In this document: in pieces, positions 1 through 64,000 of the stretch
Numbering within the stretch: the first letter of the stretch is position 1
Layout of the letters: each line of letters starts with the position of its first letter
Assembly (NCBI GenBank): GCA_041615815.1
Contig: JBFJCP010000010.1
Span: 52,258 to 116,257 of the forward strand
Reading direction: 5' to 3'
Length of the DNA: 64,000 nt
Source: Gemmatimonadales bacterium
GTDB lineage: Bacteria; Gemmatimonadota; Gemmatimonadetes; Gemmatimonadales; GWC2-71-9
Translations under genes and position numbers: made by a program
The notes under the pieces: generated by a model
Told to the model about the DNA's origin: nothing
The model's database searches: none
The model's input: the letters and a program-made list of their open reading frames with translations, nothing else

Positions 1-733
1 CGTGATGGTGGGTGGGTTCGCCACGATCGCCGGTGGTGTCCTGGCCGCATACGTGGCGATGCTCACACCGTTCTTCGAGGATATCGCCGGTCATCTCCTG
101 ACGGCGAGCGTGATGAACGCTCCGGCGGCGCTCCTCATTTCCAAGGTGCTCGTTCCGGAGGTTGGCGAGCCGGTAACGAAGGGCTCACTCAAACTGACCA
201 TAAGTAAGGAAGAGGCGAACGTCATCGACTCGGCGGCCGCCGGAGCATCGCAAGGAATGCAACTGGCGTTCAATGTAGGCGGGATGCTGATCGCGTTCGT
301 GGCGTTCATCGCCCTGCTCAACTATCTCGTGGCCGCGCTGGGTGGCGTCGTGGGACTGGATGGGCTCACCCTCGAGCGGATCTTTGGCTGGGTGTTGGCA
401 CCACTGGCCTGGTTGATGGGGGTGCCGTGGGCCGACGCCGGGCAGGTGGGAGCGCTCATCGGGGTCAAGACCGTGCTCACGGAGTTCATTGCCTACCTGC
501 AACTGGCGGGGACGCTGGCGGTCGACGGCTCGCTCTCCCCCCGTGGCGCCGTGATTGCCACGTACGCGCTGCTGGGATTCGCCAATCTGCCGTCGATCGC
601 GATCCAAATTGGCGGAATCGGTGGAATCGCGCCGGAGCGACGAGGCGATCTTTCCCGCCTCGGTGTGCGGGCGATGGTGGGCGGCAACCTGGCCGCCTTC
701 ATGAGCGCGAGTCTGGCGGGAATGCTGCTATGA
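1..733 (+). CDS. Concentrative nucleoside transporter (CNT/NupC family), 5' partial
   Basis: Motifs GGFATIAGGVLAAY, HLLTASVMNAPA, EFIAY, TYALLGFAN and IQIGGIGGIAPERR; hydrophobic; runs off the window edge; upstream of a nucleoside phosphorylase. Confidence 0.9.
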   Translation, partial: VMVGGFATIAGGVLAAYVAMLTPFFEDIAGHLLTASVMNAPAALLISKVLVPEVGEPVTKGSLKLTISKEEANVIDSAAAGASQGMQLAFNVGGMLIAFVAFIALLNYLVAALGGVVGLDGLTLERIFGWVLAPLAWLMGVPWADAGQVGALIGVKTVLTEFIAYLQLAGTLAVDGSLSPRGAVIATYALLGFANLPSIAIQIGGIGGIAPERRGDLSRLGVRAMVGGNLAAFMSASLAGMLL

Positions 734-864
734 CGGCAGACGGCAGAGGGTCAATGTCGATTGGTGGCGTGCATCCTCAGTCCATGCAGTGCAACGCACG
801 AGCGGCAAGCGCGAATGCTGAGTCCGGTTCTCTGCCCTCTACCCTCTGGCCTCTGCCTTCTCCT
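734..864. repeat. Intergenic heptamer repeats in inverted arrangement
   Basis: CGGCAGA x2 at 734-747 and complementary CTCTGCC/CTCTACC/CTCTGGC/CTCTGCC at 830-857. Confidence 0.6.
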
Positions 865-869
865 CTCTC

Positions 870-1748
870 ATGACCATCAAGGGTGCGCGCAAACGTTCCC
901 GTCCCGCAGCCCCCTCGATTCGTGAGCGGGCTGCCACCGGAGCCTTGCTCCGTGACGCCGTCGCAGCGATCCGACAACGGGTGGGGTCGCAAAGACCGTC
1001 CGTGGCCATCGTGTTGGGCTCTGGGTTGGGGGGTCTCTCGGGCGCTGTGGACGATGCGCGGATCATCCCGTATGGAGAGATCCCCGGCTTCCCGGTCCCC
1101 AAGGTCGTCGGTCACAGCGGCGAACTCGTCGTGGGAACGCTGGAGGGGGTGCCGGTGATCCTCCAAAGCGGCCGGTTTCACATGTATGAGGGGCACGCCC
1201 CGGAGGTGGTCGTTCTTCCCGTCCGTGTGTTCGCCGAGCTTGGCGTCGGGACGCTCATCGTCACGAACGCCGCCGGCGGGATTCGACACACGTTCCGGCC
1301 TCCCACGCTCATGCTGATCGCTGATCACATCAACCTGATGTGGCGCTCGCCGCTTCGGGGGCCGGTCCAAGCACCCGAGGGCCGGTTTCCCGATATGTCG
1401 GAGCCCTACAGCCGACGCTTGCAGCGCCTTGCACAAGAAGTGGCGGCGGCCGAAGGAATTGGGCTCGAAACAGGCGTCTACGTGGCGGTGCTCGGCCCGA
1501 GCTTCGAGACGCCAGCGGAAGTGCGTATGCTCGGGTCGCTGGGGGCAGACGCCGTCGGCATGTCCACGGTTCCCGAAGTGACGGTGGGCCGTGCTCGGGG
1601 TATGGACGTGCTGGGGATCTCCACGATCTCCAACTTCGGGGCCGGCCTCTCCCCCAATCCCCTCTCGCACGAGGAGGTTTTGGAAGCCGGGAAGGCGGTG
1701 GCGCAGGACCTGGAGCGATTGGTCCGCGGAGTGGTGAAGATGTTGTAG
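870..1748 (+). CDS. punA: Purine nucleoside phosphorylase (trimeric PNP/XapA type)
   Basis: IVLGSGLG, YGEIPGFP, GRFHMYEG, LIVTNAAGG, DHIN, GPSFETPAE, AVGMSTVPE, HEEVL. Confidence 0.92.
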   Translation: MTIKGARKRSRPAAPSIRERAATGALLRDAVAAIRQRVGSQRPSVAIVLGSGLGGLSGAVDDARIIPYGEIPGFPVPKVVGHSGELVVGTLEGVPVILQSGRFHMYEGHAPEVVVLPVRVFAELGVGTLIVTNAAGGIRHTFRPPTLMLIADHINLMWRSPLRGPVQAPEGRFPDMSEPYSRRLQRLAQEVAAAEGIGLETGVYVAVLGPSFETPAEVRMLGSLGADAVGMSTVPEVTVGRARGMDVLGISTISNFGAGLSPNPLSHEEVLEAGKAVAQDLERLVRGVVKML

Positions 1749-1840
1749 GGTGGAAGGTTAGAAGGCTGGAAAGTCGGGATGGCAAAAGGTTGGAAGCGAG
1801 AGATCTTCCGTCTTTTTCGTCCGTTCGTCCAGCTTTCTTG
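1749..1840. repeat. Degenerate octamer repeats (AGGYYGGR-like) with a pyrimidine-rich counter-arm
   Basis: aggttaga aggctgga aagtcggg ... aggttgga followed by cttccgtctttttcgtccgttcgtccagctttc. Confidence 0.5.
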
Positions 1841-1961
1841 CGTTCCGGCATTCTCACCGTATCGTGTCTCTTCCCCGCTTCTCTTTCCCGCGCAACCCTT
1901 TTTTCCGACCTTGTGTCCTACAGAGCAGAAAACGGTTGATCCGAGAGCCCCCGGGGGGTTG

Positions 1962-2507
1962 GTGGACGAGACGCAACTGCTTGCTCGGCTTCGCGCCGGA
2001 GAGCCCGAGGCCCAACGCAGCTTCTACGATCAGCACGTGGATCGGATCTTCCGTTTGGCGTATCGAATGACGGGGGATGACGAATTGGCGCGGGACTTCA
2101 CCCAGGAGGCCTTTATCCGCGCTTTCGATCGGATCGGTCAGTTTCGCGGGGATGCGGCTCTGGGGACGTGGCTCTTCTCCGTTGCGTCGCGCGTGGTCCT
2201 GAACGGCCTACGCAAGGTCAAGCGGTTCCGCCAACGGGAAGTGGCGCTGGACGAAGTAGGGGCGGTATCTGCGGCACCGCGTCGTGAAGCCGAGCCGGAT
2301 CTGAAGGATCGACTGCGTCATGCAATTGATGCACTGCCCAACAAGTATCGCATGGTGTTTGTGATGCACGATATCGAGGGATACACACATGAAGAAATCG
2401 GCGCTGCGCTAGGCGTGCAGACCGGCACCTCCAAGGCACAGCTTTCGCGGGCCCGCGCCCGCTTGCGGGAATCGCTAGCAGATTTCGCTCCGGAGTGGGC
2501 ATCATGA
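1962..2507 (+). CDS. ECF-type RNA polymerase sigma-70 factor
   Basis: AYRMTGDDELARDFTQEAFIRAF, FRGDAALGTWL (region 2) and VFVMHDIEGYTHEEIG..GTSKAQLSRAR (region 4); start set at GTG 1962, though the ORF is open from 1779. Confidence 0.9.
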   Translation: MDETQLLARLRAGEPEAQRSFYDQHVDRIFRLAYRMTGDDELARDFTQEAFIRAFDRIGQFRGDAALGTWLFSVASRVVLNGLRKVKRFRQREVALDEVGAVSAAPRREAEPDLKDRLRHAIDALPNKYRMVFVMHDIEGYTHEEIGAALGVQTGTSKAQLSRARARLRESLADFAPEWAS

Positions 2508-3133
2508 CCAATGAGCGTTTCAACGAGCGCATCCGCCGGGCCGTGCAGGACTATCACCGGCCTCCGCCCACCCCCCGGGAGGAGATGTGGCTCGCCATCG
2601 AACAGGGGCGCGAGCGAGACGCGGGGCACCGGGCCGGCGACCCGGGGCGGGTGACACGTGGCGTGTGGTGGATGATGGGTCTCGCCGCGGCCTTGCTGCT
2701 AGGCATTGCCATTGGGCGCTTCGCTCTCGAGGGCCCGACCGTGTCACGATCCGTCGCGTCGGTTGGCGAAGGTATGCCGGCCTCCACGGAGGCATATCGC
2801 GTGGCCGCCGGCGAGCACCTGACCCAGGTCGAGACATTTCTCACGGTGTTTCGCGTGGAGGCTCGTGCGGGGCGTGCCGACGAAGCAGCGGTCAGCCCCG
2901 CGCGTGATCTCCTCGTAACGACCCAACTCATGCTGGACTCCCCAGCGGGGGACGACGTCCAGCTCAGAACATTGCTCGAGGACATCGAGCTCGTGCTCAT
3001 GCAGATCGCGCTGTTCTCGAACCAGCGGGGATCGGGCGAACTCGAGCTCATCGATCAAGGAATCGAACAACGAGGCGTTCTGCTGAAGCTACAGACACTG
3101 TCGACAGCCGGTGGAATGCAAGGAGCGCTGTGA
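2504..3133 (+). CDS. Probable single-TM anti-sigma factor-like protein
   Basis: ATGA overlap with the sigma gene; PPPTPREEMW N-terminus, one TM (WWMMGLAAALLLGIAIG), helical C-domain. Confidence 0.65.
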   Translation: MTNERFNERIRRAVQDYHRPPPTPREEMWLAIEQGRERDAGHRAGDPGRVTRGVWWMMGLAAALLLGIAIGRFALEGPTVSRSVASVGEGMPASTEAYRVAAGEHLTQVETFLTVFRVEARAGRADEAAVSPARDLLVTTQLMLDSPAGDDVQLRTLLEDIELVLMQIALFSNQRGSGELELIDQGIEQRGVLLKLQTLSTAGGMQGAL

Positions 3134-4689
3134 TCATGCGGAAGACCCGAATGCAGGTGGTGGGTGTCATGGTGGGTGGACTGGTTGCCGCCAGCGGCGC
3201 TCACGGTCAGGACCCGGCGCCGCTGGGGCCCGTCCGGGCGTCGCTCGCGGTGGCCGAGGCCCGTGTGGCGCTGGTGGGACATACGCTGGAGGCGGCGGCA
3301 CCGCAGCTCGCGGCGGTCGAAGCATCGCTCGGTGGCTGGGGGGTGATTGCTCCGATGGTGGAGCAAATCGAAGCGCGAGCCCCCGAGGCTTGGCTACGGC
3401 AAGATCCGGCGGATTCCCTGTACCGAGAGGCCCGAGAGGCCCTGAACCGGGGCAACTACGACCGCGCCGCAATCTTGTTCCGCGATCTCCGGCGTCGGTT
3501 TCCGCGATCAGGCTATGTGGCGGATTCGTATTACTGGGAGGCGTTTGCTCGGTATCGAGATGGTGGCGAAGAGCAGGACCGCGCGGCGTTGGATCTCCTC
3601 CGCCGTCAGGGCGAGACCCATCCGGATGCGGAGACCCGGGCATCGGCCGAAGTCTTGGCTACCCGGATCCGAGGGCGGTTGGCCGCGGCGGGAGACGCGC
3701 CTGCCGCCGAGCGCGTGGCGGTCATTGCCGCGCCACCGGCTCCCCCGGCCCCTGCCATTGCGCCGCCGGGGGCCCCTGCCATTGCGCCGCGTCCTGCGGC
3801 AGCCCCGCAATTCAGCGATCAGGACGACGACATTCGGATTGCTGCGCTCAACGCGCTCCTGCAAATGGATGCGGAGCAGGCCATCCCGATTCTCAAACAG
3901 ATTCTGGAGCGCCGCGACGCAGGGTCGACCCGCCTGCGACGCAAGGCGGTATTCCTGGTATCGCAGAAACGATCGCCCGAGACGGAGACGATCCTGCTCA
4001 ACGTGATCCGCAACGATCCCGACTCGGACGTGCGGGCGCAGGGCGTGTTCTGGCTTTCGCAGGTGCCGACCGAAAACGCGGTGGCGGCGTTGGATTCCAT
4101 TCTCATGGCGTCCGACGATCGGCAAGTGCAGAAGAAAGCCATCTTCGCGCTGTCGCAACACAACAGCGAGCGCGCAGGACGGGCGCTGCGAGCCTACGCG
4201 CAGCGGCGGGATGCCCCTGAGGAATTGCGCCGGGATGCGATCTTCTGGCTGGGACAGCACTCGGCGGAAGCGAATCAGGCGTTCTTGCGTCAACTCTACC
4301 CGAGCCTGCAGAGCTCCCGTTTGAAGGAGCGGGTCATATTCGCAATCTCGCAACGCGCAACCGCCGAGAACCAACGCTGGCTCCTGGATCTCGCACGCAA
4401 TAGCAACGAGTCCATCGAGATGCGGAAGAAGGCGCTGTTCTGGGCAGGACAAAGTGGGGTCGCGATCTCGGAGCTCGTATCGCTCTACAGTGCCATCCCG
4501 GATCGAGAAATGCGCGAGCAGCTCATCTTCGTGTACTCGCAACGGTCCGATGGCGAAGCGGTGGACAAGCTCATGGATATCGCGCGCAACGACCCGAGTC
4601 CGGAGTTGCAGAAGAAGGCGGTGTTCTGGCTCGGGCAATCCAAGGATCCGCGCGTCGCCCAGTTCCTGCTGGAGATCATCAACCGATGA
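3130..4689 (+). CDS. Secreted HEAT-repeat protein with TPR-like segment
   Basis: Signal peptide (..ASGAHG/Q), TPR-like DSLYREAREALN..YYWEAFARY, repeated 'R.KAIFWLGQ'-type HEAT units. Confidence 0.8.
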   Translation: MIMRKTRMQVVGVMVGGLVAASGAHGQDPAPLGPVRASLAVAEARVALVGHTLEAAAPQLAAVEASLGGWGVIAPMVEQIEARAPEAWLRQDPADSLYREAREALNRGNYDRAAILFRDLRRRFPRSGYVADSYYWEAFARYRDGGEEQDRAALDLLRRQGETHPDAETRASAEVLATRIRGRLAAAGDAPAAERVAVIAAPPAPPAPAIAPPGAPAIAPRPAAAPQFSDQDDDIRIAALNALLQMDAEQAIPILKQILERRDAGSTRLRRKAVFLVSQKRSPETETILLNVIRNDPDSDVRAQGVFWLSQVPTENAVAALDSILMASDDRQVQKKAIFALSQHNSERAGRALRAYAQRRDAPEELRRDAIFWLGQHSAEANQAFLRQLYPSLQSSRLKERVIFAISQRATAENQRWLLDLARNSNESIEMRKKALFWAGQSGVAISELVSLYSAIPDREMREQLIFVYSQRSDGEAVDKLMDIARNDPSPELQKKAVFWLGQSKDPRVAQFLLEIINR

Positions 4690-5486
4690 AGAACAAGACG
4701 GAACGTGTCGCGGACCGTCGTTGGGTCGTGACCTCGTGGCAGCTGGTCGTTGCGTTCACGGCCGTGTTGGCGGCGCTTCCGAGGATGGGTCGAACGCAAT
4801 CGATTGCCGAACGTGTGGCCGGGGTGCGGGACGGCAAAGTGCGCATGAGCTTTGCCGCCAAGGAGGGTGTCTGTGGGGATGGGCGGTCCATCACGACGCA
4901 CCGGAGCACCGAGGACTGGGAGGGTTGGTGTGAGGGGGGCCCGGTCCGAGTGGTGCTGCGACTCCGGCGTGGTGACGTCGTGGATCTCGATACGTTCGTT
5001 GGTGGGCGGTGGCGCGCGGCGGGTGAGGGGGTGGATCTTGGCCCGGTCTCCGCCCCGGCGGCTGCGGAGTTTCTGTTGTCGATCGCTCGCCGTTCCGGCG
5101 CTCAGGTGGGGAAGGCAGCAATCGTAGGGGCCGTGCTGGCAGACAGCGCCGTGGTGTGGCCGACCCTGCTGGCGATGGCCAAAGACCACGCGCGTCCAGG
5201 CGAGATTCGGCGCGCCGCCGTGTTCTGGTTGAGCCAGGCGGCGAGCGATCGTGCGACTGAGGGACTGGAAGAGATCGTCGACGACGATGCCACCGATCTC
5301 AAGGTCCGTGAGCACGCGGTGTTTGCCCTCTCGCAACGACCCCAGAATGAAGGCGTGCCGGCGCTCATCCGGGTGGCACGGAGTCACAACAGTCCCAGGA
5401 TCAGAAAAAAGGCACTTTTCTGGCTGGGGCAAAGCGCCGATCCCCGAGCTATCCAGTTGTTCGAGGAAATTCTGCTACAGCCGTAA
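4686..5486 (+). CDS. Exported HEAT-repeat protein
   Basis: RRAAVFWLSQ, REHAVFALSQ and RKKALFWLGQ repeats; ATGA overlap. Confidence 0.8.
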   Translation: MKNKTERVADRRWVVTSWQLVVAFTAVLAALPRMGRTQSIAERVAGVRDGKVRMSFAAKEGVCGDGRSITTHRSTEDWEGWCEGGPVRVVLRLRRGDVVDLDTFVGGRWRAAGEGVDLGPVSAPAAAEFLLSIARRSGAQVGKAAIVGAVLADSAVVWPTLLAMAKDHARPGEIRRAAVFWLSQAASDRATEGLEEIVDDDATDLKVREHAVFALSQRPQNEGVPALIRVARSHNSPRIRKKALFWLGQSADPRAIQLFEEILLQP

Positions 5487-5609
5487 GCGTTCCCCTGGTC
5501 GAGAACCCACGGGACCAGCTTCCCCCAGCCAGTTGCCCAAACCCCTCCGCCTGATCATTAGTGTATTGACCAGTCGCACGCGCCTGTCTCAACCCCAGGA
5601 GCCTGTCGA

Positions 5610-7064
5610 ATGATTGCTAGTGCTGCCCGAGTGAGAACCATCCTCCTCATCGTTGTTGCAAGCACCGTTGCGGCCTGCGCCACCAATCCCGCCACCGGTC
5701 GGCGGCAATTGATGCTCGTCAGCGAGGGGCAGGAGATTGCGATGGGCCAGGAGGCCGATCCGCAGATCGTGGCGCAGTTCGGACTCTACCCGGACGAGTC
5801 CCTCCAACAGTACCTCGACGGAATCGGCCAGCGGTTGGCCTCGCTCTCTGAGCGTCCCGATCTGCCGTGGACCTTCCGGCTACTGGACGATCCGGTGGTC
5901 AATGCGTTCGCTCTACCCGGCGGTTTCAACTACATCACGCGCGGGATCATGGTGCACTTCAATTCGGAAGCCGAGCTGGCGGGCGTGATGGGTCACGAGC
6001 TCGGCCATGTCACCGCACGGCATTCAGCGGCCCAGATGACGCAGCAGACGCTCGCCGGTGTGGGGCTTGTGGCGGGGATGATTCTCGTGCCGGATCTCCA
6101 GGACTACGCCGGGCTCGCCGGTGCCGGGCTCCAACTCATGTTCCTCCGCTTCAGCCGGGATGACGAACGAGAGGCGGACGATCTGGGTCTGCGCTACATC
6201 TACCGCGCCGGATATGATCCCCGGGAAATGCCCAACGTCTTTGCCATGCTCGAGCGCGTGAGCCGCGCGAGTGGGGCGGGTCGAGTGCCCGGGTGGCTCT
6301 CGACCCATCCCGACCCCGCCGATCGGCAGGAGCGGATTCGGGAGAAGATCGCGGCGCTGCCGGTTCAGGACTTTTCCGCCCTGGTGGTGGCGCGTGATGA
6401 GTACCTTCGGCGTCTCGACGGCATGGTCTACGGGCCCAACCCTCGCGAGGGCTACTTTCGTGGGCAGAATTTCTTGCACCCTGATCTCGAATTCCAGCTG
6501 ACGTTTCCGCCCAACTGGCGGACGATGAACCAGAAACGGGCGGTCCTGGCACAACCGCCCGATCGGGACGGCCTGTTCGAACTGACGCTTGCCCAGGTGG
6601 CGTCACCCATGGAGGGTGCACAGGGGTTTCTGGCCGAGGAGGGTGTCAGCGGTGGGCCTGCGCGTTCCGGCAACATCAATGGACACTCGGCTGCGACCGC
6701 AGGCTTTCGCGCACAAACGAATCAGGGGGTGCTAGAGGGCATCGTCACATTCATTGCCTATCGAGGCAACGTCTATCGGCTCATGGGCTACGCTCCGAGA
6801 GAACGGTGGCGCGTCTACAATCAAGACATGCGCGCCATCACGGGAACGTTCGATCGCCTGACCGACCAGGAAGCGCTGAACGCGCAGCCGTTACGCATTC
6901 GTGTTGACCAAGTGAGCGGCGCCATGACGTTATCTGAGTTCGTGGCGCGGGAACCCTCGCCCGTCGCAGTCGAGACGGTGGCTCTCCTGAATCAGATGGA
7001 GCCCACCACGATGCTTACACGGGGGCAGCTGGTGAAACGGGTGGTAGGCCAGACGCCTCCGTAA
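5610..7064 (+). CDS. M48 family zinc metalloprotease lipoprotein (BepA/YfgC-like)
   Basis: Lipobox VAAC-ATNPATG, VNAFALPGG, HELGH, SRDDEREAD, LSTHP. Confidence 0.88.
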   Translation: MIASAARVRTILLIVVASTVAACATNPATGRRQLMLVSEGQEIAMGQEADPQIVAQFGLYPDESLQQYLDGIGQRLASLSERPDLPWTFRLLDDPVVNAFALPGGFNYITRGIMVHFNSEAELAGVMGHELGHVTARHSAAQMTQQTLAGVGLVAGMILVPDLQDYAGLAGAGLQLMFLRFSRDDEREADDLGLRYIYRAGYDPREMPNVFAMLERVSRASGAGRVPGWLSTHPDPADRQERIREKIAALPVQDFSALVVARDEYLRRLDGMVYGPNPREGYFRGQNFLHPDLEFQLTFPPNWRTMNQKRAVLAQPPDRDGLFELTLAQVASPMEGAQGFLAEEGVSGGPARSGNINGHSAATAGFRAQTNQGVLEGIVTFIAYRGNVYRLMGYAPRERWRVYNQDMRAITGTFDRLTDQEALNAQPLRIRVDQVSGAMTLSEFVAREPSPVAVETVALLNQMEPTTMLTRGQLVKRVVGQTPP

Positions 7065-7178
7065 GCGTAGCAAAGCGGCACGCGCAGCTGCTGCTGCACT
7101 AGAACCGGCAGGAATGGATGCAGGGGAAGAAGTGGCGGGGGTGGATGGAAACAAAGAGCCGATGGCCGTCGGGAGCTG

Positions 7179-7874
7179 CTACACGGCTTTTGGTGGATAC
7201 ACACGGACCTCGGAGCCCACGGCGAAGATCGTGGACACCGGGGTCCGCTCGTTCAGGAAACCCCAGCGATTGCCATACAGGGCGCGAAAGTCGATGTCGT
7301 AGTCGACATCCCGGAGTTCACGGATGGCCCACTCGGGGTGCTCGACGCGGTACCGGAGCAGCCTTCCGCTTCGCGTCGTCCCGAATCCCCACGTGTGTTC
7401 CTTGAAGTGGTGCTCGACGGACGAATCGGGTGGCACGCTGCTGGTGATGGAACCCACGGCCCGCAGGCGATACGCTCCGAATCGGTGTGTCACGGTAACC
7501 AGGCCGTCACCGCTCCGCGTGCTGCTCCGCATGGCCAATACTTGATAGGGTTCGTTGTACCGCCATCGTGCGACCGTTGCCACCAACCGCGATGGGACCA
7601 GTTCGCGCAGGAAGATCACGCCCCGATCGTCCTGGTGCCGGGCATAGGTGCGCAGGTTGATCTCCGGGAAGTTCTCGAGTCCCGGCACTAGGCAGCCCAT
7701 AACGCGCGTGTCGCGAAAATCGAACGCCACCAAGCTCACATGCGTGCAGCCGCTCCACCGATCCGGCTCCAGCTCGCGATGGAGTGCTGCGCGGACGAGC
7801 TTGGCCGGTGCTTCGAAGGTCAGCAGCACCAGGTTGGCCCAGCGCGCCGTGAGAAATGGTCGGGGCTCGCTCAC
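7179..7874 (-). CDS. DUF2071 (YqjF) family protein
   Basis: FLTARWANL, VSLVAFDF, FPEINLRTY, RGVIFLRE, Y.VEHPEW. Confidence 0.8.
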   Translation of the reverse strand: MSEPRPFLTARWANLVLLTFEAPAKLVRAALHRELEPDRWSGCTHVSLVAFDFRDTRVMGCLVPGLENFPEINLRTYARHQDDRGVIFLRELVPSRLVATVARWRYNEPYQVLAMRSSTRSGDGLVTVTHRFGAYRLRAVGSITSSVPPDSSVEHHFKEHTWGFGTTRSGRLLRYRVEHPEWAIRELRDVDYDIDFRALYGNRWGFLNERTPVSTIFAVGSEVRVYPPKAV

Positions 7875-7963
7875 GGCGAGCGCCCCATCGAGCCGCCCGT
7901 GCGCGGAACTGGCCCCGAAACTATCGTTGCATATGGAGCGGTGATGCTTTCAGGAGGAACCGA

Positions 7964-8392
7964 TTGAACGTCGATCCTGCTCAGCCAGTGGTGCTTGCGT
8001 CCCCCCGATTGCTGCATGCCATGCTCGTTGCTGGGGTGGTCATCATCATGGTTGTGTTGGGGGTGGTACGCGCGGCGTCGGCTTTGGATCCTCTGACGTC
8101 GCTCATCCCTTACTTCCGGTTGGCAGCCATGGGAGTGTTGATCGCATCGTATGTCGTCATGTGGATCCTCCGACTTCGGATCGAGCCTCGCCGCGCCACC
8201 GAAGACCGCCGCCACTGGTGGCAACGTCATTTGACCACCGCACTGGCGGTGTGGGCTCTTGCCGAGGGGGCCGCAATGGTTGGCGCCGTGTTCTGGTTTC
8301 TCACGGGGGATACGATCATCCTCGTTGGTGTCGCCGGTCTCGCGCTGACACTCTTGGTGATGAATCGACCGGGGCGTCTCGAAGAGGGCTAG
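7964..8392 (+). CDS. Hypothetical membrane protein (about 4 TM)
   Basis: AGGAGG RBS before TTG 7964; four hydrophobic segments. Confidence 0.6.
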   Translation: MNVDPAQPVVLASPRLLHAMLVAGVVIIMVVLGVVRAASALDPLTSLIPYFRLAAMGVLIASYVVMWILRLRIEPRRATEDRRHWWQRHLTTALAVWALAEGAAMVGAVFWFLTGDTIILVGVAGLALTLLVMNRPGRLEEG

Positions 8393-9873
8393 GCCTGCTC
8401 CTCCTCAACCGCGCCGGCCCCGGGCTCGGGATCGTGGGGCAGGCTGCCGCGGGGTGATCGGAGGTAGCCGAACGGTGTTTGGAAAAGAAAGTTCGAGACG
8501 CGTGACATGTAGATGTCCGCGTGTCGCTCCACCTGACGTGCCAGATGGCTCTTGTCATTGCCCGCCCGCATCAGGGGTCCCCAATTGGAATTGTTCAGCG
8601 CGCTGGCGGCACTCGCCAACGGTGAAATCTCCGCATCCAGCGCCATGATCTCTTCCCGGGTCGACGCGAGTCGTCGTTCGAGAACCCCGATTGACGTGCG
8701 TGGCGAGGGCCCATAGGCCTCCCGCTTCCGCTGCAGCTGGAGCCGCAGCTGATACATCTCGTACTCCAGACGTTCCTTTTGCTTCATGAGCGTTGTAAGA
8801 CGGTGCTGCTGCGGTTCGAAGTCCACCGAGGCCGCGAAATCAGCCTCCAACTCGCGCAGCACGAGAGCCGTACGCCATCGGGATACACTCTTCGATACCT
8901 GGACGTCGGTATACAGGTGGTCCCCCACATAAAGAATCTCGTCGCCGGACATGCCAAGGTACCGCTCCACTGCCGGGGCATTGCCACCGAGATAGATCCC
9001 TCCGTGCCGGATTCCCCAAGGCGAGGGTCGCAATAGCCCGTCATCGTTCACGACTTCGAATACCGGATTTGGGGACGAGAAAAAACTGGGTTTGCGGGCG
9101 GACACAATGATGACGTCGAAGAGATCACGCCACGTCATGTCATCGGGCAAGTACGCGTCAAACGCGTACGTCATCATGGCACGGGTGTAGTCCCACTCCG
9201 AATTGGTAATTGCGAGGAGCTTCTTCCCCGCATGCCGCTGGTCCAAAATGGCGAGCGGTAGGTCCGGATCCAGTTCGACGAACCGATCTGGATCGGCGAT
9301 GATCTCCGCCTTGAGCTCCCCCTCCATATGCGCTTCGTCTATCGACGTCCGAACCGCCCGGTACAGGTCCGTGTATCCGAGCACGCCTTCGATCTTTCCG
9401 GCGTCCAAGAGATCGACGAGCTGGGCGTACATACAGGCCTCGGACAGGGAGAACAGGGTGTTGAGGAACTGAAACCGCGGTTCGTTGAGGTCCACGAGAA
9501 TACGAGCGTAGGTCTCACGTTGCTCATCGAAGCTCGTCCGACTCGTTCCGTGAAAGGCACGTTTGACATAGCCGAAGCGATTGGCCTTGACCAAGTTCCC
9601 TCGCTCGATGTCGAGGATGAGGCCGCGGACGATCAGTTGCGGATCGAACTCGAGATCCTGAACCGGCCAGCCAAACGCCAAGAGCTTTTGGCGCAGATGC
9701 TCGTACGCGCGTCGCTCCCACTCTTCGATCCGATAGTGGATGAGCGTGTAATCCATGTCGTACCCGATGGCCTTGATGGCGCGGAGGTTGAGCGTTCGGT
9801 TGCAGAAGATCTGACGCTCCCGCCCCGGGGTCGGTGAGTCGTGGGGCTGGGGGAGCGGTTGGGCGGTGCTCAC
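8389..9873 (-). CDS. HAD-IG family 5'-nucleotidase (cN-II/NT5DC-like)
   Basis: IFCNRTLNL, IGYDMDYTLIHY, ITNSEWDY, RKPSFF, YVGDHLYTD, ADIYMSRV; GTG start overlaps the thiD stop. Confidence 0.9.
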   Translation of the reverse strand: MSTAQPLPQPHDSPTPGRERQIFCNRTLNLRAIKAIGYDMDYTLIHYRIEEWERRAYEHLRQKLLAFGWPVQDLEFDPQLIVRGLILDIERGNLVKANRFGYVKRAFHGTSRTSFDEQRETYARILVDLNEPRFQFLNTLFSLSEACMYAQLVDLLDAGKIEGVLGYTDLYRAVRTSIDEAHMEGELKAEIIADPDRFVELDPDLPLAILDQRHAGKKLLAITNSEWDYTRAMMTYAFDAYLPDDMTWRDLFDVIIVSARKPSFFSSPNPVFEVVNDDGLLRPSPWGIRHGGIYLGGNAPAVERYLGMSGDEILYVGDHLYTDVQVSKSVSRWRTALVLRELEADFAASVDFEPQQHRLTTLMKQKERLEYEMYQLRLQLQRKREAYGPSPRTSIGVLERRLASTREEIMALDAEISPLASAASALNNSNWGPLMRAGNDKSHLARQVERHADIYMSRVSNFLFQTPFGYLRSPRGSLPHDPEPGAGAVEEEQA

Positions 9874-10676
9874 GACGGCATCACCTCCAAACCCGGCACA
9901 GGAGCAAAGTGGTTGAGGGGACCGTGGCCTTGGCCAATCCCAGGCGCGGTGGCGATGCCCTCGTGCACGAACGCCAGCGCCTCGCGGACGGCACGGTCCA
10001 GATCCCATTCCAAGGCGAGGCCGGCGGCGACCGCGGCGGAAAGCGTGCAACCCGTTCCGTGCGTCGATGTCGTCTGGATTCGCGGCTGTGAGACATGGTG
10101 CACCGTATCGCCATACACGAGCACATCCACGACCTCGTCTCCCTCCAGGTGTCCGCCTTTGACCACTGCGGCGGTGGCCCCCATGGCCACCAGGGCGCGG
10201 CCGGCACGCTCCAGATCGGTGATCGAATCGATGCGTTCGCCCGCGAGAATCTGAGCCTCGTCCCGATTGGGCGTGACCACGGTGGCGAGCGGAACGAGTT
10301 GGCGTCCCACGAGCTGCTCAGCAGCCGGCTCGAGCAGCCGGTCACCCGAGGTCGCGACCATCACGGGATCCAGCACGTAATTGGGGAATCCGTGCCGCGC
10401 CATCGCGTGGGCCACGACCTCCACGAGCTCGCCCGTAGCGAGCATCCCGCTCTTCACGGCGTTGGGGGGGAGGTCCGCTGCCACGGCGTCGAGCTGAGCT
10501 GCTACGATCTCTGGCGGAACCGGGTGAATGGCGGCAACCCCCTTGGTGTTCTGGGCGGTGATGGCTACAACGGCTGAGGTGCCAAAGACCCGATACTGGT
10601 GAAAAGTCTTCAGATCCGCTTGGATCCCGGCCCCGCCACCGGAGTCCGAGCCTGCGATCGTCAACGCAATTCTCAT
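9870..10676 (-). CDS. thiD: Hydroxymethylpyrimidine/phosphomethylpyrimidine kinase
   Basis: [55 protein letters not shown]. Confidence 0.95.
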
Positions 10677-10747
10677 CTTCGCCTATCTCGCGCGAATCCA
10701 GTCACTTGGCGGACGGGGGCAGTGGGGTAAATTCGTGGCCAGCACTC

Positions 10748-11518
10748 ATGAACTCCAATCTCATCACGCTGATCCGAAATCTGCAACATCGGAAAGGGCG
10801 CCGGCGCCGCGGCCTCGCCGTGGCTGAAGGCGTGCGACTGGTAGACGAGGCGCTCAAAGCGAGCGTGCCGTTCCGTGGTGCCGTGGTGAGTCCGGTGGGG
10901 AAGAGCACACCACTCGGTCGGAACCTCCTCGGTGCACTCGCCGCCCACGCCGTCCCCATCGAGGAGATCGGCGAGCGGGAGTTGGCGACGTTGGCGGACA
11001 CGGACACCCCCCAGGGGATCCTGGCCGTGATCGAGCCGCCACGATTTACCCTCTCAGACATCAAGCCCCACGATCGATTCCCGATCCTCGTGTTGGATGG
11101 CGTCCAAGACCCGGGCAACGTCGGAGCCCTGCTCCGCACCGCCTTCGCCCTCGGGGCGCCCGGCGCCATCCTGCTGAAAGGCACAGCCGACGCCACGAAT
11201 CCCAAGGTTCTGCGTGCCGGCATGGGGGCGTCGTTTCGGCTTCCGGCAGCCACCGCTGATGAGACCACGTTCGCAGAGTGGGTGCGGGAGCACGACGCGA
11301 GCGTATGGGCGGCTGACGCGCAGGGGGTCCGGCTGGAGCGTCTGGATCCGCCGCCGCGGCTTGCCATCGCCGTGGGGAACGAAGGAGCCGGCCTACGGCC
11401 GGCGGTCGCAAGTCTCGCCAAGCAACGGGTTGCCATCGGGCTTGCTCGCGGGGCGGAATCCCTCAACGTCACGGTGGCAGCAGGCATCCTGCTCTACGAG
11501 GTGCAGCGTGATCGGTGA
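10748..11518 (+). CDS. TrmH/SpoU family RNA methyltransferase
   Basis: [39 protein letters not shown]. Confidence 0.9.
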
Positions 11519-12281
11519 TCCTTTGGTCTTGATGGTCGCGGGTGTGTTCGGTGCGATGCTCGGCAGCTTCCTGAACGTGTGCATCGTCCGACTTCCCAAA
11601 GACGAATCGATCGTCAGTCCCCGCTCGCGATGTCCCCGCTGCCACACCCCCGTGGCCTGGTTCGACAACGTGCCGGTGCTGTCGTGGATCCTGCTCCGCG
11701 GGAAGTGTCGACACTGCGGCGAGACCATCTCAGTGCAGTACCCGGCCATCGAGCTGCTCACGGCGACGATCTGGATAGGCGCGGTCTGGTACTACGGCAT
11801 CACCCTCACGGCTCTTGCGGCGGGCATGCTGGGGACCATCCTGCTGGGCATCGCCGTGACGGACGCGCGACACTACCTGATTCCAGACGAGTACACGTTC
11901 GGAGGGCTCGCCGTGGGCCTGGTGCTCTCGCTGCGCGGTGGCCTCGATGGTCTGGTCGCGGCTCTGGTGGGAGCGCTGGTAGGATTCGGGGTGCTCTATG
12001 CGGTGGCCTTCATCGGGGAGAAAGCCCTCGGTAAGGAAGCGATGGGTGGCGGAGACATCAAGATGATGGCCATGGTCGGGGCATTTGTGGGGTGGCGGGG
12101 CGTGCTCCTCACCATCTTTGGGGGCGCCTTGCTGGGGACCCTGATCTTCGTCCCGATCTCACTCTTGTCGAAAGACAAGCCGCTCGTTCCATTCGGCGTG
12201 TTCCTGGCCGGCGCCGCCGCCCTGGTGTTCGTGTTTGGCGACGCGGTGTGGCAATGGTACATGGGGTTCGTCGGCGGGTAG
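11508..12281 (+). CDS. pilD: Prepilin peptidase / N-methyltransferase (A24)
   Basis: GSFLNVCIVRLP, SRCPRC, DNVPVLSW, GKCRHC, AMGGGDIK, VPFGVFL. Confidence 0.9.
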   Translation: MIGDPLVLMVAGVFGAMLGSFLNVCIVRLPKDESIVSPRSRCPRCHTPVAWFDNVPVLSWILLRGKCRHCGETISVQYPAIELLTATIWIGAVWYYGITLTALAAGMLGTILLGIAVTDARHYLIPDEYTFGGLAVGLVLSLRGGLDGLVAALVGALVGFGVLYAVAFIGEKALGKEAMGGGDIKMMAMVGAFVGWRGVLLTIFGGALLGTLIFVPISLLSKDKPLVPFGVFLAGAAALVFVFGDAVWQWYMGFVGG

Positions 12282-12407
12282 GGCGGACGGGTGGTGGGTC
12301 AGAACGAACCAAAGCGGGAGGTGGTGGGGGGTCTGCAAGCCGCGCTTTCCCCTCTGGCCGGCCCGCGCTCCCCGTAAACCTTTCGACGTATTCAACTATC
12401 CAAACGA

Positions 12408-12980
12408 GTGCATGCAGCTGATAGGCCTCGAGGGGTGCAGGCCCTGAAAAATCGGCAGGATACGCTCCAAGCGGATCCTGACGCGGTCGATGCCACGCTG
12501 GCCGCGAGTGGGGACGTGCATGCCTTCGAGCGCCTGTACCACGGTCATGTGGCTCGAATTCACAGCCTCGCGCGGAGGATGATGGGGCCTGAGGACGCGG
12601 ACGAGGCGACGCAGGACGCGTTCGTGCGAGCCTGGGAAAAGCTCAGCACGTTTCGCGGGGAGTCAGCGTTCGGAACGTGGCTGCACCGCTTGGCGATCAA
12701 CGTGATGTTGGCAGAGCGGACCCGCCGCGGCCGGCGCTGGCATCGGGAACTCGCGGTGGAGATAGAGGGGGAGGCGACCACGAGTAGTCCGGAACTTCGG
12801 ATGGACTTCGAGCGGGCGATGAGCCACCTGCCGGCGGGGGCTCGGGAGGTATTCGTGCTTCACGACATCGAGGGTTTCAAGCATCACGAGATCGGGGAGA
12901 TGTTGGGAATCGCAGCGGGAACCTCCAAGGCACAGCTTCATCGCGCGCGCATGGCGCTGCGACAGCACCTGGATCGATGA
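12408..12980 (+). CDS. ECF-type RNA polymerase sigma-70 factor
   Basis: AFERLY, TQDAFVRAW, FRGESAFGTWLHR, VFVLHDIEGFKHHEIG..GTSKAQLHRAR; start uncertain (12408 or 12435). Confidence 0.9.
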   Translation: MHAADRPRGVQALKNRQDTLQADPDAVDATLAASGDVHAFERLYHGHVARIHSLARRMMGPEDADEATQDAFVRAWEKLSTFRGESAFGTWLHRLAINVMLAERTRRGRRWHRELAVEIEGEATTSSPELRMDFERAMSHLPAGAREVFVLHDIEGFKHHEIGEMLGIAAGTSKAQLHRARMALRQHLDR

Positions 12981-12993
12981 TAGGAGCAGCAAG

Positions 12994-13671
12994 ATGACGG
13001 ATATATGGATCAATCGGCTGTCCGAGTACGTGGATCGAGAGCTCGACCCAGCAGACGAGGGTGCTCTCGAGGCCCATCTCGCGGAGTGTCAGCGCTGCCG
13101 GGCCACGGTGGAAGAGCTGCGGGGGGTCGTGGCCAGGGCTCGAGGCCTCGAGGACCGACCGCCGCTCAACGACCTGTGGTCGGGGATCGCGGGCCGGATT
13201 GCTGGAAAACGCGTTCCCGCCGCCGTGGTGGATCTGGGGACGGCGCGCCGGCGGCGCATCGCGTTTTCCGTGCCGCAGCTCCTGGCAGCGGGCATTGCGT
13301 TGATGGCGGTATCGGGCGGTGCGGTATGGCTGGCCATCCGCGCACCGGTGGCCACGCAGACTCCGGTGGCGGTCGAGGGGGTGGCTCCCAATGCGATGAC
13401 CGCGCGGCCGGTCCTCGCCGCCGACGAATACGATTCGGCCATTGCGGAACTGGAACACGTCCTGCGCGAACATCGCGATCAATTGGATCCCGAGACGGTG
13501 GCGACGCTGACCGAGAGCGTCGCGGCGATCGACCGCGCGATCGAGGAGGCCCAAGCCGCCCTCGTATCGGATCCGGCCAACGCCTATCTCAACAACCATC
13601 TTGCGGACACGATGCGTCGCAAGATTCACGTACTGAGCCGGGCGGCGGCGCTCGTCCGGACCGCGAGCTGA
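12994..13671 (+). CDS. Zinc-finger (zf-HC2/ZAS) anti-sigma factor
   Basis: LSEYVDREL...HLAECQRC (HxxxCxxC), one TM, helical C-domain. Confidence 0.85.
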   Translation: MTDIWINRLSEYVDRELDPADEGALEAHLAECQRCRATVEELRGVVARARGLEDRPPLNDLWSGIAGRIAGKRVPAAVVDLGTARRRRIAFSVPQLLAAGIALMAVSGGAVWLAIRAPVATQTPVAVEGVAPNAMTARPVLAADEYDSAIAELEHVLREHRDQLDPETVATLTESVAAIDRAIEEAQAALVSDPANAYLNNHLADTMRRKIHVLSRAAALVRTAS

Positions 13672-13712
13672 TGGTGAGGAGTGAAACCGATGCTGGCGGA
13701 GGAGAGTAGGGT

Positions 13713-14576
13713 ATGCTAACGGCGGTAGTGGGCGGTTTCGTCCTGAGCCTCGCGCTGGTCCAACAGACCGACACCGTGGTGACGGTCCGTCCAGATGCTC
13801 GTCTCGAGGTGGGTGGGTTGGGGGGTGAGGTGGTGGTGCGGACGTGGGATCGAACCAACCAAATGCGGGTGGTGGCGTATCACTCGAGTCAGTCGACCGT
13901 CGAGATTCGGTCCGGTGTATCGAGCGTACGGCTCGAAGCCAAGTCTCGCCGGGGCGTTCCTCGATCCGTCGAATACCAAGTCACCGTGCCGAGGACGATG
14001 GACGTCGAGGTGAACGGCACGTTCATGGATGCGGACATTCGAGGTGTGCAGGGGAGTGTGGCTGTCGAGACCGTGCAAGGCGATGTGCGGGTGGAAGGTG
14101 GGGCTCGATACGTCCGCGCCGTGTCGGTCCAGGGCGATGTCGAGGTCCAGGGAGCACGGGGCCGGGTGTTCGTGGAAACGGTCAACGGGACTCTGCGGGT
14201 GCGGAACGTCGTCGGGGAGGTCCGGGCCGAGACGGTCAACGGGGGGCTCTTTTTGGAAGGAATCGACGCCCGGTCGGTCGAGGCCGCAACGGTGAATGGT
14301 GAGATCGTCTACGACGGCACGATATCCGACGGAGGCCGGTACTCGTTCAATACACACAACGGCGATCTCACAGTATCGGTGCCGGAGCGAGCCAACGTGA
14401 CGATCTCGGTATCGACGTTCAACGGAGACTTCGAATCGGACTTCCCTGTCACCATCACGGGGACGAGGGGAAAGCGCTTCAACTTCACGCTGGGCTCCGG
14501 CAGCGCGCGTTTGGAGCTGGAGTCGTTCGGCGGGAGCATTCGTTTGCGCCGTCCCGGGACTGGCCGGCGGCGTTGA
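13713..14576 (+). CDS. DUF4097 beta-strand repeat protein
   Basis: Repeated TVQGD/SVQGD/TVNG/THNGD units; N-terminal signal-like segment. Confidence 0.8.
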   Translation: MLTAVVGGFVLSLALVQQTDTVVTVRPDARLEVGGLGGEVVVRTWDRTNQMRVVAYHSSQSTVEIRSGVSSVRLEAKSRRGVPRSVEYQVTVPRTMDVEVNGTFMDADIRGVQGSVAVETVQGDVRVEGGARYVRAVSVQGDVEVQGARGRVFVETVNGTLRVRNVVGEVRAETVNGGLFLEGIDARSVEAATVNGEIVYDGTISDGGRYSFNTHNGDLTVSVPERANVTISVSTFNGDFESDFPVTITGTRGKRFNFTLGSGSARLELESFGGSIRLRRPGTGRRR

Positions 14577-14616
14577 TGCGGTTGCGTATCTTCGATCACG
14601 AGGTAATGTCAAAGGA

Positions 14617-15450
14617 GTGAAACTCATGAAGATTTTCCCCGTGGTCGCCGTATTGGGCGTCATTGGCTGGTCGGTCATGCGTCCAGAGATCAGTGAGCAT
14701 GTCGGTCACGTCAGGGCACATGCTCGGTCGTCCACTTCAGCCCAAGACTTTCAGTGGCGTGGGCAGATTGCGGCCGGAAACGCCATCGAGATTCGCGGTG
14801 TCAACGGTGATGTCAGGGCCATGCTCGCGAGCGGGCCGGAGGTCGAGGTCACGGCCGAGAAGCGTGCCGGACGCCGGGGGGATCCCGAAGAGGTGACCAT
14901 CGAAGTGCTCGAGCACGACGGCGGCGTGACCGTTTGCGCCATGTATCCATCTCGGCGCGATGCCAACGAGTGCAGACCCGGCGGCGGCAAGATGAACGTG
15001 AAAGACAACGATACCCAAGTACGCTTCACGGTGCGGGTGCCGGCGGGGGTCCGCTTCAAAGGCCACACGGTGAATGGTGATGTCGAGGCCACCGGTCTCG
15101 AGAGCGATATCAACGCCCACACGGTGAACGGTGGCATCGAGGTGAGCACGTCCGGGTTCGCCGAAGCGAGTACCGTGAACGGTTCCATCCGGGCAACGAT
15201 GGGTCGTGCGGACTGGGAAGGCGGACTCGATTTCTCGACCGTCAATGGGAGCATCACTGTGACGCTCCCGACGGACGTGCATGCGGACGTTCGTGCGAGC
15301 ACCGTCAACGGCAGTATCGAGACGGACTTTCCGCTCACGGTCTCTGGTCGCTTCACGCGCCGCAAGATGGAGGGTGTAATTGGCGACGGTGGCCGCGATC
15401 TCCAATTCGAAACCGTGAATGGGAGCATCAAACTGCGACGCAGCTCCTAG
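14617..15450 (+). CDS. DUF4097 beta-strand repeat protein
   Basis: Multiple TVNGSI-type repeats; N-terminal anchor. Confidence 0.8.
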   Translation: MKLMKIFPVVAVLGVIGWSVMRPEISEHVGHVRAHARSSTSAQDFQWRGQIAAGNAIEIRGVNGDVRAMLASGPEVEVTAEKRAGRRGDPEEVTIEVLEHDGGVTVCAMYPSRRDANECRPGGGKMNVKDNDTQVRFTVRVPAGVRFKGHTVNGDVEATGLESDINAHTVNGGIEVSTSGFAEASTVNGSIRATMGRADWEGGLDFSTVNGSITVTLPTDVHADVRASTVNGSIETDFPLTVSGRFTRRKMEGVIGDGGRDLQFETVNGSIKLRRSS

Positions 15451-15630
15451 ACTCCCCCGCCGCGTTGGTGCGGTGGACTCAGCCGCCGGGTGTGCCGCGC
15501 ATGCCCGGCGGTTACTATTTGATCGCTGTATGATCATGCCCGGCTGGCACCTCCCATCGCCAATCGGGTACACGAGTCGGGTATCCTCACCGTCTCAGGG
15601 GGAATTCGTGTCATTGGATGGGTCAAATCC

Positions 15631-16830
15631 ATGCGCATGCACATGACGCGCCTCGTGGGCCTGGCACTCGCGACGGTCAGTGGTAGTTGCGGCGTGCAGG
15701 GCGAGGCACAGGGGCCCAGCGAGATCCAGGCCCTCGCCGAGGCCCTGCTACCGGATGTCGAGCAGGCCGTGGGACTCACGTTCAAGTCCAATCCCGCCGT
15801 CGCGATCCGCACGCAGGAGCAAGTCCGAGCCTACCTGATCCACAAGCTGGATGACGAGCTGCCTCCGGAGGAACTGGAGCGGCTTATCGTGGCATATCGC
15901 CTGTTCGGTCTGATTCCGGACACGCTCGACATGCGGCAGCTCCTGCTCGCCCTGTATCTCGAACAGGTGGTTGGCTACTACGATCCCGACTCGGCCACGC
16001 TCTACATGGTCGAGCAGGTGGATCCGGCGATCGCCAAGTTCACGCTGGCACACGAGCTCGTCCACGCGCTCCAGGGCCAGTACGTCGCGCTGGACTCCCT
16101 TCTGTCCCTCAGGCGCCAGAACGACCGCAAGATGGCTGCCCAGGCGGTGTTCGAGGGGCAGGCGACGCTGGCCTCGTTCCAAGTGGTGTTCCCGGGTATG
16201 AATCCGGAGGCGACCGGACAATCATGGGGGGACTACTGGCGGGCGGTGCGGGAACAACAGGAGCGGATGCCGGTCTTTGCCAGTGCGCCGCTGATCATCC
16301 GAGAGTCGCTGGTGTTTCCCTACTTGGCGGGAGCGGACTTCATGTGGTGGTTCACCAGGCAGTTTGCGGACACGGTGCCGTTCGGGCCCAAGCTCCCGCG
16401 GTCCACCGAGCACATCCTGCATCCGGACCGGTACCGGAGCGGCGACGCCCCGGTTGGGCTGGCGTTTGGACGCGGAGGCGATCCGATCTACGAGGACGGG
16501 CTTGGCGAGTTCGAGATGCGGGTGCTCATCACCCATCTCACGGGGAGCGAAATGACAGCTTCCGCGGCGGTTCAGGGTTGGGGGGGCGATCAGTACGCGG
16601 TCTACGCGATCGGCGATGATCACGCCCTGGTCTGGGTGAGCGTGTGGGATGACGTCACCGCGGCCGATCGGTTCGCGGCAGTGCTGGAGCGAAATTGGAA
16701 GGCGCGGGCTGCGAGGCGCGTCGTCATCGAGCGGATGGACGTCGAAGGCCGACCGGGAGTGCGAGTCGTGCAGGCGCCCACCACGTGGTCGGGGTGGAAT
16801 GCCGTACCGACCGTGGAACTCATGAATTGA
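15631..16830 (+). CDS. Putative zinc metallopeptidase-like lipoprotein
   Basis: Lipobox SGSC; GYYDP, LAHELVHALQ (HExxH), downstream FEGQAT, FPYLAG. Confidence 0.65.
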   Translation: MRMHMTRLVGLALATVSGSCGVQGEAQGPSEIQALAEALLPDVEQAVGLTFKSNPAVAIRTQEQVRAYLIHKLDDELPPEELERLIVAYRLFGLIPDTLDMRQLLLALYLEQVVGYYDPDSATLYMVEQVDPAIAKFTLAHELVHALQGQYVALDSLLSLRRQNDRKMAAQAVFEGQATLASFQVVFPGMNPEATGQSWGDYWRAVREQQERMPVFASAPLIIRESLVFPYLAGADFMWWFTRQFADTVPFGPKLPRSTEHILHPDRYRSGDAPVGLAFGRGGDPIYEDGLGEFEMRVLITHLTGSEMTASAAVQGWGGDQYAVYAIGDDHALVWVSVWDDVTAADRFAAVLERNWKARAARRVVIERMDVEGRPGVRVVQAPTTWSGWNAVPTVELMN

Positions 16831-16871
16831 CCCGGGTGCCGAGGATCCGCCGAACCGCCAAGGTCAGGAAT

Positions 16872-18437
16872 CTACGGGAGCACCAGGGAGACCCCGTACG
16901 CGACGGCACCCACGATGGCACCCAACACGTAGCCCAGCCGGACGATGACGTTCAGCTCCCGCTGGGAGGTGGCGCGGACGATCTCTTCGATGCGCTCGAG
17001 TGAAAACCCCAGCACCTTCTGCTCCACCATGGTCTGTACATCCACGCGGTCCACGATGGTGGGCAGCTGATCTTGGATCCACGTCCAGAGCGCGGGAGCG
17101 AGCGCGGCGGCGAGCCGGTCCACGCTTCCCTCGGGAAGCCAGGCGGCCGGACGCCCGATGGGTCGGTCCAGCAAGCCCTGGAGGGCAGCCGCCGTGCCGT
17201 CGGCGACCCATGTGCGGACCTGTGGCGCCTGCGCAGCATCCGCCACGAGCTCGGCGGCGCGTTCCGGAGGGAGGTGGCGGAGAAGATCGCCCCACGTTCG
17301 CTGCTCGGTGGCCTCGAGGGCCCGGTCGAGCCGCTCGATCGCGTATCGTTTGGTGGTGGGGGCTCGCAGTACGGCGGTGATGTGGACGACGGCGGTTTCC
17401 TGGATGCCCGCGAGCCGCTCGGGCCCCAGGCGACGCAGATGGTCGCCGATGGGGCGGCGGAGGAAGCTCACGACGGCGTCGTTGATGCTGCGGGCAACCT
17501 GGGCTCGGACCTGTGGTTCGTCCAAGAGGTGGGCCAGATTGTCCGCCCCTTCGCGCTCGAAGTTGTCGAGCAGGCGAGCGACCGTTCTTTCGGTGACCAC
17601 GAGGCGGGCCACGATGCGCTCGTGCAGCAGGAGGTCACGGACAAAACGTTGGAACAGGTCGTGCAAGGCGCGCTGGATGCGGGATCGGGCCTCGGGATCG
17701 GCGAGCGTCGTGGCGAGGCGGTCGAGGGCCACCGGGAGATAATCTGCGACCTCCTTCTCGAGCGCGGCCACGATGCCGCGGGGAAGCCGCTCCAACAGAG
17801 GTGTCCGATCCTCGGCGAGATGGGCCAGTTGACGGCCAAGCCAATCGTTGATCGTCTGCTCGAGCCCCTGGCTGGCCGCGGCGTCGGTCACCCAGGTTTC
17901 CACCCTCTCGCGAATGGCTGTGCGGCGCGCGTCCGTGAGGACCTCGCCGATGGGCCGATCCGCGAATTCGTCACGGGTCCGGGCGAGGAATCGCGCGACG
18001 GCCTCTCGGAAGGCGTCGGTGCTCACGAATTCGGCGGCTCGATCCGCGACGGTGGGCGCCGTCTGCTCGAGCACACGCTCGACCTCCGCGAGCAGCCCCG
18101 GAGCGAGCTCGGAGCGGAGACTCCCCCGCTCGGTCTGGAGCACGGAGACGACGAACTTGCGAACGGCGTTGTGAAAAGCCTCGCGCACGCCCGACGCACT
18201 GAGTTGACGGGTGAGGTCTTCGGACGTAAGTAGACGCTGGCCAACCGTACGGCCGATGGTCTTGGCCAGTCTGGCCTTGTTCTTGGGGATCGCCCCTTGA
18301 AGCCGGAATGGTCCGGGACCTTTGGGCTCGTACGGGTGGAACAACATCCAGATCGCCACCGCGTTGGTGACGCCGCCCGCCAAGGCACCGAAGAAGATCG
18401 TGACGGCGGCGTTGAGCAGGGACGCGTCAGCTAGCAC
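16872..18437 (-). CDS. DUF445 family membrane-anchored protein
   Basis: GGVTNAVAIWMLFHP, GAIPKNK, C-terminal ELNVIVRLGYVLGAIVG. Confidence 0.85.
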   Translation of the reverse strand: MLADASLLNAAVTIFFGALAGGVTNAVAIWMLFHPYEPKGPGPFRLQGAIPKNKARLAKTIGRTVGQRLLTSEDLTRQLSASGVREAFHNAVRKFVVSVLQTERGSLRSELAPGLLAEVERVLEQTAPTVADRAAEFVSTDAFREAVARFLARTRDEFADRPIGEVLTDARRTAIRERVETWVTDAAASQGLEQTINDWLGRQLAHLAEDRTPLLERLPRGIVAALEKEVADYLPVALDRLATTLADPEARSRIQRALHDLFQRFVRDLLLHERIVARLVVTERTVARLLDNFEREGADNLAHLLDEPQVRAQVARSINDAVVSFLRRPIGDHLRRLGPERLAGIQETAVVHITAVLRAPTTKRYAIERLDRALEATEQRTWGDLLRHLPPERAAELVADAAQAPQVRTWVADGTAAALQGLLDRPIGRPAAWLPEGSVDRLAAALAPALWTWIQDQLPTIVDRVDVQTMVEQKVLGFSLERIEEIVRATSQRELNVIVRLGYVLGAIVGAVAYGVSLVLP

Positions 18438-18487
18438 GCGTCACCCACGTTTGGCCGATTGGAGAACGAGCGCAGTCAGAGGGCACG

Positions 18488-19810
18488 ATGAAACTATACA
18501 CCAAGATCTCCATTGGTCTGATCGCGGGCGCCGTGGTCGGCATCGGCGTCAACGTCATTGCCGCCCGTACCGGCTGGACCGCGGGTGTCACGTGGATGGG
18601 GGCTCTCGAGCCTCTTGGCACCGCGTTCATTCGGGCGATCACCATGATCGTGATTCCTCTCGTGGTCGCGAGTCTCATCGTCGGGGTTGCCAGCCTGGGC
18701 GATCTTCGCGCGCTGGGTCGGATCGGCGGGAAGACGGTCGCCTACTACCTGTCGACGACCGCCATCGCCGTGACCATCGGCCTCGTCCTGTCCAACGTCA
18801 TTCAACCGGGCAGCGGGATCCCCGAGGAGTCCAAGAACGCGCTGATGGAGGAATACGGGGGGGCGGCCGAAGGTCGGATCCAGCTTGCACAGGACAAGCC
18901 CGATCTCGTGAACACGCTCTTGGACATGATCCCCCGGAATCCCATCGAAGCGGCCGCGAACGGCGACATGCTCCCGCTGATCATCTTCACGCTGCTTTTC
19001 GGCGCGGCGGCGTCCATGCTCGGGGAAAGGCCCAAGAACGCCTTTGTCGGCTTCTTCGAAGCCGTGAACGAAATCTCGATGGTCATCATCAACTGGATCA
19101 TGAAGCTGGCCCCGTATGCGGTGTTTGCGCTCATCGCCGCCGTCACGGCGCGCTTTGGGTTCGACATCCTCCGCAGCCTCCTGGTGTATTCTCTGGTGGT
19201 GGTGGCCGGGCTGCTGCTCCATGCGTTTGGCACCTACGCCATCATTGTCCGGTTTCTGGCGGGACTCAACCCGCTCTATTTCTACAAGCGTGTGCGGGAA
19301 GCCCAACTCCTGGGATTCTCGACGTCCAGTTCCAACGCGACGCTTCCGATCACCATCGCCGTAGCCGAAAAAGAGCTGGGTGTCTCCACCCGAGTCGCCG
19401 GATTCGTGCTGCCGCTGGGTGCCACCATCAATATGGACGGCACGGCGCTCTATCAGGGTGTCGCGGTCATGTTCATCGCCCAGGTGTTCGGGATCGATCT
19501 CAATTGGACCACCCAACTCGCCGTCGTGCTCACCGCCACGCTGGCCTCGATCGGCGCTGCCGGCGTCCCCAGTGCCGGGATCATCACCCTCGCGCTCGTA
19601 CTCCAGCAGGCCAACGTGCCGGAGACGGGCATCGCCCTGATCCTCGGGGTGGATCGGATCCTGGATATGCTGCGGACCGCCGTCAATATCACCGGTGACC
19701 TGACGGGCGCGACGCTCGTAGCCCGCACCGAGGGGGAATTGAGCGAAACCGAGTCCACGTCCTTGGATTTGGGGGCGCCGCCGCGGGAGAAGGCCGAATT
19801 GGTGGGATGA
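18488..19810 (+). CDS. Dicarboxylate/amino acid:cation symporter (GltP/DAACS)
   Basis: FSTSSSNATLP, LPLGATINMDGTALYQ, GVDRILDMLRTAVN. Confidence 0.93.
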   Translation: MKLYTKISIGLIAGAVVGIGVNVIAARTGWTAGVTWMGALEPLGTAFIRAITMIVIPLVVASLIVGVASLGDLRALGRIGGKTVAYYLSTTAIAVTIGLVLSNVIQPGSGIPEESKNALMEEYGGAAEGRIQLAQDKPDLVNTLLDMIPRNPIEAAANGDMLPLIIFTLLFGAAASMLGERPKNAFVGFFEAVNEISMVIINWIMKLAPYAVFALIAAVTARFGFDILRSLLVYSLVVVAGLLLHAFGTYAIIVRFLAGLNPLYFYKRVREAQLLGFSTSSSNATLPITIAVAEKELGVSTRVAGFVLPLGATINMDGTALYQGVAVMFIAQVFGIDLNWTTQLAVVLTATLASIGAAGVPSAGIITLALVLQQANVPETGIALILGVDRILDMLRTAVNITGDLTGATLVARTEGELSETESTSLDLGAPPREKAELVG

Positions 19811-19910
19811 GCAAGGCTGGGAGGCTGGAGGTTCGGAAGCTCCCCTCCCAACGGCCTAACCTCCCGACCTTCAGGCTTTCCAACATCCCGTCCTTCGGTC
19901 TGTCCTAACC
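19811..19910. repeat. Degenerate octamer repeats in inverted arrangement (same family as 1749-1840)
   Basis: aaggctgg gaggctgg aggttcgg, then a reverse arm whose complement reads aggacggg atgttgga aagcctga aggtcggg aggttagg. Confidence 0.5.
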
Positions 19911-19943
19911 CCTGCCAAATCATCCGCTTACCACCTATATTGC

Positions 19944-21314
19944 TTGGCTATCATGTTTGAGACCCTGTCGGGGAGGCTCACCGCCACCCTGAAGCAGCTC
20001 GCCGGTCGGGGTGTCCTCACTGAGGAGGCCGTGCGGGAGGGGCTTCGGGAGATCCGGCGGGTGCTGCTGGAAGCGGACGTGAGCTTCGAGCTGACCCGTG
20101 GGTTTACCGAGCGGGTGCGGGAAAAGGCCGTCGGGTTGCCGACGCTCAAGGCGGTGAATCCCGGCCAGCAGCTCGTCAAGATTGTGCACGACGAGCTGGT
20201 GGCGTTGCTGGGTGAGAAGCGGGAGCCGCTGGCGTTCGCATCAGTGCCGCCAACGGTCATGCTGTTGGTTGGGCTCCAGGGGTCGGGGAAGACGACGACG
20301 GCGGCCAAACTGGCCGTTCGTCTCAAGCGAGAGCAAAAGGCGCCCTTCCTGGTGGCGGCGGATGTGTATCGACCGGCAGCGGAGGAGCAGCTGCGGCAAC
20401 TGGCTGATCGGGTCGAGGTCGGGGTGTACGGACCGACGGAGCACCGGACGGACGGACAGACGGACGCGAGTGCTGCCGGTAGGCGCGGCGCCCGATCCAC
20501 CGACGTCGTGGAGATGGTGGCGATGGCCATCGAGGAAGCCGGGCATCAGCGGGCCCGAACGGTCATCGTCGACACCGCTGGCCGGCTCCAAATCGACGAC
20601 GAGATGATGGCAGAGCTGGCGCAACTCAAGGAAGCCGTCACGCCGCACGAGATTCTGCTCGTGGCGGACAGCATGACCGGCCAGGATGCGGTCCGGATCG
20701 CCCGGGGCTTCCACGAGAGACTCGGGATCACGGGGGTCGTGCTCACGAAGCTGGACGGTGACGCGCGGGGTGGGGCGGCGCTGTCGATCTACGGGGTGAC
20801 TGGCGCACCCATCAAGTTCGTGGGTGTGGGGGAGGGGCTCGATGCGTTGGAGCCTTTCGATCCGGTCCGAATGGCCGGTCGCATCCTGGAACAGGGCGAC
20901 GTGGTGGGGCTGGTGGAACGGGCGCAGGAGACGATCAAGGCGGAGGATGCCGAGCGTCTCGCTCGCAAGGCCACGTCAAAGCGGGGCATGGATCTCGAAG
21001 ATTTTCTCCAGGCCATGCGCCAGATCGAGCGGATGGGGCCGTTGGAAGGCCTGTTGGGAATGATCCCGGGCGTGAACGCAAAGGCGCTCAAGAAGGCGAA
21101 GGTCGATCCCAAGCGCATGAAGCATGTAGAGGCCATCGTTCTATCGATGACGCCAAAGGAACGTCGACGGCCCGAGCTTTTGAACGGCTCGCGTCGCGCA
21201 CGCATTGCCAAGGGCGCGGGACGGCCAGTGCAGGAAGTGAATCAGTTGATGAAGCAGTTCGATCAGATGCGGAAGATGATGAAGCGTATGGGCAAGGGTG
21301 GAATGCCCTTCTAA
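19944..21314 (+). CDS. ffh: Signal recognition particle protein
   Basis: LLEADV, GLQGSGKTT, DVYRPAA, DTAGR, TKLDGDARGG, SMTPKER, SRRARIAKGAG; likely start ATG 19953. Confidence 0.97.
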   Translation: MAIMFETLSGRLTATLKQLAGRGVLTEEAVREGLREIRRVLLEADVSFELTRGFTERVREKAVGLPTLKAVNPGQQLVKIVHDELVALLGEKREPLAFASVPPTVMLLVGLQGSGKTTTAAKLAVRLKREQKAPFLVAADVYRPAAEEQLRQLADRVEVGVYGPTEHRTDGQTDASAAGRRGARSTDVVEMVAMAIEEAGHQRARTVIVDTAGRLQIDDEMMAELAQLKEAVTPHEILLVADSMTGQDAVRIARGFHERLGITGVVLTKLDGDARGGAALSIYGVTGAPIKFVGVGEGLDALEPFDPVRMAGRILEQGDVVGLVERAQETIKAEDAERLARKATSKRGMDLEDFLQAMRQIERMGPLEGLLGMIPGVNAKALKKAKVDPKRMKHVEAIVLSMTPKERRRPELLNGSRRARIAKGAGRPVQEVNQLMKQFDQMRKMMKRMGKGGMPF

Positions 21315-21412
21315 TTGGTTTCTGTCCCGCTCCTCCCGCCGATCCAACACTCTGGGTGGGGCGGGATAGGCTCGGCAGGCGGGATGGGTCGCAGAGTCAG
21401 GAGACACAATTC

Positions 21413-21673
21413 ATGGCAACCAGAATTCGATTACGTCGTGTGGGCCGGAAGGCTCAACCCGTGTACCGCATCGTCGTGGCTGAAAAAAGCACGGCGAGAG
21501 ACGGTCGTACCATCGACACGCTTGGACACTACAACCCTCGGACGGAACCACCCGTCCTTCAGGTTGATGTCGACAACGCGCGGCGGTGGTTGGACAAGGG
21601 GGCGACGCCGACGGACACCGCCCGCTCACTGCTGAAGAAAGCCGGCGTGTTCGCGACGAGCAGCACGGCGTGA
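21413..21673 (+). CDS. rpsP: 30S ribosomal protein S16
   Basis: IRLRRVGRKAQPVYRIVVA..RDGR..LGHYNP..GATPTDT; AGGAG RBS. Confidence 0.97.
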   Translation: MATRIRLRRVGRKAQPVYRIVVAEKSTARDGRTIDTLGHYNPRTEPPVLQVDVDNARRWLDKGATPTDTARSLLKKAGVFATSSTA

Positions 21674-22203
21674 CCAACGCGGTGGAAGGCGCCTTCCTTG
21701 CCGTGGCGCGCTTCCGAAAGCCGCATGGACTGAAGGGTGAGGCGGTAGTGTGGGTGCTGACCGATCAGCCGGAGGAGGTGTTGGTGGCTGGGCGGGTCTT
21801 GACCCCGGTGGACGATGCGGGGCGCCCCACGGGCCCTCCGCTCACCGTCGAGCGCAGCCGTCCCTATCATCGGCAGTGGCTGGTCAAGTTTGCAGAGATT
21901 GACCACCGGGCCGAGCTCGAACAGTGGGAGCAGCGCCTCTTCGGTGTGCCGCGGGATGATCTGGAAGCGCCAGGCGAAAATGAAGCGTATCTGCACGAGT
22001 TGCCGGGAATGGAAGTCTGGGCTGATGGAAGGGTCGTTGGCGTCGTACGAGAAGTGATCGAGATTCCGGCAGGACAACTGCTTTCGGTGGACGTGGATGG
22101 GCGAGAGGTGCTGGTACCGCTCAGGAAGCCCATTGTGGTCCAGCTCGAGCGGGGGGCCCGGCGCATCACGATCGAGCCACCGGCAGGGTTGTTGGAGTTG
22201 TAA
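21670..22203 (+). CDS. rimM: Ribosome maturation factor RimM
   Basis: KPHGLKGE, YLHELPGMEV, PRC-barrel EVLVPL..GLLEL; synteny. Confidence 0.9.
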   Translation: MTNAVEGAFLAVARFRKPHGLKGEAVVWVLTDQPEEVLVAGRVLTPVDDAGRPTGPPLTVERSRPYHRQWLVKFAEIDHRAELEQWEQRLFGVPRDDLEAPGENEAYLHELPGMEVWADGRVVGVVREVIEIPAGQLLSVDVDGREVLVPLRKPIVVQLERGARRITIEPPAGLLEL

Positions 22204-22305
22204 GGGGGCTTCGACCGGGAGCGTCTGCGTCTTTTGCCTCCGCTGATTCTGCTACCGCTCGTTCGGCGGCCGCGGATGGTAGGAGAGGCAGAGGAGGCAG
22301 AGCCA

Positions 22306-23016
22306 ATGCTTCACATGAACGTGGTGACGCTGTTCCCCGAGATCTTTCGGGTGCCGCTGACCACGAGCATCCTCGGCCGGGCGGCAGACGCCGGCTTGTT
22401 TACGAGCAGGATCGTCGCGCTGCGGGACTACACGCACGACCGGCACCAGGTCGTGGACGATTATCCCTACGGTGGTGGGGCGGGGATGGTGCTCAAGCCG
22501 GAGCCGTTTTTCGAGGCATTGGACGATCTCGGCGCGCAGCCGCCTATTGTCCTGCTGTCGGCACGGGGTCGGCCCTTCACCCATGCGGACGCGGTGCGGT
22601 ACAGCGTGGCGGGTACCGTGACGCTGCTCTGCGGTCATTACAAGGATGTGGACGCACGGGTGGCGAGCAGGCCGGGCACCGAGGAAGTGTCGTTGGGGGA
22701 TTTCGTGCTGAGCGGGGGTGAGTTCGGCGCGTTGTGTGTGATCGATGCGGTGGTGCGGCTCCTCCCTGGCGCGCTCGGTGATCACGACTCGGCGGCCACG
22801 GACTCGTTTTATGATGGACTGTTGAGCCCGCCAACGTATACGCGGCCGGCGGAGTATCGCGGGATGCGGGTTCCGGACGTATTGTTGCAGGGGGATCACG
22901 CCAAGATCCGGGCCTGGCGTCGGGCCCAGGCGGAGGCGCTGACGCAAGAGCGGCGTCCCGATTTGTGGGAGCGGTATCGGGCAGAACGAGGGTCCCCTGA
23001 GGACCCGGCGAATTGA
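22306..23016 (+). CDS. trmD: tRNA (guanine-N1)-methyltransferase
   Basis: TLFPE, VDDYPYGGGAGMVLKPEP, SLGDFVLSGGE, YTRP, VPDVLL.GDH. Confidence 0.96.
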   Translation: MLHMNVVTLFPEIFRVPLTTSILGRAADAGLFTSRIVALRDYTHDRHQVVDDYPYGGGAGMVLKPEPFFEALDDLGAQPPIVLLSARGRPFTHADAVRYSVAGTVTLLCGHYKDVDARVASRPGTEEVSLGDFVLSGGEFGALCVIDAVVRLLPGALGDHDSAATDSFYDGLLSPPTYTRPAEYRGMRVPDVLLQGDHAKIRAWRRAQAEALTQERRPDLWERYRAERGSPEDPAN

Positions 23017-23025
23017 GGAATCACC

Positions 23026-23373
23026 ATGAATCGCTTAGAGGAAGTCCAGCGCCAAGGATTGCGCACCGACGTCCCGGATTTCGGCCCGGGAGACACTCTG
23101 CGTGTGGCGGTACGCGTACGCGAGGGCGACAAGGAACGGATTCAGGTTTTCGAAGGTGTCTGTATCGGCCGCCGCGGGGGCGGCATCAGCGAGACCTTCA
23201 CTGTGCGGAAGATCTCCGGCGGTGTGGGCGTGGAGCGGATTTTCCCGCTTCACTCACCCAGTCTGGCCGAGATCGACGTGGTGCGGCGGGGCCGCGTCCG
23301 TCGGGCAAAGTTGTATTATTTGCGACAACTCGTCGGGAAGGCCACGCGGATTCGAGAGAAGCAAGAGTATTAA
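23026..23373 (+). CDS. rplS: 50S ribosomal protein L19
   Basis: [37 protein letters not shown]. Confidence 0.98.
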
Positions 23374-23997
23374 GTGCAGCGCCCCACCCTCAGCCGCGAG
23401 CGGGCGCTCTGGGCGAAGGGGTATCATGGCGTCGCCGGTCTGGATGAAGTTGGTCGGGGGCCGTTAGCGGGCCCCGTGGTGGCGGCGGCCGTTGTGTTTC
23501 CGCCGGGTGTGCGACGCCTCGGTATCAAAGAACTCCGAGATTCGAAGCTGTTGACGGCGGCCCAGCGTGCGCGGGCCGCCGTTCTCATTCGGCAGCGCGC
23601 AGCGCTGTGGAGTGTGGCTGCTGCCTCGGTGCGAGAGATCGATCGGTACAACATTCGCCGCGCGAGCGCGCTGGCCATGCGCCGTGCGCTGCTGCGCCTC
23701 GACCCGATGCCAGATTACGTGCTCATCGACGGACCCGAGCTGCCCGAACTCGGCACGTCACACGAGGGACTGTTGCAGGGCGACCGGCGGTGTGCGTCGA
23801 TTGCGGCTGCGTCCATTCTCGCCAAATGCGTTCGCGATCACTTGATGGAACGGTTGGCGGGTCATTATCCGCAGTTTCGCTGGGAAAGTAACAAAGGGTA
23901 TGCGACTCGAGAACATCTCGACGTGCTCGATCACGACGGACCCACCCCTCACCACCGCACCTCGTTTACGCCGGTCGTCCAACTCAGCTTGCTATGA
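23374..23997 (+). CDS. rnhB: Ribonuclease HII
   Basis: GLDEVGRGPLAGPVVAAAV, DSKLL, IAAASILAK, NKGY, HRTSF. Confidence 0.95.
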   Translation: MQRPTLSRERALWAKGYHGVAGLDEVGRGPLAGPVVAAAVVFPPGVRRLGIKELRDSKLLTAAQRARAAVLIRQRAALWSVAAASVREIDRYNIRRASALAMRRALLRLDPMPDYVLIDGPELPELGTSHEGLLQGDRRCASIAAASILAKCVRDHLMERLAGHYPQFRWESNKGYATREHLDVLDHDGPTPHHRTSFTPVVQLSLL

Positions 23998-25011
23998 CGG
24001 CTTTGCCAGATCCGATGCCCTTGTCCGCATCCGCTCTGCCCGCCCCGCCGAACCCAACCGCTCGAACGCCGCCGCCGCCGCCTCATACGCAGCCTGCGCC
24101 TCCCGCGCCCGCCCGCGAGCGCCCAAGACAAGTGCGAGATCCCGTTGAAGCTCGGCCTCGGCCCACGGGTGTTCCAACCGGCGGGCAATGGCCAGACCAT
24201 CTTCACCGGCATTCATCGCTCGATCGAGGTTGCCAGAGAGGCGCTCGACACCAGTCAGGATTCTGAGCGCGTCCGCCTCCGCCAAAGGGTCCGCGTATTC
24301 CCGCGACAGGTCGAGAGCCCGACCCACTTGCGCGCGCGCGAGATCGACGTCCCCCAAGGTCAGCGACGTCTCGGCGCGGGCCGCCAACGCCTGTGCCAAC
24401 AGCCGCCCGTTACCGGCCCGTTCCGCTGCAGCGATGGCACGATCCGCCGCGTCGCGGGATTGGTCCACGTTGGCATCGTCCCGCCAGACGATCGCGGAAT
24501 TCAGCCACGCTTCGGCCATGCCCTGCCACGATCCCGCATTTTCGAAGCTGGCGGTCGCGAGACGGTAGAACCCAAGCGCCCGCGCGTGGTCGCCCAGATA
24601 GTAGGCTACGTTCCCGAGGTTGTTGGCGCACCGCGCGGTGGTAAACTCGTCGCCTAAGTGATGGGCCAAGCCGAGCGCTCGCTGAAAGCCCTGCTCAGCG
24701 TCGGCGAGCTGTCCCAGTGCAAAAGCACCCGCCGCCGCGGTGTTCTCTGCACGCGTCTCGCCGTCCACGTCTCCCCGCCCGCGAAATCCATCCCGCGCCT
24801 GAAGCGCGGTCGCGCGACAGCGAGCGAACTCTCCCAATCGGAAGTGGGTCACGGCGGCAAGCAGGAGCCAATCCGGCGTCTGGCGGACGGTCTCCGCCAA
24901 CCTGTTCAGCGCGTTCCACGCTTGCTGGAATTGGCCCGCCTGCATGGCTGCCCGCGCGCTACGCAGAGGATCGTTGGGGACCGAGCTTCCTGTTGGGATC
25001 GAGGAGTTCAT
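23992..25011 (-). CDS. Tetratricopeptide repeat protein
   Basis: Ala-rich helical repeats (NNLGNVAYYLGD..AL..Y); overlaps the bEBP stop. Confidence 0.8.
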   Translation of the reverse strand: MNSSIPTGSSVPNDPLRSARAAMQAGQFQQAWNALNRLAETVRQTPDWLLLAAVTHFRLGEFARCRATALQARDGFRGRGDVDGETRAENTAAAGAFALGQLADAEQGFQRALGLAHHLGDEFTTARCANNLGNVAYYLGDHARALGFYRLATASFENAGSWQGMAEAWLNSAIVWRDDANVDQSRDAADRAIAAAERAGNGRLLAQALAARAETSLTLGDVDLARAQVGRALDLSREYADPLAEADALRILTGVERLSGNLDRAMNAGEDGLAIARRLEHPWAEAELQRDLALVLGARGRAREAQAAYEAAAAAFERLGSAGRAERMRTRASDLAKPS

Positions 25012-26339
25012 GATTCGTCCTCCGCGAGTCCCAGGAGCCGCGCCAGTCGGGCCCGAGAAATATTCAGCTGCCGGGCCGCCGCACTCTTGTTTCCATCGTT
25101 CAGCTCGAGCGCCACACGGGCTGCCGCAGCCATCACTTCATCCAACGTAGCGGGGAACGGGATGGCGCCATCCACCGCTACCGGGGCAGTGCGGCGTCCC
25201 TGCGCGAAGTGCTTTGGATCGAGGTTGCCGGGTGGAGACAGGAGGAGCGCGCGCTCGATCGCATGCCGCAGCTCGCGAACGTTTCCCGGCCACGAATGGC
25301 TACGGAGTGCGTCGCGGACCTCCGCGGTCAGCTTCGGTACCGGTAGCCCATACCGCTCGGCGAGTTGGCCGGCGAACGCTTGGGCGAGAACCTCGACGTC
25401 GTCGCCGCGGTCCCTCAGTGGCGGCAACGTCAATGTGATGACGTTCAAGCGATAGAAGAGGTCTTCGCGGAACTCACCGCGCTGAACCGCGTCCACGAGT
25501 CTGACATGGGACGCTGCGATGATCCGAACGTCGACCGCGCGGCTCTGCGTGGCCCCCACCCGTCGGATGCGCCGCTCTTCGAGCGCCCGCAGCAGCTTGC
25601 CTTGAAGCGGCAGTGGGAGGTGTCCCACTTCGTCGAGGAAGAGCGTTCCGCCGTGTGCCTCTTCGAAAAGGCCTGGCTTGGCCGCGTGCGCGTCGGTGAA
25701 GGCTCCCCGCTCGTGTCCGAACAGCTCGCTTTCCATGAGCTCGCTGGGGATCGCCGCACAGTTGACGGCCACGAAGGGCCCCGCGGCCTTCGGGCTCGAA
25801 ACGTGGAGCGCGCGAGCCAAGAGCTCTTTCCCGGTCCCGGTTTCGCCCTGGAGCAGGACCGTCACGCCGGCGTGCTTGGCGATCCGAGCGGCCTGATCCA
25901 GCGTCTCGCGGAGTGCTTCGCTCCGACCCAAGAGCTCGCCGAAGGCCTCCTCGACCTCGGGTGACGTGGCGACGGAGGCTGCCCGCCCGCGTCTCGCCTC
26001 AGTCCGCGCCGAAAGCGTTCGTCGCAGCAGATTGAGGTCGTCGGGTAGGGCGAAGTAATCGGCCGCGCCCCGACGGATGGCTTCGACGGCAAAGCGATGG
26101 GAGGTTTGGGCCCCCACGAGATAGACCGGAACCCCGTCTTTGCGATGCAGCGAGGGCATCAGATCGAGCGCGCGATCTTCCTCCCCGCCCGCGGCCAGCA
26201 GGACCGCCACCGATTCGAGCGCTGGTGTATCGTCCGCCGCCACGATCGCGAGCTCGACTTCGAGCTCTTGCGCGAGGTCGTACCACGCGGTCCGGAAGGA
26301 ATCGGAGAGTTGGATCACGGTCAGAGCGGGGTTGGACAC
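25008..26339 (-). CDS. Sigma-54-dependent enhancer-binding protein (Fis HTH) with degenerate receiver-like domain
   Basis: GETGTGKE, ESELFGHERGAFTDA, GTLFLDEV, FREDLFYRL, WPGNVREL, GNKSAAARQL. Confidence 0.92.
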   Translation of the reverse strand: MSNPALTVIQLSDSFRTAWYDLAQELEVELAIVAADDTPALESVAVLLAAGGEEDRALDLMPSLHRKDGVPVYLVGAQTSHRFAVEAIRRGAADYFALPDDLNLLRRTLSARTEARRGRAASVATSPEVEEAFGELLGRSEALRETLDQAARIAKHAGVTVLLQGETGTGKELLARALHVSSPKAAGPFVAVNCAAIPSELMESELFGHERGAFTDAHAAKPGLFEEAHGGTLFLDEVGHLPLPLQGKLLRALEERRIRRVGATQSRAVDVRIIAASHVRLVDAVQRGEFREDLFYRLNVITLTLPPLRDRGDDVEVLAQAFAGQLAERYGLPVPKLTAEVRDALRSHSWPGNVRELRHAIERALLLSPPGNLDPKHFAQGRRTAPVAVDGAIPFPATLDEVMAAAARVALELNDGNKSAAARQLNISRARLARLLGLAEDES

Positions 26340-26343
26340 CGGA

Positions 26344-27099
26344 TCAGCCGTCGCTGCTGTCGCCGTCCTCGTCGCGGTCCTCGAACGCCTCGAAGGAGGC
26401 GATGATGTTGTCCCGCACGAGGTTTTCGTTGGCGCCGCCTTTGTTGGCGGTGGCAGGATCCACGAGCGTGCCGTCCGCCTGGCGAAACCAGGCATCGAGA
26501 TTCACGAAGACGGTCACGTTGGTGACGGTGGTCTCCGTGATCGTGAGCGCCGGGATCAGGGCGAGCACTTGATCCGCATTCAAGTCGGACTCGAACACGA
26601 ACGGCGTTCCGTTGTACGTGCCCTCCACCCGGATGCTGACGTCCACAAACGTCGGGTTCTGCTGAATGAACTCGAGATCCTGCGGGTCGTCATCGTCCGG
26701 CTTGTGCACCTTGAACTCGACCTCATCGTATATGCCTGGCGGCAGCTCGGCGGAGAATTCCCGCTGCACGCCCGGTTGCAGAGGGAGGTCGATCAGGACC
26801 GGACCGAACTCGATCTCCTCACAGCCCGTGGTTTGCGTTTGACACGCGTTTTCGTCGCGCTCGAACTCGATCTCTCGGAGGACGAGACGGGCCCGTGTGA
26901 GGATCAGGGTATCGGATCCACTCGTGATTGTATCATCCAGGGCTCTGGCCCGAGAGGCCGCCACAGCGGGCGAAAGGAGTGTGGGCCGCTGGGTGGACAC
27001 GGACACGGCCACATTGCCGGCCATCTGAGTCCCAGTGCTGTCTCCGCACGCGAATCCGACACCGACGGCGGTCAGAATCAGCCAGGGAGCAAGTCGCAT
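26344..27099 (-). CDS. Hypothetical lipoprotein (paralogue of 27182-27946)
   Basis: Lipobox GFAC; GPVLIDLPL; acidic C-terminus FEDRDEDGD. Confidence 0.75.
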   Translation of the reverse strand: MRLAPWLILTAVGVGFACGDSTGTQMAGNVAVSVSTQRPTLLSPAVAASRARALDDTITSGSDTLILTRARLVLREIEFERDENACQTQTTGCEEIEFGPVLIDLPLQPGVQREFSAELPPGIYDEVEFKVHKPDDDDPQDLEFIQQNPTFVDVSIRVEGTYNGTPFVFESDLNADQVLALIPALTITETTVTNVTVFVNLDAWFRQADGTLVDPATANKGGANENLVRDNIIASFEAFEDRDEDGDSSDG

Positions 27100-27181
27100 C
27101 CTTACCGTCCTTCCATGACGTGTGCGGCCGCGAGGGGCGGCCGGGGACCGGGCGCAGGGCGCCGGCCCGGTCCCGATAAAT

Positions 27182-27946
27182 CTAGCCTTCGTCCCCGTCG
27201 TCCCCGTCCCGGTCGCGATCCTCGAACGCCTCGATGTTCTGCTTGATGTTCTCAGTGATGAGGCTCTCGTTCTCGCCGCCTTTGTTCCCGGTGGCGGGAT
27301 CGACCAGGGCCCCCGAGAGGTCCCGGAACCATTGGGACAGATCGAGCCGAACGGTGACATTCGTCGTCACCGCGGCGTCGCCGATCACGAGCGGCGGAAT
27401 CAGGTCGAATTCCTGCTCGACGTTGAGATCCGTCCTGAAGACGAACGGCTCCCCGTTGAAAGTCCCCTGGACCCGAATGCTGGCGTCGACCATATCAGGG
27501 TGGGCGGCCCGAAACGCCGCATCCTCAGGGTCATCGCTGCTCACTTTATGTAGATCGAACTCCAGTTCGTCGTAGGAACCGGGGTCGATGGGGATGGTGA
27601 CCATCACCGCGGTGCCGCCGTCCAGCGGCAGGTCCACGAGCACCGGTCCAGTCTCGAACTCTTCGCAGGCGTCGTCGTCCAGGACGTCGTCACAGTCGCT
27701 GACCTCGACACGCTTCAGTTCGATTTCTCGAAGCACGACTTCGGCGGCGGTGATGACGAGATCGTTCTGGCCGTCGCTGATCGTGAAGTCGGCGGCCCGA
27801 AAGGCTGGCCCCGACGCGACCGCTCCGCCGGATTGGGTCGTGAACGACAAAGATACCTGGGCTCCGTCGGGACCCGCGCCGTCACTACAGGCGGCGATGG
27901 CGATCGCGCCGAGGGCATAGGCGAGTATTCGGGGTGTGCGCTTCAT
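27182..27946 (-). CDS. Hypothetical lipoprotein (paralogue of 26344-27099)
   Basis: Lipobox IAAC; GPVLVDLPL; C-terminus FEDRDRDGD; GGGAGG RBS. Confidence 0.75.
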   Translation of the reverse strand: MKRTPRILAYALGAIAIAACSDGAGPDGAQVSLSFTTQSGGAVASGPAFRAADFTISDGQNDLVITAAEVVLREIELKRVEVSDCDDVLDDDACEEFETGPVLVDLPLDGGTAVMVTIPIDPGSYDELEFDLHKVSSDDPEDAAFRAAHPDMVDASIRVQGTFNGEPFVFRTDLNVEQEFDLIPPLVIGDAAVTTNVTVRLDLSQWFRDLSGALVDPATGNKGGENESLITENIKQNIEAFEDRDRDGDDGDEG

Positions 27947-28011
27947 GAGTGTTGTCCCTCCCAAGACGTTCTTGCGTGTGTTGTTCCACTCGTGTCTTCG
28001 CCCCCTGAAAA

Positions 28012-28028
28012 GGCAAGCGGAATGCCAG
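28012..28028 (-). promoter_or_regulatory. Sigma-54 (-24/-12) promoter
   Basis: Minus strand CTGGCATTCCGCTTGCC = TGGCA-N6-TTGC with exact GG-N10-GC spacing, about 65 nt upstream of the 27946 start. Confidence 0.75.
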
Positions 28029-28158
28029 ACGCGAGCCCGGGAAGGACTTGCGGTTAAGTGATTACGGTTCTTGGGCTTCTGAGTGCATCCGTGAAACGGT
28101 GTGAGCGGGTGCCTGCATTGAAACGTGGCGGGGTGTGCTGTTTCGGATCGCCTTGCTT

Positions 28159-28184
28159 GGGGGCCGGCGAGCGCGCCGGCCCCC
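28159..28184. terminator. GC-rich hairpin downstream of the SWIB gene
   Basis: GGGGGCCGGCG-AGCG-CGCCGGCCCCC (11-bp stem); no clear U-tract. Confidence 0.4.
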
Positions 28185-28242
28185 CGAGATGCAGGGCTGG
28201 ACTGCGAGTTTACAGCAAGGTCTAGCTACGGTTCGAGCAACG

Positions 28243-28650
28243 TTACTTCACGTGCTTGTTCACCAGCTTCGTCATCTCGAACATGCTGACTTTGGTCTTC
28301 CCGCCGAACACCGGGCGCAGATTCGCATCCGCGTTGATCATGCGGCGGTTCTTCGAATCCTGCAAACCGTTCCGTTTGATATACGCCCACAGCTTCTTGG
28401 TGATTTCCGTGCGCGGCATCGGTTTGTTGCCGACGACGGCGGCGAGGTGGGAGTCCGGTTGCACCGGTTTCATGAAAGCCGGATTCGGTTTGCGCTTCGT
28501 CTTGGTCTTCTTCTTGGCGGTCACTCTTCGTCGCGCCCCCTTTCGCTTGGCGGTTTTCCTCTTCTTCGCCCGGCGTGCGGGCTTCCGCGCGGTCCTTCGC
28601 TTCTTCGTCGCGCGGCGTTTGGTTGCCTTCTTCTTGCGTTTCGCTCCCAT
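28243..28650 (-). CDS. SWIB/MDM2-domain protein with Lys/Arg-rich histone-H1-like N-terminus
   Basis: GAGGTG RBS; about 52-aa K/R/A/T tract then PNPAFMKP..LAAVVG..MPRTEITKKLWAYIK..LQD..NRRMINAD..VSMFEMTK. Confidence 0.9.
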   Translation of the reverse strand: MGAKRKKKATKRRATKKRRTARKPARRAKKRKTAKRKGARRRVTAKKKTKTKRKPNPAFMKPVQPDSHLAAVVGNKPMPRTEITKKLWAYIKRNGLQDSKNRRMINADANLRPVFGGKTKVSMFEMTKLVNKHVK

Positions 28651-28856
28651 TTGCACCTCGGAAATGGGTGGTGAACCTGTGACAACCAGCCACTGCACGT
28701 TCCACAAAGTAAGGCTTTCTCCCGGGAGAACAAGCTTTTTCCCCTCTGAAAACGGGGTGATTTCGGAGGGAAAATCGACGGTTTGCGCCTCCAACCCGTC
28801 CGACCGGTCACTCCACAGGTGTCGCGGGGTCGGTGGACTCTATGGAATTGGTGTGT

Positions 28857-29381
28857 CTACGACGCTTCCTTTTTCTCGAAAAAGACGATGGCGGACGCGC
28901 TCCCTGGGGGGGGGTCCACACGCCGGAGCTGCTCGTAGCCGGCCAGTGTGATGAAACGAATGCCCGGCTCATGGTGGGCGACGATGGCGGTGTGAAATCG
29001 GGTGGCCCCCTGCGAGTGGGCCCACGCTTCGTACGCCGTGAGCGAAGCGCGGCCCAGGCCTTTTCCACGGTGAGCCGGGTCCAGGAGCAGCATCCCCATG
29101 GTCCACGTACCGGCGTCGGGCCAGTCGGTCAGGGCGTCCAGCACACCCACCAACGCGTCATTCCCAGTGAATATCCCGATGGTCCGCTTGTCAGTTACCT
29201 GCTTACTGGGTGGACCGGCCACGTAGGCGCGGGCCGCCTCGTCGGCGGCGGGAGGTTGCCCAGTGGCAACCTCGAAATAATCGGTGGCCCGCTCGAACAG
29301 CGCTTGGAGGGAGCGGAGATCCGGCGGTCGGAGCAGTCTCGTGTGATAGCCGCCGCCTGGTCCCAGGGTCTCGAGCTGCAC
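28857..29381 (-). CDS. GNAT family N-acetyltransferase
   Basis: LLLDPAHRGKGLG acetyl-CoA motif; start set at GTG 29381. Confidence 0.8.
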   Translation of the reverse strand: MQLETLGPGGGYHTRLLRPPDLRSLQALFERATDYFEVATGQPPAADEAARAYVAGPPSKQVTDKRTIGIFTGNDALVGVLDALTDWPDAGTWTMGMLLLDPAHRGKGLGRASLTAYEAWAHSQGATRFHTAIVAHHEPGIRFITLAGYEQLRRVDPPPGSASAIVFFEKKEAS

Positions 29382-29389
29382 CCGATCGT

Positions 29390-29728
29390 CTAGGAATCCG
29401 TTGGGACCAGCAGATCCAGGATCTCCGGCCGGATCTTGGCCTCTTCCTCGATCCAATCGTTCACGGCCGAACCAAACCGATTGGGGAAGTTGAGCTCGAA
29501 CTCGAGGAGCAACTCGTCGTCCCCGACAGCTTCGACACTGGAGTCGAACACCGGGTCGAAACTCCGTGCCAAATCGGCCAGGGCGATCGCCAAATGGATG
29601 AGGCGGGCTTGGCGAGACGTATCGGTGGCCGAGCGCAAGCGGATCTGAACGTGCTTGCGGTAGACGGCGTGGGTGCTCTCACGCTCGATGAATTGGGCGT
29701 AGGTCGCTGAAGGCATAACGTTCGTCAT
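29390..29728 (-). CDS. Hypothetical protein
   Basis: 112-aa ORF with protein-like composition, co-oriented with the GNAT gene. Confidence 0.55.
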   Translation of the reverse strand: MTNVMPSATYAQFIERESTHAVYRKHVQIRLRSATDTSRQARLIHLAIALADLARSFDPVFDSSVEAVGDDELLLEFELNFPNRFGSAVNDWIEEEAKIRPEILDLLVPTDS

Positions 29729-29878
29729 CCGGGTCTGTCGCTGCTTGTCGTGAAAGATAGCGAGAGGAGGGTAGGTGTGGGAGCAGCGTGGGTCTCAGCA
29801 GAATCCCGGGAGAGATGTGCAAGCCGGGACCGGGCTTGGGTTGTTTCACTCCCGGTCCATGGCCAGATTTGTTGATCA

Positions 29879-29951
<73 letters not shown>

Positions 29952-30103
29952 TGTGCGGAGACTTCCAGGATGCGATGCTGGCTCCACATCACCTGTATCG
30001 CGGGTCGTGAAGCGATCACAAGCGTCTATGGGCGTCGGCTCCAGCCGGAAACCCCGCGCCAAGACCGGTGTTTAATCATCGGATGCACGCAGGCATACGA
30101 ACC

Positions 30104-30535
30104 ATGAAGCGACTAGCCTTGGTTCCGTTACTCATCGCAACGGCGGCGTGTAGCGGAAGCTCCGACGTCGATGCCGTCCCTGATCAGTCCAACGCGCTCG
30201 CGGGGCTACCCGCCGAGGTCGTTCTTGGCTTCGGCGACGAGGTCCAGCTGGACGGCAGCATCCTCCGACTGAGCTTTGCGGACGTGCTGGAGGACTCCCG
30301 CTGCCCCACGGACGTGACCTGTGTCTGGGAGGGGAACGGAAAGGTGCGGATCGGCATCGCCGCCGGCACGGGGCCCACTCACCCGCTGGACCTCAACTCC
30401 ACCGTGGATCCGCGTGCGGTGGACTGGAACGGGGTCCGTGTGACCTTGCTCGAGATATTGCCGCTCCCGCTCTCGACCGGGCCGATCCCGCTCGAGGATT
30501 ACACGGTGCGACTCCTGGTCGAAGAGATTCCGTAA
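30104..30535 (+). CDS. Hypothetical lipoprotein
   Basis: Lipobox TAAC; DSRCPTDVTCVWEG motif. Confidence 0.75.
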   Translation: MKRLALVPLLIATAACSGSSDVDAVPDQSNALAGLPAEVVLGFGDEVQLDGSILRLSFADVLEDSRCPTDVTCVWEGNGKVRIGIAAGTGPTHPLDLNSTVDPRAVDWNGVRVTLLEILPLPLSTGPIPLEDYTVRLLVEEIP

Positions 30536-30556
30536 CGAGTCCGTCCACGCGGTGAC

Positions 30557-30593
30557 GAAAGCCCCTCGGATCTCCTCCGAGGGGCTTTCTTTA
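30557..30593. terminator. Intrinsic terminator between convergent genes (probably bidirectional)
   Basis: GAAAGCCCCTCGGA-TCTCC-TCCGAGGGGCTTTC followed by TTT. Confidence 0.85.
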
Positions 30594-30626
30594 TGCCCGT
30601 CGCTCAGCGACTCCTGGCGCGAGCGG

Positions 30627-31220
30627 CTAGTGTTTCTTCAGCGGCTGCATCTTTGCCGGATCCTGGTACACCATCAGGTGTGCGTAGGGTGTCCCCGCGA
30701 ACATGATGTACGCGCCGCTCGGATTCTCCTTGGTGGTGAACCCGCTGGTGGCCGCATCGAGCGGCCAGAAGAGCATCCAATGGGGCGGCTCGCGATGCAG
30801 TTTCGTGTTCGAGCCGGCCTTCATCAGGATCTCGCCGTCCGCGGTCTCATGATGGACACCGCCTCTGGCCATGTAGGCGATTCCCGGAACGGTGTTGGTG
30901 GGCTTGGGCTGGTTGGTGACGGCGTCGCGGAGCCATTGCGTCGCCGCCCGGTCCATACAGATCGGCGCATCCGGATCTCCCGGGACCCCCACGACGCAGG
31001 TAAAGCCGTTGCTCCCAACGCGAAGCTCGGTCAACACGCCGCGCGCGTCGATGCGGGCGACGGCGGCGTTGGCGGCGATGTGGGAGGGAGCTGCCGACTG
31101 AGCCAACGTGATGTACGCGGCGTCCGGCAGCGGTGGGCTCTTCTTCGGTGCCTGGGCACCCACGCACACGGGAATAGCGAGCGCACCGAGCGTGAGCCCG
31201 GTCAGGAAAGGGGTGCGCAT
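30627..31220 (-). CDS. Hypothetical secreted protein
   Basis: Signal peptide (..VGA/Q); SAAP, GSNGFTC, PICMD, GIAYMARG, EPPHWM, GTPYAHLM. Confidence 0.75.
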   Translation of the reverse strand: MRTPFLTGLTLGALAIPVCVGAQAPKKSPPLPDAAYITLAQSAAPSHIAANAAVARIDARGVLTELRVGSNGFTCVVGVPGDPDAPICMDRAATQWLRDAVTNQPKPTNTVPGIAYMARGGVHHETADGEILMKAGSNTKLHREPPHWMLFWPLDAATSGFTTKENPSGAYIMFAGTPYAHLMVYQDPAKMQPLKKH

Positions 31221-31358
31221 AGGTAGTGAACTCCTGCAGGATTGTGGCTGGCGGCGGGCACGCGGGCACTGTGTCCGCGGTCCCCGCCGGCGAGTAGTAT
31301 AGCTTGTCCCACCGGGGCGACAATCCCCCCCCGGCGGTCACCAATCCTGCCCGAAACC

Positions 31359-33506
31359 CTACTGCGCCGATCCCGCTCCGCCGATGGGAATTGCCCGCCC
31401 ATCCATGCGAATGGGCAGCCGCCTGAGCCGCACGCCGGTCAGGGCGAACAAGGCATTGGTCACCGCGGGCGCGATGGGCGGCACGGCCGGCTCGCCGACC
31501 CCACCGGGATCTTCGGTGCTGTGGATGATGTGCACGTCGACCTCCGGCATCTCGCCCATCCGGAGTAATGGATAGTCATCAAAGTTGCTTTGCGTGACCC
31601 GCCCGCCTTCGATGGTAATCTCTCCATAGAGAGCGGCCGAGAGGCCGGTGACGACGCTACCCACCACCTGGGCGTCGACGGTCGTGGGATTAACGATCTG
31701 TCCGAAGTCCGCGGCGCAGGTCACGCGATGGACCCGCACACGCCCTTCGTCGAGCGAGACCTCGGCTACCTCCGCCACGAGCCCGCCCTTGTTCTCGACC
31801 AGCGCCACGCCCCTCGCCCGCCCCGCGGGGAGCGGTGTTCCCCATCCTGACCGCTCGGCAGCCACGTCGAGCACGTGCCGCAGCCGCGGATGGCCGCGTA
31901 AGAGCTCCCGCCGGAGCTCGACGGGATCCCGTCCCGCCGCATGCGCCAACTCGTCCATGAAGCTCTCGACGATGAAGGTGTTCTGCGACGGGCCGACGGA
32001 ACGCCAGTGGCCCGTAGGGACGGGCACCGGAGACCGGCAGTAATCGATGAAGACGTTGGGGATGCCGTACGCCATGTCGGCCGCACCGTCGACGGAAGCT
32101 CCGTCGACGCCCGGGCCGCGCCGCGGGCCGCGACCGACGATGGGCGGCGCGACGATCCGCAGCTTCCACGTGGTGACGCGACCACTCGTGTCCACGCCGC
32201 CTTCGAACACATTGTAGGTGGCGGGTCGATACCAGTCGTGCTGCATGTCCTCTTCCCGCGTCCACACCACCTGCACCGGCGCCCCGATCTTCATCGACGT
32301 CTCCACGGCATCCTGCACGAAGTCCGTCCGGCTGCGCCGGCCGAGGCCACAACCGACATACGGGACGTGCACCGTCACGCGTTCCACCGGAAGCCCGGTG
32401 AGTTGCGCCGCCGCGCTCTGGGTACCCTGGGGGTTTTGTGTCGGTGCCCAGATCTCGCAGCGATCGGGCCGCACGTCGGCCGTGCAGTTCATCGGTTCCA
32501 TGGTGGCGTGCGCGAGGTACGGCACCTCGTACGTGGCGTGGATACGCTTGGCGGCTCGGCGTAACGCCGCCTCCACGTCTCCCTCGTTGCGGGCCACGGC
32601 GCCCTGTTGTTGCGCGAGTTGGGCGAAGCTGCTCGAGATCTCTTGACTGCTCATGGAGAACTCGCCGGGATCCCAAGTGATGCGGAGCGCTTTTGCGCCC
32701 TGGAAGGCCGCCCAGGTGTTCTCGGCGACCACCGCCACACCCTGCGAGACCTGCACCACGTCCTTCACGCCCGGAATGGCCCGCGCGCGGCCAGCATCGA
32801 ACTGCTTGACCGACCCGCCGAACACCGGACAATGCACCACCGTCGCGAACAGCATGTGGGGAACCCGCACGTCGATCCCAAAGGTCGCCTTCCCAGTGAC
32901 CTTGTCGGGCGTGTCGAGCTGTCGCATGGGCTTCCCGATCAAGCGGAACTCGGAGGGATCTTTCAGTCTCGGCTCCTCCGGTATCGGAAGCGCAGCCGCG
33001 GCCTGTGTCAGATCTCCGTACGACAGCTCGCGGCCGGAGGGGTCATGGAACACCCGCCCCCGCTCTGTGCGGCACTGGGCGGCGGCCACGCCCCAGCGCG
33101 CCGCGGCGGCGGCCACCAGCATCTCGCGCGCACTCGCTCCAGCCCTGCGGAGCGTGGGCCACGCCCCGCCGCGAACGCTGCGGCTCCCCACCGTCATCTG
33201 CGAGCCGTATTTCGCGGGGTGGGCGTCGGCCGGGACGACGCGCACGGTGTTCCAGTCGGCATCCAACTCATCGGCGATGATCATGGGGAGGGCCGTGCGC
33301 ACGCCCTGTCCCATCTCCACCTTGGCCACCCAGATCGTCACGGTGCCGTCGGTATCGATTCTGAGGAACGCGTTCGGCTGAAACGACGCCGGGACGTCCA
33401 CCCACGGCCGCTCGTCTGGGAGGTAGAAGCCCAGCGTGAGGCCGCTAATACCGACGGCGCCGGCCTTGAGAAAATCGCGGCGGTCGAGCTTCCAAACGGT
33501 TGCCAT
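31359..33506 (-). CDS. Xanthine dehydrogenase-family molybdopterin subunit (IorB-like), Tat-exported
   Basis: LDRRDFLK Tat motif, EMGQGVRT, TVGSRS, HATMEPMN, WTREED, WRSVG, GGVGEP. Confidence 0.92.
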   Translation of the reverse strand: MATVWKLDRRDFLKAGAVGISGLTLGFYLPDERPWVDVPASFQPNAFLRIDTDGTVTIWVAKVEMGQGVRTALPMIIADELDADWNTVRVVPADAHPAKYGSQMTVGSRSVRGGAWPTLRRAGASAREMLVAAAAARWGVAAAQCRTERGRVFHDPSGRELSYGDLTQAAAALPIPEEPRLKDPSEFRLIGKPMRQLDTPDKVTGKATFGIDVRVPHMLFATVVHCPVFGGSVKQFDAGRARAIPGVKDVVQVSQGVAVVAENTWAAFQGAKALRITWDPGEFSMSSQEISSSFAQLAQQQGAVARNEGDVEAALRRAAKRIHATYEVPYLAHATMEPMNCTADVRPDRCEIWAPTQNPQGTQSAAAQLTGLPVERVTVHVPYVGCGLGRRSRTDFVQDAVETSMKIGAPVQVVWTREEDMQHDWYRPATYNVFEGGVDTSGRVTTWKLRIVAPPIVGRGPRRGPGVDGASVDGAADMAYGIPNVFIDYCRSPVPVPTGHWRSVGPSQNTFIVESFMDELAHAAGRDPVELRRELLRGHPRLRHVLDVAAERSGWGTPLPAGRARGVALVENKGGLVAEVAEVSLDEGRVRVHRVTCAADFGQIVNPTTVDAQVVGSVVTGLSAALYGEITIEGGRVTQSNFDDYPLLRMGEMPEVDVHIIHSTEDPGGVGEPAVPPIAPAVTNALFALTGVRLRRLPIRMDGRAIPIGGAGSAQ

Positions 33507-33509
33507 GGC

Positions 33510-33968
33510 TCAACCCTCCCTGACGGCGCGGTGGATGGCCCGCCGCGTGCGATCGTACGTCCCGCAGCGGCAGATGTTGCCGGACATCGCGGCATCGATG
33601 TCCGCGTCGCTCGGGTCGGGGTTGTGCTCGAGCAGCGCAGCGGCCGACATGATTTGCCCCGACTGGCAGTACCCACACTGTGGCACGTCCTCCAGGATCC
33701 AGGCCTGCTGGATGGGGTGGCTCCCATCTCGGGAGATGCCCTCGATCGTCGTGATGCGCCCACGCCCGACGGTCGATACCGGCGTCACGCACGAGCGGAT
33801 GGGCTGTTCGTCGAGGTGTACCGTGCACGCCCCGCATTGAGCCATCCCGCATCCGTATTTGGTTCCAGTGAGTCCCAACACGTCTCGGATGACCCAGAGG
33901 AGCGGCATGTCTGAAGGGACGTCGACCGTGCGATCCCGTCCGTTTATGTGGAGTGTGATTCTGGCCAT
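33510..33968 (-). CDS. (2Fe-2S)-binding subunit (IorA-like)
   Basis: [33 protein letters not shown]. Confidence 0.95.
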
Positions 33969-34173
33969 AGGCCCACCAAGGCAGAGGGTGAAGGGTACCA
34001 GTCAAGTATACGTCCACACGTGCACGTGGTCGAATTTGGAGCCGGCGACATGGTCTCTGGGCAGGGTGACCAGAGTCGCCACACGAGCCGCGTTCATCCG
34101 TTGAGACGGGTTTCATGCCATTTTCATTCGCCGCGGCCCAAGGTTATCGTGATCAGGCTTACGAGGAGACGAA

Positions 34174-34611
34174 ATGCCAGTACCCACGACGACCCATGTC
34201 CTTGGGGAAAATCTCGGGGGCCGGGCGCTCATCGTGGCTGCCGCACTCCTCGGTGGCGTGGTCACGACGGCTAAGACCCAGGAGATCTCTCGTCCGTCCC
34301 AAGTGACAGACGCGGCCGTGACGCGCGGCAGGGAGGTGTACTTCGGATTGGCCAGCTGTGTTGCTTGTCACGGCGAGTCGGGTCAGGGAACGGCGGAAGG
34401 GCCCTCACTCATCGATGGGGAGTGGCTCCGAGGGTCCGGAACGTACGAGGAGATCCTAGCGCAGGTTCTGCACGGTACCCCGCGGCGCGAGTCCAAGACT
34501 GGCAATCCGATGCCCATGCGCGGGTGGATCCCGGCAAGCGATGCCGACGTGCGGGCTGTGGCAGCCTATGTGTGGATGCTCAGTCACGACTCCCAAGGTC
34601 GTGACCCGTAG
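34174..34611 (+). CDS. Monoheme cytochrome c
   Basis: Signal-like segment, CVACH, GPSL, distal PMPMRG; start uncertain. Confidence 0.82.
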   Translation: MPVPTTTHVLGENLGGRALIVAAALLGGVVTTAKTQEISRPSQVTDAAVTRGREVYFGLASCVACHGESGQGTAEGPSLIDGEWLRGSGTYEEILAQVLHGTPRRESKTGNPMPMRGWIPASDADVRAVAAYVWMLSHDSQGRDP

Positions 34612-34668
34612 AGGTGGGGGCCGCGGGTACGCGTTCACTCATCTAGCGAAATCCGTCTTGGCAGTTCG

Positions 34669-35082
34669 TTACGCTTGAACCGCCTCGACAGCGCGATCGT
34701 AATCTTCCGGTCTCACATAGAGCACGTAGCCGAAGCTCCCTTCACCGGTGGTGACGCCGCTCGACGCATACACCGTCACGTTGGCGGCGTCGAGCCTCGC
34801 GTGAATGCTGGCGAGGGCGCCGAGCTCGTCATCGCCCTGAACGAGCAGGGCATGATGCGGACCCTCCGAGCGAAAGCCGGCCCGTCGTGCCGCGCTCTCG
34901 AATTTCTTGGGATCCTCGGGAAAAATCGTCAGCTGCGTGCGCATTGGCCCGCTTGGAACTCCGGTGAAGGCCAGCAGATTGATCCCGAGGTCCGCGAGCC
35001 GAGAGAGAAGCTTGTATGCGTCCCGCGGTTCTTCGGGCTGCGTTACATAGTAGTAATCGGCCCGTCGTATTCGGGTAGCCAT
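34669..35082 (-). CDS. ACT-domain-like protein
   Basis: Two ACT-like units (LADLGINLLAF; DELGALASIHARL.AANVTVYA..GYVLYV). Confidence 0.6.
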   Translation of the reverse strand: MATRIRRADYYYVTQPEEPRDAYKLLSRLADLGINLLAFTGVPSGPMRTQLTIFPEDPKKFESAARRAGFRSEGPHHALLVQGDDELGALASIHARLDAANVTVYASSGVTTGEGSFGYVLYVRPEDYDRAVEAVQA

Positions 35083-35145
35083 GGTTCCTCCCATGAGCGC
35101 GGTGTGCCCAGCGAGTCATTGCCGAATCTGGGGTGACACGCGCTG

Positions 35146-36462
35146 TTAGCAAAACCCCCGCTCGCGTAGTGCATCCCTTAGGTCCGGCCGTCCAATCTCC
35201 TGTAACTCGTATCGTGCCCGAAGCGCCGGCTTCGGCATGGCGATCAGGCGTCTGAGATCGATCGGAGACGCCACGAGCACGAGGTCGGCCGGGACCTCGG
35301 CGATGGTCTCGGCGAGCTCGGCCACCTGCGCGTCTCCATAACCCATCGCCGGCAGTACCGGCCCCGTCTGCGGATAGGCGTCGAAGGTCTCCCGTATCGA
35401 CCCGACGGCATGGGGGCGAGGGTCGACGACCTCGGCCGCACCGTATCGTCGCGCCGCGATCCAGCCGGCACCGAACGGCATGCCGCCGTGGGTCAGCGTC
35501 GGTCCGTCCTCGACGACGAGGACCCTTTTGCCTCGCAGGCGTGCGCCATCGTCGACGGTGATGGGGCTCGCGGCCTCGATGACCAGCGCACCCGGGTTGA
35601 GTAATGCTGCAACCCGCCGGGCCTCCTCGATCTGCTCCAATCCGGCCGTGTCCACCTTGTTGATCAGAATGACGTCCGCCATGCGCACGACGGTTTCCCC
35701 TGGGTGATAACGCAGGGCATGATCGGCCCGGTGGGGGTCCGTCACTGCGATCAGCAGGTCGGGGACATAGAAAGGAAAGTCGTTGTTACCGCCATCCCAG
35801 AGAACTACGTCCGCTTCTCGTTCAGCCTGCCGTAGAATCGGCTCGTAGTCCACACCAGCAAAAACCGCATGACCCTCGGCGATGAGTGGCTCGTACTCTT
35901 CACGCTCTTCGATGGTCGTGTCGTGACGCTCCAGATCGTCGTACGATGCGAACCGCTGCACGGCCTGCTTGGCCAAGTCGCCGTAGGGCATGGGATGTCG
36001 GACGACTGCCACCCGACGCCCAGCGTCCCGTAAGAGCGCAGCCACCCGGCGTGTCGTCTGGCTCTTCCCACAGCCGGTCCGAGCGGCGCACACCGCAATG
36101 ACGGGCACGGTCGCCTCGACCATCGTGTGATGGGGACCCAGGAACTGATAATCGGCACCAGCGGCGAGTACTCGAGATGCTAAATGCATGACACCTTCGT
36201 GTGAGACGTCGCTGTAACTGAAGACCGCCACGTCCACCGCGAGCTCGCGGATGAGCCGCTCGAGATCGCGCTCGTCCTCGATGGGGACGCCGTCAGGATA
36301 CTGCGGTCCAGCCAACGCGGCCGGGTACCGGCGGCCGGTGATGTTCGGAAGCTGCGCGGCAGTGAACGCTACGACCCGGTAGTCCTGATTCTCACGAAAA
36401 TACGCGTTGAAGTTGTGAAAGTCGCGGCCCGCCGCGCCTAAGATCAATGCTTTTAGGGGCAT
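35146..36462 (-). CDS. COG2403 P-loop NTPase (cyclic 2,3-diphosphoglycerate synthase-like / arginine synthetase-like)
   Basis: LGAAGRDFHNFN, RTGCGKSQT, RHPMPYG, TIEEREEYE, WDGGNND, EDGPTLTHGGM, LPAMGY. Confidence 0.85.
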   Translation of the reverse strand: MPLKALILGAAGRDFHNFNAYFRENQDYRVVAFTAAQLPNITGRRYPAALAGPQYPDGVPIEDERDLERLIRELAVDVAVFSYSDVSHEGVMHLASRVLAAGADYQFLGPHHTMVEATVPVIAVCAARTGCGKSQTTRRVAALLRDAGRRVAVVRHPMPYGDLAKQAVQRFASYDDLERHDTTIEEREEYEPLIAEGHAVFAGVDYEPILRQAEREADVVLWDGGNNDFPFYVPDLLIAVTDPHRADHALRYHPGETVVRMADVILINKVDTAGLEQIEEARRVAALLNPGALVIEAASPITVDDGARLRGKRVLVVEDGPTLTHGGMPFGAGWIAARRYGAAEVVDPRPHAVGSIRETFDAYPQTGPVLPAMGYGDAQVAELAETIAEVPADLVLVASPIDLRRLIAMPKPALRARYELQEIGRPDLRDALRERGFC

Positions 36463-36874
36463 AGGTCATTCCAGGGGGCTCGGTTGTACGTCTTACTCTT
36501 GGCGGTCACGCCGTGAAGGGAGACTGAATTGGGGTTGAACGGGTTGTGGGGTGAGCGGCCCCAGGGCAGCGGCATCTTCGGATCTACAACTCCTTCGATC
36601 TCGGACGCCGCCGTCCGCTCCCCGAACGCCGTCGGGCCGATCTACGTTATAAGGAATACCGCGCCCAGGTCCTGGTCCGGGATGGCGCTCGGGAGATCGC
36701 GTGGGGTGACCCCGGGGGACGGCTCTGGAGCCCCGGCGGGCGCCACGGTTGGGGCAACACCGGATCGTTGGGATGCGGCGGACACGGCCGCAATCAAGAG
36801 CGTCATCTGGCACCAATGCAACTTCCCTGGTGCCATGGACGGCCAGCGTTCCAGGCGTAGAATTGCTTTCCATC

Positions 36875-37576
36875 ATGCCCGATTTGACCAACGCCCTCGT
36901 GTTCTACGTCGTCTTTCTGTTCTCGACGACGCTGCACGAGGCCGCCCACGCATGGGCGGCCAAAATGGGTGGCGACCTCACGGCCTACCACGGAGGGCAG
37001 GTCTCACTCGATCCGACGCCCCATATCCGGCGGGAGCCTTTCGGCATGGTGGTCTTGCCAATTATCTCCGTGTTGATTTCCGGTTGGCCGTTCGGTTTTG
37101 CGAGCGCACCGTACGATCCGCGGTGGGCCATGCGGTATCCCAAGCGTGCGGCGCTGATGGCGCTGGCCGGACCGGCGGCGAACATGGGGATCATCGTTCT
37201 CGCAGCCGTCCTTATCCGGGTTGGCGCGGGCGCTGAGGTCTTCCATTCACCGGAATCCGTACGGTTTGCGCACGTGGCCGCATCAGACGCCGGTGGCTGG
37301 TGGTCCGGGGTCGCTTTCGCACTCAGCGTGTTTTTCTCCCTCAACATCGTCCTCTTTGCGCTGAACATCCTGCCGTTCCCGCCACTCGACGGCAGCGCGG
37401 CTGTGCCGCTGCTGCTGAGCGACGAGGCAACGGAACGGTACCAACGCTTTCTCTGGGGCCAGCCGGCGTTATCCTGGATCGGGATCATCGTCGCCTGGCA
37501 ACTGTTTGATTACGTGTTCCAACCAGTGTTCCTGTTTGCCGTGAACCTGCTTTATCCGGGAGTGAGCTACGGCTAG
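36875..37576 (+). CDS. Site-2 protease (M50 family)
   Basis: LHEAAH, LAGPAAN, NILPFPPLDGS; multi-TM. Confidence 0.9.
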   Translation: MPDLTNALVFYVVFLFSTTLHEAAHAWAAKMGGDLTAYHGGQVSLDPTPHIRREPFGMVVLPIISVLISGWPFGFASAPYDPRWAMRYPKRAALMALAGPAANMGIIVLAAVLIRVGAGAEVFHSPESVRFAHVAASDAGGWWSGVAFALSVFFSLNIVLFALNILPFPPLDGSAAVPLLLSDEATERYQRFLWGQPALSWIGIIVAWQLFDYVFQPVFLFAVNLLYPGVSYG

Positions 37577-37577
37577 C

Positions 37578-38213
37578 GTGCGGTCCCTTCGACGATATCC
37601 CCTGTGGCTGGTACTCGGGCCCTGTTGGATGCTCGGGGCCTGTGCCAGCGCCGCGAGTGGCGGACCGACGACGGCCGGATTCGTGGACCGCACGCTGTCG
37701 CGGTTTGCCTACATCGGCGAGGGTGTGGGCGCCACGGTGATCGTTGGGACCCAGGCGGCGCGTTATCGCGAGGACACGCCCTACATGCCGGTGGAGATTG
37801 CCGTGGCGAACACCGGCGACGCCGTGCTCCGGCTGAGCCGCGCTTCGTTCACGCTCGTGGACGACGCGGGCATGCGCTACTCGGCGGTGCCGCCCAAGCC
37901 ACTCCTCGAGCGCTATGACTTTCTGGATATGGATCGCGCGGCTCTGTCCGAGCTCACCGGGATCGCGGCCGCCACGTTTCCCGCATACCGTCCGGTGCCC
38001 AGCAAGTTCAGCCCCACACGGCAGGTCCGGGCTGCGGGTGCGTTCACCCGCGATGTCGTGCTCGACGAAGTGCTGCTGCCGCGAAGTGGATACCTGGTCG
38101 ATTTCATTTACTTTGATCGACCCGCCGCGGGAATCCAAGGGCATCGTTTCGAGCTGAGAGTCGAGGCACCGTCGCTGACCGAGACCATCGTGGTGAGCTT
38201 CGTGGTCGACTGA
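37578..38213 (+). CDS. Hypothetical lipoprotein
   Basis: Lipobox LGAC; adjacent to the M50 gene. Confidence 0.65.
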   Translation: MRSLRRYPLWLVLGPCWMLGACASAASGGPTTAGFVDRTLSRFAYIGEGVGATVIVGTQAARYREDTPYMPVEIAVANTGDAVLRLSRASFTLVDDAGMRYSAVPPKPLLERYDFLDMDRAALSELTGIAAATFPAYRPVPSKFSPTRQVRAAGAFTRDVVLDEVLLPRSGYLVDFIYFDRPAAGIQGHRFELRVEAPSLTETIVVSFVVD

Positions 38214-38349
38214 TCGCCCCGTTTTGTTTGGTGGACGCTGGCACCCCCCATCATGCCCTCGGCTGAAGCGCCACCGGTTCAGATCTGCTTCACCGAGATT
38301 TCAGAAATTGCCGCCTAAGCTGCAGCTGTTGGGAGAGGAGGTGACGGTC

Positions 38350-38634
38350 ATGAGGATGCGTCGAAGAACGCTCGCCTCGCGGCTCCGGGCTCGACGACGA
38401 CGACGGTGGGTGACTCGAATGCTGGCACTCGGCGGTGCGGTGGCGCTCGGTCGTCGGCTTGGCCCCAAGGAGAAGAAGTTGTGGCAGCGGATGTTCGACA
38501 AACTGCCGGACGGTTTTCCGCCCAAGGCGATGTTCCTGAATATCCGGGCCATCCGGGCGCAAAACGAGCGAATCATCCAACTGCTGGAAGAGCACCAGCA
38601 CGCGCCGATCGAACGACCGCTGAAAACGGGTTAG
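38350..38634 (+). CDS. Small hypothetical protein
   Basis: GAGGAGG RBS; basic N-terminus, short hydrophobic stretch, PPKAMFLNI..IRAQNERIIQLLE. Confidence 0.5.
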   Translation: MRMRRRTLASRLRARRRRRWVTRMLALGGAVALGRRLGPKEKKLWQRMFDKLPDGFPPKAMFLNIRAIRAQNERIIQLLEEHQHAPIERPLKTG

Positions 38635-38839
38635 TTCTCTATAATGGTCCGGCACCGAGCCGAGAACGGCCGGTGATGCTTAGGTCGTCATAGCACTAGC
38701 GCGGCGCGCGACAGGGTGAGGGAATGCTGGACGCGGCGCGTACGGTGCTGTTCGTTTCAATCTGCCGCAATGCACCGCCGCGCAACGTCCCGAAGCCCGA
38801 ACTTGGTGCATTGCTTCAACCTCTTCGGTAGGGTGTCCC

Positions 38840-41473
38840 GTGATAAACACGCTTTGGCACCGAGTCGTCGCGACCGTGATTCTCGCGATCGCCGCCCTTC
38901 CCGCCGCCGCACAACAAGTCCCCAGCCCCACCGATGCCTTCGGATTCACACCCGGTGACGACTACCAACTGGCCGACTACGAGCAGATGGTAGCGTACTA
39001 CCGGCAACTCGATGAGGCCAGCGACCGCGTTCAGATGATGGAGATTGGGCGCTCAGCGATGGGTCGACCCATGTATCTCCTCATCGTCTCCAGCCGTGAG
39101 AACATGCAAGACCTCGACCGCTGGCGTTCCATCGTTCAGCAGCTGGGGCGAGCGCGGGTGGAAGATGGTGAAGCGCTTGAGCTTGCGCGGGAGGGACGAG
39201 CCGTTGTTTGGATCGACGGAGGACTCGACGATCAGGAGTACGCGACCGGGCAGATGATGCCGGCCTTGATTCACCGCATGGTCTCGGAAGACTCCGACGA
39301 AATGAGGAAGATCCGTCGTAACGTCGTTGCCCTCGTGATGCCCCACATGAACCCCGATGCCTCGCACAACGACGTCAGTTGGTATCGCGAACACCGGGGA
39401 ACGCCATTCGAGATCACGGATCCCCCGCGGCTCGGCCAGCCCTATGTCGGGACAGACAACAACCGGGATTGGTTCATGATCACGCAGCCCGAAACCTGGG
39501 CTGCGTCACGCATTTTCTATCATGAGTGGTACCCGCAGATCGTTTACAACCACCACCAGACCGGACCCTCGTATACGCGAATCTTCATTCCGCCGTACGC
39601 CGATCCGGTGAACCCCAACATTCACCCCGGGGTCGTGGCGGGCGTCAACATGGTGGGAGCCGCCATGGCCAGCCGGTATGCGGCAAAGCGCATGCCGGGA
39701 TACGTGTCGCGAGCGATTTACAGCATGTGGTGGAACGGAGGCATGCGCCTCGCACCGTACTATCACAACATGATCGGCATCCTCACGGAGACGTCGCACG
39801 CTTCCCCCACGCCGTACTCCTATGACGTGGACAATTGGCCCGAGACGATTCCCATGCGGCGCGGCGAGGCACCGCGCACCGATGGCACGAGCATCTTCCA
39901 TCCCTACCCGTGGAAATCCGCCGAATCGCATTTCCGAGACGCGGTCGATTACATGGTCGAAGCCTCGATCGCGACGCTCAATCTGGCGGCGAACTATCGT
40001 GAGGAATTGCTCTACAACTTCTATCGGATGGGGAGGGACGGCGTCGAGGCTGGACGGAGCGGCGGTCCGTTTGCGTATGTGGTGCCCGCGGATCAGTGGG
40101 ATCCCAGTTCCGCACGCGAGCTACTCAATGTCCTCCGGCGTGGGGGGATCGAAATCGATCGGGCTACGAGAGCGTTCCAAGCTGGCGGCCGGGAATTCGC
40201 TGCAGGATCGTTCGTGCTCTACGCCGGTCAGGCCTTTCGCCCCCATCTGATGGACATGCTGGAGCCGCAACGGTATCCCGAGCGCCGGCGGTTTGCCGGG
40301 GGTCCGCCCGAGACGCCGTACGACCTGGCCGGTTGGACGTTACCGATGCAAATGGGCGTGAATGTGGCTCGGATCGAACAGCCGTTCACGGCCCGGACGG
40401 AACCCGTCGAGCAGTTCGTGGAAGTGACGGCCGGTCGCGTAGCCGGTCGTGCGGCGTTTGGGTATGCACTCTCTCGCCGTGTCAATGCGAGCGTCAAGGC
40501 CGTGAACCGCCTGCTCGCGGCCGGCGACCGTGTATCATGGGCCGTGGTGGATTTCGAGGGCGGCGGTGTGCGCTTCGACGCCGGGACGTTTCTCATCCAC
40601 GCCGGCGATGGCACGGCAGGACGCGTCCAAGAATTGGCTCGCGAGCTCGGGCTCGATTTCACCGGACTGTCGGCGGCACCATCCGTCGAGGTCCGAGAGA
40701 TTCGACTCCCGAGGGTAGGTCTCTACCGCTCTTGGATCCCCATCGACGATCAGGGGTGGACGCTGTGGCTTCTCGAAGGCTATGGCTTTCCGGTCGATAC
40801 CTTGTCCAACCAGGACATCCGTGACGGTGCGCTCGACCGTTACGATGCCATCATTCTTCCAGACCAGAGTTCGGAAGGCATCATGAACGGCCATGCTCCG
40901 GGTACGATGCCGGAACCCTTTGTTGGCGGCATCGGCAGTGAGGGCATGGCGGCGCTTCAGCGTTTTGTGCGAAACGGCGGCACGCTCGTCGGCTTCGACG
41001 ACGCGAGCGATCTCCTGATACAGCAGCTGGGCGTGCCGGTACGGAACGCCGTTTTGGATGTCCCACCGGAGGACTTCTTCATTCCTGGTTCGTTGGTCCG
41101 AGCACTCATCGATGTCCGTCATCCACTTGCCCACGGAATGCAGCCTCAGACGGCAGCCTCGTATCAGCGGAGCCGCGCGTTCGAGGTGGTCCACATCAGC
41201 AAGAGCCGGGAAGGAGGCCGCGTCGACTTACCCGCGTCCGCCGCCCCTCCCGTGGACATCGTGGCGCGGTACGGGGAAACCGACATTCTCATGAGCGGTT
41301 GGGCCATGGGTGAAGAGCGGTACCTTGCGGGACGCCCGGCATTGGTCCGTGTCCCGAACGGGAGTGGGGACGTCGTCCTATTTGCTTTTCGGCCGCAGTT
41401 TCGCGGGCAGCCGCACGGAACCTACAAACTGATCTTCAACACGCTGTACGCGGCGACCGTGGATGGTTGGTAG
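38840..41473 (+). CDS. M14-family metallocarboxypeptidase-like secreted protein with GATase-like C-domain
   Basis: Signal peptide, VVWIDGGLDDQE, MNPD, DNNRDWF, YNHHQ, GILTET, YDAIILP, FRPQFRGQ. Confidence 0.85.
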   Translation: MINTLWHRVVATVILAIAALPAAAQQVPSPTDAFGFTPGDDYQLADYEQMVAYYRQLDEASDRVQMMEIGRSAMGRPMYLLIVSSRENMQDLDRWRSIVQQLGRARVEDGEALELAREGRAVVWIDGGLDDQEYATGQMMPALIHRMVSEDSDEMRKIRRNVVALVMPHMNPDASHNDVSWYREHRGTPFEITDPPRLGQPYVGTDNNRDWFMITQPETWAASRIFYHEWYPQIVYNHHQTGPSYTRIFIPPYADPVNPNIHPGVVAGVNMVGAAMASRYAAKRMPGYVSRAIYSMWWNGGMRLAPYYHNMIGILTETSHASPTPYSYDVDNWPETIPMRRGEAPRTDGTSIFHPYPWKSAESHFRDAVDYMVEASIATLNLAANYREELLYNFYRMGRDGVEAGRSGGPFAYVVPADQWDPSSARELLNVLRRGGIEIDRATRAFQAGGREFAAGSFVLYAGQAFRPHLMDMLEPQRYPERRRFAGGPPETPYDLAGWTLPMQMGVNVARIEQPFTARTEPVEQFVEVTAGRVAGRAAFGYALSRRVNASVKAVNRLLAAGDRVSWAVVDFEGGGVRFDAGTFLIHAGDGTAGRVQELARELGLDFTGLSAAPSVEVREIRLPRVGLYRSWIPIDDQGWTLWLLEGYGFPVDTLSNQDIRDGALDRYDAIILPDQSSEGIMNGHAPGTMPEPFVGGIGSEGMAALQRFVRNGGTLVGFDDASDLLIQQLGVPVRNAVLDVPPEDFFIPGSLVRALIDVRHPLAHGMQPQTAASYQRSRAFEVVHISKSREGGRVDLPASAAPPVDIVARYGETDILMSGWAMGEERYLAGRPALVRVPNGSGDVVLFAFRPQFRGQPHGTYKLIFNTLYAATVDGW

Positions 41474-41489
41474 GCACGCCTAGATCCTC

Positions 41490-41535
41490 GCGTAATACGA
41501 CAAGGGCCTCGCACGAGGCCCTTGTCGTATTACGC
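41490..41535. terminator. 22-bp perfect inverted repeat (terminator-like)
   Basis: GCGTAATACGACAAGGGCCTCG-CA-CGAGGCCCTTGTCGTATTACGC. Confidence 0.75.
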
Positions 41536-41632
41536 CCACGACATATTCTGCAGTGCACCCGTTGCTGGGAGTGACGCCATGCGGACGGTCGAACCACGAT
41601 GAGGCATCGTCGGTGCCGCTGGTGATGCACCG

Positions 41633-42859
41633 GTGACCCCCTCACGACGGTCGTTCATCGGGGCCCTCGCCACGGCACCGTTGTGGCAACCATTCGCCAC
41701 CATTGGCGGCGCTGGGGTGCGACGAGCGCGCTCCGTGGCCGTGGTGGGAGCCGGCGCGTTTGGCGGATGGTCCGCCCTGGCGCTGCTCCGCGCGGGTGTC
41801 CAGGTCACCCTGGTGGATGCCTGGGGGCCGGGGAACGGACGTGCCAGCTCCGGGGGCGACACGCGCGTGATCCGCACCGAGTACGGCCCGCAGATCTGGT
41901 ACACCCAAATGGCCGCCCGGGCACAGGCGCTTTGGAGGGAGAGTCAGGCCAGGTGGAATCGCCCACTCTATCAACGGACCGGACTCATCTTGATGGTGAG
42001 CGCGGAGGACGAATACCATCGGGCGGCGCTCACGGTACTGCACGACCAAGGGATCGGTGCCGCGGCGCTCAGCCCGGCCGAGGCGGCCCGCCGGTTTCCA
42101 GAGGTCGATTTCTCGGACGTGCAGTGGGTGCTGTGGGAGGAGGATGCCGGCTACCTCCGGGCGCGAGAGGCCTGCCGGGCGGTAGTGGAGGCATTCGTCA
42201 CGGAAGGGGGGACGTATCGGACCGCTGCGGCGCGTCCCGGGAGGCTCACGGCCGCGGGGCTGGACGGCATCGAGCTCTCCGATGGCACTCGGCTGGTGCG
42301 GGACACCTACGTTTTTGCGTGTGGCCCCTGGTTGCCGCGGCTGTTTCCAGACGTGCTCGGTGATTTCGTGACAACGAGCCGCCAGGAGGTTTTTTACTTC
42401 GCCACTCCCGAAGGCGATTCCCGCTTCGACGATGATCGCTTTCCGGTTTGGGCCCATCACGGCGAGCGCTTCTTCTATGGAATACCGGGGAACGATGGGA
42501 GGGGATTCAAGATCGCGGACGACACTCGCGGTCCCCCGTTCGACCCCACACGAGAGGATCGGGTGGTGCGGCCGGAGGCCGTCGCGCGGGTCCGCGCGTA
42601 TCTGGGCATACGGTTTCCGGCGCTGGCGAACGCCCCACTGCTCGAGACGCGAGTGTGCCAGTACGCCAACACTCCAGACGGAGACTTTATTCTCGATCGG
42701 CATCCGGGCGCGGACAACACCTGGCTGGTGGGTGGCGGCTCCGGGCACGGGTTCAAGCACGGACCGGCGATCGGAGAGCTCGTTCGGGATCTGGTGACCG
42801 GACGCCGGGATCCGATACCGATGTTTACCCTTTCGCGTAATCGCGGAGGAGGACCGTGA
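41633..42859 (+). CDS. FAD-dependent oxidoreductase, sarcosine/N-methyl-amino-acid oxidase-like, with Tat motif
   Basis: SRRSFI, VVGAGAFG, SSGGDTRVIR, VCQYANTPDGDFILD, GSGHGFKHG. Confidence 0.88.
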   Translation: MTPSRRSFIGALATAPLWQPFATIGGAGVRRARSVAVVGAGAFGGWSALALLRAGVQVTLVDAWGPGNGRASSGGDTRVIRTEYGPQIWYTQMAARAQALWRESQARWNRPLYQRTGLILMVSAEDEYHRAALTVLHDQGIGAAALSPAEAARRFPEVDFSDVQWVLWEEDAGYLRAREACRAVVEAFVTEGGTYRTAAARPGRLTAAGLDGIELSDGTRLVRDTYVFACGPWLPRLFPDVLGDFVTTSRQEVFYFATPEGDSRFDDDRFPVWAHHGERFFYGIPGNDGRGFKIADDTRGPPFDPTREDRVVRPEAVARVRAYLGIRFPALANAPLLETRVCQYANTPDGDFILDRHPGADNTWLVGGGSGHGFKHGPAIGELVRDLVTGRRDPIPMFTLSRNRGGGP

Positions 42860-44217
42860 GACTTCGCCTCGGGGTGGTCGCCTCTTTCCTGGTGGCGCTT
42901 CCAGCGCCAGCACACGCGCAGTTTTCTCATGACGAGTTCCACGCCACGCTGCGGGGGTGGGCGGAATCGGTGTGGCTGCACGCGCTGGACCGTCGGAGCG
43001 CCGCAGGCGGTCGCGTGAGCGAGAACGGTATCCTCGAGCGCTTCAACGAGGTCATCGACGACAAGTACTTTCTCGATCGCTTGACGGCGGCGTTCACCCC
43101 GATCGAGGACTATGAGTGGTATGCCCGCGAGAGCGGTGTGCGATGGAGTGGTGGGAGCATCACCAAGCGGAGTCTTGCGGTCGATCTCGAGCTCAAAGCG
43201 ACTGTTCCACTCGGTGAGAAATGGGGCTTTGGCGTTCGTGTCAACAAGACGGAGTTCCCGGAGGTGAACCACACCACGTTTCGGTTCCGTCTGGCCCGAT
43301 CGCTTTCCTCTCGCCTGACCGTGTTTGCCGAGTCGTTTCTCGATCCCCAGAAGCCCGGATCCGACGTGGAGGCGGGCATCCGCTGGCGGTCACCGAGTGA
43401 CGCACGCGTCGAGGCCACCATCGGTGTCTTGGATTTCCCCAACGATTTCATCTACCTCAACTTGAACGCGCAGCGACAAACCGGTGTCGACTCCACGCTG
43501 GAATACGAACGTCAACCCATCACCGTTCGTACGTCATTTTCCGTTCCCCTGACGTCCTCGTTTCGGCTCGAGGGTCATGGCGCCGTGGCGAGGCCCTCGA
43601 CCATCCTGGCGTATGAGGGAAAGGATGAGTCCGCGGGGTTCAGGCAGCACGAACGATTCGCATTTGCCGGAGCGCTCCTGGAATGGGTTCCGCGACCGGG
43701 GCTCATGGCCGCAGCGTTCGTGAACACGGTATATGCCCGTTCCATTCGGTCACCACTTTCCGCGGCGGCGCCTGTTGCTTCGTACCGGTTGACCGAGCAA
43801 ACCACGGAGATAGGGATCGTGGGTGCAGTGCGGCTCGCGCCCCGCTGGCGCGTGGATTTTTGGGCGCGACACAGCTGGCGGCCTGAGCGTCGTGTCTTCC
43901 TGGCTGGCGAAGACGCGGATGTCGACTTCATGCTTCGGTCGTTCAACTCGCAAGCGGTGCTGACATACAGGGCGCGCAGTGGTTTTGTGGCCGATCTCGG
44001 AGTGGGATACAACAACGCCCAGACACCCCGTGGTGACGGCCAAGTGCCCTCGACGGGTTCCCTCAAGGGCATCCAGTACCGCATTCGCTACGATGCCGGC
44101 TGGCGGATTCACGACCGGTTCTCGGTGTTGGTGGGCTCGGCAACGGACATCGATGGCGAAAGCGGGGAGGGGGTGTCCTTTGGTGGTGCGCGCGGGCGTT
44201 TTGTGATGTATTGGTAA
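42856..44217 (+). CDS. Putative outer-membrane beta-barrel protein
   Basis: Signal peptide (..PAHA/QF), alternating amphipathic strands, C-terminal RFVMYW. Confidence 0.65.
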   Translation: MRLRLGVVASFLVALPAPAHAQFSHDEFHATLRGWAESVWLHALDRRSAAGGRVSENGILERFNEVIDDKYFLDRLTAAFTPIEDYEWYARESGVRWSGGSITKRSLAVDLELKATVPLGEKWGFGVRVNKTEFPEVNHTTFRFRLARSLSSRLTVFAESFLDPQKPGSDVEAGIRWRSPSDARVEATIGVLDFPNDFIYLNLNAQRQTGVDSTLEYERQPITVRTSFSVPLTSSFRLEGHGAVARPSTILAYEGKDESAGFRQHERFAFAGALLEWVPRPGLMAAAFVNTVYARSIRSPLSAAAPVASYRLTEQTTEIGIVGAVRLAPRWRVDFWARHSWRPERRVFLAGEDADVDFMLRSFNSQAVLTYRARSGFVADLGVGYNNAQTPRGDGQVPSTGSLKGIQYRIRYDAGWRIHDRFSVLVGSATDIDGESGEGVSFGGARGRFVMYW

Positions 44218-44229
44218 CATCGGTATCCG

Positions 44230-45075
44230 ATGTCCCGATCATCGCTACAGCCTTCTACGGTGATTCGGTTCGCCGTCTGCGACCGGATCGTCGACGTAAC
44301 CGTCCCGGATGACCAGACCACGGTGCCGTTGCGCCAGCTGTACCGCCCGTATGAACACCCCGGCGTGGCGAGTCCCCGCGCGGTCCCCAATACCACCATC
44401 ACGATTCGCACGACAGGAGACGGATTTGCCATCCAGCGTGTCGACGGGTCACGTCACATCTGTCCAACACTCGTGCGCCTCGCCACCGAGCTGGAGTTCG
44501 CGCTCACCGAGACGTTCCTCGAGGCGTGCCGGGAATTGCCGCAACTGCATGGCGCGGGCGCCGTGTTGGGGAGCCATGGCCTGCTTGCCCTCGGGTCGCA
44601 GGGAGCCGGCAAATCGAGTATCGCCCTCAACTGGAGCCTCGCGGGGCTTCCGCTCCTGGGTGACGACGTACTGCTCGTAGGCGAGCGCGGCCGGGTACTT
44701 CCCTTCAAGCGCCTCTGCAAGGTCGATCCGTCGATGCTCGAGGGTCGCGGTGTCCCGCTGGAGCACACCCCGTTTTGGGATGGAGTGAGCGCAGAGGCTT
44801 GGTTCGATCCGGCGACGGCGGGGGGTTGGGGCGTAAAGGGCACTGCCGCCGTGATCGCTCGAGTGCAATTCTCGGCTCGCGAACCCCTTACCGTCCGGCC
44901 CCTTGACCGTCAAGCCGTGCTCTCCCTCTTGCTCGGCAGCGTGCTCCCCACCGGGTGTGCGCGACGAGACAGCCTGGATCGTCTGATCGCGGTCGCGGAA
45001 GCAGCACGGGGATACGACATGACCTTTGGCGACGCGCACGAGGCGGCCCTCGCCCTGATCGAACTCGCAGCATGA
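44230..45075 (+). CDS. HPr-kinase-related Ser/Thr kinase
   Basis: LHGAG...GSQGAGKSS (Walker A)...LLGDDVLLV. Confidence 0.82.
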   Translation: MSRSSLQPSTVIRFAVCDRIVDVTVPDDQTTVPLRQLYRPYEHPGVASPRAVPNTTITIRTTGDGFAIQRVDGSRHICPTLVRLATELEFALTETFLEACRELPQLHGAGAVLGSHGLLALGSQGAGKSSIALNWSLAGLPLLGDDVLLVGERGRVLPFKRLCKVDPSMLEGRGVPLEHTPFWDGVSAEAWFDPATAGGWGVKGTAAVIARVQFSAREPLTVRPLDRQAVLSLLLGSVLPTGCARRDSLDRLIAVAEAARGYDMTFGDAHEAALALIELAA

Positions 45076-46184
45076 AGGATCCCCTCGCCACACGACTGTA
45101 CCGCGCGTTGGAAACAGCCGCTGGCACGCTGGATGAGCGTGATCTCGGAGCCTTCGAGTTGGCGGACGCGCTCGGTTTTGGAGGGTTTCTCAGACGGCAC
45201 GGTGATCCCCTTCACGCAAGCTCCGGGTCGTCGGCGGAGTCGTTGATGCGGCGTCTGGTCGAGCGGATCTTGGTGGACACCGCCGCGGAACTCTCCACGG
45301 TGCTCGAAGGGCTGATGGTTCCCCACTTTTTTGCCAAGGGCATCGCCCTCGTGGATTGGGTCTATCGGCCTGGAGATCGCGAGATGGGTGATATCGATCT
45401 CTATGTCCACCCCCAAGCGGCCACGATAGCCGTGAACGCCATGCGTGAAATGGGGTACCGCGACCTCCCGTCCGATGAGCAAAGTGGGCCGTCGAGCTTG
45501 CGTCCGGGTGTCGCGCTGTGCCGGGCGGATGGAGGATCAGATCTGGAGGCGGTCACGGTGGACGTACACTGGGGGGTGGAACCGGTCGACCGTCTCTTGC
45601 CGAGGGCGGACACCAACTTGCCCGAGACGATCTGGGGATCGATTCAGACCCCGGCCGCGGTTCCCATTCCGGATGCCGAGCATCACGCGGCGCTCCTGGT
45701 CTATCACCTGGCGCACCACGATCTGCTGCACGTTCGCGGACTAGTGGACCTCGCACTGGTGTGGCCCAAGATCACCGACGCTCGAACCCTACGTACGTTG
45801 GCGGTTGCCCTGGACGTCGAGCGAGCGCTCCAAGCCCTGGCGCAGGTGCTCGTTCGAGACCTCGGCCTCCCGGCGCACGCGGCGGTGGGCGCCCTGCCCG
45901 ATGACTGGCGCGGCCGACGGCTCCGGCGGCGGCTCGTGCTCCCGCGATGGATCGCGTGGGTGTGGGGATCCGATGCCCGGGAGCTCGTGGAAGTCACTCC
46001 CCGCCGAATCGGTATGCGCCTCCTGTTACTCGACGCGCTCCAGAGCGCCCTGCCACTATTGAGCGACGTCGTGTTTCCGCCGCACGCGCATCTACGCTGG
46101 CGCTGGCCAGAAGCCGAGTCCGAATGGGAGGCGTGGCGGCTGCACGCTGCGAGCGTCACCCGCAAACTCCTGCAGCGTGGATGA
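45072..46184 (+). CDS. Nucleotidyltransferase (NTP_transf_5-like)
   Basis: AKGIAL..VY....REMGDIDLYV, VDVHW; ATGA overlap with the kinase. Confidence 0.85.
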   Translation: MKDPLATRLYRALETAAGTLDERDLGAFELADALGFGGFLRRHGDPLHASSGSSAESLMRRLVERILVDTAAELSTVLEGLMVPHFFAKGIALVDWVYRPGDREMGDIDLYVHPQAATIAVNAMREMGYRDLPSDEQSGPSSLRPGVALCRADGGSDLEAVTVDVHWGVEPVDRLLPRADTNLPETIWGSIQTPAAVPIPDAEHHAALLVYHLAHHDLLHVRGLVDLALVWPKITDARTLRTLAVALDVERALQALAQVLVRDLGLPAHAAVGALPDDWRGRRLRRRLVLPRWIAWVWGSDARELVEVTPRRIGMRLLLLDALQSALPLLSDVVFPPHAHLRWRWPEAESEWEAWRLHAASVTRKLLQRG

Positions 46185-46232
46185 CTCCACCTTGCCTCCG
46201 TTTTCGCCTCTGGCAATCTTGCAACACGTGCC

Positions 46233-46523
46233 ATGAATACCGACCCGATACCCGGACGCCCCCTCGCCCGCGAGGACGTGCTGTTTCGCCAGCTCGACGA
46301 TCAGTGGGTGATCTTCGATCCAGTGACCGATCGGCTTCACGCGCTCAATCTCAGCGCGGCGCTCGTATGGACAGCATGTACCGGTGAGCGACGGATCGAC
46401 GAGATCGTCGACGACGTGGCAGAGTCGTTTGACCCGCCGGTGGATCGCGAGCGGACGCTGGGCGAGGTGACGGAAGCCATCGAACGATTTCGAGAGCAGG
46501 GGCTCCTCATTGAGCGACATTAA
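46233..46523 (+). CDS. PqqD-family RiPP recognition element
   Basis: VIFDP..RLHALNLSAALVW..CTGER.IDEIV...FREQGLL. Confidence 0.88.
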   Translation: MNTDPIPGRPLAREDVLFRQLDDQWVIFDPVTDRLHALNLSAALVWTACTGERRIDEIVDDVAESFDPPVDRERTLGEVTEAIERFREQGLLIERH

Positions 46524-47691
46524 GTACTATCGCGACCTGCTCCAACAGCGGCGCCGCATCGAAGCATTCCGGCGAGCCATCCATGCGGTAGTCCAGCCAG
46601 GAGACCGGGTTCTGGAGATCGGCGCCGGTTTGGGCACGTTCGCGTTTTTTGCAGCCGATGCCGGCGCGGCTCAGGTCTGGGCGGTGGAAGGTGACCCCAT
46701 TGTCCACGTCGCCAGCACGATTGGACAGTGGAACGGATATGCCGATCGAGTCGAATTCATGCGAGGATGGATCCCGTCGGTGGAGATCCCAGCGCCGGCT
46801 GATGTGCTCATCTTCGAGGATTTTCCGCCGCGTCTGCTGAACGGACAGTCGTTTCGGCTGCTCCGGTGGGCGCACCAGCGCTACGTCACAGCAGACGTGC
46901 GCGCCGTACCGGCCGCCGCCACGCTGTTCGTCGCACCCGTCTCCGATCCCAAGCTGTGGCAAGAGGTTGCGCCCTTTGGGGTGAATGGACCGGACGACGT
47001 TCGGTATGATGTGGATTGGAGCGCGAGCAGGGAGTACCTCGTCAACCAGCCAATCAACGTGAAGATCCCGGCGGCCGCTCTCGCGGGCGAACCTAAGCCA
47101 CTGGGGACCGTGCGTTTCGATCGCTCCCCGGCCATCCGAGATCTCGGTGGGGAGGCCCAGCTTACCGTGAACCGTTCGTGTCCGCTTCACGGGCTCGCCT
47201 TTTGGTTCGACCTGGATCTCGGTGGTGGCGAACTGCTCTCCAACGCGCCGGGGGCACGCCCCGGTTCTTGGGGTCATCTCTTTCTTCCGGTGGACAACCC
47301 TCTCGCCGCCTCGCCGAGCGAGCCGATACGAGCGCAAATCGAGGCTCGCGAGTCGGCGGATGGAGTGCCGGGCTGGCTTGCCTGGGAGGTCGCGACCGGT
47401 GGTAAGGTCTGGCGCGGTTATGAGTTAGCCGGGGTCCCCGCCGGGGTCATCGATTACGAGAGTCAAACCTCCGACTTCGTCCCCCACCTGAGCCGCGATG
47501 GGGCGCTCGAAGCCCTGGTGTTCCAGCTCACAAACGGGGAACGGTCGGTACGCGAGATTGGAACGGAGGTTCGGCGCCACCGGACGGACTTGAGCCAGGC
47601 CGAAGCCGAACGGGTCGTGACCGCGGTTTTGCGCAACCGGATCCGTCTGGACGAGGTATTCTCCGGCGTCCTGCAGGAGGGAAGCAAATGA
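46510..47691 (+). CDS. SAM-dependent methyltransferase with PRMT-like architecture and C-terminal winged helix
   Basis: RIEAFRRAI, VLEIGAGLG, AGAAQVWAVE, ADVLIFE, HGLAFWFDL, LSNAPG...SWG; tail QLTNGERSVREI. Confidence 0.82.
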   Translation: MSDIKYYRDLLQQRRRIEAFRRAIHAVVQPGDRVLEIGAGLGTFAFFAADAGAAQVWAVEGDPIVHVASTIGQWNGYADRVEFMRGWIPSVEIPAPADVLIFEDFPPRLLNGQSFRLLRWAHQRYVTADVRAVPAAATLFVAPVSDPKLWQEVAPFGVNGPDDVRYDVDWSASREYLVNQPINVKIPAAALAGEPKPLGTVRFDRSPAIRDLGGEAQLTVNRSCPLHGLAFWFDLDLGGGELLSNAPGARPGSWGHLFLPVDNPLAASPSEPIRAQIEARESADGVPGWLAWEVATGGKVWRGYELAGVPAGVIDYESQTSDFVPHLSRDGALEALVFQLTNGERSVREIGTEVRRHRTDLSQAEAERVVTAVLRNRIRLDEVFSGVLQEGSK

Positions 47692-47942
47692 AAGACGAAC
47701 AGCGACGTGAGTTCTTGAAGAAGCTGGCGAAGGGCGCAATCTACGCGGCCCCGGTGATACACAGTATGACGGCTCCGCTTGAAGTGGCAGGGCAGGGTAG
47801 TTCCACCAGTCACAAAACCGACCATGGCAACATGGGACATGGCAAGGGTGGGGCGAGTCCCGCCTCCGGTCCCTCCCTGGGCGGCCCGTCCCCCGGCTCG
47901 CAGCCGCCTCCAGGGGCGACTCCGCCATCGCGACAGCCGTAA
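47688..47942 (+). CDS. Putative RiPP-like precursor peptide (84 aa)
   Basis: AGGAGG RBS, ATGA overlap; RREFLKK and YAAPVI leader; Ser/Thr/His/Gly/Pro-rich C-terminal part. Confidence 0.75.
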   Translation: MKDEQRREFLKKLAKGAIYAAPVIHSMTAPLEVAGQGSSTSHKTDHGNMGHGKGGASPASGPSLGGPSPGSQPPPGATPPSRQP

Positions 47943-47962
47943 CCCCGGCACAGCACCGCCTT

Positions 47963-48001
47963 CACGACGCCTCTGCCCAACGGCAGAGGCGTTCGTGTAT
48001 T
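47963..48001 (+). terminator. Hairpin closing the peptide operon
   Basis: ACGCCTCTGCC-CAAC-GGCAGAGGCGT followed by TCGTGTATT. Confidence 0.65.
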
Positions 48002-48073
48002 CCGCTAGATTCCCCGGGTGACGTCCTACCAATTTGGAACATTCCGACGGGTGGAGGCGTTCTGGCAGCGACC

Positions 48074-49498
48074 ATGGACCAATTCGATCTGATCGCCGTT
48101 GGCGGTGGCACGGCTGGCTTGGTGGCCGCTGCGGGTGCAGCGAGCTTGGGTCTCCAAGTAGCGCTGGTGGAGCGTGAGGCGCTCGGCGGCGACTGTCTCT
48201 GGACCGGCTGCGTTCCGAGCAAGGCGCTCATCGCATCGGCGCGGCTGGCGCATGCCATGCGGCACGCCTCCGAGCTGGGGCTCGAGGGCGCCGCGCCCTG
48301 TCACGCGTTCGAACGGGTCATGGCGCGAATGCGCCGCGCCCGCGCCCGTGTGGCGGAGCACGACGATCCGGAGCGGTTTCGACGGCTGGGGATCGAAGTG
48401 GTGTTTGGCGCCGCCACCTTCACGGGTCCTGACCGGGTCCAGGTCAATGGGCGGACATTGACGAGTCCCCGGATCGTGCTCGCCACGGGAGCGATTCCGT
48501 CCATTCCTCCGATCCCGGGTCTCGCCGAGGTCGGGTTTCTCACGCATGCATCGGCGTTCGATCAGGAGACGCTTCCCGGCCGGATCGCAATCATCGGTGG
48601 GGGACCTATCGGTCTCGAGTTTGCCCAGATCTATCGCCGGCTGGGGGCCGAGGTAGCCGTGATCGAGATGCTTCCCCGCCTCTTGCCGTCGGAGGAACCG
48701 GACGCTGCTCTTGCCATCGAAGGCGTACTCTTCAACGAGGGGATCCGTGTCAGCACCCATGCGCGTGTGGAGCGGGTCGAACGAGGGGCACGTGGCGAGA
48801 AGGTCTTGCATGTGAAAGGTCGTTCGGGAGGCGTGGACGCCGTGGTGGCGGATGAGATCTTCGTCGCTACGGGCCGCCGGCCCGACACCGATGGCCTGAA
48901 TCTCCCGGCCGCGGGCGTGGAGATTGAGAATGGAAAGGTCCGCGTCGACGATGGCCTTCGTACCACCGCCCGGGGTATCTGGGCGGCCGGGGACGTGGCT
49001 GGCGGCCCCCAGTTCACGCACGTGGCGGACTACCAAGCCAAGCTCGTGCTCCGAAATGCCATCTTTCCGCTGGCGTCCAAGGCGAACTATGATGCGGTAC
49101 CGGCCGTAACCTATACGGACCCCGAGGTGGCGTCCGTGGGGCTCACCGAGCAGGAAGCTCGGGAGCGCTATGGCCATGCGGAGGTCTATCGCTACGAGTT
49201 CGCCGATCTGGACCGAGCCATCGTGGATGGGCATACCACGGGTTTCGTGCGGATCGTCGTGCGTAAACGCGGCAAGATCGTGGGCGCAACGATCGTGGGC
49301 AGTGGGGCCGGCGAGCTCTTGATGCCCATCGTGCTGGCGCTGAAGAACGGACTCCCGCTTCCCAAGCTCTCCCGGGTCATTTATCCGTATCCCACCATGG
49401 TCGAAGGGGTCAAGCGTACGGCGGACAGCTACTACCGATCCAAGCTCGCTGGCCGAACGGGCGCGCTGCTCCGACGCGTGGTGCGGTGGCTGACATGA
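48074..49498 (+). CDS. Pyridine nucleotide-disulfide oxidoreductase (class I; Lpd/MerA-like)
   Basis: GGGTAG, GGDCLWTGCVPSKAL, IGGGPIGLE, AAGDV, YTDPEVA, YPYPT; no C-terminal CC. Confidence 0.9.
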   Translation: MDQFDLIAVGGGTAGLVAAAGAASLGLQVALVEREALGGDCLWTGCVPSKALIASARLAHAMRHASELGLEGAAPCHAFERVMARMRRARARVAEHDDPERFRRLGIEVVFGAATFTGPDRVQVNGRTLTSPRIVLATGAIPSIPPIPGLAEVGFLTHASAFDQETLPGRIAIIGGGPIGLEFAQIYRRLGAEVAVIEMLPRLLPSEEPDAALAIEGVLFNEGIRVSTHARVERVERGARGEKVLHVKGRSGGVDAVVADEIFVATGRRPDTDGLNLPAAGVEIENGKVRVDDGLRTTARGIWAAGDVAGGPQFTHVADYQAKLVLRNAIFPLASKANYDAVPAVTYTDPEVASVGLTEQEARERYGHAEVYRYEFADLDRAIVDGHTTGFVRIVVRKRGKIVGATIVGSGAGELLMPIVLALKNGLPLPKLSRVIYPYPTMVEGVKRTADSYYRSKLAGRTGALLRRVVRWLT

Positions 49499-50196
49499 GC
49501 CGTCCAAGTCCCTACCTCAAGCTCGTGGCCCTGGTCGTCCTCATCGGCGCGGCCATGGGGGCGTATTTCTTGACCCCGCTTCGGGATGTCTTGGCGTTGG
49601 ACCGTGTGGCAGCATCGTTCGAGACACTGCGCGCATCGATGTGGGCGCCGGCGGTGTTCGTCGTGCTCTATGCCACCGCCACTGCACTCGCGATTCCCGG
49701 CTCGGCCCTGACGATCGCCGGAGGCGCTGTCTTCGGCTTCTGGTTTGGGTCGCTCCTCAACACCATCGGCGCCAACATCGGAGCCAATGCCGCCTTTGGG
49801 TTATCGCGCGCGCTCGGCAGGGACGGCGTCGAGCGAATCGCTGGCAAGCGTCTCGAGGGTCTGGACAAGGCCAGCGCGGAACACGGGTTCCTGGGCCTGC
49901 TGGTGCTGCGATTGATCCCGCTGGTTCCGTTCAACGCGTTAAACTTCGGTTCCGGTCTCACCGCTATCCGGTGGGTCCACTACGCCCTGGCGACGGTGGT
50001 GGGCATCCTGCCAGGTACGCTGGTGTATACGTTCTTTGCGGATGCTCTAGTGGAAGGATCCACGTCTGCGAGCCAGGACGCGCGGACACGACTGTGGATT
50101 GCCGGGGTGCTCTTTCTGGCGCTGGCGCTGATTCCCCTAGTCGCCAAACGACTCGGTTTCCGATTGAAGACCAATTCGTCGCGTGAGGTTGCCTGA
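49495..50196 (+). CDS. TVP38/TMEM64 (DedA/VTT) family membrane protein
   Basis: IPGSALTIAGGAVFG, LRLIPLVPFNALN, GILPGT. Confidence 0.9.
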   Translation: MSRPSPYLKLVALVVLIGAAMGAYFLTPLRDVLALDRVAASFETLRASMWAPAVFVVLYATATALAIPGSALTIAGGAVFGFWFGSLLNTIGANIGANAAFGLSRALGRDGVERIAGKRLEGLDKASAEHGFLGLLVLRLIPLVPFNALNFGSGLTAIRWVHYALATVVGILPGTLVYTFFADALVEGSTSASQDARTRLWIAGVLFLALALIPLVAKRLGFRLKTNSSREVA

Positions 50197-50999
50197 TGCC
50201 GTTGTTCGTCTCCTTGCTCGCAATGCTGGCCACCGTGCAACTCGGAGCGCCAGCGCTTCCAGACCATTCGCAGTTCGATCGGGTCCTCGAGGGTTATCTC
50301 CACGATGGTCTCGTGGATTATGCAGGTCTCAAGGCGGACCGCAACGGTTTGGACGCGTACATCACCGAACTCTCTCGCACGACGCTCCACGATCTCGCAG
50401 CCGCCTCGGTCCACGCCCAGCTCGCCTTCTGGATCAACGCCTACAACGCCTGTGCACTCCGTTTGGTTATCGATCACTATCCCATCGGGAAGCGGAAGCT
50501 GGTGGCCGGTCTCGTGAACTCCATCGCCGGTGTTCCCGACAATTCCATCCGGCAGATTCCCAACACATGGAAACGCGAGTTTTGTCCTGTGGCCGGCAAA
50601 GATCGAGCGCTCGATGAGATCGAGCACGAGATCATCCGTCCCATGGGCGATCCACGGATTCACTTCGCCGTGAACTGTGCGTCCCGTTCGTGCCCGGTGT
50701 TGGCACCGACGGCCTACCGCGCGGATTCACTGGACGCCCAGCTGGACGCGGCGGTAGGTCGCCTCATGGAGGACCCGCAGCACTTCACCTTCGAGCGTGG
50801 CGAGGCTCCGATACTTCGGCTGAACAAGGTGCTCGATTGGTATAAAGACGATTTCGGCGGGACCTCCGGTGTCGTGGAGTTCTTCACGCGCTATTTGCCG
50901 GAGGCAGAAGCAACGATGCTTCGCACACGGGAAGTGAAGGTGGAGTACTTCGAGTACGACTGGACCCTGAATGACACGGCGGTCTTCGGCGCCAGTTGA
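50196..50999 (+). CDS. DUF547 domain protein (exported)
   Basis: VDYAGL, AFWINAYNA, IEHEIIR, DPRIHFAVNCASRSCP, YDWTLN. Confidence 0.9.
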   Translation: MPLFVSLLAMLATVQLGAPALPDHSQFDRVLEGYLHDGLVDYAGLKADRNGLDAYITELSRTTLHDLAAASVHAQLAFWINAYNACALRLVIDHYPIGKRKLVAGLVNSIAGVPDNSIRQIPNTWKREFCPVAGKDRALDEIEHEIIRPMGDPRIHFAVNCASRSCPVLAPTAYRADSLDAQLDAAVGRLMEDPQHFTFERGEAPILRLNKVLDWYKDDFGGTSGVVEFFTRYLPEAEATMLRTREVKVEYFEYDWTLNDTAVFGAS

Positions 51000-51691
51000 C
51001 CGCCGTGACCCACTGCGCCGTCATCATCCCTACGCTGAACGAGGCGCGCTTCCTCCCTCGACTCCTGGAGGATTTGCGTCCGCTCGACGGGTTGGACGAG
51101 GTCATCGTCGTCGACGGCGGTTCTACGGATGATACCCTGCAACTTGCACACGACGCGGGCGCACGGGTGCTCACGGCGCCCCGTGGGCGTGCCAGCCAGC
51201 TGAATGTCGGCGCCGTGGCGAGCACTGCCCCATGGCTGTGTTTTCTGCACGCGGATGTGCGTGTGCCCGCTGGCGCTCGAGCGGAGCTGCAAAAGACGCT
51301 GACGCGGGCAAGCGTGGATGTAGCCGTCTGGCGCTTTGCGATTGACGAGCGGGGCGCGTGGTTTCGCATCGTGGAATTTGGGGCCTGGCTCCGCGACCGG
51401 CTTGGCGGGATGCCGTATGGCGATCAGGGCCTCTTGGTCCGTCGGCCGTTGTTCGAGGCTGTGGGCGGCTATCCGCCCATCCCGATCATGGAGGATGTGG
51501 CATTGCTCCGCACACTTCGGTCCTGCCGCCGCGTGCGACGATTGCGGTCTCCGCTGCTCGTCTCTCCCCGACGCTGGCACCGTGAGGGCCCCTTTCGCAC
51601 GTGGATGAGGAATATTGCGCTCGTGGTGGCTTATGCCGCTGGCGTTTCACCGCATCGCTTATCGCGCTGGTATCGGCCCGAGCCGCAGTGA
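50996..51691 (+). CDS. GT2 glycosyltransferase, TIGR04283-like
   Basis: IIPTLNEA, VDGGSTDDT, RGRASQLNVGA, FLHAD, PYGDQG, PIMEDV, SPRRW. Confidence 0.88.
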   Translation: MTAVTHCAVIIPTLNEARFLPRLLEDLRPLDGLDEVIVVDGGSTDDTLQLAHDAGARVLTAPRGRASQLNVGAVASTAPWLCFLHADVRVPAGARAELQKTLTRASVDVAVWRFAIDERGAWFRIVEFGAWLRDRLGGMPYGDQGLLVRRPLFEAVGGYPPIPIMEDVALLRTLRSCRRVRRLRSPLLVSPRRWHREGPFRTWMRNIALVVAYAAGVSPHRLSRWYRPEPQ

Positions 51692-52281
51692 CGACTGTGC
51701 TGTTGTTTGCCAAAGCGCCGCGCGCGGGGCTCGTGAAGACTCGGTTGGCGCGTGACGTGGGCGAGGAACGGGCGCTCGCGTTGTATCGGAGTGTCGGAGC
51801 GCGAGTCGCCGCACGTGTGGGAGCGGCCTATCCGATCACGGTGTGGTTCGAGCCCCAAGAGGCTGAGAACGAGATGCGCGCGTGGCTGGGGAACCGTGAG
51901 TTTCGGCCGCAGCCCACGGGTGATCTCGGTCTGCGAATGCAGCGGGCGTTCGCAACGCATCTCGATCGTGGTGATCGCCCGGTCATTGCCATCGGCGCGG
52001 ACGCGCCTGGGGTCGATGCCACCGTGGTGGCCGAAGCCGTGCGGGCGCTCGAGACCGCCGACGTCGTGCTCGGACCTGCGGTGGATGGTGGGTACTATCT
52101 GCTCGGGGTGGCGCGCTCGATACCCGACCTCTTTCGCGAGATTCCGTGGGGAACGGCAACGGTGCTCGCGCGCACGCTCGATCGTTGCCAGGCGCTTGGG
52201 GTCTCGACGGCGCTGCTCGCAACGTTGCGCGATCTCGACACGGCAGCCGATCTCGCGCCCCTCGGCTTGGATTCCCCTTGA
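51688..52281 (+). CDS. TIGR04282/DUF2064 glycosyltransferase-like protein
   Basis: FAKAP.AGLVKTRL, QPTGDLG.RM, IGADAP, LGPAVDGGYYLLG, IPWGT, DLDT..DL. Confidence 0.88.
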   Translation: MTTVLLFAKAPRAGLVKTRLARDVGEERALALYRSVGARVAARVGAAYPITVWFEPQEAENEMRAWLGNREFRPQPTGDLGLRMQRAFATHLDRGDRPVIAIGADAPGVDATVVAEAVRALETADVVLGPAVDGGYYLLGVARSIPDLFREIPWGTATVLARTLDRCQALGVSTALLATLRDLDTAADLAPLGLDSP

Positions 52282-52387
52282 CCCGCCCTCGGCGGGCTCT
52301 CAATATAGGCCATCGGTACGGAGGTCCGGGTGGACAGGTCGGCACCCGGACCGCATGTCCGATGTCCCGTTTGTGGAGGCAGGAAGC

Positions 52388-52633
52388 ATGGCGTGGAGGG
52401 TCATCGACGCCGAGGGTCACCGCTGGCACGTGCATCCAGCGGCCGAGCGGCGTCCCAACGTGCGGATGTGGCAACTGATGTTCGCGTTTCGCGCATCGGA
52501 CGCGGCACGCGAGCCACGAACGCTCTGGGCCCCCTACCCCATGGAGTCGAGCTCGAAGTCGTCACTGTTCGAGGCCGCGGATCGCCTCTCGGACGACCAT
52601 TTGAAGGAAATCCTTTCTCAATACCTCTCCTGA
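52388..52633 (+). CDS. Small hypothetical protein
   Basis: GGAGG RBS; MAWRVIDAEGHRWHV...; alternative start 52355. Confidence 0.6.
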   Translation: MAWRVIDAEGHRWHVHPAAERRPNVRMWQLMFAFRASDAAREPRTLWAPYPMESSSKSSLFEAADRLSDDHLKEILSQYLS

Positions 52634-52647
52634 CTGCCCGAGCGCCC

Positions 52648-52899
52648 GTGGCCGTCACCCCTGTCAAGGATCTCCGCCGGATCGCCGAAGCCGTTGGCCA
52701 GCTGCAAGGGCAGGAGATTCAGGCCGTCGAGATCCGATCGGACTGCCGGACGCTGCGAGTGGCGCTGACGGATGGACACATTCTGTTGGTGACCAGCATG
52801 ATCGACGAAGGTGGAAAGCCCCGTCTCGACGTGGATCTGCTTCGGCCGCTCGAGGAGCTGTCGCACGGGCAGATCGAAGTTCCCTTCGACGACGGGTGA
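52648..52899 (+). CDS. Small hypothetical protein
   Basis: Protein-like 83-aa frame between co-oriented genes. Confidence 0.55.
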   Translation: MAVTPVKDLRRIAEAVGQLQGQEIQAVEIRSDCRTLRVALTDGHILLVTSMIDEGGKPRLDVDLLRPLEELSHGQIEVPFDDG

Positions 52900-52917
52900 T
52901 GCTGCGATGGGGATGGG

Positions 52918-53331
52918 ATGAACGGGACGCATCGCGAACGCCTCAAACTGCTGAACTTCTCGTTCGAGCGTCTCCCGAGCGGCCGATGCCGGTCGAAGGT
53001 GTCGCTCGAATGGCAACCGGGTGACCAATTCACGGGCACCGCGGAGGGACTCGGAACGCAGGCGGCAGAGCTGCGGTGTGCCGCGCAAGCGGCGGTCGAG
53101 GCGCTCCAACAGGCCGTAGGCACGCGGATGACATTCGAGCTGCTCGGTGTAAAGGCGGTCAAAGCATTCGATGCGACTGTCGTAATAGTGTCGTTATCAT
53201 GTCGCAATGGAGATCCCCCGAGTCGATTGGTCGGCTCGTGTCTGGCAGTGGACGATGTGCATCGTGGCGCGGTGCTTGCGGTACTCAACGCCACGAACCG
53301 TCTCCTAGGCAACGTTGTTGATATGAGGTAG
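52918..53331 (+). CDS. Hypothetical protein
   Basis: 137-aa ORF; GVKAVKAFD, AVLNATNR. Confidence 0.65.
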   Translation: MNGTHRERLKLLNFSFERLPSGRCRSKVSLEWQPGDQFTGTAEGLGTQAAELRCAAQAAVEALQQAVGTRMTFELLGVKAVKAFDATVVIVSLSCRNGDPPSRLVGSCLAVDDVHRGAVLAVLNATNRLLGNVVDMR

Positions 53332-53341
53332 CAAACCTCTC

Positions 53342-54883
53342 ATGCGCTTATTCGCGACGCCGCAACCTCTGCATTTTGCCAGCCGCATCGCCGCTATCGT
53401 GGCGCTCGTGGCCGCGCTTGGCTGTGGCGGATCGCGCCCCGTGCCCCTGGCCCTTGAACCGCTCGAGGAACCTTCCCCGCCGGAACCCGTTGCGGTGCCG
53501 GCACCCATGCCGACACCGGAAGACTCGGCCGCTGACGCCGCCGCGTTGATGGCGCTTCGGGAACTGGAGTTCCGTGGTTTCGGCAAGGCGGGGCACGTGC
53601 GGGGCGTGCTCGCCACTCCCAACCCCACCGACAGCGCTCACGTCCGAGGACTCTCCGGACGCGGCGGGGCGGCGAGTGTGAGAGGACCGAGCTTCGACAT
53701 CGATGTCGAGTCGTTCGCCGAGCACAACAGGGTTCGGTACTACGAAGAGTATTTCCTCAGTACCGCCCGCAATCGGTTCACGATCTGGCTGGGCCGGTTG
53801 CCGCGATACGAGGGGATGATCCGCGTGAAGTTCGGCGCCCATGGGCTGCCGGAGGACCTGGTGTACCTGGCGCTCATCGAGAGCGGGTATTCACCGACCG
53901 CCGTGTCGCGAGCCCGGGCCGTAGGGATGTGGCAGTTCATGGCGAGCACAGCGCGTCGCTATGGACTCGCCGTGGACGCATGGGTGGACGAACGTCGGGA
54001 TCCGTTCAAGGCCACCGACGCCGCCGCCCGATATCTCTCGGACCTCTACGATCTCTTCGGGTCCTGGTATCTCGCCGCGGCCGCCTACAACGGCGGGGAG
54101 GGGCGCGTGTCGCGCGGCATCCGGCGGCTTCCCGGCGCGGATTCCATCTCGGATGCGACGTTCTTCGATCTCTCCCGCCGGCGCTATCTGCGGCGCGAGA
54201 CCCGAGACTATGTCCCCAAGCTGATCGCGGCGGCTCGCCTCGCGAAGGAGCCGCTCCGCTTCGGATTCGACAGTATTCCCTATCTGCCGCCGCTGATGTT
54301 CGACGAGATCACGGTTCCGGATGCCACAGGGCTAGATGTCCTGGCGCGACTGGCGGACACGACCCTCGCCGCCCTCGTCGAGCTGAATCCCCACTACGTC
54401 AGGCGCGTCACGCCACCGGGCCGAGCCTCCATTGTCCGTGTGCCCCGCGGAGCGGGAGGCACCGTGGCCCAACGCTATGCCGACCTTCCTGCGAGCGAGC
54501 GCGTAACCTTCGTCTACCACCGCGTCCGGCGCGGGGAGACGCTCTCCGAGATCGGCACGCGATACGGAGTGAGCGTATCGCTCCTTCGGTCAGCCAACAA
54601 CAACATCCATCCCAAGCGGCTCCGCATCGGGCAGCGGCTCCTGATTCCGCTGAGCACGTCGAGGAGTCGCACGGCACGAGCTGTCCGGTCCAACCCGGCA
54701 TCCACCCCGCCTTCCAGCGGTTACCACACCGTCCGTCGTGGCGAATCGTTGTGGATCATCTCGCAGCGCTACGGGATCACGCTGTCACAGCTCCGGCAGT
54801 GGAATGGGATGGGCTCGACGGACAATCGACTCGACGTGGGCCAGAGGCTACGGGTGGCACCGCTGGAGTCCGCCGGGAACTGA
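53342..54883 (+). CDS. MltD-like lytic transglycosylase with two LysM domains (lipoprotein)
   Basis: Lipobox ALGC; YLALIESG, AVGMWQFM, AAYNGG, ETRDYVPK; HRVRRGETL and HTVRRGESL. Confidence 0.92.
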   Translation: MRLFATPQPLHFASRIAAIVALVAALGCGGSRPVPLALEPLEEPSPPEPVAVPAPMPTPEDSAADAAALMALRELEFRGFGKAGHVRGVLATPNPTDSAHVRGLSGRGGAASVRGPSFDIDVESFAEHNRVRYYEEYFLSTARNRFTIWLGRLPRYEGMIRVKFGAHGLPEDLVYLALIESGYSPTAVSRARAVGMWQFMASTARRYGLAVDAWVDERRDPFKATDAAARYLSDLYDLFGSWYLAAAAYNGGEGRVSRGIRRLPGADSISDATFFDLSRRRYLRRETRDYVPKLIAAARLAKEPLRFGFDSIPYLPPLMFDEITVPDATGLDVLARLADTTLAALVELNPHYVRRVTPPGRASIVRVPRGAGGTVAQRYADLPASERVTFVYHRVRRGETLSEIGTRYGVSVSLLRSANNNIHPKRLRIGQRLLIPLSTSRSRTARAVRSNPASTPPSSGYHTVRRGESLWIISQRYGITLSQLRQWNGMGSTDNRLDVGQRLRVAPLESAGN

Positions 54884-55168
54884 TCGCCCTACCAACGTTC
54901 TATTCAGATCGTCTCCGCAGCTCTTCCAACACCTGACCGTTCCCCGCCAAAGACACCGTTCGTGTGCCTCCGCGCTGACGGTCAGCACCCCATGATCGAG
55001 ATAAGGGGCCGAAACGTCACGGCACGCAACAGCAGCGAGCAGGCACGACGGGCGAAGCCGGTGAGCGGGGCTGCGGGGTCCCCGGGGCGCTTGCAGTGGG
55101 ACCGCACGTGAGCCGCCGTGTGGGAATCGAACAGCATGTCGTGCCAGGCGGACTGCCACCTCGCGAGA

Positions 55169-55199
55169 ACGCCCCGCTCGCTGGTGGCGAGCGGGGCGT
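55169..55199 (-). terminator. Hairpin terminator downstream of the SLT gene
   Basis: ACGCCCCGCTCGC-TGGTG-GCGAGCGGGGCGT (13-bp stem). Confidence 0.65.
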
Positions 55200-55223
55200 G
55201 AACGTACTCCCTCACGAGAGGGC

Positions 55224-55922
55224 TTACATCCCTACGTCGTAACCTTTCATGACCGAGGTGGCATAGCCGTTTCGAGGATCGAGCCCTTCGTCCATCAGGT
55301 TTGCCACTCGCGTGGGTCCGCGATTGTACGCCAGGAGCGCCAAACGAAGATCGCCGTACCGCTCGATCAAATGTCGCAAGTACGAGAAGCCGATCCGGAG
55401 ATTCGTGGCTGGATCGTAGAGGTCTTCCTGCGTGACGTCGGGCTTGTAGTAGCGCGCCGTCTGGAGCCGCACCTGCACCAGGCCAAAAGCATCTGCCGTG
55501 CTGCGCGCGCGGGGATTGAAGTTGCTCTCCACCCGCGCGAGCCGGAACCCCAGTTCGGGATCGAGGCCGGTGGCCACGGCGGCGTCGTAGATCTCCATCG
55601 CGAGGTCCGCCGGAATGTGATACCGGCCGGAATATGCGAGAATGGCCTCTGCTCGCTCCAGCTTCAGGTGAGCGAGTTCCAGCTCTCCGGTGGCAGAGTC
55701 CAACGATTGGCGGAGAAAGTGCCATTGGGAAAAGACGCTGGCCGTGCCTGCCTCGGCAGCTGCATCGTCAGACGCGATGGCCCGCTCGGACCACCCGCCC
55801 ACCACGCCGGCCAGGAAGGTTACCGCCACAAGGATCCCGACTCCGTGCAGCATGAGCCGCTGGGTGCCCGATAAACGTCCCCATCCGGGCCGGTGATTTG
55901 TCTCTATGTCGTATCGCATCAA
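55224..55922 (-). CDS. SLT-domain lytic transglycosylase
   Basis: N-terminal TM; VESNFNPRA, GLVQV, LYDP.TNL.IG, LAYNRG. Confidence 0.88.
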   Translation of the reverse strand: MMRYDIETNHRPGWGRLSGTQRLMLHGVGILVAVTFLAGVVGGWSERAIASDDAAAEAGTASVFSQWHFLRQSLDSATGELELAHLKLERAEAILAYSGRYHIPADLAMEIYDAAVATGLDPELGFRLARVESNFNPRARSTADAFGLVQVRLQTARYYKPDVTQEDLYDPATNLRIGFSYLRHLIERYGDLRLALLAYNRGPTRVANLMDEGLDPRNGYATSVMKGYDVGM

Positions 55923-55941
55923 GCCTATCCTCTAGCGTTTG

Positions 55942-56418
55942 TCAGTCCACATGCTTGAACGTCCCCGATCGCCCACCCGTCTTCTCCAGCAACCGAATCC
56001 CCCCCAACTCCATACCGTGACCGGCCGACTTCACCATGTCGTACACTGTCAGGAGGGCCACCGACACCGCGGTCAGCGCCTCCATCTCGACCCCAGTTCG
56101 GCTCACTGTCTTTACAGTGGCCCTCACTCTAACCCCTGGTAAATCCTGGTCGAGTTCTGCCCTCACAGTCGCATGATCCAGGCCAAGAGGGTGGCAAAGC
56201 GGGATCAGGTCGGCTGTCCGCTTGGCCCCCATGGTCCCGGCGAGCTCGGCGGTGGACAGAACGTCCCCCTTGGGACCCGAGTTCCGCTCCAGCAGCTGAA
56301 AGGCCTCCGTCGACACTCGAATCCAGCCCTCGGCCGTGGCGGTCCGGGCGCTGGGATTCTTGCTCGAGACGTCGACCATGCGCGCGTGGCCCCCCTCCCC
56401 CACGTGGGAGAGCTTCAT
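55942..56418 (-). CDS. moaC: Cyclic pyranopterin monophosphate synthase
   Basis: [37 protein letters not shown]. Confidence 0.95.
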
Positions 56419-57467
56419 CGACCCCGCTCCAGCGCCCCGGCCAGGACAGCCATGGCCAGTTGGGGGTTAGCGTTCCCCTGCGCCTCTGCCCGTTTCTCCT
56501 CTACCAGCCGCACGGCCTCGACCAACGGAGCGACCGCCGGGGTCCCCTCCCGGGATGCCGTCTCCAACTGGCTCCGAAGCTCCACCAGGAGCGCGTCCAA
56601 GAAGCCCGTGAAGTCCCCCCGGGCGGACCACGGCGCCTGGGCCAGCGCCAACGGCGCCCAGTCCCGGGCTCCCCGCTGAGCGGCCTGCAAGAAATCGTGC
56701 GCCGCCCGGTCCGCGTGGCCATCTTCGGACCCCAGGGCGCGTCCCACACACCCTTCCGCCAGGAGCACCCGCCGCTGTACAGCCCGCCGGTCCAGCGTTG
56801 GCCTTGCCTCCGCTTCCAAGAACGCCCGTACCGCCTCGTCCGAGACACGGCGCACCCGTAAGGGCACCGCCCGCGACCGCACTGTGGGCAAGAGCGCCTC
56901 GGCGTCGGCCGTCGTCAGAATCATCGTCGTGTCCGCCGGCGGCTCCTCCAGCACCTTGAGGAGCGCATTTGCCGCCTCCTGACTGGCTTCCTGCACGATC
57001 AGGCGGTCCGCATCGCCCACGATCACCACTTTCCGCTTCCCCTGAAACGGGGTCACCGAGACGACCTGCCTCAGCAGCCGCACCGACGCCAGCGCGTGAC
57101 TAGCCATTCGCTCCGGTGGGCCCCACAGGGGATCAGCCCGCCGTTCCGCCAGGATCTCTCCGAGGGCCTCCTTGGCGGCTTCCACCTGCTTGGACGGATC
57201 GGTGACCTTGGGCCGGATGATCGGCACGAACCAGTGGAGGTCCGGATGCCGGAGACCGCTCACGTCCCTACAGGGCTTGCATTCACCACACGGGGCACCC
57301 GGCCCCTCGACGCACAGCATCCCCTGGGCGACCCAGAGGGCGAGGCGCTGCTTCCCGACCCCGCGAGGACCGAGGAGGAGCGTCACCTGCGGAAACCGGC
57401 CGGAGGCAATGGTGCCACCCAGCCGGCTCAGCAAGTCGTCGTGCCCGTAGATTGGCCGAAGACTCAT
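56415..57467 (-). CDS. holB: DNA polymerase III delta-prime subunit
   Basis: GPRGVGK, C..PCGEC..C, HPDL, AANALLKVLEEPP, LLPTVRSR. Confidence 0.88.
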   Translation of the reverse strand: MSLRPIYGHDDLLSRLGGTIASGRFPQVTLLLGPRGVGKQRLALWVAQGMLCVEGPGAPCGECKPCRDVSGLRHPDLHWFVPIIRPKVTDPSKQVEAAKEALGEILAERRADPLWGPPERMASHALASVRLLRQVVSVTPFQGKRKVVIVGDADRLIVQEASQEAANALLKVLEEPPADTTMILTTADAEALLPTVRSRAVPLRVRRVSDEAVRAFLEAEARPTLDRRAVQRRVLLAEGCVGRALGSEDGHADRAAHDFLQAAQRGARDWAPLALAQAPWSARGDFTGFLDALLVELRSQLETASREGTPAVAPLVEAVRLVEEKRAEAQGNANPQLAMAVLAGALERGR

Positions 57468-57624
57468 GGTCCACAATCTAGCAGCACGCCGCCTCAGGTG
57501 GTAGCAAAACGCATGGGCGTTGCGGCCTTTCGACGCGTGCCAAAGCCCATCGGTCAGCTACAATTCATTGTGAAATAAGGGGATAACTCGTCGATGCCGC
57601 ACCTACGCCGCTACGCGGCGAGGT

Positions 57625-57642
57625 TTGTGACGGATGTCACCA
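57625..57642. promoter_or_regulatory. CRP/FNR-family-like palindrome
   Basis: TTGTGA-CGGATG-TCACCA (TGTGA-N6-TCACA with one mismatch). Confidence 0.4.
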
Positions 57643-57735
57643 ACGTGTGAGTCCTGACGTGGCCCTCGCTGACCGCCGTACCGGAGCAACGGACCGGGGC
57701 CGTGCCACGGGGCTTACCGCCGGGCAGACGGCTGT

Positions 57736-57753
57736 TCGTGAAAAAATTCACAA
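57736..57753. promoter_or_regulatory. Rex-like operator
   Basis: TCGTGAAAAAATTCACAA versus consensus TTGTGAANNNNTTCACAA (one mismatch). Confidence 0.55.
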
Positions 57754-57836
57754 GGCCTTCACGGCCCTTTGTGTTCGCCGATGCAAATAGTCCCGCAGGA
57801 GTTGTTCGCGAAGCCTTCGACGGTAAGGAGGTTTCC

Positions 57837-58214
57837 ATGCGTCATCCCCTCCAAAGGAGGATCGGGGTGGAAGACTGCCATGTGCAGGCCCGCCAGGCGA
57901 TCCGCGATAACCCAACCGCCCCGTACAAGACCGACTTCGCGTGCGAGGACTGCCACATGCCGTACGCCGGCAAGAGCGCCGTGGCCTGCGACACGTACGT
58001 CGGCGACGTACGCACGCACATCTTCAAGATCAACGCAGACTCGTTGGCCGAGCAATTCGACGGTGGCACGTCGAATCACTGGCTGACGCTCGAGTACACT
58101 TGTCTGGGCTGTCACACCGGCGAGACGAAGCAGTGGGCGGCGGAGAACGCGATAGACGTGCACGGCCCCGATTATGTCATTCGGCGCTCGCCGGGCTTGG
58201 TGTCCGCCTACTAG
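57837..58214 (+). pseudogene. Internally deleted multiheme cytochrome c remnant
   Basis: AAGGAGG RBS; MRHPLQRRIG runs directly into the broken heme motif VEDCH, then intact CEDCHMP and CLGCH; no hydrophobic signal. Confidence 0.6.
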
Positions 58215-58237
58215 GAGTTCACACCTCAACCGACCTC

Positions 58238-58270
58238 GGGCCGCCCACCTGGGCGGCCCTTGCGTTTTGT
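58238..58270 (+). terminator. Intrinsic terminator after the cytochrome remnant
   Basis: GGGCCGCCCA-CC-TGGGCGGCCC followed by TTGCGTTTTGT. Confidence 0.7.
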
Positions 58271-58584
58271 GCCCGCCGTCTGCCTACTCGAGTACCTCTT
58301 GGGGATCTCCTCCAGCCGCACGGGGGTATCTTTCAGCCGCTCCCGACGGATTGCTCCGGACGTCTCATCGTCCGGGCTTTCGCGTTCGCACCGCGCAGCA
58401 ACAGATGGTGGAGCCGGCGGGATGATCGTCGTCACCTACGGACGGGAAGGGGTGTTCAGTCCTGCGGAAGCAGGAGGCGCCCAACCTTTAGCGGCTCATC
58501 AATGAGCGTTGCTGGGGGAGGTATGACTCGCACGGGTCTCTTCTCCTTTTCTTGTCGTACACTCGTGCATACATGGACGGGATC

Positions 58585-59667
58585 ATGCGGACACACATTG
58601 GATTGATGACGGTCTTCCTCGGCGTCGCGTTGGCATGCGCCGCCCCGGGTGCTTCGCCCTCCACGTTGCAGGCGCAAGCAGCCCCGCTGCTCTACGTCTG
58701 CAATCAGGAAGAAGCCAGCATTGCGGTAGTAGACTTGGTGTCCAACGAGATCGTGGCGACCATCGATCTGCAACGTCTCGGGTTTTCCCCGACGGCCAAG
58801 CCACACCATACGGCCGTGGAGCCCGATGGATCGTACTGGTATCTATCGCTCATCGGCGAAAGCAAGGTCCTCAAGTTCTCGCGCACCAACGAGCTGGTAG
58901 CACAGGCCGACTTCGCAACGCCTGGGATGTTGGCGCTGCACCCCACGGAGGATTTTCTCTTCGTCGGCCGATCCATGAGCGCCGTGAATCCTCCGAGTCG
59001 CATCGGCATCCTGCGTCGCTCGACGATGGAGATCGAAGAGGTCGACGTGGTCTTTCCGCGGCCGCACGCACTAGCCATGACGCCTGGTGGCGAGTTCGTC
59101 TATACCGCGAGCCTTGCGGAAAACCAGATCGCCAGTCTGGATACGGACACGGAGGCACTCGAGCTGACCACCGTGCATGGTGATCACGTACATACCTTCG
59201 TGCAATTTGCGGTCGCGCCGGACGGCGGTGCGATGGTGGCCACGGGAGAGATGAGCGGCCAGGTGTTGTTCTTCGATCTTGCGAACCCGATCAGGCCGTC
59301 GCTCGTCGCGGCCGTGGACGTGAACCAAGCGCCGTGGCATCCGACCTACACTCGGGACGGGCGCTATGTATACGTCGGGAATCAACGAGCCAATACCGTC
59401 ACGGTCATCGACGTGACGACGCACGAAGTGGCTGCCGTCATCCGTCACCCGGCCCTGGCGCAGCCCCACGGTATCGCCGTGTCGCCGGACGGACGTCACG
59501 TCTACGTGTCGAATCGTAACCTGAGTGGTGAGTATCGCCCGGCCGGTCACGCGGAAGGCAGCCCGAACGGCAACGTGGTCGTCATCGACATTGACACCCG
59601 AGAGGTCGTCAAGGTGATCGAGGTTGGACGCGGGCCGTCTGGGTTGAGCGTGGGTACCACCCGTTGA
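58585..59667 (+). CDS. YncE/YVTN-type beta-propeller protein, exported
   Basis: Signal peptide; LYVCNQ, YVYVGNQRANTVTVID, PHGIAVSPDG.HVYVSN, IEVGRGP. Confidence 0.85.
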   Translation: MRTHIGLMTVFLGVALACAAPGASPSTLQAQAAPLLYVCNQEEASIAVVDLVSNEIVATIDLQRLGFSPTAKPHHTAVEPDGSYWYLSLIGESKVLKFSRTNELVAQADFATPGMLALHPTEDFLFVGRSMSAVNPPSRIGILRRSTMEIEEVDVVFPRPHALAMTPGGEFVYTASLAENQIASLDTDTEALELTTVHGDHVHTFVQFAVAPDGGAMVATGEMSGQVLFFDLANPIRPSLVAAVDVNQAPWHPTYTRDGRYVYVGNQRANTVTVIDVTTHEVAAVIRHPALAQPHGIAVSPDGRHVYVSNRNLSGEYRPAGHAEGSPNGNVVVIDIDTREVVKVIEVGRGPSGLSVGTTR

Positions 59668-61529
59668 GTCGGTTGTCGCTTTGGGCGTTGGTTCGTGCAT
59701 CGTCGCTCCGGAGAGGTTTCCCGTGGGCGCTCGCGATGCTTTTGGTTGCGTTGGGGTGTACCGCCGGCCGGCCGTCGACGCCCGCGCCGAGTGTGCGCGC
59801 GAGTTACGTCCGCACCATCATCCCCTTCCACGTGCGGACGAGCGACGGCGCGTTGTACCCCATACCCTTTCTCGGCGGCCTCAACGTTCCCCGTCCGCAG
59901 CTCGTGGACATCGATGCGGACGGCGACGTGGACTTGTTCATCCAGGAAATGTCTGGCCGTGTGATGTTCTTCGAGCACGAGCGTGGGGAGGGATATGTCT
60001 GGCGGACCGATGCCTTCCACCAGCTCGACGTGGGCGAATGGTACCGGTTTGCCGACCTCGATCGCGACGGCGACTACGATCTCCTGGCGGAGCACCCGTT
60101 CAGCTACATCCGGTACTATCGGAATGTCGGTAGTCCGGCAGTGCCGCATTTCCGGCTGGTGGCGGACACACTGCGGGATGTGAGCGGGGAGCCGATTTTT
60201 TCCGATCGTCAGAACATTCCCAACGTGACCGATATCGATTGCGATGGCGATCTCGATCTGTTCATCGGCCGACTCGTTGGCACCGTGACGTTCTACGAGA
60301 GCTTAGGACTCGGTCCCGATAGTCTCCCGCGCTTCCGCTTCGTAACCGATCGATTTCAGGAGATCGAGATCATCTCCCAGATCGGAAGCCGGCATGGCGC
60401 CAATACCATGACGTTCGCCGATATCGACGCCGATGGAGACCAAGACTTCTTTTGGGGAGACTTTTTCGACCCTGTACTCCTCTACATCGAGAACACCGGT
60501 TCCTGCCAACGACCGGATCTGACCAGTGCGCCCGTGGCCTTCCCCGTGGGGAATGCGGTCGAGACGAGCGGCTATAACGCCCCCACGTTCGGTGACGTGG
60601 ATCGGGATGGCGATCTCGACTTGCTCATGGGCGTACTGGGAGGGGCATTCAACGCCAATCGCACCACCGTCGACAACCTCATTCTCCTGGAACAGCACGA
60701 TCGGGAAACGTTCGTGGAACGAACACGTCAATTTCTGGTGAACGTGGATGTGGGGAGCGAGAGCATTCCCACCGTGGCAGATCTAGACGATGACGGCGAT
60801 CTGGACCTGCTGCTGGCCAACAAGCTGGACCCCCAGGATCTCGAGACCGCTCGGATCTATCATTTCGAAAACATAGGCACGCGGGACCGTCCTGCGTTCC
60901 GCATGACGGGGCCGCTGGAGATTCGTGGCCAGTATCATCTCGCTCCTGCGCTCGCCGATCTGGACGCCGATGGCGATCTCGACATGGTGCTGGGCTCGTG
61001 GCGGGCAGATGTGGCCTACTACCGCAATGCGGGAAGCGCTCGAGCACCGCGGTTCGTGCTCGCCGACTCCTCCATCGTTCGGCTCACCCGCGGGAGCAAC
61101 AGTACGCCCGCCCTCGTCGACATCGATGACGACGGGGATCTCGATCTCTTCGTCGGCGAAGCGTCAGGTACGGTGAACTTCTATCGGAACACGGGTTCAC
61201 CACAATCCCCGACGTTTACGCTCGTGACCGACGAACTCGGTGGGATCGATGTCGGGCGGCGGAGTGCGCCCAGCTTTGTTGATCTCGACGGTGACGGCGA
61301 CTGGGATCTGGTGATCGGGAGCGAGAGCGGGCGACTCATCGTGTATGCCAACCAGGGCACCACCCACGAACCACGGTTTGCGACAGCGGATACGCTCGCC
61401 CCCCGGGCCCCGGGTCTCGCTGCTCCAGCGTTTCGCGATCTGGACGGGAACGGTCTGGTCGACCTCCTGGTAGGAACGATCGGTGGAGGCGTGCTCTATT
61501 TCGAGGGTCGCAACACAGATACTCGATAG
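59664..61529 (+). CDS. FG-GAP/VCBS repeat lipoprotein
   Basis: About 10 D(I/L)DxDGDxDL repeats; lipobox ALGC; start uncertain. Confidence 0.85.
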   Translation: MSRLSLWALVRASSLRRGFPWALAMLLVALGCTAGRPSTPAPSVRASYVRTIIPFHVRTSDGALYPIPFLGGLNVPRPQLVDIDADGDVDLFIQEMSGRVMFFEHERGEGYVWRTDAFHQLDVGEWYRFADLDRDGDYDLLAEHPFSYIRYYRNVGSPAVPHFRLVADTLRDVSGEPIFSDRQNIPNVTDIDCDGDLDLFIGRLVGTVTFYESLGLGPDSLPRFRFVTDRFQEIEIISQIGSRHGANTMTFADIDADGDQDFFWGDFFDPVLLYIENTGSCQRPDLTSAPVAFPVGNAVETSGYNAPTFGDVDRDGDLDLLMGVLGGAFNANRTTVDNLILLEQHDRETFVERTRQFLVNVDVGSESIPTVADLDDDGDLDLLLANKLDPQDLETARIYHFENIGTRDRPAFRMTGPLEIRGQYHLAPALADLDADGDLDMVLGSWRADVAYYRNAGSARAPRFVLADSSIVRLTRGSNSTPALVDIDDDGDLDLFVGEASGTVNFYRNTGSPQSPTFTLVTDELGGIDVGRRSAPSFVDLDGDGDWDLVIGSESGRLIVYANQGTTHEPRFATADTLAPRAPGLAAPAFRDLDGNGLVDLLVGTIGGGVLYFEGRNTDTR

Positions 61530-61532
61530 GCC

Positions 61533-62939
61533 TTACGGTCTCCGTTCCGGTATGCGGATCCCACGCGTGGTCTGCCCACCCTGTTCCAGCATGAAGCCCA
61601 CCGACAGATGCCCTCGTACTTCAAATCGCATGGTGACCGAATGATCGAATGAGGCAACGAACGTGTTGTCGCCCTGGTAGAGTAGCGTGAAGGCCGGCTG
61701 TCCCGTGGCCTGCGCCATGAGCTGCTCGTCCCTGACGAACACCCGCACCTGCAGATCTCCCAGATCGTACCAACCAACGAAGCGTTCGCGCTCCGAGTTG
61801 GAGAGTGGCATCTCCTCTACTGGAGGCGGCGTGGTGCCAAACACGGTGCGCACCACCTCGCGCGCGATGTCCCAGGGATTGGAGCCCTCGGTGTTCACCA
61901 AAACGGCGATCGTGAGCGAATCCTCCGGGAAATATGCGAGATACGAGTTGAATCCGTTGATCCCGCCACCGTGGGCGATCATTGGGTGGCCATCCAGCGC
62001 AGTGATGCCGAGTCCAAACCCGTAGTTGGCCCGCGATCCGTCCTTCAAGGTGGCCGGCGTGGTCATTTGGCGGAACGACTCCGCCGTAATGAGGCGGTGG
62101 TTTTGCAGGGCCTCCTGCCACGTGAGCAGGTCCGCCACGCTGGAGCACAAACCGCCCGCCGCAAACGGTTGCGTCATGCTAATGGGTTCGTCGTTCACGA
62201 GGGTACCGTTGGTGCGTCCGTAGCCTTCCGCGCGGCCCTCCACGATACGCCGTGGGTCGCAATACAACGTGTGGGCAAGCCCCAGTGGAGCGAAAATGTG
62301 CTGCTGCACGTATGTCGCGTACGGCTGTCCCGTGACGCGCTCGATGATCATGCCAAGGAGAAAATAGCCCGAGTTGCTGTACTCGTACTTGCCGCCTGGC
62401 TCGAACTTGAACGGCTCGTCTTGAAAGAGCTCCACGACTTCTTTCTGGGTGAGATCGAGGCGGATCTTCGAAAGCCAGGTGTTGCCCAGCGAAGTGTAGC
62501 TCGTGATCCCCGAGGTGTGGGTCAGGAGGTGGCGCACGGTCACCGTGTGACCCTGTGTCGGAAAGTCGGGTACGTATTGCTCGATGCGCTCATCGAGATC
62601 GATCTTGCCCTGTTCGACGAGCTGCATGATGCTGACCGCGGTGAACTGCTTCGTGAGTGACCCGATACGGTAGACCGTCTGTGGTGTGGCGCGGACTCGA
62701 TGTTCGAGGTCGGCGTAGCCGTACCCTGCCAGCACGATGGTGTCGTTGCCGCGAACCACACCGAGGGACAGCCCCGCCGCAGGACTCAGCCGCAGTGCTG
62801 CTTCGGCGATGGAGTCGATGCGCGGACGCAATGCTCCCGGTCCATCTTGTGTCACGGCCACCGCGGCCGTCGGACCGACGAGGTTCGCGGCCGCGATCGC
62901 TATCGTCCAATAGAGCTTCGGTTTGCCAATCGCCGTCAT
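61533..62939 (-). CDS. Serine hydrolase, beta-lactamase/D-peptidase family, with C-terminal DUF3471-like domain
   Basis: IGSLTKQF (SxxK), LLTHTSG, YSNSGY (YxN), HGGG. Confidence 0.9.
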   Translation of the reverse strand: MTAIGKPKLYWTIAIAAANLVGPTAAVAVTQDGPGALRPRIDSIAEAALRLSPAAGLSLGVVRGNDTIVLAGYGYADLEHRVRATPQTVYRIGSLTKQFTAVSIMQLVEQGKIDLDERIEQYVPDFPTQGHTVTVRHLLTHTSGITSYTSLGNTWLSKIRLDLTQKEVVELFQDEPFKFEPGGKYEYSNSGYFLLGMIIERVTGQPYATYVQQHIFAPLGLAHTLYCDPRRIVEGRAEGYGRTNGTLVNDEPISMTQPFAAGGLCSSVADLLTWQEALQNHRLITAESFRQMTTPATLKDGSRANYGFGLGITALDGHPMIAHGGGINGFNSYLAYFPEDSLTIAVLVNTEGSNPWDIAREVVRTVFGTTPPPVEEMPLSNSERERFVGWYDLGDLQVRVFVRDEQLMAQATGQPAFTLLYQGDNTFVASFDHSVTMRFEVRGHLSVGFMLEQGGQTTRGIRIPERRP

Positions 62940-64000
62940 CGTCCTCTCCAGACCTTCCAGCGGTCCACGACCCGATTGCCGCGGACCACGTAGTAGTCGT
63001 CAAAGCAAGCGGCCGTGAGACACGAGTGGTTTGGCAGGATGCGCACCCGATCTCCGATGGGCAATCTGCCGCTCACGATCCCATGCTCCTGACTGACCGA
63101 GACTACCCTCGTGCTGCCCTTGAGGGTCCGAGCTTCGTAATCGTCGAAGATCTCACCCATCGTTGCCTTGGCGCCATCCCGAGGTCCGGTGTCCTTCGAA
63201 AGCGCGAGCGCTCCGGCATCCACGATGGAGTGTTTCGCGCCGGGCGGTGCGGAGACGACGGTGGCCAACACGGTCAAAGCACAATCCTCCACCCCACACG
63301 ATCCGATGACCGTTTGCGAGTAGTCGTAGAATGCGTAGTTGCCTGGCCTGGCTTCGGTGACGTCGTCCAATGACCGAACGGCGCTCATCGCAGGAGTGGA
63401 TCCTACGCTCACCCGGGACACATCAATCCCCGATGCTCTGAGGAGGTTCGCAAAGTCGGTCATCACGCGCCGCTCCTCTTCGGCCACCCGCGCGAGCGCC
63501 GCGCTCCCGCGCGCTCGATACGCATGGCCCGAATGCGACAGGATCCCGTCGAAGCTGAGCGTCGGCGATTCATGAATCTCTCGTGCGATCTGCACGGCCA
63601 ATTCGTTAGCTGGATCTACACCCGCTCGGTGATAACCACAGTCCACTTTGAGCCACACGTGAAACGGGAACTGGGTGCGCTTGAGCACCCGCAGCGCCTC
63701 GATCGAGTCCAAGGTCAATCGCAAGGTCACGCGGCCCGCCAACTCCTGTGCCTCCTCGAGGCGGCTCAACACCACCGGGAATGCCCACGTGATGTCGTCG
63801 AACCCGTGATCCGCGAAGACGCGTGCTTCGTAGAGCGTCGAGACGGTAACGCCATGTGCGCCCAGGGCCCGCTGGCGCTCGGCGATCTCGACGCATTTGT
63901 GCGTCTTGAGATGCGGTCGAAGGGCAACGCCAAGCTCCGTGGCCCTGGTCGCCATCCGTTCCAGGTTGGCTTCCAGAGTATCGAGATCGACCAGCGCGGC
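62936..64000 (-). CDS. D-threonine aldolase/D-serine dehydratase-like PLP enzyme (alanine racemase fold), 5' partial
   Basis: RPHLKTHK, VDCGYHRAGV, VGSTP, EARPGNYAFYD, SQEHG, PNHSC; frame open to the window edge. Confidence 0.9.
   Translation of the reverse strand, partial: AALVDLDTLEANLERMATRATELGVALRPHLKTHKCVEIAERQRALGAHGVTVSTLYEARVFADHGFDDITWAFPVVLSRLEEAQELAGRVTLRLTLDSIEALRVLKRTQFPFHVWLKVDCGYHRAGVDPANELAVQIAREIHESPTLSFDGILSHSGHAYRARGSAALARVAEEERRVMTDFANLLRASGIDVSRVSVGSTPAMSAVRSLDDVTEARPGNYAFYDYSQTVIGSCGVEDCALTVLATVVSAPPGAKHSIVDAGALALSKDTGPRDGAKATMGEIFDDYEARTLKGSTRVVSVSQEHGIVSGRLPIGDRVRILPNHSCLTAACFDDYYVVRGNRVVDRWKVWRGR

Follow-up and report, generated by a model that had tools for sequence, protein, structure and literature searches.

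A five-gene bacterial cassette as a candidate pathway for linear, phosphorylated RiPPs with a Tat-like leader

Introduction

Phosphorylated lasso peptides and the Bacillota LPPs are the closest described relatives of the locus reported here. The phosphorylated lasso precursor BsfA has the register Tyr-17/Pro-14/Leu-12/Ser3 (PMC10368454), and LppA has Y-16/P-13/V-11/S3 (PMC13381572). For the associated NTP_transf_5 enzymes, no activity was seen for LppN in a heterologous host (PMC13381572) or for PsmN in vitro (PMC11912497). Signal peptides acting as RiPP leaders have been called highly unusual and have been shown for the Sec and lipoprotein routes (PMC12452194, PMC13056109); for bufferins, it has been suggested that the modifying partner hides the signal (PMC12452194). 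Our literature searches, which covered mainly open-access papers and, for the LPP system, the main text, yielded neither a natural RiPP with a Tat leader nor a description of the five-gene system presented below; the LPP supplements may contain further, more distant clusters.

Locus layout

Seven ORFs, all on the + strand, lie within 41633-47942 of the window, a 64,000-nt stretch from a Gemmatimonadales bacterium (GCA_041615815.1 JBFJCP010000010.1:52258-116257). The features are as follows.

41490..41535, + strand: perfect 21-bp hairpin after an M14 peptidase gene
41633..42859, + strand: SolA-type FAD amine oxidase; co-oriented neighbour, outside the conserved system
42856..44217, + strand: probable outer-membrane beta-barrel; co-oriented neighbour, outside the conserved system
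44230..45075, + strand: HprK-like peptide Ser/Thr kinase, 281 aa; core gene
45072..46184, + strand: NTP_transf_5 (PsmN/LppN/BsfN-like) enzyme, 370 aa; core gene
46192..46220, + strand: putative internal promoter motif, sigma70-like and conserved; its end lies 12 nt ahead of the PqqD start
46233..46523, + strand: predicted discrete PqqD/RRE leader-binding protein, 96 aa; core gene
46510..47691, + strand: PRMT-fold SAM methyltransferase with altered active site, 393 aa; core gene
47688..47942, + strand: precursor peptide, 84 aa; core gene
47688..47792, + strand: predicted 35-aa dual leader with twin-arginine motif, RRE motif and signal peptidase site after Gly35
47793..47939, + strand: predicted 49-aa core; starts with Gln, Ser-rich start, Gly/Pro-rich tail
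47963..47997, + strand: downstream hairpin, probable 3' boundary

The initial annotation had proposed that all seven genes form one RiPP-like operon. Its co-oriented ORFs, with gaps of -4, +12, -4, +48, -14 and -4 nt, were all reproduced, and the strong RBS that it assigned to the peptide was found as AGGAGG upstream of the ATG. The two flanking hairpins are also real: none of 200 shuffles was as good as the upstream one (z -9.76), and the downstream one scores z -5.83 against shuffles. Both are without a U-tract and went unreported in the terminator scan; the downstream hairpin is a probable 3' boundary. Family profile searches upheld the reported absences as well, since none of the seven proteins matched a cyclase, B2 protease, radical SAM, YcaO or ABC family.

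Conservation of the five-gene unit

Synteny groups five of the seven genes, encoding the kinase, nucleotidyltransferase (NTase), PqqD protein, methyltransferase and peptide, into one conserved and so far uncharacterised unit. All 34 close loci contain PqqD and the peptide, 31 the kinase and 27 the NTase (absent from 7); because these loci were picked via the methyltransferase and are mutually related, they do not count as independent observations. In 34/34 the peptide is close to the methyltransferase, confirming the expectation that it is conserved beside the enzyme set, and the kinase and NTase are both supported as pathway members, as had been proposed. A peptide-led search matched 17 of 401 genomes of the phylum, 15 of which have the methyltransferase adjoining the peptide. 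The cassette occurs in Gemmatimonadota, Acidobacteriota, Methylomirabilota, Poribacteria, Nitrospinota and Fidelibacterota.

Where a locus is without the kinase, the kinase is encoded elsewhere beside an NTase (3/3 genomes), while RRE, methyltransferase and peptide stay together. This sub-unit appears to have its own promoter-like motif: a pattern, composed after viewing the sequences, occurs in 21/38 close loci and in 0/38 at each of six control offsets; a strict promoter scan gave nothing. In the neighbourhood, B2 protease was found in 0/34 close loci and the S26 family in none of 89 proteins neighbouring cassettes. One of the 34 loci has an ABC exporter-like match, a conserved exporter was not found near the cassette, and one weak cyclase-like match lies ~10 kb off in a single locus.

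The two upstream genes do not share this conservation. The flavoenzyme is of the sarcosine-oxidase/SolA type (DAO E 6.7e-44; 222 bits against PRK11259, cut-off 257) with a Tat-like N-terminus, and the barrel protein has no Pfam match and beta-barrel-like Atlas neighbours at 0.94-0.97. One could picture a seven-gene unit whose barrel serves to export or display the peptide and whose flavoenzyme works on that peptide, for instance as an N-demethylase; co-orientation, overlapping junctions, strong hairpins at both ends, the possible action of a SolA-type oxidase on N-methyl groups, and barrel homologues in 8/14 cassette genomes (no match in 6/14) speak for it. However, both genes accompany the cassette in only 1/37 close loci having at least 5 kb upstream, and that one belongs to a same-genus genome; in another same-genus genome the kinase directly follows the M14 gene, and barrel homologues in other cassette-bearing genomes sit on separate contigs among unrelated genes. 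On synteny, the barrel and flavoenzyme are rejected as system members, contrary to the initial annotation, and such a seven-gene pathway is quite unlikely. Even less probable, to the point of being hardly credible, is an ordinary lasso precursor whose cyclase and B2 protease are encoded elsewhere, an alternative also raised at the outset. The shared YxxPx[VI] motif would fit, as would sister methyltransferases in 11 lasso-type loci (by a quick version of the tree; candidate precursors there have no Tat-like leader), and the source genome contains four matches to asparagine synthase plus a marginal one to Transglut_core3. Nevertheless, Thr(-2) plus Asp/Glu at 7-9 was found in 0/77 precursors in any of four registers, and the genome matches turned out to be AsnB-like ORFs of 590-690 aa and a protein of 536 aa whose gene precedes that of an ABC ATPase, all on other contigs in unrelated context. 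Together with B2 missing from the close loci, this largely refutes lasso processing in trans. The operon reading is supported as a linear, non-lasso RiPP-like pathway with a conserved precursor, but not for the barrel and flavoenzyme.

Precursor peptide and its leader

The peptide family is found in several phyla (407 representatives at E<=0.001). When the Atlas was queried with the peptide, all clusters obtained were unnamed, at 0.90-0.91 and poorly recognised. Two long peptide-profile matches that we inspected were rejected; they have no N-terminal RR leader, and one matches via a repeated internal YAAPV motif. In the family alignment (n=69), R6 and P22 are invariant and R7 and Y19 are conserved in at least 90%. 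The leader carries the twin-arginine motif RREFLK (47703-47720) and the RRE motif YAAPVI (47742-47759), in which, across the leader family, Tyr is conserved in 95% and Pro in 100%. RR is present in 78/81 leaders and RK in the remaining 3, Phe follows at RR+3 in 72/81, the RR-to-Tyr spacing is 13 in 81/81, and an uncharged stretch of at least 13 occurs in 75/81.

The leader end has Pro at -6 in 83%, L/A/V at -3 in 95%, G/A at -1 in 90% and Gln at +1 in 66%. The (-3,-1) rule is satisfied in 73/79 leaders; a site two residues later also satisfies it in 60/79, so the cut position and the Ser numbering are uncertain. The predicted core is without Cys and has an unmodified monoisotopic mass of 4596.15 Da. 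Ser makes up 99/385 residues at core +2..+6 and 169/2353 beyond +10, and every one of 77 cores has Ser/Thr within its first 10 residues; the Ser position varies across the family (+3 10%, +4 47%, +5 41%). With Tyr-17, Pro-14, Ile-12 and Ser+3, the register of this peptide parallels that of BsfA, and the first candidate for phosphorylation is Ser38 (core Ser3, codon 47799).

The initial annotation had overlooked the Tat-signal look and the signal peptidase I site of the leader. The Tat-substrate features present comprise the RRxF[LI] motif, an uncharged h-region, a (-3,-1) peptidase site and TatC, which is encoded in the source genome and 27/28 others. Leader hydrophobicity (family median 1.48; 1.13 for the 84-aa peptide, below that median) falls for the family within the range 0.61-1.97 of 10 Tat-like proteins from the Gemmatimonadales genome. 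The site resembles the host's own [LAV]-x-[AG]/Q: [AG]Q occurs at positions 15-40 in 125/235 host signal-like N-termini (control window 42; at -3, L 41, A 38 and V 13), and S26 peptidases (PF10502) occur in 14/14 genomes, none near the cassette. Taken together, the leader seems also to serve as a conventional export signal; this would account for the lack of a protease and an exporter.

It is also conceivable, at low but appreciable probability, that the twin-arginine helix serves for enzyme docking or is a relic and that the peptide, modified in the same way, stays cytoplasmic or depends for its release on a protease and transporter encoded elsewhere. Curated Tat models match weakly (TIGR01409 in 8/69 members at E<=0.05, best 0.0027, the 84-aa peptide not among them; TIGR02811 in 12/69), lysines follow the twin-arginine motif, RK leaders exist, and a clear AxA site is absent in 4/5 Fidelibacterota-type orphan precursors. 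Against this, the leader end fits the host signal peptidase motif and turns AxA-type in other phyla, and the cassette has no S26, B2 or conserved exporter nearby. We therefore favor the export signal.

Enzymes of the unit

The PqqD protein matches PF05402 (E 4e-12). Its modelling with leader residues 1-45, a check suggested by the initial annotation, gave a score of 0.52 (best control 0.01), with runs agreeing in at least 95% of contacts and a partner pLDDT of 63. The 0.52 mark was reached by 116/157 solved complexes and 2/215 mismatches, and scores between the mark and 0.60 comprised only 18 solved complexes and both mismatches. Since RRE-leader complexes are already solved, the pass may reflect likeness to them; the model hints at leader binding.

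Family matches of the kinase are weak (Hpr_kinase_C E 0.0072; TIGR04352 18.6 bits, cut-off 200), yet its His, Walker A and DD motifs are conserved: H107, G127, K128 and D145 are invariant in 80 homologues, G122 is conserved in 96%, and D146 is D in 83% and E in 16%. The same motif set has been shown to matter in BsfK (PMC10368454). The NTase matches PF14907 (NTP_transf_5; E 5.6e-21), with D107-x-D109 in 98% and D164 in 94% of 54 homologues.

The methyltransferase has a true PRMT fold (Rossmann + beta-barrel), as first annotated. PRMT_C matches at E 5e-5, PRMT6 at E 1.4e-42, and the model (pLDDT 93.2) superimposes on PRMT3 with Z 30.4 (rmsd 2.6, 296 aligned), the best non-PRMT reaching Z 12.4. 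E103, the first Glu of the double-E loop, is present in 100% of 120 homologues; the second Glu is kept in 7% and the THW His is replaced, a loss of arginine-binding residues that had gone unnoticed. Two bacterial enzymes (L197 and L198) keep both. The second Glu and THW His bind the guanidino group in PRMT1 (PMC8592882), and 29/77 cores are without arginine. These observations disfavor core-arginine methylation, and the target is probably new. A C-terminal helical domain is optional and absent from many homologues; we considered whether these last 80 aa might be a second RRE, for which the hhalign probability is 49% (E 1.7e-4 over 40 columns; HMM scores weak), and the single-sequence model of the domain (pLDDT 64) has no PDB match at E<=0.001.

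Discussion

We propose, with a probability of about 0.62, that the product of the locus is a phosphorylated RiPP of linear type, akin to the Bacillota LPPs and made using the lasso/LPP tailoring kit, Tat export and cleavage by a housekeeping peptidase; chemistry and export are read from sequence. A small peptide probably acquires phosphate, a sugar cap and methylation from the five-gene unit. By homology and the model, the PqqD/RRE would bind the YxxPx[VI] motif. This motif lies inside the hydrophobic region of the signal, so that an RRE-bound peptide would be kept from leaving the cytoplasm before its modification. The HprK-like kinase would then (poly)phosphorylate a Ser just past the cleavage site, most likely Ser38 or Ser39, by analogy with BsfK and LppK, and the NTP_transf_5 enzyme may, less surely, cap the phosphate, most likely with a hexose as PsmN. 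The PRMT-fold enzyme would move a SAM methyl to a target other than core arginine: our tentative first choice, at somewhat under even odds, is the phospho(glyco)-Ser itself; a nearby Lys/His is a less likely second, and a leader Arg a rather doubtful third. Finally, the leader would carry the bulky product through Tat, and signal peptidase I would cut after Gly35, presumably releasing a 49-aa Gln-start peptide into the periplasm.

Two further readings were weighed. The PRMT-fold enzyme could methylate the invariant leader arginines as a Tat export switch and not be a tailoring enzyme; its true PRMT fold, the leader RR being the only arginine common to a family with many Arg-free cores, and the retention of the sub-unit with its promoter-like motif when kinase and NTase move all fit. 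The missing guanidino-binding residues and the sister enzymes in lasso-type loci without Tat-like leaders make this unlikely. The enzymes might instead act on another substrate, such as an envelope glycan or protein, with the peptide only a regulator or decoy. This would suit the distant loci in exopolysaccharide clusters (Wza, Wzc, Wzy) and the 14/21 distant loci without an adjacent precursor scored by the leader profile. However, in Fidelibacterota-type genomes whose enzyme locus is precursor-less the precursor was found elsewhere in 5/5, that of distant locus L101 was recovered by pattern, and the RRE motif and Ser enrichment fit characterised substrates. We consider this reading very unlikely and retain the phosphorylated RiPP.

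More broadly, though we would not bet on it, the cassette may represent a multi-phylum RiPP class whose leader is both RRE dock and Tat signal, the RRE proof-reading export, and in which a repurposed PRMT scaffold methyl-caps phospho- or phosphoglycosyl-serine, a non-arginine target, or methylates the twin arginines, gating export. If so, its precursors would be the substrates that HprK/PqqD/NTase cassettes have so far lacked. An RRE motif built into a Tat leader would provide bulky phospho-glycopeptides with a simple export route and could be used as an engineering part. A PRMT-fold enzyme with a rebuilt active site, common to linear and lasso clusters, probably performs new peptide chemistry, and its bacterial occurrence bears on PRMT evolution. 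Moreover, with this cassette the NTP_transf_5 enzymes, a little-understood family that includes LppN and PsmN, would gain a defined substrate.

Comparison with known systems

With PRMT1/3/6, the methyltransferase shares the Rossmann and beta-barrel fold, SAM motifs, first Glu of the double-E loop and THW Trp; it differs in being bacterial and tied to an RRE, beginning at the helix after the PRMT N-terminal segment, lacking the second Glu and His, and carrying the optional C-terminal domain. As in bufferins/oxazolins (Sec; PMC12452194) and DAG-RiPPs (SPII; PMC13056109), the precursor leader is predicted to be an export signal, but those systems use MNIO chemistry and Sec or SPII signals; "Tat" or "twin" is absent from the main texts of both papers, and bufferin-type features are absent here, with no MNIO family among the seven proteins and a Cys-free core. 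HPr-rel-A (TIGR04352/TIGR04353) likewise couples an HprK-related kinase to a PqqD-family protein, and among NCBIfam models the kinases match TIGR04352 best; however, scores fall under both cut-offs (18.6/200 bits, 24.1/35 bits), and the cassette has an identified precursor and methyltransferase.

The phosphorylated lasso systems (bsf, PMC10368454; psm, PMC6993621; paeninodin) share the kinase motif set, the NTP_transf_5 partner and the BsfA leader register (Tyr-17, Pro-14, hydrophobic -12, Ser3), whereas the cassette is without B2, cyclase, ABC exporter and Thr/Ile(-2) plus ring acid. The Bacillota LPP system (LppA/K/B/S/D/N, PMC13381572) has in common with it a discrete RRE, HprK-like kinase and uncharacterised NTP transferase without a cyclase, a YxxPx[V/L] leader, a variable core with Ser near position 3, signal-peptidase-type cleavage (predicted here) and a frequent link to polysaccharide loci. 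The LPP core is polyphosphorylated at Ser3; this peptide has Ser at +3, and its modification is predicted. The cassette has no dedicated SpI-like peptidase or MsbA exporter, and its leader profile departs from the LPP consensus YxxPxVLxHQxIxFETxxS after YxxPxV. Instead, it combines a twin-arginine motif with a host signal peptidase site, adds a PRMT-fold methyltransferase, and spans six phyla other than Bacillota.

A conserved five-gene cassette

The seven co-oriented ORFs that the initial annotation had read as one operon, the gaps between them and the ribosome-binding site of the peptide gene were all confirmed in the window sequence. The two flanking hairpins are far more stable than shuffled sequence (z -9.76 and -5.83), and neither carries a U-tract. 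Named homologues assign the genome to Gemmatimonadota. Profile searches with the seven proteins returned DAO, NTP_transf_5 and PqqD, weak HprK and PRMT_C matches, and a weak Tat-target family match for the precursor peptide; the barrel protein had no family match.

41633..47942, +, seven-ORF array
41633..42859, +, flavoenzyme (DAO) with a Tat-like N-terminus
42856..44217, +, barrel protein

Our data demonstrate that the HprK-like kinase, the NTP_transf_5 enzyme (NTase), PqqD, the PRMT-fold methyltransferase and the 84-aa precursor form a real, conserved and uncharacterised five-gene system. We gathered 148 loci with a methyltransferase alignment. Among 119 distinct methyltransferase loci, the 55 whose flanks reach 3 kb or more upstream and 1.5 kb or more downstream were counted and the other 64 left out. 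Among the 34 close loci (methyltransferase identity at least 37%), PqqD and the peptide occur in all 34, the kinase in 31 and the NTase in 27, and none encodes a lasso B2 protein. The 21 more distant loci hold the kinase and PqqD throughout, with the NTase and the peptide (by profile) in 7 each; the counted loci are mutually related and were chosen via one gene, so that these counts overstate independence. A peptide-led search matched 17 of 401 phylum genomes, with the methyltransferase adjoining the peptide in 15, where the count of 17 and one of the two exceptions depend on an unpublished genome, G132. Neither G132 nor the other peptide-positive exception, G304, gave a methyltransferase match at E<=1e-30. 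Kinase and NTase genes missing from a locus were present in trans in 3/3 genomes, as were precursors in 5/5 Fidelibacterota-type genomes without a local one.

The barrel and the flavoenzyme, which the initial annotation had counted as members, are not: each occurs in 1 of the 34 close loci, and outside the window's genome both were found only in one same-genus genome. In another same-genus genome, the kinase lies directly behind the M14 gene. Barrel homologues exist in 8/14 cassette-bearing genomes; only in the window's genome and its same-genus relative do they share a contig with the cassette, and the five inspected had no adjoining cassette gene.

A TTG[CA]...A[TG][CTG]TT motif, a pattern picked after inspecting the sequences, precedes PqqD in 21/38 close loci, versus 0/38 at six control offsets. 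This suggests that PqqD, methyltransferase and peptide form a separate transcript, which agrees with the cluster split seen in three genomes.

Several loci vary in layout. L070 and L110 encode one methyltransferase followed by two tandem precursor genes with differing cores. Compared with L108/L109, L042/L119 have a longer methyltransferase frame and a precursor displaced downstream by about 2.7 kb, probably reflecting an insertion or assembly difference. A block 3' of the cassette (window 48074-52281: pyridine nucleotide-disulphide oxidoreductase, VTT/DedA, DUF547 and two more genes) follows it in about 12 loci but does not do so in the others.

Precursor leader and core

Anchoring succeeded for 81 of the 83 distinct locus peptides. 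The leaders of these 81 carry a twin-arginine pair (RR in 78, RK in 3), Phe at RR+3 (72/81), 13 or more consecutive uncharged residues (75/81) and, 13 residues past the first Arg, a conserved Tyr (81/81). Counted from this Tyr, Pro occupies +3 (100%) and +11 (83%), L/A/V +14 (95%), G/A +16 (90%) and Gln +17 (66%); 143/147 database representatives, a second set, share this profile. Curated Tat models score weakly on the family. TatC is present in the window's genome and 27/28 others. In the former (G000:C9:72519-73154) the open frame that contains it spans about 1,180 aa, as in most same-family genomes, versus about 270-340 aa in others, which suggests a large fusion.

The leader end is a predicted signal peptidase I site that matches the host's own: among 235 signal-like N-termini of the window's genome, 125 have [AG]Q within positions 15-40, versus 42 for a control window, and L, A and V are commonest at -3. 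AxA-type motifs end the leader in Acidobacteriota, Methylomirabilota and Nitrospinota. The (-3,-1) rule holds for 73/79 precursors in the register that corresponds to a cut after Gly35 and for 0-7 in five shifted registers; the exact position is uncertain because the +2 register also satisfies it in 60/79.

The leader's YAAPVI conforms to [YW]xxPx[LVIFA], reported as the motif bound by lasso and LPP (linear polyphosphorylated peptide) RREs (PMC13381572). The modelled RRE-leader complex (0.52, best control 0.01) lends weak support to this link. A cut after Gly35 would give the register Tyr-17, Pro-14, Ile-12, Ser+3, which is that of BsfA, whose Ser3 is reported to be phosphorylated by BsfK with RRE assistance (PMC10368454).

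Cores vary in sequence; Met, Gly, Pro and Gln are abundant in them and Arg is scarce. Ser is 3.6-fold enriched at +2..+6, and early Ser/Thr occurs in 77/77; Arg is absent from 29/77, Arg and Lys from 10, and Arg, Lys and His from 3. Many Gemmatimonadota cores are Met-rich (6.7% versus 1.3% in enzymes), and Cys occurs in the cores of Acidobacteriota-type and Methylomirabilota-type precursors (L104, L158, L164, L168, L171, L173, L184; L079, L160, L174, L178); such compositions hint at periplasmic metal binding. The Fidelibacterota-type orphan precursors L204-L208, with Trp- and His-rich cores and a polyproline end, lie between probable lipoprotein genes, distant from the enzyme genes, which in these genomes are located in exopolysaccharide loci.

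Tailoring enzymes

The kinase retains the residues that BsfK and PsmK are reported to require (His, Walker A and DD), and the NTase retains the DxD on which PsmN depends (PMC6993621). PsmN is described as required for a +162 hexose on phosphoserine, yet inactive in vitro (PMC11912497), and the heterologous-host experiments described for LppN saw no effect (PMC13381572).

The methyltransferase model (pLDDT 93) retrieved PRMTs at Z 23-30, versus 12 for other methyltransferases. PRMT1 is reported to grip arginine via E144, E153 and H293 (PMC8592882); of this set the cassette enzyme retains the first Glu alone (100% of 120 homologues). Two bacterial PRMTs in the phylum have the full double-E loop and THW motif:

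L197:3956-4918, -, methyltransferase
L198:1003-2031, +, methyltransferase

Every core has early Ser/Thr, and Arg, Lys and His are each missing from some, which leaves the kinase, the leader arginines and Ser/Thr as the universal features; phospho(glyco)-Ser is therefore the favoured candidate target of methylation.

Related cassettes

Eleven loci with more distant methyltransferases have a kinase and a cyclase-like gene; RRE, NTase and B2 are present in most of them, and the candidate precursors are lasso-like. On a quick tree, the methyltransferases of these loci make up one side of a branch with support 84. In these Gemmatimonadota lasso-type clusters (L036, L037, L188-L196) the first Glu of the PRMT-fold methyltransferase is mostly Asp, and many candidate cores end in Lys/Arg then Ser/Thr. 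The window's genome holds a second cassette on contig C15:

L038:7189-9742, -, precursor, then RRE, HprK-like kinase, NTP_transf_5

It has no methyltransferase. Its 58-aa precursor combines a twin-arginine, a WxxPxV motif and an AFA/Q site; the 13-aa core has one Tyr and neither Ser nor Thr, which makes the kinase target puzzling.

Discussion

Taken together, the pathway type proposed by the initial annotation was right. The five-gene system is best read as a variant of the linear phosphorylated RiPPs whose product probably leaves by Tat and whose methyltransferase is unusual. Neither a Tat-leader RiPP nor a PRMT-fold RiPP enzyme turned up in our literature search, although subscription papers or supplements may describe one; signal-peptide RiPPs using Sec and SPII routes have been reported (PMC12452194, PMC13056109; see also PMC11626156).

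A lasso system was rejected for the cassette, whose precursors fail the lasso criteria, and scores against HPr-rel-A fall below cut-offs. The cassette would work like LPP systems but is not a member, having no dedicated peptidase, no exporter and a different leader consensus. The sister methyltransferases in the cyclase-bearing loci indicate that one tailoring kit serves lasso and linear peptides, as paeninodin and LPP likewise share one.

Follow-up and report, generated by a model that had tools for sequence, protein, structure and literature searches.

The question raised by this locus is how a short peptide could be modified and exported when the genes beside it encode neither a protease nor a transporter. 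The window is a 64,000-nucleotide stretch of Gemmatimonadales DNA. A first-pass annotation had suggested that an 84-residue peptide encoded there carries a leader with two functions, first recruiting an RRE and then routing the modified peptide through the Tat pathway. We likewise infer such a double-duty leader. The peptide gene is the last of five genes on the plus strand, in the order HprK-like kinase, NTP_transf_5 nucleotidyltransferase, RRE, methyltransferase, and peptide. The features are as follows.

44230..45075, +, HprK-like kinase (below-cut-off matches to PF07475 and TIGR04352; Walker A GxxGxGKS and DD conserved)
45072..46184, +, NTP_transf_5 nucleotidyltransferase (PF14907, E 7e-21; DxD conserved)
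46233..46523, +, discrete PqqD-family RRE (PF05402, E 4e-12)
46510..47691, +, PRMT-fold SAM methyltransferase with a C-terminal helical extension (PRMT6 by sequence and fold)
47675..47680, +, Shine-Dalgarno sequence AGGAGG, 7 nt 5' of the ATG (sequence)
47688..47942, +, precursor peptide gene, 84 aa (translation, homologues, codon-level selection)
47688..47792, +, predicted conserved 35-residue leader (family alignment)
47703..47720, +, twin-arginine motif RRxFLK (RREFLK), residues 6-11 (RR 115/120, Phe 106/120, Leu 104/120)
47742..47759, +, YxxPxI, putative RRE-binding motif, residues 19-24, within the h-region (Tyr 110/120; complex model)
47775..47792, +, c-region with Pro(-6), Val(-3), and Gly(-1); predicted signal peptidase I site before Gln36 (motif)
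47793..47939, +, 49-residue core with a Ser-rich start, a Lys/His/Met/Gly segment, and a Pro-rich end (composition, family alignment)
47796..47816, +, Ser/Thr-then-His/Lys segment, core +2 to +8 (family counts)
47963..47997, +, strong hairpin 3' of the peptide stop (fold of 47943-48030)

The translation of 47688-47942 (+) given in the first-pass annotation was reproduced exactly, and the tail from Gln36 has the claimed 49 residues with 9 Ser, 3 Thr, 3 His, 2 Lys, 1 Arg, and 0 Cys. The ATG overlaps the stop codon of the methyltransferase gene (ATGA), and GC3 is 0.68 vs 0.69-0.76 in the neighbouring genes. When the codons for residues 6-25 were compared with those of 10 homologous loci, 50, 22, and 105 differences fell at codon positions 1, 2, and 3, and 85 codon changes were synonymous while 43 were non-synonymous. 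This excess marks the ORF as protein-coding and subject to selection. When the 4.19-Mb genome was scanned in six frames with a loose RR...aromatic-xx-P pattern, 13 ORF starts matched, two of which adjoin the two RRE matches of the genome. With its ribosome-binding site, codon selection, and 121 family representatives, the 84-codon ORF is a real gene. The sequence 3' of the stop (47943-48030) folds at -37.2 kcal/mol (z -4.16, 0 of 200 shuffles); the hairpin is possibly a transcript end or stabiliser, although a terminator scan did not call it. A promoter scan returned 0 sites. Within the same cassette, ATG at 45072 is a likelier start for the nucleotidyltransferase than GTG at 44955.

On the 5' side of the cassette, 42856-44217 encodes a 453-aa protein without a Pfam match that resembles outer-membrane beta-barrels in the ESM Atlas (0.94-0.97). 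It was considered as a dedicated exporter and ruled out, since it adjoins the cassette in just 2 of 34 loci. On the 3' side, 48074-51691 encodes an FAD oxidoreductase, a VTT protein, a DUF547 protein, and a TIGR04283 arsenosugar-type glycosyltransferase. The same run follows the cassette in 13 of 43 clustered loci, also where the cassette order is altered (L076). This block is probably synteny among relatives, and it may be a partner of the nucleotidyltransferase.

The peptide family was defined by a profile search, with matches at E < 1e-9 in 17 of 401 Gemmatimonadota genomes; one of these is the unpublished genome G132, which enters no other claim. All 17 genome records with true matches are Gemmatimonadota, and an 18th, weak match in Pirellula was dropped. 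The family has no Pfam or NCBIfam model covering it. TIGR01409 (TAT_signal_seq) matched 7 of 98 members at E <= 0.01 (best 8e-5), with no match in the other 91, the window peptide included. TIGR02811 also gave weak matches to 7 of 98 members (E 0.007 for the window peptide). The best matches in the ESM Atlas (0.90-0.91) are unnamed, and the nearest named clusters (0.78-0.81), which are leads only, include a Tat-signal domain. None of 8000 scored candidates was a longer protein (199-2000 aa) with this leader, which is weak evidence.

We examined 61 loci and dropped four with no true peptide (L072, L088, L089, and L090, with no matches or weak ones) and 12 duplicates, leaving 45. At least one cassette gene is present at 43 of these 45 non-redundant peptide loci, and the other two have at most 206 nt upstream. 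Among the 34 loci with at least 3.3 kb upstream, the RRE is found in 33, the kinase in 31, the methyltransferase in 31, and the nucleotidyltransferase in 25, and all four occur together in 25. Two loci have the RRE and methyltransferase only and four lack the nucleotidyltransferase alone, and thus the cassette enzymes are modular. Starting from the enzyme, 3 of 3 close methyltransferase homologues are followed by such a peptide.

The first-pass annotation had noted a missing protease and transporter. This is confirmed for the window cassette, and neither a peptidase nor a conserved exporter is linked to the peptide in the 61 loci. A lasso B2 peptidase had 0 matches in these loci, as did an S26 (SpI-type) peptidase when the two S26 proteins of the genome itself were used as queries, and no conserved protease family was found among the unassigned flanking genes. 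One cyclase-like gene was found in the 61 loci, 8.6 kb from the peptide. An ABC transporter gene occurs in three member loci, directly downstream of the peptide only in L074, and is absent from the window cassette. Elsewhere, the genome encodes two S26 peptidases away from the cassette. Its sole B2-like match is weak (E 2e-5) and lies inside a 546-aa frame; an unlinked B2-like protein is present in 4 of 9 cassette genomes.

The same genome contains a second cassette on another contig (L036, contig C15, 8189-10742, minus strand), with a peptide followed by an RRE, an HprK-like kinase, and an NTP_transf_5 protein. Its peptide has an RR...WxxPVV...AxA/Q leader and a Ser/Thr-free, Tyr-containing core, a type that recurs in L152. 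The coexistence of Y-type and W-type leaders within a genome resembles the discrimination between LPP and paeninodin. A degenerate second peptide copy with His for Tyr lies at a contig end in L084 (8462-8875, G002), and two differing precursors stand in tandem in L085 (9779-10312, G356).

Both motifs claimed for the leader are present, RRxFLK at residues 6-11 and YxxPxI at residues 19-24, and both are conserved among the homologues, which was the test on which the double-duty idea had been staked. The family comprises 121 representatives at 50% clustering, of which 120 could be anchored on aromatic-xx-P; since the profile is dominated by the leader and the alignment is anchored on this motif, the following figures are inflated. 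RR is kept in 115 of 120 leaders (the others have RK, KR, or DR), and the residue before it is D, S, T, or N in 109. The Tyr of YxxP is kept in 110 of 120 and a Ser or Thr seven residues after it in 117. The sixth position in the window peptide is Ile, which falls within the published lasso RRE-binding motif [Y/W]xxPx[L/V/I/F/A], as given in the available text of PMC13381572. In the c-region, Pro(-6) occurs in 110 of 120 leaders, L/A/V(-3) in 115, and A/G/S(-1) in 114, with Gln(+1) after the predicted site in 85. The proposed signal-peptidase-type site at VAG/Q thus holds as a motif, the signal peptidase I register being satisfied by 113 of 120 leaders, while the LPP register (Tyr at -16) places a small residue at -1 in only 38. 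A subtype with Ile rather than Gln at +1 was observed in L075, L100, L101, and L108, where the peptide adjoins the kinase gene and the methyltransferase was not detected.

A Tat signal consists of an S-R-R-x-F-L-K motif, a moderately hydrophobic h-region that spans at least 12 residues and contains a helix breaker, and a site for a peptidase, and Arg-to-Lys changes in the signal are poorly tolerated, according to the consulted part of PMC7317946. The first-pass annotation had worried that the h-region is weak. We compared the family with 21 Tat-like ORFs from the same genome, picked by eye from 39 pattern hits. The best 12-residue hydropathy is 1.42 in the window peptide and has a median of 1.49 in the family and 1.67 in the controls (range 1.06-2.27). 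The window peptide therefore falls inside the control range, and the worry is smaller than feared. It has 14 uncharged residues within the 22 after RR, and at least 13 are found in 83 of 116 family members vs 18 of 21 controls. Aromatic-xx-P-x-hydrophobic occurs in 0 of the 21 controls. Lys and Arg just after RRxFL number three in the window peptide, with a median of two in the family and one in the controls. All 6 genomes tested, that of the window among them, encode TatC, which says little because TatC is probably common in the phylum. RR is also kept in all seven loci without a detected methyltransferase (several of them on short contigs), which argues against RR being solely a target of that enzyme. 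The 49-residue core, with 43% Gly and Pro, is probably disordered, and this counts against the Tat route, as Tat rejects most unfolded proteins (available portion of PMC7317946). A preliminary attempt at routing lanthipeptide fusions through Tat was unsuccessful, as far as the consulted portion of PMC5686179 relates. No Tat-routed or twin-arginine RRE precursor was found among the literature matches listed, in a search that left most subscription journals outside.

For the second function of the leader, the RRE was modelled with residues 1-44 of the peptide. The complex scored 0.52 vs 0.00 for the best of three controls, the runs agreed in at least 96% of contacts, and the partner had a pLDDT of at least 63. 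Of 157 solved complexes, 116 reach the mark that we used, as do 2 of 215 mismatches; those that do so with a score of 0.60 or less comprise 18 solved complexes and both mismatches. The score may also reflect solved lasso RRE-leader structures. The model thus suggests only weakly that the RRE binds YxxPxI, and the motif together with the genetic linkage is the stronger argument. In the LPP system, binding by LppB was reduced by Y-to-A and P-to-A changes in the leader, according to the available text of PMC13381572.

The methyltransferase matches PRMT6 over residues 2-282 by sequence (E 3e-24). Its fold was taken from an alignment (pLDDT 92, whereas the single-sequence fold reached only 36) and contains the Rossmann fold and beta-barrel, with a Foldseek match to PRMT6 at E 7e-28. 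In PRMTs, the second Glu of the double-E loop and the His of the THW loop hold the substrate guanidinium. In this family, the first Glu is present in 32 of 32 rows and the second in only 1, and the THW loop reads mostly SWG, so that the His is lost. A fused RRE at the C-terminus was not upheld (hhalign probability 27%, 42 columns, helices only). In one locus (L064, 4142-7997) an insertion-like gap of about 2.7 kb splits the methyltransferase gene, which is intact in L093 (6834-7997), which has the same peptide.

The core is variable apart from its start and a Pro-Trp pair found in 67 of 100 Gln-defined cores. The SSTS and His residues singled out by the first-pass annotation are not conserved (2 and 36 of 100 Gln-defined cores), and an early Ser is kept instead. 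Ser or Thr occurs within core +2 to +8 in 112 of 120 members and Ser at +3 to +5 in 91, [ST]x0-2[KH] is present in 71 of 120, and the Ser share at +2 to +8 is 17.5% vs 7.2% in the remaining core. These family counts suggest that the Ser/Thr-His/Lys segment at +2 to +8 likely holds the modification sites. We looked at the opening 14 residues of 36 cores that come from methyltransferase loci: 1 core has Arg there, 31 have Lys or His, 27 have Met, and 35 have Ser, with Thr in the other one; the five cores without Lys or His are Met-rich. Ser/Thr or its phosphate is the sole group common to all 36. As a guess from composition, Lys or His might be the first choice of methyl acceptor. Gln was dropped as a candidate, early Gln being absent in several methyltransferase loci. 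Metal binding or envelope signalling can be guessed as a role from the His- and Met-rich cores.

The sister methyltransferases provide a contrast. Among 36 genomes with a methyltransferase homologue, 15 are cassette genomes and 21 are others; in 16 of these 21 the gene lies in a paeninodin-like lasso cluster (with a cyclase, B2, and/or an ABC exporter), and in five it is alone or on a short contig. Precursors were obtained from 15 of the 16 lasso clusters. Of these 21 peptides, none has RRxFL and all have the lasso Thr. Thus, clusters with their own processing and export genes have leaders without Tat features, while clusters lacking such genes have leaders with them. In an unrooted tree of 44 rows, including a subset of 23 cassette rows, the cassette methyltransferases form one side of a branch with 100/100 support, so the contrast is a single split and not 21 independent events. 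The lasso clusters (L034, L035, and L164-L177), all from Gemmatimonadota and with the PRMT-fold methyltransferase, have precursors with terminal Lys/Arg-Ser/Thr tails, and a cluster often contains two or three precursors. No PRMT-type RiPP enzyme was found among the literature matches listed.

Two other precursor types were observed. L147, L148 (three copies), L151, L153-L156, and L158 encode, next to HprK-like kinases, RRE-fused precursors that contain an RR...LxPxI...AxA segment and have tails that are mostly rich in Cys. Their RR leaders are internal, about 100 residues in, and an enzyme-docking role fits such a position as well. L159-L162 encode short YxxP peptides without RR and with a Trp-Trp motif at the end, adjoining an RRE and a kinase; they are another precursor family.

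Lasso precursors have Thr(-2) in the leader and Asp or Glu at core position 7-9. The leader Thr is also described in the available part of PMC10368454. In the cassette family Thr(-2) is found in 5 of 100 peptides and Asp/Glu at core 7-9 in 12 of 100, and the cassette has neither B2 nor a cyclase. A lasso peptide, the product type that the first-pass annotation had associated with the motif, was therefore ruled out as the identity of the product. That the enzymes for a lasso product are encoded elsewhere is scarcely probable. The YxxPxI motif, the enzymes in common with paeninodin-type clusters, and the unlinked B2-like genes in 4 of 9 genomes speak for such a precursor, but the Thr and ring-acid counts argue against it, as does the weakness of the only B2 match in the genome (E 2e-5, 546-aa frame).

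The closest known system is that of the linear polyphosphorylated peptides (LPP; lppA-K-B-S-D-N of Paenibacillus alginolyticus, Popov et al. 2026, PMC13381572), which we compared on the basis of the available text. Both systems combine a discrete RRE with an HprK-like kinase plus an NTP transferase and have no macrolactam cyclase, and both have a YxxP leader, a variable core, and an early core Ser. The LPP leader is removed by an enzyme of the signal peptidase I type, as predicted for the cassette peptide, but LPP clusters encode their own SpI peptidase (LppS) and an MsbA-like exporter (LppD), while the cassette has no linked peptidase or conserved exporter. The LPP leader consensus YxxPxVLxHQxIxFETxxS is shared only in its YxxP; Phe(-3) occurs in 2 and Thr(-1) in 5 of 120 family leaders in the LPP register. 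The LPP leader is cut with Tyr at -16, while the cassette leader has Tyr at -17 and a small residue at -1. Tat is not mentioned in the main text of PMC13381572, whereas the cassette leader has RRxFLK before YxxP. The PRMT-fold methyltransferase is an addition relative to LPP, and LPP are described there as restricted to Bacillota, while the cassette peptides are from Gemmatimonadota. Thus, the cassette peptide resembles an LPP in the way it would work, but the lack of a cluster peptidase and exporter and the differing leader consensus set it apart from the LPP.

Phosphorylated lasso peptides of the paeninodin/pseudomycoidin type (PsmK and PsmN, consulted text of PMC9266682) likewise combine a kinase, a nucleotidyltransferase, and an RRE acting on Ser. 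In those peptides the Ser is at the C-terminus, while in the cassette peptide it is near the N-terminus of the core, and the cassette lacks B2, the cyclase, Thr(-2), and the ring Asp/Glu. The PRMT-fold enzyme is common to the cassette and the paeninodin-type sister clusters of the same phylum. In bufferins and oxazolins (PMC12452194) and RiPP-lipoproteins (PMC13056109), a general export signal replaces the leader, as proposed here, and the bufferin signal was proposed to belong to the sequence that is recognised and to stay masked until the peptide has been modified (PMC12452194, available portion). Bufferins and RiPP-lipoproteins differ from the cassette in using Sec or lipoprotein signals, MNIO enzymes on Cys, and an RRE fused to DUF2063; "Tat" occurs 0 times in the main texts of PMC12452194 and PMC13056109, as available. 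The uncharacterised HPr-rel-A system (TIGR04352 kinase and TIGR04353 PqqD chaperone) shows the same pairing of an HprK-related kinase with a PqqD-family protein, but the cassette scores far below its cut-offs (18.6 vs 200 and 24.1 vs 35).

We consider it probable, with real room for doubt, that the product is a linear RiPP, phosphorylated on Ser and methylated, and that its leader first binds the RRE and afterwards directs the peptide to Tat and signal peptidase I. In this interpretation of the locus, the leader motifs and the lack of a linked protease or conserved transporter stand from the first-pass annotation, while the SSTS/His sites and the lasso-type product do not. By the sequence-level evidence, the peptide gene would be translated with the cassette. 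The discrete RRE, as modelled weakly, would bind YxxPxI in the h-region, and this binding might keep the peptide in the cytoplasm with its signal masked. From the enzymes of LPP and paeninodin type and their motifs, the HprK-like kinase is expected to phosphorylate or polyphosphorylate an early core Ser (+3/+4), and the nucleotidyltransferase might add a nucleotidyl or glycosyl group to the Ser phosphate. LppK phosphorylates core Ser3 behind a YxxP leader (available text of PMC13381572), and PsmN was proposed to decorate the phosphate further (available text of PMC9266682). The PRMT-fold enzyme would then methylate a nearby non-Arg group, likeliest the Lys or His of the S-x-K/H segment, with the Ser-phosphate or Met as alternative acceptors. 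After release from the RRE, RRxFLK would engage TatC, and signal peptidase I would cut before Gln36, delivering a 49-residue modified peptide to the periplasm, possibly with an N-terminal pyroglutamate.

Other explanations attribute the twin arginines or the enzymes to something else. The peptide might be a RiPP precursor that stays in the cytoplasm or is exported otherwise, with RRxFLKKLAK as an amphipathic helix on which the kinase, nucleotidyltransferase, or methyltransferase docks and which only resembles a Tat motif, and with an unlinked protease and transporter (or Sec) finishing the product. The extra basic residues after RRxFL, the probably disordered core, and the internal RR leaders of the RRE-fused precursors keep this alternative alive, and it is also favoured by the preference of Tat for folded cargo, the ABC gene beside L074, and the second S26 peptidase elsewhere in the genome. 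We nevertheless regard it as rather unlikely: the sister kinases and methyltransferases in lasso clusters pair with precursors without RRxFL (0/21), Arg is strongly favoured over Lys (115/120), and the full n/h/c layout with its -6/-3/-1 rules (113/120) would apparently have no purpose without a signal peptidase.

Conversely, the leader might be a functional Tat signal on a short peptide left unmodified by the cassette, similar to the TIGR02811 Tat targets of formate dehydrogenase regions, or on a Tat-signal decoy or regulator. The weak TIGR02811 matches (E 0.007 for the window peptide; 7/98 members) and the very variable core are consistent with this, but an RRE in 33 of 34 loci, the absence of aromatic-xx-P-x-hydrophobic from 21 of 21 control Tat-like ORFs, and the enrichment of Ser at +2 to +8 (17.5% vs 7.2%) make it improbable. 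That the methyltransferase targets the leader arginines, RR then being conserved either because a PRMT acts on it or because its methylation switches export, is suggested by the PRMT6 fold and by the leader holding the sole conserved Arg, since early-core Arg occurs in 1 of 36 cores. It seems very improbable, because other residues stand in place of the second Glu and the THW His, all 7 loci in which no methyltransferase was detected still have RR, and the sister enzymes serve RR-less lasso precursors.

On the Tat-routed reading, the peptide family gives a precursor and a maturation route to orphan RRE-kinase-nucleotidyltransferase cassettes without a protease or exporter. We suggest that such precursors have been missed by genome miners because they resemble fragments of Tat signals. 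The PRMT-fold enzyme, shared with lasso clusters, is a candidate for new tailoring chemistry. More tentatively, a shade under even in our estimation, these cassettes might represent a RiPP class that is widespread but undescribed, with a single leader recognised successively by the RRE, TatC, and signal peptidase I, and with the RRE blocking export until the kinase, the nucleotidyltransferase, and a non-arginine PRMT-fold enzyme (possibly acting on the Ser-phosphate) have finished. This would be the first natural Tat-routed RiPP, with Y- and W-type versions in one genome, and its RRE would resemble the proofreading chaperones of Tat redox enzymes. If the proposed export is true, a RiPP leader and a Tat signal can be the same sequence, Tat transports peptides that are small, modified, and probably unfolded, and the timing of export can be set by an RRE, which could be of use in the engineered secretion of modified peptides.
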